A stretch of DNA of 5,545 nucleotides from a virus: IMG/VR virus record IMGVR_UViG_3300045988_112371, positions 1 through 5,545 of that record; one strand, 5' to 3'. Below, piece by piece: positions 1 through 5,545 of this stretch. A model generated the notes under the pieces. It worked only from the letters and a program-made list of their open reading frames with translations. It was not told the origin of the DNA and did not search any database. Made by a program: the position numbers and the translations under genes. Within the stretch, counting starts at the first letter, position 1. Every line of letters starts with the position of its first letter.

Positions 1-55
1 CATGACGAGCAGCGGAATTACTAAGAGCACCACCAATAATAGATGCGACGCCACC
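1..55. repeat. Terminal direct repeat, copy 1 (identical to 5491..5545); overlap of a circularly permuted or circular assembly
   Basis: Bases 1..55 (catgacgagcagcggaattactaagagcaccaccaataatagatgcgacgccacc) recur exactly at 5491..5545. The repeat lies inside one continuous minus-strand reading frame (VP2). An overlap of exactly 55 nt looks like a k-mer overlap from an assembler (inference). Confidence 0.95.
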
Positions 56-91
56 AGCAAGAGCTCCAGCAGCCGATCCAAGAAATGACAT
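1..91 (-). CDS. VP2: VP2 (minor capsid / DNA pilot protein), N-terminal segment; continues across the circular junction into 5490..4781
   Basis: ATG at 91..89 follows GGGGTGA (about 98..104) and lies 18 nt after the VP1 stop. It translates as MSFLGSAAGALAGGVASIIGGALSNSAARH..., and the frame is continuous with 5545 downward (position 1 = 5491; 5491 and 5431 are in phase). The Gly/Ala-rich hydrophobic N-terminus is typical of gokushovirus VP2. Confidence 0.75.
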   Translation of the reverse strand, partial: MSFLGSAAGALAGGVASIIGGALSNSAARH

Positions 92-109
92 TATAAATCA
101 CCCCTTTTT

Positions 110-1819
110 TTAGAAATGGCCCATCATTCCAGGAATACCATACATAGGCATAGGACGGATACATTTAAGATTAAATTTAACATCTAAGAGGAAATGAGGA
201 TAGGAAGGAACAGCGACAACACGGCTAATAGGCGGATGGTCTTGAATAAACTCATCCGACAATGTAGGCAGCGTAACAAATTTTTGAGAAAGATGCCAAA
301 TATCTAAAGGCTCCTTATAAGTCGAGCGAAATTGACCGGTAATCAAAGACGGCTTGTAGCGGTATTCAGCATAGCGCTCTTGGTAGCCAAATACTTTTTT
401 ATCATCTTCATTTCCTTGGCAATAAATTTCAATATTTTCTATAGCTTGTTCGCCAAGATGAGCAAAGGACGGCCAGTAAAAGTCCAGTACGTCGGAACGC
501 AGCCACATTTTATTTACTCCTTGCTGATAAGTCAAATCAGCACGAACGTTAATTAAGCCGATAACATAACCAAATTCAGAAAAAGATTTTGTAAAGGCAT
601 GATAACGCTGGGCATTAAGTCCATAAGCAGCTAAATTACCTTGAGGAGTAGTAGAATCAGTGGAACTTGTCTGTGTAACCGGATTGATGTTCATCATACT
701 ACTATGACTACCAAGAAACTCCGGACGTTGCAGCCGAGCATCAGGATTAGTCACACCGAAATGAGCTTGTAATTTTTCTGTGTAACGAGTACCGCCGCGG
801 GCGTCAATCTCATAATAACGCTGGAGCATAAACGCTTGACGAAGAGAATTAATAGTTATTGAAGTTGCTGAAGAAAGGTCGACAGTAGAACCAGCAGTTA
901 AAACGCCTTGGGTAGCAGAAACAGTAGCAGAACCACGGAATCCGCCGACATAAGCACGGTCATAAGCGTTACGATCAAGAGTCATAGAATTAACAGCAGT
1001 AACATTATCAGCAACAGTAGAGCTAGAAGCATCACCATAATAAAGGGACGTAGAACCCAAATTATTACCGGTAGAAGATAAGAAATACAAATCTTTAGTA
1101 GCAGGATTGGGAACAATAGAAGCAGTTTGACCTAAAGGCAAATCAACAGCCGGGCCTTTTTGTGGCCAAGGCAGCGCACCGGTGAAGTAATCATATCTTT
1201 TTCCACGTGGGGCCGGGTCATACCAATTTGTTACACCGGACGGCATACCATAATTAGGATTAGCGGTAGATTGTCCCATAGGTTCAAGCACTGTGTTAGT
1301 TTCGCCTTTGCTAACTTTAACAGATTTTTGTAAGTTCTCGTCACGGAACCACTCGTTCCATATAGTCCAGTAGCAGCGAAACGGCAAGCAATTAACAGAA
1401 ACATTATTAAATGTACCAGAAGCGCAAGCAATACCCATATAATCGGGAAGTTTATTTGTCATATCACCGGTAAGAGATACCGTAGGTACAAGATAATCAG
1501 TAGAATCTTCGGGGTTCTCCTGTTCTCCGCAAAGATTAACCCATTTATCATATACGAGCCTACTTGGAACAAAGAAGAAGAAGGACTCAATATAGATATT
1601 ATCCATGAATGGAACTACAGGAGTAGCCAAACGGCAAAATTCAACCGGATTTAAGGTAAACGTATCGCCTGGAATAACTTCATCCACAAAGTAGGGAATC
1701 AGCTGGCCTTCGTTAAAAGTAGTTTTATAAACATGACTTCTATCAAAGACGGAACGGCGAATATTAGCTTGAGGAATCATCGCAAAATGCGATTGATTAA
1801 CACGAATATTACGAGCCAT
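110..1819 (-). CDS. VP1: Major capsid protein VP1 (Microviridae F-type jelly-roll capsid), 569 aa
   Basis: This is the longest ORF. ATG at 1819 has AAGGAG (1828..1833) 8 nt upstream. Hallmark Microviridae capsid blocks are present: N-terminal RSVFDRSH...TFNEGQLIPYFVDEVIPGDTF, DYFTGALPWPQKG, LQRYYEIDARGGTRYTEKLQAHFGV and FGYQERYAEYRYKPS. A Ser/Thr-rich insertion at aa ~231-322 corresponds to the gokushovirus threefold protrusion loop. Confidence 0.95.
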   Translation of the reverse strand: MARNIRVNQSHFAMIPQANIRRSVFDRSHVYKTTFNEGQLIPYFVDEVIPGDTFTLNPVEFCRLATPVVPFMDNIYIESFFFFVPSRLVYDKWVNLCGEQENPEDSTDYLVPTVSLTGDMTNKLPDYMGIACASGTFNNVSVNCLPFRCYWTIWNEWFRDENLQKSVKVSKGETNTVLEPMGQSTANPNYGMPSGVTNWYDPAPRGKRYDYFTGALPWPQKGPAVDLPLGQTASIVPNPATKDLYFLSSTGNNLGSTSLYYGDASSSTVADNVTAVNSMTLDRNAYDRAYVGGFRGSATVSATQGVLTAGSTVDLSSATSITINSLRQAFMLQRYYEIDARGGTRYTEKLQAHFGVTNPDARLQRPEFLGSHSSMMNINPVTQTSSTDSTTPQGNLAAYGLNAQRYHAFTKSFSEFGYVIGLINVRADLTYQQGVNKMWLRSDVLDFYWPSFAHLGEQAIENIEIYCQGNEDDKKVFGYQERYAEYRYKPSLITGQFRSTYKEPLDIWHLSQKFVTLPTLSDEFIQDHPPISRVVAVPSYPHFLLDVKFNLKCIRPMPMYGIPGMMGHF

Positions 1820-1940
1820 AGTATAAACTCCTTAATTTTAATAAAAAGCCGAAAAGCACGAGAACGGCATTTTCGTTATCAAATACGAAGGTAATTAAAA
1901 ATAAATAAAAGGCTTATTTTTGAAGATTTTTCGTATTTTG

Positions 1941-1988
1941 TGTCACCTTGACCAGTTACTATCAAGTAGGTAACTGGTCAAGGTGACA
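1941..1988 (-). repeat. Perfect 19-bp inverted repeat with a 10-nt loop (stem-loop) in the VP3-VP1 intergenic region; candidate plus-strand replication origin
   Basis: 1941..1959 (tgtcaccttgaccagttac) is the exact reverse complement of 1970..1988. The loop at 1960..1969 reads CTACTTGATA on the minus (viral) strand. No U-run follows on the coding strand, so it is not a canonical intrinsic terminator. Confidence 0.6.
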
Positions 1989-2026
1989 AGGTTATTATTC
2001 TACATAAGTGAATATTAGCATGTAGT

Positions 2027-2470
2027 TTATTTTTGCTCTGAATTAGACTCTCCTGCTGCCGAAGTGGTAGATTCTTCCGAACTGTCTTCACTAGCTTTAG
2101 GTTTAAGGCCTAACTCCTCTAGTCTGGAAGTAACCTTAGGATCAGTAGAAGTTAGAGCATCAAGCAGCTGCCTTGGATCATTACCAAATTCAGCACGAAC
2201 GCTGGAAGGCAAATCTGCAAATTCTGCATTAACATTTGCAACAAGGTTGCAAGCAGTTTCATAATCCGGAAGTAGCGTTGTATCTCCATACTGTAAAGTA
2301 GCCGGGTCATGCGCTCCGACAGAATCAACAATGCCGGTAGTATTAAAATTAGCGATAATATGATGAATATCGCATTCTTCGGCGAATGTTTGGTCAGCAA
2401 GCGAAGGCTGTGTAATTTCTACGTGCGGTTTTGGCGGTTGCTCATCGTATAACGTAAAAAACTTAGCCAT
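2027..2470 (-). CDS. VP3: Internal scaffolding protein VP3, 147 aa
   Basis: ATG at 2470 has AAAGGAG (2481..2487) 10 nt upstream. It matches recalled gokushovirus VP3 motifs: QTFAEECDIHHII..F..TG, LQYGD....PDYETA.N.V, F..LPSSVRAEFGNDPRQLLD and an acidic/Ser-rich C-terminus. Confidence 0.9.
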   Translation of the reverse strand: MAKFFTLYDEQPPKPHVEITQPSLADQTFAEECDIHHIIANFNTTGIVDSVGAHDPATLQYGDTTLLPDYETACNLVANVNAEFADLPSSVRAEFGNDPRQLLDALTSTDPKVTSRLEELGLKPKASEDSSEESTTSAAGESNSEQK

Positions 2471-2540
2471 GCGTAAAAATCTCCTTTCTTAACCTAACAA
2501 GGCGCGCAGGTTAGTTTTGCGTAAGGCTCAATTCTCGTCC

Positions 2541-2570
2541 GCGATTGTTACGAAGCAATGAGCGATTGTT
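2541..2570. repeat. Two copies of a 9-bp direct repeat, gcgattgtt (2541..2549 and 2562..2570), spaced 21 bp apart
   Basis: Exact repeat seen in the long VP5-VP3 intergenic region. The spacing equals two helical turns. Chance occurrence within ~180 nt cannot be ruled out. Confidence 0.4.
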
Positions 2571-2596
2571 CCAGCTGGCGAACAGCAAATCCAATC

Positions 2597-2615
2597 ATTC
2601 CGGCATAGCCGGAAT
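2597..2615. repeat. GC-rich palindromic hairpin (8-bp stem, 3-nt loop): attccggc-ata-gccggaat
   Basis: Exact inverted repeat 2597..2604 / 2608..2615, immediately downstream (on the coding strand) of the T-run of the putative terminator. Confidence 0.6.
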
Positions 2616-2617
2616 AT

Positions 2618-2654
2618 AAAAACAAAAAAGACGCCTAACATTACGCTAGACGCC
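2618..2654 (-). terminator. Putative rho-independent terminator after the VP5-like gene
   Basis: On the minus strand, GGCGUCUA (2654..2647) pairs with UAGGCGUC (2637..2630). The stem is 8 bp with two G.U wobbles and the loop is 9 nt. TTTTTTGTTTTT (2629..2618) follows directly. The structure starts right after the TAA stop at 2655..2657. Confidence 0.5.
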
Positions 2655-3014
2655 TTAATTGCGTTGTGATATTACAACTTGCCTTGTCAGTATTATATCA
2701 CAACATTTGAAAGCGGGCAAGCGTACCTTATAACTACATTTTAGCAGTCTGGGGGGGGGAGTCAATAGCTCCGTGGCAGTAGACAAAAGCAAAGTGGGAT
2801 TTTGTGGGGAAAATTCACAAGTCTTATCGTCGAACACGCCAAGATACATCAGAACGAAGTCCTCGTGGTAATCATGGATAATATTGGAACGCTCCGGCGT
2901 CGAAGGCTGATTAACCATAATTTGGAATTGACGAATAGCCATAGCATTATTTTGTTGGGTAAAGGGCGGGTTCATTAACTCGCCCTTGCGGTCATAAATA
3001 CAATAAAGCTTCAT
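2655..3014 (-). CDS. VP5-like small non-structural protein (119 aa as written; the 3' end is doubtful, see the C9 tract)
   Basis: ATG at 3014 overlaps the upstream stop as ATGA, with GAGGTG (3020..3025) 5 nt upstream. The N-terminal 85 aa (MKLYCIYDRKGELMNPPF...AMAIRQF..MVN.......II....EDFVLMYLGVFDDKT.EF) fit the pattern I recall for gokushovirus VP5/ORF5 proteins, and the position between VP4 and VP3 also fits. The last ~31 codons are Cys/Lys-rich, look non-coding, and overlap an inverted repeat and a promoter-like motif. Confidence 0.7.
   Translation of the reverse strand: MKLYCIYDRKGELMNPPFTQQNNAMAIRQFQIMVNQPSTPERSNIIHDYHEDFVLMYLGVFDDKTCEFSPQNPTLLLSTATELLTPPPRLLKCSYKVRLPAFKCCDIILTRQVVISQRN
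2663..2704. repeat. 10-bp perfect inverted repeat (gttgtgatat ... atatcacaac) with a 22-nt spacer
   Basis: 2663..2672 is the exact reverse complement of 2695..2704. One arm overlaps the -10 element of the candidate promoter at 2692..2720. Confidence 0.7.
2692..2720 (-). promoter_or_regulatory. Candidate sigma70-type promoter with extended -10 (TTGCCC - 17 nt - TGaTATAAT)
   Basis: On the minus strand, TATAAT lies at 2697..2692 and is preceded by TGA (extended -10 TGn). After a 17-nt spacer the -35 is TTGCCC (2720..2715), matching TTGACA at 4 of 6 positions. It lies within the doubtful tail of the VP5-like ORF, upstream of VP3. Confidence 0.35.
2751..2759 (-). repeat. Homopolymer: G9 on the plus strand = C9 on the coding strand, inside the VP5-like CDS (codons PPP)
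   Basis: Counted directly: ggggggggg at 2751..2759. Confidence 0.95.
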
Positions 3015-3313
3015 TTTTTCACCTCAAAATTTTTTTTCTTGAGCAAAGCAAGGAATTCCTGTTTTGCCAAATGCGGAACAACAAAATACAATCCGTCGAA
3101 CAAAACAACCTTATTGTCAGAAACAAGGTCTACACGATTCTGAGCCTTGACGAAACATCCAACAACATGATTTTTACACCATTGACGAGCAGCGGAATAA
3201 GATGTAAACATTGGATAATCATCAAGATAAGAAAAAGCATCATCGTATAAATCACGAACAGACTGTTTTTCAAAACCTAAAGAAATAATTTGATCAGCAT
3301 AATCTTTTAACAT
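3011..3313 (-). CDS. Hypothetical protein, 100 aa (orphan accessory gene between VP4 and VP5-like)
   Basis: The ORF track begins at a TTG at 3370, but that would place a consensus promoter inside the gene. ATG at 3313 has GTGAGGT (about 3321..3327) 8 nt upstream and lies downstream of the predicted transcription start. The product begins MLKDYADQIISLGFEKQSVRDLYDD.... I recognise no family motif. The stop overlaps the next start (ATGA at 3011..3014), implying translational coupling. Confidence 0.7.
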   Translation of the reverse strand: MLKDYADQIISLGFEKQSVRDLYDDAFSYLDDYPMFTSYSAARQWCKNHVVGCFVKAQNRVDLVSDNKVVLFDGLYFVVPHLAKQEFLALLKKKNFEVKK

Positions 3314-3338
3314 ATTGCTTACCTCACTTTCTGTATAT

Positions 3339-3367
3339 ATTATACCATGAGGAAATGCAACTGTCAA
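3339..3367 (-). promoter_or_regulatory. Full-consensus sigma70 promoter: TTGACA - 17 nt - TGgTATAAT (extended -10)
   Basis: The minus strand reads TTGACA (3367..3362), the spacer gttgcatttcctcatgg (17 nt), then TATAAT (3344..3339). The spacer ends in TGG, giving TGnTATAAT. The predicted start is near A at ~3332, about 19 nt before ATG 3313. Confidence 0.8.
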
Positions 3368-3370
3368 CAA

Positions 3371-3400
3371 CTTTTTGCAACTTTTTACAACTTTTACAAA
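3371..3400 (-). repeat. Three tandem 10-bp A-tract repeats (TTTGTAAAAG / TTGTAAAAAG / TTGCAAAAAG) abutting the -35 element
   Basis: The minus strand at 3400..3371 reads TTTGTAAAAGTTGTAAAAAGTTGCAAAAAG and is followed by TTGTTGACA. The exact 10-bp phasing of A4-A5 tracts is typical of intrinsically bent DNA or UP-element-like upstream activating sequence. The VP4 stop codon (3394..3396) lies inside the first unit. Confidence 0.8.
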
Positions 3401-4338
3401 CCTAAATTATCAAAATCACGCTCAAATTGTTCCTGCCGATGCTTCATAATCTTCTCCTTGGCTTCCAGCCTTTTGATATCAATGATAGCAGCTTTAGCAT
3501 TATCAGCCTTATTTTGCTTGTATATACTATACCAAACGGGATTACTGCGTTCAAAAAGTGTTTGATAGTAACGAGGTATTTTATACTTAGCTCCATTAAT
3601 TGTAACAAAGCCTAATTTAAAAATATCCTCAGAATAAAGGCCGAAATAGTCAGCTCCGATACCTGGCTTTAGAGAGCTGCCGACAAACTCAGGACTAATA
3701 CCGAGAGCATCATACATAACAGCATTTTTGCCAGTCTGCTTTTTGAGACTATATTTGGCAACATAACGAGCTGACTCAAATGTTATAGCTCCGACAGTAT
3801 TATAACCATATGGCCAAAGTTTCTCCAGCGTGGGAGAGCGAAAGAGGTTATAGCCAGCTGTCAACGCCGAGATTTTGCGGACATCAGCAGGAAACCAACC
3901 AAAGCACAAAATATGATAATGTGGACGGCGATTAAGATCGCCATACTCACCGCAACATAAAAAGCGGATTTTAGAATTATCATGATAGTCTAAATAACGG
4001 CGAAGCCGTTTAAAAAATAACTGCAAGTGCTCACGATGAAGCGAATGGTCCGCTGGTAAACAATCATCATCATAAGTAAGCGTTATAAAACAGTTATGCA
4101 AATGCAGTTTAGCCTCATGCACGCAGCGTATAGCCCAATCATTAGCCTTGTCCAGACGACAGCCTAAACACTGACCGCAGGGAACAACAACAGCATAATT
4201 ATTAGCTAGCTCACTTTTAGCGATTTCTAAAGATTTACCAGCAAGATCACGATAAGATACAAAATTAGACAACTCATACTTGCCATTAGAATTAGGCACA
4301 GCAGAGCGTTTTGCAAACATAGGATTTAGGCAAGTCAT
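3394..4338 (-). CDS. VP4: Replication initiation protein VP4 (HUH rolling-circle endonuclease), 314 aa from ATG 4338 (an alternative GTG at 4347 would add 3 aa)
   Basis: RCR motifs are present: CFITLTY (motif 1), PHYHILCFG with H-Y-H encoded at 3913..3921 (HUH, motif 2) and ARYVAKYSLKK with Tyr codons at 3763..3765 and 3751..3753 (motif 3, catalytic Tyr pair). The PCGQCLGCRLDKANDWAIR block typical of microvirus VP4 is also present. The N-terminus MTCLNP resembles the usual VP4 start. There is no strong SD, and the start lies 15 nt after the stop of the upstream small gene, so coupling is possible. Confidence 0.93.
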   Translation of the reverse strand: MTCLNPMFAKRSAVPNSNGKYELSNFVSYRDLAGKSLEIAKSELANNYAVVVPCGQCLGCRLDKANDWAIRCVHEAKLHLHNCFITLTYDDDCLPADHSLHREHLQLFFKRLRRYLDYHDNSKIRFLCCGEYGDLNRRPHYHILCFGWFPADVRKISALTAGYNLFRSPTLEKLWPYGYNTVGAITFESARYVAKYSLKKQTGKNAVMYDALGISPEFVGSSLKPGIGADYFGLYSEDIFKLGFVTINGAKYKIPRYYQTLFERSNPVWYSIYKQNKADNAKAAIIDIKRLEAKEKIMKHRQEQFERDFDNLGL

Positions 4339-4353
4339 AATACACACATCTTT

Positions 4354-4467
4354 CTACATGCGGATACCGCCACGCATGTTTCTTGATTTAAGATTTTTGA
4401 GCCGTGGAACGGAGTGATTGCGAAAGTTACGGCGAGAAGCTCCACGGGAAATTCTACTTCTTTTCAT
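4354..4467 (-). CDS. VP8: Small arginine-rich DNA-binding/packaging protein (37 aa; VP8/ORF8-like, functional analogue of phiX174 J); absent from the supplied ORF track
   Basis: Hand translation from ATG 4467 gives MKRSRISRGASRRNFRNHSVPRLKNLKSRNMRGGIRM, ending at TAG (4354..4356). It has 10 Arg and 3 Lys, with no acidic residues. AAGGAG (4476..4481) lies 8 nt upstream. The C-terminal MRGGIR motif matches what I recall for gokushovirus ORF8 proteins. Confidence 0.8.
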   Translation of the reverse strand: MKRSRISRGASRRNFRNHSVPRLKNLKSRNMRGGIRM

Positions 4468-4505
4468 TTTTTTTGCTCCTTAAATAAAGACCAAAACAAA
4501 GGATA

Positions 4506-4775
4506 TTAAGAATTTTTTCCCAGAAAGCGGGAGTAGCTTTTCTCTTCCGCCTGCGCTGCAGCTGCATGGCGAAAGCCATTTACGTCATCTGTGCCTCTTT
4601 TCTGCATATTAACAAGATCGTCCTGCATAGCCAAAGAGAGAGCTTTAAGGCTTGCGCTGCCTTCACGATCATATTTACCGGTACGAAACATGTCGATAAA
4701 ATCAACAACCTCTTGGATGAACGGAATTACAGTAGATACAAGAAAAGTCAAAATAGCAGTAGTTTTGTTAGACAT
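4506..4775 (-). CDS. Hypothetical membrane-anchored protein, 89 aa (one N-terminal transmembrane segment)
   Basis: The track ORF starts at TTG 4784, but ATG at 4775 has GGAGG (4785..4789) 9 nt upstream, and that GGAGG overlaps the VP2 stop (GGAGGTTGA). The product is MSNKTTAILTFLVSTVIPFIQEVV..., a hydrophobic stretch of ~18 residues followed by a charged soluble tail. I recognise no family. Confidence 0.7.
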   Translation of the reverse strand: MSNKTTAILTFLVSTVIPFIQEVVDFIDMFRTGKYDREGSASLKALSLAMQDDLVNMQKRGTDDVNGFRHAAAAQAEEKSYSRFLGKNS

Positions 4776-4780
4776 ATAAA

Positions 4781-5545
4781 TCAACCTCCAAAATAAATTT
4801 TTTTAGCCTTGTCAAGGAGCTTACCGAAAGCACCACCAATAGAACCAGCAATAGAAGAATCAGTATCAAAACCATATTTGCCACGCATCTCATTCTGCAT
4901 AGATGCACGGCTAGTAGCTTCTTTAGACTGTGCAGTAAGCTGACCACTATATGCTGCAGAACTATTAGCAGCATTACCTTGGGCAATCATCATATTAGCT
5001 TGTGCCGGCATAATAACATCACGCTGATAAATAGCATTTTTTGTTTGCTCATCAATAAGAGCACCCTGTTTTTCAGCATTTTTCAAATTCTGTTTATATA
5101 AAGCAACATTATCAGCATATGTATCAGTAGCTAGCTTATTAGCGAGAGTTTTTCCAGCAGCTTCAGCTTCATAATTCTTTGCAGAAGCAGCATTTAAAAC
5201 AACATCAGAATCGAGCTTTTTTATAGTACCTTCTCCAACACGCTGAGCAGTATCTGCCTGCTTTTGAGCAGCCTTAGCAGAACTACCAGCAGCTTGAGCA
5301 GACATCCCGGCAGTAACGCCTTCGCCAATATTATAATTAGCGGAAAGAGCAGAAGCTCCATTAACAGAGCCGCCAATACCTTGCGTAGCAGCAAGAATAG
5401 GGTTCAATCCAGCTTTTTGCATATCTTCCATTGACCATTGATAGCGATGCTGGTAATTATAAATATTACGCTGATTAGCTACTGTTGCAGCATGACGAGC
5501 AGCGGAATTACTAAGAGCACCACCAATAATAGATGCGACGCCACC
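4781..5545 (-). CDS. VP2: VP2 (minor capsid / DNA pilot protein), main segment; the frame is open to the window edge and the true start is ATG 91..89 across the junction (full length 266 aa)
   Basis: The frame is open from 5545 down to TGA at 4781..4783. Upstream of the track Met (5431) it reads ...GGVASIIGGALSNSAARHAATVANQRNIYNYQHRYQWS-MEDMQKAGLNPILAA.... The (K/R)AGLNPIL motif and the Ala/Gln/Gly-rich body are characteristic of gokushovirus VP2. Total length is 91 + 710 nt = 801 nt, or 267 codons including the stop. Confidence 0.88.
   Translation of the reverse strand, partial: GGVASIIGGALSNSAARHAATVANQRNIYNYQHRYQWSMEDMQKAGLNPILAATQGIGGSVNGASALSANYNIGEGVTAGMSAQAAGSSAKAAQKQADTAQRVGEGTIKKLDSDVVLNAASAKNYEAEAAGKTLANKLATDTYADNVALYKQNLKNAEKQGALIDEQTKNAIYQRDVIMPAQANMMIAQGNAANSSAAYSGQLTAQSKEATSRASMQNEMRGKYGFDTDSSIAGSIGGAFGKLLDKAKKIYFGG
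5491..5545. repeat. Terminal direct repeat, copy 2 (identical to 1..55)
   Basis: Exact 55/55 identity with the window start. Confidence 0.95.

Follow-up and report, generated by a model that had tools for sequence, protein, structure and literature searches.

Does the long, perfect hairpin between the scaffold and capsid genes of a gokushovirus genome hold the site at which synthesis of the viral strand begins? Gokushovirus-like microviruses are among the most abundant ssDNA phages in gut, marine and soil viromes, and nearly all of the replication biology of the Microviridae derives from phiX174. The literature that we searched, which excluded the genome papers for Chp2, phiMH2K, SpV4 and Chp1, contained no gokushovirus origin, either mapped or predicted. 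An earlier note on the genome studied here had put forward a hairpin at 1941-1988, with a loop resembling the cleavage decamer of the phiX174 A protein, as a candidate plus-strand origin. The analyses described below support this reading, with nicking by the VP4 protein remaining an inference and a complementary-strand origin not formally excluded.

The window, by which we mean the whole 5545-nt stretch of DNA that was analysed, represents a complete, circular gokushovirus genome. The unit length is 5490 nt, the other 55 nt being terminally redundant, and every gene lies on the minus strand. The major capsid gene VP1 occupies 110..1819 (Pfam Phage_F, 1.8e-169) and starts 121 nt 3′ of the hairpin element, while the scaffold gene VP3 at 2027..2470 (Chlamy_scaf, 3.9e-28) lies directly 5′ of the element on the viral strand. 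Gene calls place the start of an ORF5/VP5-like DNA-binding protein gene at 3014; VP4, the presumed rolling-circle initiator, is encoded at 3394..4347 (REP_ORF2-G2P, 2.4e-23), and VP2 begins at 5431 and runs downwards across the window ends. The closest genomes in GenBank are Gokushovirus WZ-2015a isolates, at ~70% nucleotide identity, and IMG/VR holds about 16 relatives with ~85% VP1 identity. An Rfam search of the window matched no family.

The arms of the hairpin, 1941-1959 and 1970-1988, are 100% complementary over 19 nt with a spacing of 10 nt, and no other local inverted repeat in the window comes near this one in length. Read on the minus strand, the 5′ arm is TGTCACCTTGACCAGTTAC (1988 to 1970), the loop is CTACTTGATA (1969..1960) and the 3′ arm is GTAACTGGTCAAGGTGACA (1959 to 1941). 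When the minus strand is folded as ssDNA, the predicted structure is exactly the 19-bp hairpin (-21.1 kcal/mol, z = -7.45), and none of 200 shuffled sequences was as stable. The loop is identical to the phiX174 cleavage decamer at 9 of 10 positions; its core, CTTG, lies at 1966..1963, with G at 1963 followed by A at 1962. The decamer given in the earlier note proved to be correct, as NC_001422 reads CAACTTGATATTAATAACACTATAGACCAC and has a rep_origin annotated at 4306, the A that follows CAACTTG. The flawless stem in the VP3-VP1 spacer, the 9 of 10 match and the presence of the G/A nick dinucleotide in the window, all claimed in the earlier note, therefore held.

Could the match be fortuitous? 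The loop is the sole match to the decamer with no more than one mismatch in the window, and there is none within VP4. However, shuffled genomes contain a mean of 0.51 such matches, with at least one in 74 of 200 shuffles (37%). Since the decamer match alone is common in shuffles, the single-genome case rests on the coincidence of match and loop, for which we calculate a chance of ~5e-5 per fixed position and strand that a sole decamer match also fills the loop of the strongest hairpin. The claim that an eight-base match in the loop is unlikely by chance was thus only partly upheld: the match alone is not significant, but its coincidence with the loop is improbable. Comparative data, to which we now turn, remove the remaining doubt.

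All ~17 relatives with 84-87% VP1 identity, including one from a genome collection (L133), carry the hairpin 169-173 nt before the VP1 start. Where their stems differ, pairing is kept: TTAC/GTAA is replaced by TTCT/AGAA in L015, a double change, and ACC/GGT is replaced by AAC/GTT in L016 and by ATC/GAT in L019. At 71% VP1 identity (L021), the middle of the stem is altered with compensation and the element lies 175 nt before VP1. In a clade at 54% VP1 identity the stem is a different one, GCCAGTTAC/GTAACTGGC, with the loop TTACTTGAT. Unrelated stems are also found in KT264820 (CAGTGGGAACAGTA, loop ccctacttgatgt) and KT264821 (GTCAGTCGTTCTATAT, loop gcctacttgatat), both with loops containing TACTTG(A/T)T, and in Chlamydia phage Chp2 (CTAGCGTATAACAG, loop tctacttgat). 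In SpV4 (stem TGGGGCATAT, loop attacttgttata) and phiMH2K (stem AGTTCGGCTAC, loop ggaccctacttgttgtaa), the stems are again unrelated, the loops likewise contain TACTTG(A/T)T, and CTTG is followed by T. The match is weaker in Chp1, with the stem GGGCTATAT and the loop cctcttggct, also given as CCTCTTGGCT; none of the four hairpins annotated in the Chp1 GenBank record is the conserved element. A stem with a (C)NACTTGATA-like loop is therefore kept, with compensatory changes, in the intergenic regions of both close and very distant relatives.

A count that presupposed no motif gave the same loop. We oriented 120 genomes by VP1 and tallied all hexamers that fall in the loop of a perfect stem of 7 bp or more; CTTGAT was the top hexamer on the viral strand, occurring in 92 of the 120, and its reverse complement occurred in one. 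The pattern CTTG[AT][TA] lies in the loop of such a stem in 107 of 119 genomes, including Chp2, SpV4 and phiMH2K. For 300 random patterns of equal degeneracy the median was 7 genomes, and the only high controls overlap the same motif. Exactly one hairpin element is present in 100 of the 119 genomes. CTTG is invariant among the recognised elements (alignment A2), although this is partly by construction, since the elements were located with the pattern CTTG[AT][TA]. The base that follows is A in ~78% and T in ~22%, so the G/A dinucleotide of the window is not invariant across the family. Two genomes (L073 and L091) have no obvious element in hairpin and motif scans and are absent from the hits of the covariance model described below up to E = 1.

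The stems differ between lineages and yet stay paired. In a sequence-only alignment of 64 non-redundant elements, in which a 14-pair helix was specified as an explicit structure, the covariation score was 0.346, as against 0.157 for shuffled alignments (none of 500 reached the observed value) and 0.10-0.15 for slid registers. RNAalifold returned no structure for a MAFFT alignment, a null result that we attribute to the 5′ arms being out of register. From the sequence-only alignment we built a covariance model and applied it to a separate collection, 78 loci on GTDB genome contigs. It gave hits at E <= 0.01 in ~60 of the 78, among them tandem prophages in which each has two hits; the window contains one strong site only, on the minus strand, at 59.7 bits. 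In the alignment fitted to this model, 82.5% of cells are paired, compensatory double changes occur in 12 of the 14 pairs, and the covariation score is 0.512, as against 0.150 for shuffled and 0.04-0.07 for slid controls. Although the score on this alignment is somewhat inflated by fitting to the model, we consider the signal real, since the slid controls and the sequence-only result agree. The structure and its covarying conservation across the family are thus shown. The remaining null hypothesis, that the hairpin is a chance palindrome, is excluded by the random-pattern enrichment and the covariation controls.

The hairpin proved to be only part of a larger element, such that the extent given in the earlier note was too small. 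At the base of the stem in the window lies a 3′ box, GGTGACAC (1940..1947, minus strand), with the core TGACAC at 1945..1940. The box has the consensus (A/G)(C/G)TGACAC(C) and was detected in 107 of 111 elements; counted from the C of CTTG, its T is at 20 nt or occasionally 21, and this spacing is fixed across elements. In A2, its T, G, A and C each show conservation of 90% or more, whether they fall inside or outside the stem. The sequence that continues the core on its 3′ side, (A/T)T-G-T-A-A-C-T-G, is likewise conserved whether paired or unpaired (positions +6 to +12), and in the window supplies the opening bases of the 3′ arm, GTAACTG, which are kept in most lineages. CTTGWT-N15-TGACA occurs once in the window. 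The element thus consists of an inverted repeat of 7-20 bp (19 here) with no fixed sequence, a loop of the form (Y)TACTTG/(A/T)T, where the slash marks the predicted cut, and TGACAC ~20 nt downstream. This composite is common to essentially all gokushovirus-like microviruses.

Where does the element lie? It is intergenic, and in 102 of 111 genomes it adjoins the 3′ side of VP3. The gene after it is VP1 in 70, VP4 in 20 and VP8 in 12. As the following gene varies, the element sits at a junction where gene orders differ. The motif is on the coding strand in ~90% of genomes. The single-copy intergenic location and the strand bias are, like the structure, observed rather than inferred. The element occurs in phages and prophages associated with Chlamydia, Spiroplasma, Bdellovibrio, Phascolarctobacterium and Intestinirhabdus, and also with Sutterella, Treponema, Parabacteroides and Clostridia.

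A position almost always directly 3′ of VP3 raises the possibility of a transcription signal, either an intrinsic terminator for VP3 or a promoter or operator in which the TGACA box, which resembles TTGACA, serves as a -35 element. A terminator scan does call the hairpin terminator-like, though on the plus strand. However, among 66 non-redundant elements TTTT follows the stem within 10 nt in just 2, and in the window the coding strand continues past the stem as CAAAATACG, without a T run. A terminator would not need the conserved loop, and a better terminator-like site is present at 2656..2628. As for a promoter, there is no -10 element at the right spacing on the coding strand. The fixed spacing between CTTG and the box also speaks against a transcription signal, as does the presence of the element in phages of Chlamydia and Spiroplasma, hosts that might be expected to differ in promoter signals, although this is an expectation only. 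We regard a transcriptional role as very unlikely.

Some gokushoviruses integrate at dif via non-coding motifs (PMC7062461), and in Phascolarctobacterium prophages the integration junction falls in the same intergenic region. Could the element be a dif-like XerCD attachment site? Intestinirhabdus alba (L144) carries tandem prophages in which the dif-like motifs are at the prophage ends and the element is internal to each copy, between VP3 and VP1. Chp2, for which only a lytic life cycle is known, has the element too. Like the chance palindrome, this explanation can be all but ruled out.

What, then, would recognize the element? VP4 was said in the earlier note to be an initiator of the HUH type with a tyrosine pair, and this held: we find motif 1 as FITLTY, the HUH motif as PHYHIL and the tyrosine motif as YVAKYSLKK (Y195/Y199), for which the counterparts in phiX174 protein A are FDTLTL, LHFHAV and YVAKYVNKK. 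The YVAKY of the two proteins is identical, and blastp aligns them with E = 3e-6. In protein A, Y343 and Y347 are the catalytic tyrosines. A search of the PDB with the VP4 sequence found nothing. Since the core of the loop equals the nick motif of phiX174 and of pC194-type plasmids and VP4 shares the catalytic motifs of protein A, we favor the view that the hairpin is the rolling-circle origin of the viral strand and that VP4 nicks it between G1963 and A1962. The shared core and the shared protein motifs are shown; the origin itself is a likely interpretation reached from sequence alone.

In this view, replication might proceed as follows. In the supercoiled replicative form, the repeat would extrude or melt, exposing the loop as single-stranded DNA. 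VP4, with its HUH motif and YVAKY tyrosine pair, would dock on the stem and the box, cut the coding strand between G1963 and A1962 and become linked to the 5′ A. Synthesis by host polymerase and helicase would then proceed from the 3′ G, with displacement of the strand. Once a full round had restored the site, it would refold in the displaced strand, allowing the second tyrosine to cut it and the ends to be joined, yielding a circular strand for packaging. Cutting by VP4 at the loop, the bond that is cut, extrusion of a cruciform and what the box does are all inferences that no experiment yet supports.

There are also points against this interpretation. Nicking, a covalent adduct and origin activity are without experimental data, the base after the predicted cut may be A or T, and the similarity to phiX174 outside the core is modest. 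Since phiX174 needs no hairpin, the hairpin of gokushoviruses could serve another function and merely overlap the motif.

One such function would be a binding or packaging signal for VP4, VP5 or a basic VP8/J-like protein, with the true nick elsewhere, for example inside VP4. The conservation of TGACAC independent of pairing is what would be expected of a protein-binding site, and CTTGAT does occur elsewhere in these genomes. On the other hand, neither VP4 nor the rest of the window offers a second decamer match, and the hairpin copy of the motif is the only one conserved across genomes. In phiX174, moreover, the replication origin and the site of packaging entry are the same, which argues against a separate packaging signal. 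We consider this alternative very improbable. With respect to the other copies, we asked if CTTGAT is avoided on the viral strand, as would be expected if VP4 cut any single-stranded CTTGAT. It is not: in 577 kb, there are 192 copies outside the element and 142 of the reverse complement. Avoidance is therefore uninformative as an indicator of cutting, and since CTTGAT is not avoided elsewhere, the motif alone would not be a sufficient substrate and context would be required.

The main rival to the viral-strand origin is a complementary-strand origin, at which the hairpin in the incoming ssDNA recruits host RNA polymerase, primase or PriA. Models for such a site are the primosome assembly site of phiX174, the origin hairpins of G4 and M13 ori(-). 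The hairpin is intergenic and on the strand inferred to be packaged, and this role has been assumed for the hairpins of other small microviruses (Olo Ndela et al., PMC9865509). In addition, the spacer between VP3 and VP1 is predicted to be heavily structured, with four hairpins (z = -7.8). Since a complementary-strand origin would also be a hairpin of the packaged strand, the structure, its conservation, enrichment and covariation, its copy number and place, and its link to the packaged strand are equally compatible with either kind of origin.

Three observations do bear on the choice. First, the stems drift, but the loop and the 3′ box are kept in phages whose hosts span at least six bacterial phyla. 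As signals for priming that depend on the host would be expected to differ between hosts, this disfavors a complementary-strand role, although there is no functional test; and as the element is present whatever the host, recognition by a conserved phage protein fits better than recognition by host priming factors. Second, the conserved core is the nick motif of the Rep superfamily to which VP4 itself belongs. Third, two neighboring hairpins, each with compensatory changes of its own, are free for that role. One, at 1881..1938 (minus strand), is a long-range stem formed by the inverted repeat AAATACGAA / TTCGTATTT with a predicted inner A/T stem; in several close relatives, its ACG/CGT is replaced by CAG/CTG with pairing maintained. 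The other, a predicted fold at 1850..1875 (minus strand), consists of CGAAAATGC...GCTTTTCG followed by a T-rich run, ~25 nt ahead of the VP1 ribosome-binding site; in relatives, CG becomes CA where the partner CG becomes TG. The structure at 1881..1938, a model prediction, could possibly be a complementary-strand origin or a regulatory structure separate from the nick-site hairpin. We conclude that a complementary-strand origin is an unlikely explanation of the element at 1941-1988, and that a viral-strand origin accounts for it better.

If the element is a viral-strand origin, does it define the strand that is packaged? We observed 11 genomes in which the whole element, box included, is on the strand complementary to all genes. 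They comprise the genome L128, a group of Clostridia-binned genomes with the gene order VP5-VP3-VP1-VP2-[element]-VP4, and two Prevotella-binned genomes. At four-fold degenerate sites, the T-A skew has a median of +0.54 where the element is on the coding strand (n = 127) and of -0.40 where it is inverted, being negative in 8 of the 11 (Mann-Whitney p = 2e-5, uncorrected for phylogeny). Within one clade, whose VP1 proteins are 55-63% identical, four genomes of normal orientation have skews of +0.32 to +0.55 and four inverted ones have skews of -0.29 to -0.50. There are exceptions: in L128, L192 and L204 the element is inverted but the skew is not clearly so. The strand bearing the motif is thus the T-rich strand, and the skew is mostly inverted where the element is inverted. 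If T-richness marks the time spent single-stranded, the element marks the packaged strand, and the inverted lineages may therefore package the antisense strand. It is conceivable, as a bolder reading, that the element is the viral-strand origin of essentially all microviruses other than phiX174 and sets the strand to be packaged, with the inverted lineages packaging antisense DNA. Were this true, the inverted lineages associated with Clostridia and Prevotella would be of negative sense, in a family regarded as positive-sense throughout.

We also noted that elements lie near contig ends somewhat often, with 18.5% within 5% of genome length compared to 10% expected. The contig ends closest to elements are still 21-105 nt away from the motif, and this mild enrichment is probably an effect of palindromes on assembly.

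The identification of a ~60-nt origin candidate with a predicted cut site makes gokushovirus replication directly testable with a few oligonucleotides. A confirmed origin would give thousands of metagenomic genomes a natural zero coordinate and a strand assignment, and the element would supply the cis sequence for packageable vectors in Chlamydia, Spiroplasma or gut anaerobes. The covariance model would be a simple marker with which to spot microviral replicons and prophages. What appears to be new here is a nick site of the phiX174/pC194 type in a hairpin loop, with a 3′ box, that is shared across the family; an earlier mention in the genome papers for Chp2, phiMH2K, SpV4 and Chp1 cannot be excluded.

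How does the element compare with known origins? The nearest report that our search returned describes intergenic hairpins, of unknown role, in reekeekee- and roodoodoo-microviruses, two clades other than the gokushoviruses, where the loops are conserved and the stems show compensatory substitutions (Olo Ndela et al. 2022, PMC9865509). The authors tentatively considered initiation of the negative strand, and the passages that bear on the hairpins do not tie them to the cleavage motif of protein A.

A close counterpart is phiX174, which belongs to the same virus family and has a homologous initiator. Its origin is a 30-nt site, CAACTTG/ATATTAATAACACTATAGACCAC, cut by protein A. phiX174 and the window share the core ACTTGATA on the viral strand, and in each genome it is present in a single copy. 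Beyond the core, the G of GACCAC in phiX174 lies at +21 from the same C, an offset equal to that of the GAC in the gokushovirus box. A weight matrix derived from gokushovirus elements ranks the phiX174 origin 3rd of the 10,772 positions in that genome. Scored separately, the portion 3′ of the core comes only 154th (~1.4%) and the box alone 669th of 10,772 (top 6%). As the 3′ part and the box rank so modestly, we regard co-linearity with the whole 30-nt origin as possible and no more than suggestive, and make no claim that the 3′ parts are homologous. Nor does the gokushovirus covariance model have a hit in phiX174. The setting also differs. The phiX174 origin is within gene A and has an AT-rich spacer and no flanking repeat, whereas the gokushovirus site is intergenic and has a 19-bp stem, the 3′ arm of which replaces the spacer. 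We found no stem of 4 bp or more around the phiX174 nick site, which bears out the view, also expressed in the earlier note, that this origin lacks a hairpin.

A second counterpart is found in plasmids of the pC194/pUB110 family, whose initiators are in the same Rep superfamily as protein A. Their origins read ...TTATCTTGATA (also ...TTCTTTCTTATCTTGATA), with CTTGATA as the conserved end (PMC5031790; see also the origin sequences in PMC7072734), and this nick heptamer equals 1966..1960 of the window. The conserved sequence upstream in the plasmids, TTCTTTCTTAT, is absent here, where CAGTTACCTA precedes CTTGATA. By eye only, the plasmid origins as quoted have no comparable stem directly around CTTGATA.

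In architecture, the element matches the stem-loops of circoviruses, geminiviruses and other CRESS-DNA viruses, as well as IR-II of pT181, in which a short conserved loop motif is likewise presented by a stem that changes with compensation. The CRESS-DNA hairpins also adjoin the rep-capsid junction and define the encapsidated strand. However, the motif differs, the CRESS nonanucleotide being NANTATTAC where the gokushovirus element has TACTTGAT (in the window, the whole loop is CTACTTGATA), and CRESS Reps, which have one tyrosine and a helicase domain, are of a different lineage from VP4. No iterated binding motifs were seen beside the stem in the window, only the single TGACAC box. Judging from sequence alone, the CTTGAT nick motif appears to be ancient, and its presentation in a hairpin appears to be the usual arrangement in the family, from which phiX174 departs. 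In evolution, the element would link the linear origin of phiX174 and the origins of pC194 plasmids to the hairpin-loop origins of other HUH replicons.

In 11 of the compared gokushovirus-like genomes (L165, L170, L172, L175, L192, L196, L204, L205, L176, L201 and L128), the whole origin-like element, including its conserved TGACAC box, is on the strand that carries none of the genes. The excess of T over A at four-fold degenerate codon positions is reversed in eight of these 11, and sister genomes with the element in its normal orientation have a positive skew. It is possible that the inverted-element genomes belong to microviruses that package the antisense strand.

In two Phascolarctobacterium genomes (L135 and L187), the point at which the integrated gokushovirus prophages are linearised falls between VP1 and the origin-like hairpin, and the attachment site therefore lies in the same spacer, about 100 nt or less from the element. 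In Intestinirhabdus alba (NZ_WMJZ01000007.1; L144), locus 1929-10611 contains two tandem gokushovirus prophages, in which the gene order VP4-VP3-VP1-VP2 occurs twice, with dif-like motifs on either side of the pair (1929 and 10584). An origin-like hairpin is present in each copy, and the two hairpins are not the same in their outer stems.

The VP3-VP1 spacer of the window contains two extra hairpins on the minus strand, at 1881-1938 and 1850-1875, between the origin-like hairpin and VP1. Pairing of both is kept in close relatives by compensatory changes, from ACG/CGT to CAG/CTG in the former and from CG..CG to CA..TG in the latter, which is followed by a T-rich run shortly ahead of the VP1 ribosome-binding site. 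These hairpins might serve as a complementary-strand origin or as VP1 expression signals, and we regard both roles as candidates only. The clade at 54% VP1 identity carries a second conserved hairpin of its own, approximately 60 nt upstream of VP1 (AAACCTAATAAT / aatttgctttaggtta / ATTATTAGGTTT), part of whose stem sequence (TTAGGTT) recurs in the loop. Found in L023, L025, L026, L028, L031, L034, L040, L080 and other members, and in two copies in L026, this hairpin is absent from the window. Another apparent hairpin, with a 62-bp arm (CTGTCTCTTATACACATCTCCGAGCCCACGAGAC...) in contig L077 (IMGVR_UViG_3300045988_001800), contains what we take to be the palindrome of a Nextera-type sequencing-library adapter; on this identification, it is an assembly artefact within a public viral contig.

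A second non-coding stretch of the window (2471-2770) separates the VP5-like ORF from VP3. Its coding strand has two promoter-like sites, at 2765..2738 and 2720..2692; beyond them come a terminator-like hairpin that ends in a T run (2656..2628) and an additional 8-bp hairpin (2616..2596). The same strand also shows nine consecutive Gs (2752-2760), as well as an inverted repeat of 10 bp (2663-2672 / 2695-2704).

Since window positions 1-55 are identical to 5491-5545, a terminal redundancy of 55 nt, the contig represents a closed circle; VP2 appears truncated in ORF lists because its gene spans the window ends. Two ORFs on the minus strand are without an assigned function: the 119-codon ORF at 3011-3370 lacks any family match, and the 92-codon ORF at 4506-4784 matches PHROG 23638, a family of unknown function. 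On the same strand, a 41-codon ORF a short way upstream of VP4 (4454-4579) encodes a highly arginine-rich peptide (MKRSRISRGASRRNFRNH...) that matched no Pfam or PHROG family but is similar to the small DNA-binding VP8/J proteins.

Follow-up and report, generated by a model that had tools for sequence, protein, structure and literature searches.

A hypervariable, putatively exchangeable gene with a consensus promoter between VP4 and VP5 of gokushoviruses

The window analysed here, a 5,545-nt virus record from IMG/VR (IMGVR_UViG_3300045988_112371), holds a gokushovirus genome that is a circle of 5,490 nt, with a terminal overlap of 55 nt in the record. The promoter, the repeats, the slot ORF, VP5 and the end of VP4 all lie on the minus strand, as do the other features described below. 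VP3, VP4 and VP5 each match their own Pfam/PHROG families. VP5 (2655–3014), the right flank of the cassette that is the subject of this study, carries a Phage_ORF5 domain at residues 3–81 (Pfam E 4.8e-20; PHROG 1670) and is 91–99% identical among 22 genomes. On the other side, the 3' end of VP4, the Rep gene (3394–3443), is the nucleotide-level conservation peak of the region, with an identity of 0.94–0.98 to eight relatives compared with 0.75–0.9 over most of the remaining length of the gene in the same relatives, which points to a possible cis element that overlaps the gene here, ahead of the promoter. VP4 is separated by a gap of about 80 nt, with the promoter inside it, from a gene of 100 aa (3011–3313; ATG at 3313), whose first codons, MLKDY, are conserved and which we assign to type A of the superfamily described below. 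We refer to the place between VP4 and VP5 as the slot. The first terminator-like hairpin downstream of the promoter, a predicted structure with a T-run (2628–2656; 0.84–0.93 conserved), comes after VP5. An earlier note on this DNA had given the slot gene its own promoter; the promoter would drive this gene, but not exclusively, since VP5 overlaps the ORF, lies before the first terminator-like hairpin and would be served too. In enterogokushoviruses, the gene order is VP4-VP5-VP3-VP1-VP2-VP8 in genomes of 4.3–4.7 kb, and the switch from dsDNA to ssDNA is attributed to VP5 (PMC7062461).

The gap contains an exact match to the sigma-70/sigma-A extended -10 promoter, made up of the -35 hexamer TTGACA (3362–3367), a 17-nt spacer that starts with GTTGC (3357–3361), and the extended -10 element TGgTATAAT (3339–3347, with TG at 3347–3346 and TATAAT at 3344–3339). 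From promoter geometry, transcription is predicted to start at 3332, 7 nt past the -10 hexamer. Among 20 promoter-like sites in the window, only this one scored 12/12, and the full extended pattern with at most one mismatch was matched once in the window and in none of 200 dinucleotide shuffles, so that the consensus promoter claimed earlier holds at the level of sequence. Directly upstream, Tandem Repeats Finder identified a phased A-tract decamer array (3371–3399; TTGTAAAAG / TTGTAAAAAG / TTGCAAAAAG) with a period of 10 and 3.4 copies; three A4 tracts spaced by 10 nt occurred in only 3 of 200 shuffles. The three repeats in exact 10-bp phase reported right after the VP4 stop are thus a phased array, although the first unit is only 9 nt long and is not strictly downstream of the stop, as it contains the VP4 TAA (3396–3394). 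The GTTG periodicity runs on through the -35 hexamer, which lies within a fourth decamer (GTTGTTGACA), and into the spacer (GTTGCATTTC). AAAGTTGY is confined to the array within the genome, and the repeats are direct, not inverted. We also considered the array as a replication origin and rejected this candidate, as the viral strand folds no better there than shuffled sequences (z -1.1).

Relative to the predicted start, the A5, A5 and A4 tracts occupy -44 to -40, -54 to -50 and -63 to -60, with centres near -42, -52 and -62. They are in helical phase with the core promoter and agree with what is expected of a UP element or a phased A-tract activator, namely A/T-rich tracts between about -38 and -60. 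Promoters with upstream A-tracts or UP elements include E. coli rrnB P1 and Bacillus subtilis sigma-A promoters with TG at -16 (Estrem 1999, Aiyar 1998, Helmann 1995). The likeness lies in three A-tracts, phased by 10 nt, that precede a consensus -35/-10 pair and the TG of an extended -10. The present promoter, known from its sequence, differs in that the match to the UP proximal subsite consensus AAAAAARNR is partial (GCAAAAAGT at -46 to -38) and in that an invariant GTTG outside the UP consensus stands beside each A-tract.

The promoter block is kept with minor deviations in 23 related genomes: the -35 TTGACA in 20 of the 23, the -10 TATAAT in 22 and the TG in 21. Substitutions cluster in the spacer and at -6 to +1. 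The array has two to four copies in the relatives, always in 10-nt register with the -35 hexamer, and its decamers are nearly identical in front of cassette types A to E. Overall, the intergenic region is 0.88–0.98 identical to relatives, as compared with a synonymous divergence of 0.65–1.0 in the neighbouring genes. The spacer GTTGC is conserved in 20 of the 23 genomes although the remaining spacer varies, and it may belong to the binding site of a sequence-specific factor. The earlier idea that the repeats are protein-binding iterons stays alive, with this conserved GTTGC, beside that of bent DNA. For immediate or early transcription, which had also been proposed, we found no support.

The slot ORF is a coding gene. 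Its Shine-Dalgarno region (AGAAAGTGAGGT; 3321–3332), 7 nt before the ATG at 3313, is kept in 23/23 relatives with a single T-to-C change in one of them (L043), and at its 5' end the mRNA shows no excess of structure over shuffled sequences (z +0.83). MLKDY is the start in all 29 clusters of called homologues. At the other end, the slot TGA overlaps the VP5 ATG as ATGA (3011–3014), and the last slot codons, GAG GTG AAA AAA, double as the VP5 Shine-Dalgarno site. The good Shine-Dalgarno site, the 100-aa ORF and the ATGA overlap described in the earlier note were therefore all found. In relatives, the slot/VP5 junction measures -4, -1 or +4/+5 nt, with one exception of -23 nt (L038), and in 21 of the 22 genomes measured the slot gene ends within or right beside the VP5 start. 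A point against the arms-race account favoured below is that so close a link to VP5, itself a core protein of replication or packaging, would also fit a role in the phage's own replication. According to rough pairwise estimates, in which dS is partly saturated, dN/dS is 0.43 for the slot gene versus 0.03 for VP5, 0.07 for VP4 and 0.09 for VP3; within the slot gene, it ranges from 0.16 in codons 67–95 to about 1.2 in codons 50–66.

The main feature of the locus, an exchangeable hypervariability apparent from comparison of genomes, is not visible from a single sequence. Over 231 genome pairs, the median pairwise identity is 28% for the slot versus 96% for VP5 and 92% for the VP4 C-terminus. The hypervariable body comprises codons 6 to about 95 (3029–3298), where identity falls to 0.58–0.8, the lowest of the region. 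VP4 and VP5 are 84–99% identical across cassette types, and the types are scattered on the tree of the flanks, on which they are no more clustered than shuffled labels. In one case, a type-B and a type-A genome are sisters on the flank tree with 99/96 support; their identity is 97–100% up to codon 5, drops sharply to 20–50% inside the ORF, precisely within the bounds of the hypervariable body, and returns to at least 90% from the VP5 ATG. Clustering of the slot proteins at 40% identity was left out, as shared termini merged the types. As judged from these alignments, the slot is a hypervariable, recombining cassette in a nearly invariant backbone.

Outside this group, VP5 begins -8 to +29 nt after VP4 in Chp2, bajarodmic virus 350, KT264826 and Bog8989_22, which leaves the slot empty, and most other gokushoviruses carry nothing in it. 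This agrees with the proposal that the gene is extra cargo relative to the core gokushovirus set, and the synteny comparison that had been suggested revealed a variable slot, empty in these four genomes and hypervariable in close relatives. In addition, a complete circular genome of 5,276 nt lacks the promoter and slot codons 1 to about 67, two-thirds of the gene; a second record of it (L007) is 100% identical and is thus not independent. The genome with this deletion might itself be defective and persist as a hitch-hiker on intact relatives that complement it. Basic replication probably does not require the cassette.

The slot gene belongs to a family with at least 40 metagenomic members, a superfamily of at least three homologous but very divergent types (A, B and C), plus two single-genome variants. 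Profile comparison with hhalign linked the types with probabilities of 96.8% (A–B), 89.4% (A–C) and 96.8% (B–C). The proteins have 83–132 aa, a pI of 5.8–9.4 and no hydrophobic segment. As modelled by AlphaFold2, types A (pLDDT 84) and C (pLDDT 89) show the same order of helix, short strand, helix, beta-hairpin and helix, so that these two types are predicted to have a common fold. The N-terminus, an F-x-S/T-Y-x-x-x-R motif and the beta-hairpin are common to the types, and types A, B and C can each carry an additional module at the C-terminus (FKAFIDYTSNELARDGV...). A full HMMER search added only four small MLKDY proteins. Long multi-stretch HMMER matches (P0031, P0034, P0035, P0036 and P0038) were rejected as repetitive proteins with artefactual summed scores.

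Searches beyond the family returned nothing significant. The slot protein matched no Pfam or PHROG family, the core microvirus families included, and a profile search of the PDB gave E 0.15. With Foldseek, the two confident models gave no match below E 0.1 in the PDB or BFVD, all TM-scores being 0.38 or lower. PADLOC produced no match for three of four slot proteins and only a weak one for the other (P0032; E 0.0096, 11.6 bits). No significant match to types A and B was obtained by tblastn against 50,697 GenBank phage records, and no cellular homologue was detected in 185,579 prokaryote species genomes. In these collections, the superfamily is virus-only and limited to a clade of gokushoviruses with genomes of about 5.45–5.6 kb. 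The gene described earlier as an orphan without a recognised motif hence still matches no known family, but it is not a lone orphan, and the profile and structure searches that had been recommended did not turn it into a conserved core microvirus protein of known function.

The account that we favour, and consider probable from the sequence data, is that the locus is a promoter-driven, exchangeable and dispensable accessory cassette with the pattern of an arms race. A strong promoter for host RNA polymerase, with its consensus -35, 17-nt spacer and extended -10, would act right after VP4, and the helically phased A-tracts would probably work like a UP element or as bent DNA; both the promoter strength and the role of the A-tracts we infer from the sequence. 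The resulting message would carry two genes, the slot gene and then VP5, if they are co-transcribed as their arrangement implies. The nearly invariant left flank (promoter, 5' untranslated region and first five codons) and the VP5 start on the right would frame about 285 nt in which at least three homologous types, with about 20–30% identity, and the two single-genome variants are presumably swapped between backbones by recombination. The product would be a soluble alpha/beta protein.

What this protein does is a more tentative matter. Its likeliest role, to which we give a little less than an even chance, is that of an abundant arms-race protein that neutralises a host defence or excludes competing microviruses. 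In that case, the variable helices and loop would carry specificity, with the conserved beta-hairpin and helix core as a scaffold. Because no fold or sequence link to catalogued anti-defence or exclusion proteins emerged from PADLOC, the PDB or BFVD, this function is read from the evolutionary pattern and the context only. In its most extended form, which is doubtful as a whole, this reading would make the locus the first one in gokushoviruses that is dedicated to conflict. Alleles of a single small scaffold would be expressed from the genome's strongest promoter, perhaps restrained by VP5 through the decamers as operators; with their variable surfaces they would neutralise defence proteins of the host or the replication machinery of rival microviruses, and they would be traded by recombination through the invariant promoter and VP5 flanks.

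A different reading of the promoter, to which we give a rather low probability, is that it primarily serves VP5 and the downstream morphogenesis genes, with the decamers and the spacer GTTGC as an operator for a conserved factor (VP5, VP4 or a host protein), while the slot gene rides in the best-expressed position. The lack of a terminator between the slot gene and VP5 is consistent with this idea, and the AAAGTTG units and GTTGC are conserved past the needs of A-tract bending, the array-only occurrence of AAAGTTGY pointing the same way. As the repeats are constant across cassette types, any binder should be a conserved protein; moreover, the sister lineages KT264820 and KT264821 have, in the same place, an extended -10 promoter whose -35 coincides with or adjoins two GTTGCA- or AGTTACC-like units. 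However, in the genomes examined the promoter was present only where the slot holds a gene, with none in the 0–29-nt gap when VP5 abuts VP4; the copy number of the repeats varies from two to four, and a DNA-binding fold was not detected for VP5. It is a reading of the promoter and does not conflict with the main account of the gene.

We think it unlikely, and slightly more so, that the slot protein assists the phage in replicating or packaging its own DNA. It would then be produced at a constant ratio to VP5 (reportedly the counterpart of the phiX174 ssDNA-synthesis switch) and would adapt VP4 or VP5 to a host replication protein, so that its variability would track host strains. The position of the gene between VP4 and VP5 and its junction with the start of VP5, described as the switch protein, would fit such a role, and the N-terminus, motif and hairpin conserved across types suggest a common partner. 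Against this, most gokushoviruses replicate with an empty slot, one complete genome lacks most of the gene, the 84–99% identity of VP4 and VP5 across types leaves no visible co-variation with a phage partner, and the replication proteins of hosts usually vary too little to account for a divergence of 70–80%.

Still less probable, and in our view very much so, is that the slot gene encodes a transcription regulator, which would bind the decamers directly upstream and autoregulate its own promoter. Weak, non-significant Foldseek matches of the slot protein were mostly winged-helix regulators (MarR, Sso10a and F-93; E 1.5–4), yet their TM-scores did not exceed 0.38, and from the first strand to the hairpin the models predict a single helix in place of a helix-turn-helix; a sequence-specific binder should also co-vary with its site, whereas near-identical repeats precede types A to E at about 20–30% protein identity. 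Finally, a protein starting at TTG 3370, which would make the promoter coding sequence, is hardly credible, since the frame, although open from the ATG back to this TTG in 21 of 23 genomes (as expected anyway because the promoter block hardly varies), is broken by a 1-nt shift (L013) and a 10-nt deletion (L043) that both leave the ATG-started gene intact, the conserved positions follow the -35/-10 hexamers and not codon positions, the would-be spacer codons freely change amino acid, and TTG 3370 has no preceding Shine-Dalgarno site whereas the ATG has a strong one in every genome and MLKDY in every called homologue, which upholds the ATG start.

With the cassette reading preferred, several known systems offer comparisons. 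Superinfection exclusion is reportedly conferred by hypervariable regions of microviruses (Kirchberger, Martinez, Luker and Ochman, PNAS 2021, cited in PMC9239249). The region in question reportedly belongs to the DNA pilot protein VP2 of temperate lineages. That region and the slot share a short stretch of extreme diversity in otherwise very similar genomes, suggestive of conflict-driven evolution; unlike the region in VP2, the slot is a gene in its own right, which lies between VP4 and VP5, has a promoter and encodes a cytoplasmic product. The morons of lambdoid tailed phages are promoter-gene-terminator units inserted between core genes. The slot gene resembles them, at the sequence level, as an extra and probably dispensable gene between core genes that has a strong promoter directly upstream and varies among close relatives, but it lacks a terminator of its own, is translationally linked to the next core gene, and owes its diversity to homologous alleles at one fixed site and not to unrelated insertions. 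By analogy only, the anti-CRISPR (acr-aca) operons of phages also combine small, very diverse proteins, a strong promoter with overlapping repeats and a conserved small gene that follows. In contrast to them, VP5 matches only Phage_ORF5 with no helix-turn-helix detected, the slot repeats are not inverted, and the slot protein has no similarity to catalogued anti-defence proteins.

Microviruses rank with the most common phages of the gut. They are believed to have next to no space for extra genes and seldom to exchange any, and their accessory repertoires are limited (PMC9239249). If the favoured account is true, a promoter-equipped slot with exchangeable alleles would show how a 5.5-kb genome takes part in an arms race. 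The at least three related types on near-identical backbones would be a natural set of variants for finding the target by cassette swap, and the near-consensus promoter with its copy-variable phased A-tracts a test case for upstream activation versus operator function. In gut gokushoviruses, accessory genes of the VP4-VP5 region include one for an M15_3 peptidase (Roux et al. 2012, PMC3394797). Genes of this type, like the slot gene, are extras beyond VP1-5 and VP8 within the shared gut gokushovirus order VP4-VP5-VP3-VP1-VP2; they differ in having cellular homologues and a predicted lysis role, whereas the slot family is hypervariable and without homologues in cells or in the catalogues searched.

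By eye, the ORFs in the slot of KT264820, KT264821 and KX513874 looked related to the family, and this was rejected on profile comparison (probability <1%). For the two from Gokushovirus WZ-2015a, KT264820 (90 aa) and KT264821 (74 aa), which are unannotated in GenBank, hhalign likewise detected no homology (probability <1%). Both nevertheless occupy the same position, behind two repeats and an extended -10 promoter that resembles the present one, and that of KT264820 also has an ATGA overlap with VP5.

The window holds a complete gokushovirus genome, a 5,490-nt circle whose termini overlap by 55 nt, and all of its genes lie on the minus strand, in the order VP4 (4347..3394), a 100-aa gene (3313..3011; hereafter the slot gene), VP5 (3014..2655), VP3 (2470..2027), VP1 (1819..110), VP2, a 92-aa gene and a small Arg-rich gene. 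The 92-aa gene (4506-4784, minus strand) matches PHROG 23638 (function unknown; E 1.7e-14), and all relatives keep an 89-aa counterpart. An earlier note on this sequence had described the slot ORF, its Shine-Dalgarno site and its ATGA overlap with VP5, and these were found as described. In contrast, the gene proved not to be an orphan, as that note had it. A search of 5.8 billion proteins matched 29 homologous clusters at 55-97% identity to the slot protein, all beginning MLKDY and originating from ~5.2-5.6 kb contigs or fragments. An exhaustive search by profile extended this set by four small, more distant proteins that also begin MLKDY; its long repetitive matches were discarded as artefacts. 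The eight genomes fetched by protein identity showed the same synteny, with an intergenic gap of exactly 80 nt before the slot gene in each. Simple pairwise estimates of dN/dS gave 0.43 for the slot gene versus 0.03 for VP5, 0.07 for VP4 and 0.09 for VP3, and within the slot gene about 0.8 for codons 6-30, about 1.2 for codons 50-66 and 0.16 for codons 67-95 (C-terminal hairpin and helix). The last slot codons (E-V-K-K) are conserved because they encode the VP5 ribosome-binding site, GAGGTG. On sequence evidence, the slot gene is real, with ATG 3313 as its predicted start. The earlier note had also considered a start at TTG 3370, running through the promoter, and in 21 of 23 genomes no stop codon in fact separates the ATG from this in-frame TTG. 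This start was rejected: the stretch contains no ribosome-binding site, its conserved positions are those of the promoter hexamers and not codon positions, the would-be codons of the spacer change amino acid freely, and indels in two genomes break the frame and leave the ATG-started gene intact.

On the coding strand, the 80 nt from the VP4 stop to ATG 3313 have the sequence TAAAAG TTGTAAAAAG TTGCAAAAAG TTG TTGACA GTTGCATTTCCTCATGG TATAAT ATATACAGAAAGTGAGGTAAGCAAT ATG. The consensus promoter proposed previously, TTGACA-17-TGgTATAAT, was confirmed at the sequence level: a promoter scan of the window gave 20 candidates, of which only TTGACA-17-TATAAT with the upstream TG scored 12/12. With one mismatch allowed, the full extended pattern had a single match in the window and none in 200 shuffles. 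The claim of three exact 10-bp repeats just after the VP4 stop stood only in part: Tandem Repeats Finder detected a period-10 array upstream of the -35, but the first unit is 9 nt long and includes the stop codon. Three A4 tracts spaced 10 nt apart were seen in 3/200 shuffles, and the GTTG periodicity continues across the -35 hexamer into the spacer. Among 23 genomes, window included, TTGACA is retained in 20, TATAAT in 22, the TG in 21 and the Shine-Dalgarno site before the ATG in all 23 (with one T-to-C change, in the related genome L043), most substitutions falling in the spacer or downstream of the -10 hexamer, up to the predicted start. The A-tract repeat units (decamers) number 2 to 4 per genome, and their 10-nt register with the -35 is never lost. 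Conservation in the region peaks across the promoter block and the final 50 nt of VP4 (identity 0.88-0.98), whereas synonymous divergence in the neighbouring genes reaches 0.65-1.0 substitutions per site. Such a pattern marks a working promoter equipped with an upstream element, and we predict the 80-nt block to be one. Judging from the consensus -35/-10 pair and the long Shine-Dalgarno site, the host would use promoters of the canonical sigma-70/sigma-A type and would not belong to the Bacteroidota.

The geometry of UP-like or bent-DNA activation is known from E. coli and Bacillus promoters, and the predicted A-tract positions near -42, -52 and -62 fit it. The GTTG beside every A-tract is conserved, as is the GTTGC that opens the spacer, and AAAGTTGY does not occur in the genome outside the array. 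Since bending alone does not explain this conservation, a putative conserved sequence-specific factor may bind the decamer block in addition. A single-strand origin is unlikely, as no folding of the viral strand was found at the array (z -1.1). The 5' end of the slot mRNA is unstructured. Upstream of the promoter, the last ~50 nt of VP4 (3394-3443, minus strand) have near-invariant synonymous sites, with an identity of 0.94-0.98 to relatives, which suggests that a cis element is superimposed on the coding sequence.

Within these conserved borders, the gene itself varies. Two scans, one of IMG/VR for the repeat-plus-(-35) pattern and one for close VP5 relatives, together gave 15 genomes; most relatives stem from one large IMG/VR data set. 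Promoter and leader are those of the window, and the first five codons are nearly constant too: of the 14 genomes that retain the gene, 13 have MLKDY, and MLKNY and MYKDY also occur. In most of these genomes the slot-gene body is wholly different. Over 231 genome pairs, median identity was 28% for the slot protein (minimum 2%), 96% for VP5 (minimum 91%) and 92% for the VP4 C-terminus. The window carries type A of the slot protein; types B (e.g. L046) and C (e.g. L034) were compared with it by profile, and types D (L038) and E (L041), each from a single genome, were placed by alignment only. Types A, B and C are homologous despite their divergence (hhalign probability 96.8% for A-B, 89.4% for A-C and 96.8% for B-C), and AlphaFold2 models of types A (pLDDT 84) and C (pLDDT 89) both show, in this order, a helix, a short strand, a helix, a beta-hairpin and a helix. 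When the types are aligned together, M-x-K-D-Y, a hairpin Tyr and F-x-[ST]-Y-x-x-x-R stay conserved. Slot proteins of types A, B and C may each end in an additional module of ~35 residues, FKAFIDYTSNELARDGV.IPK.LF.EVKK, which gives the gene a second level of mosaicism. The slot proteins of L010, L034, L039 and L045 carry it. On a flank tree built from the VP4 3' end, the intergenic region and VP5, the types cluster no more than shuffled labels do, and the nine type A rows require eight changes. One type B and one type A genome are sisters (support 99/96), with identity of 97-100% up to codon 5, 20-50% across the ORF and at least 90% from the VP5 ATG on. These proteins form a new, uncatalogued and virus-only superfamily, hypervariable and with sharp cassette borders; equally new is the conserved promoter and decamer block that frames the cassette.

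In agreement with the proposal that the gene is extra cargo, VP5 begins -8 to +29 nt after VP4 in four other gokushoviruses (Chlamydia phage 2, bajarodmic virus 350, KT264826 and Bog8989_22). Published enterogokushovirus genomes, of 4.3-4.7 kb, have the order VP4-VP5-VP3-VP1-VP2-VP8 (PMC7062461), and gut gokushoviruses share the order VP4-VP5-VP3-VP1-VP2 with the window (PMC3394797). The slot was also found to be variable, holding a differing or apparently unrelated gene or none. The closest GenBank relatives, KT264820 and KT264821 (~71% identity across an alignable 30-38% of the genome), contain unannotated slot ORFs of 90 aa (KT264820.1, 4155-4427) and 74 aa (KT264821.1, 4105-4329), each behind its own extended -10 promoter with two upstream repeats. 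Although they occupy the same place, no homology to the slot family of the window was detectable. Another unannotated VP4-VP5 ORF lies in KX513874.1 (911-1153), the three GenBank records spanning 74-90 aa, and the gap of capybara microvirus MK496740.1 (1380-1488) apparently encodes an unannotated Arg/Lys-rich peptide that ends MRGGIRL and resembles the J/VP8 DNA-binding peptide. Finally, the related genome L037 (also L004; IMGVR_UViG_3300045988_121362), a complete circle of 5,276 nt with direct terminal repeats and a CheckV estimate of 100%, is devoid of the promoter and slot codons 1 to about 67 through a natural deletion of ~280 nt (site 1525-1680, equivalent to window ~3391..3113) with TAA-GTTGT microhomology at the junction. 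A second record with this junction is 100% identical to L037 and hence not independent. Extra gokushovirus genes, in this slot too, have been reported before, as for an M15 peptidase (PMC3394797). An mBio 2022 survey described limited microvirus accessory repertoires and rare cross-family gene exchange (PMC9239249), which does not conflict with exchange inside a clade.

Sequence and fold searches returned no function for the slot proteins, in line with the earlier note, which recognised no motif in the 100-aa protein. Signals for very strong expression, probable dispensability, a conserved scaffold in which two surface segments evolve near-neutrally or faster, and alleles exchanged between near-identical backbones together make up the pattern shown by counter-defence and inter-phage competition genes of other phages. 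Hypervariable regions of microviruses reportedly confer superinfection exclusion (a PNAS 2021 study cited in PMC9239249). Because of this combination of traits and this precedent, we tentatively favour an arms-race role, which seems quite possible if short of probable. Next comes a helper of replication or packaging tied to VP5, a role that we consider rather unlikely. The decamer repeats are constant whatever the cassette type, which argues against the slot protein as their sequence-specific binder. The slot proteins are soluble, without a membrane segment, and their pI of 5.8-9.4 rules out acidic DNA mimics.

Downstream of the slot gene, VP5 occurs among close relatives (L026, L028, L030, L031 and L009) in a short form of 93 aa and a long form of 113-122 aa (window 2655-2760, minus strand). 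The form tracks the length of a poly-C run, which is C9 in the window, and the long tail reads through DNA of the VP5-VP3 spacer that is conserved and resembles a promoter and a hairpin. Another candidate extended -10 promoter, TTGCCC-17-TGaTATAAT (2692-2720, minus strand), lies only ~40 nt upstream of a conserved terminator-like hairpin (2628-2656, minus strand), an odd arrangement that may represent an attenuator, a small RNA or a 5' stabiliser.
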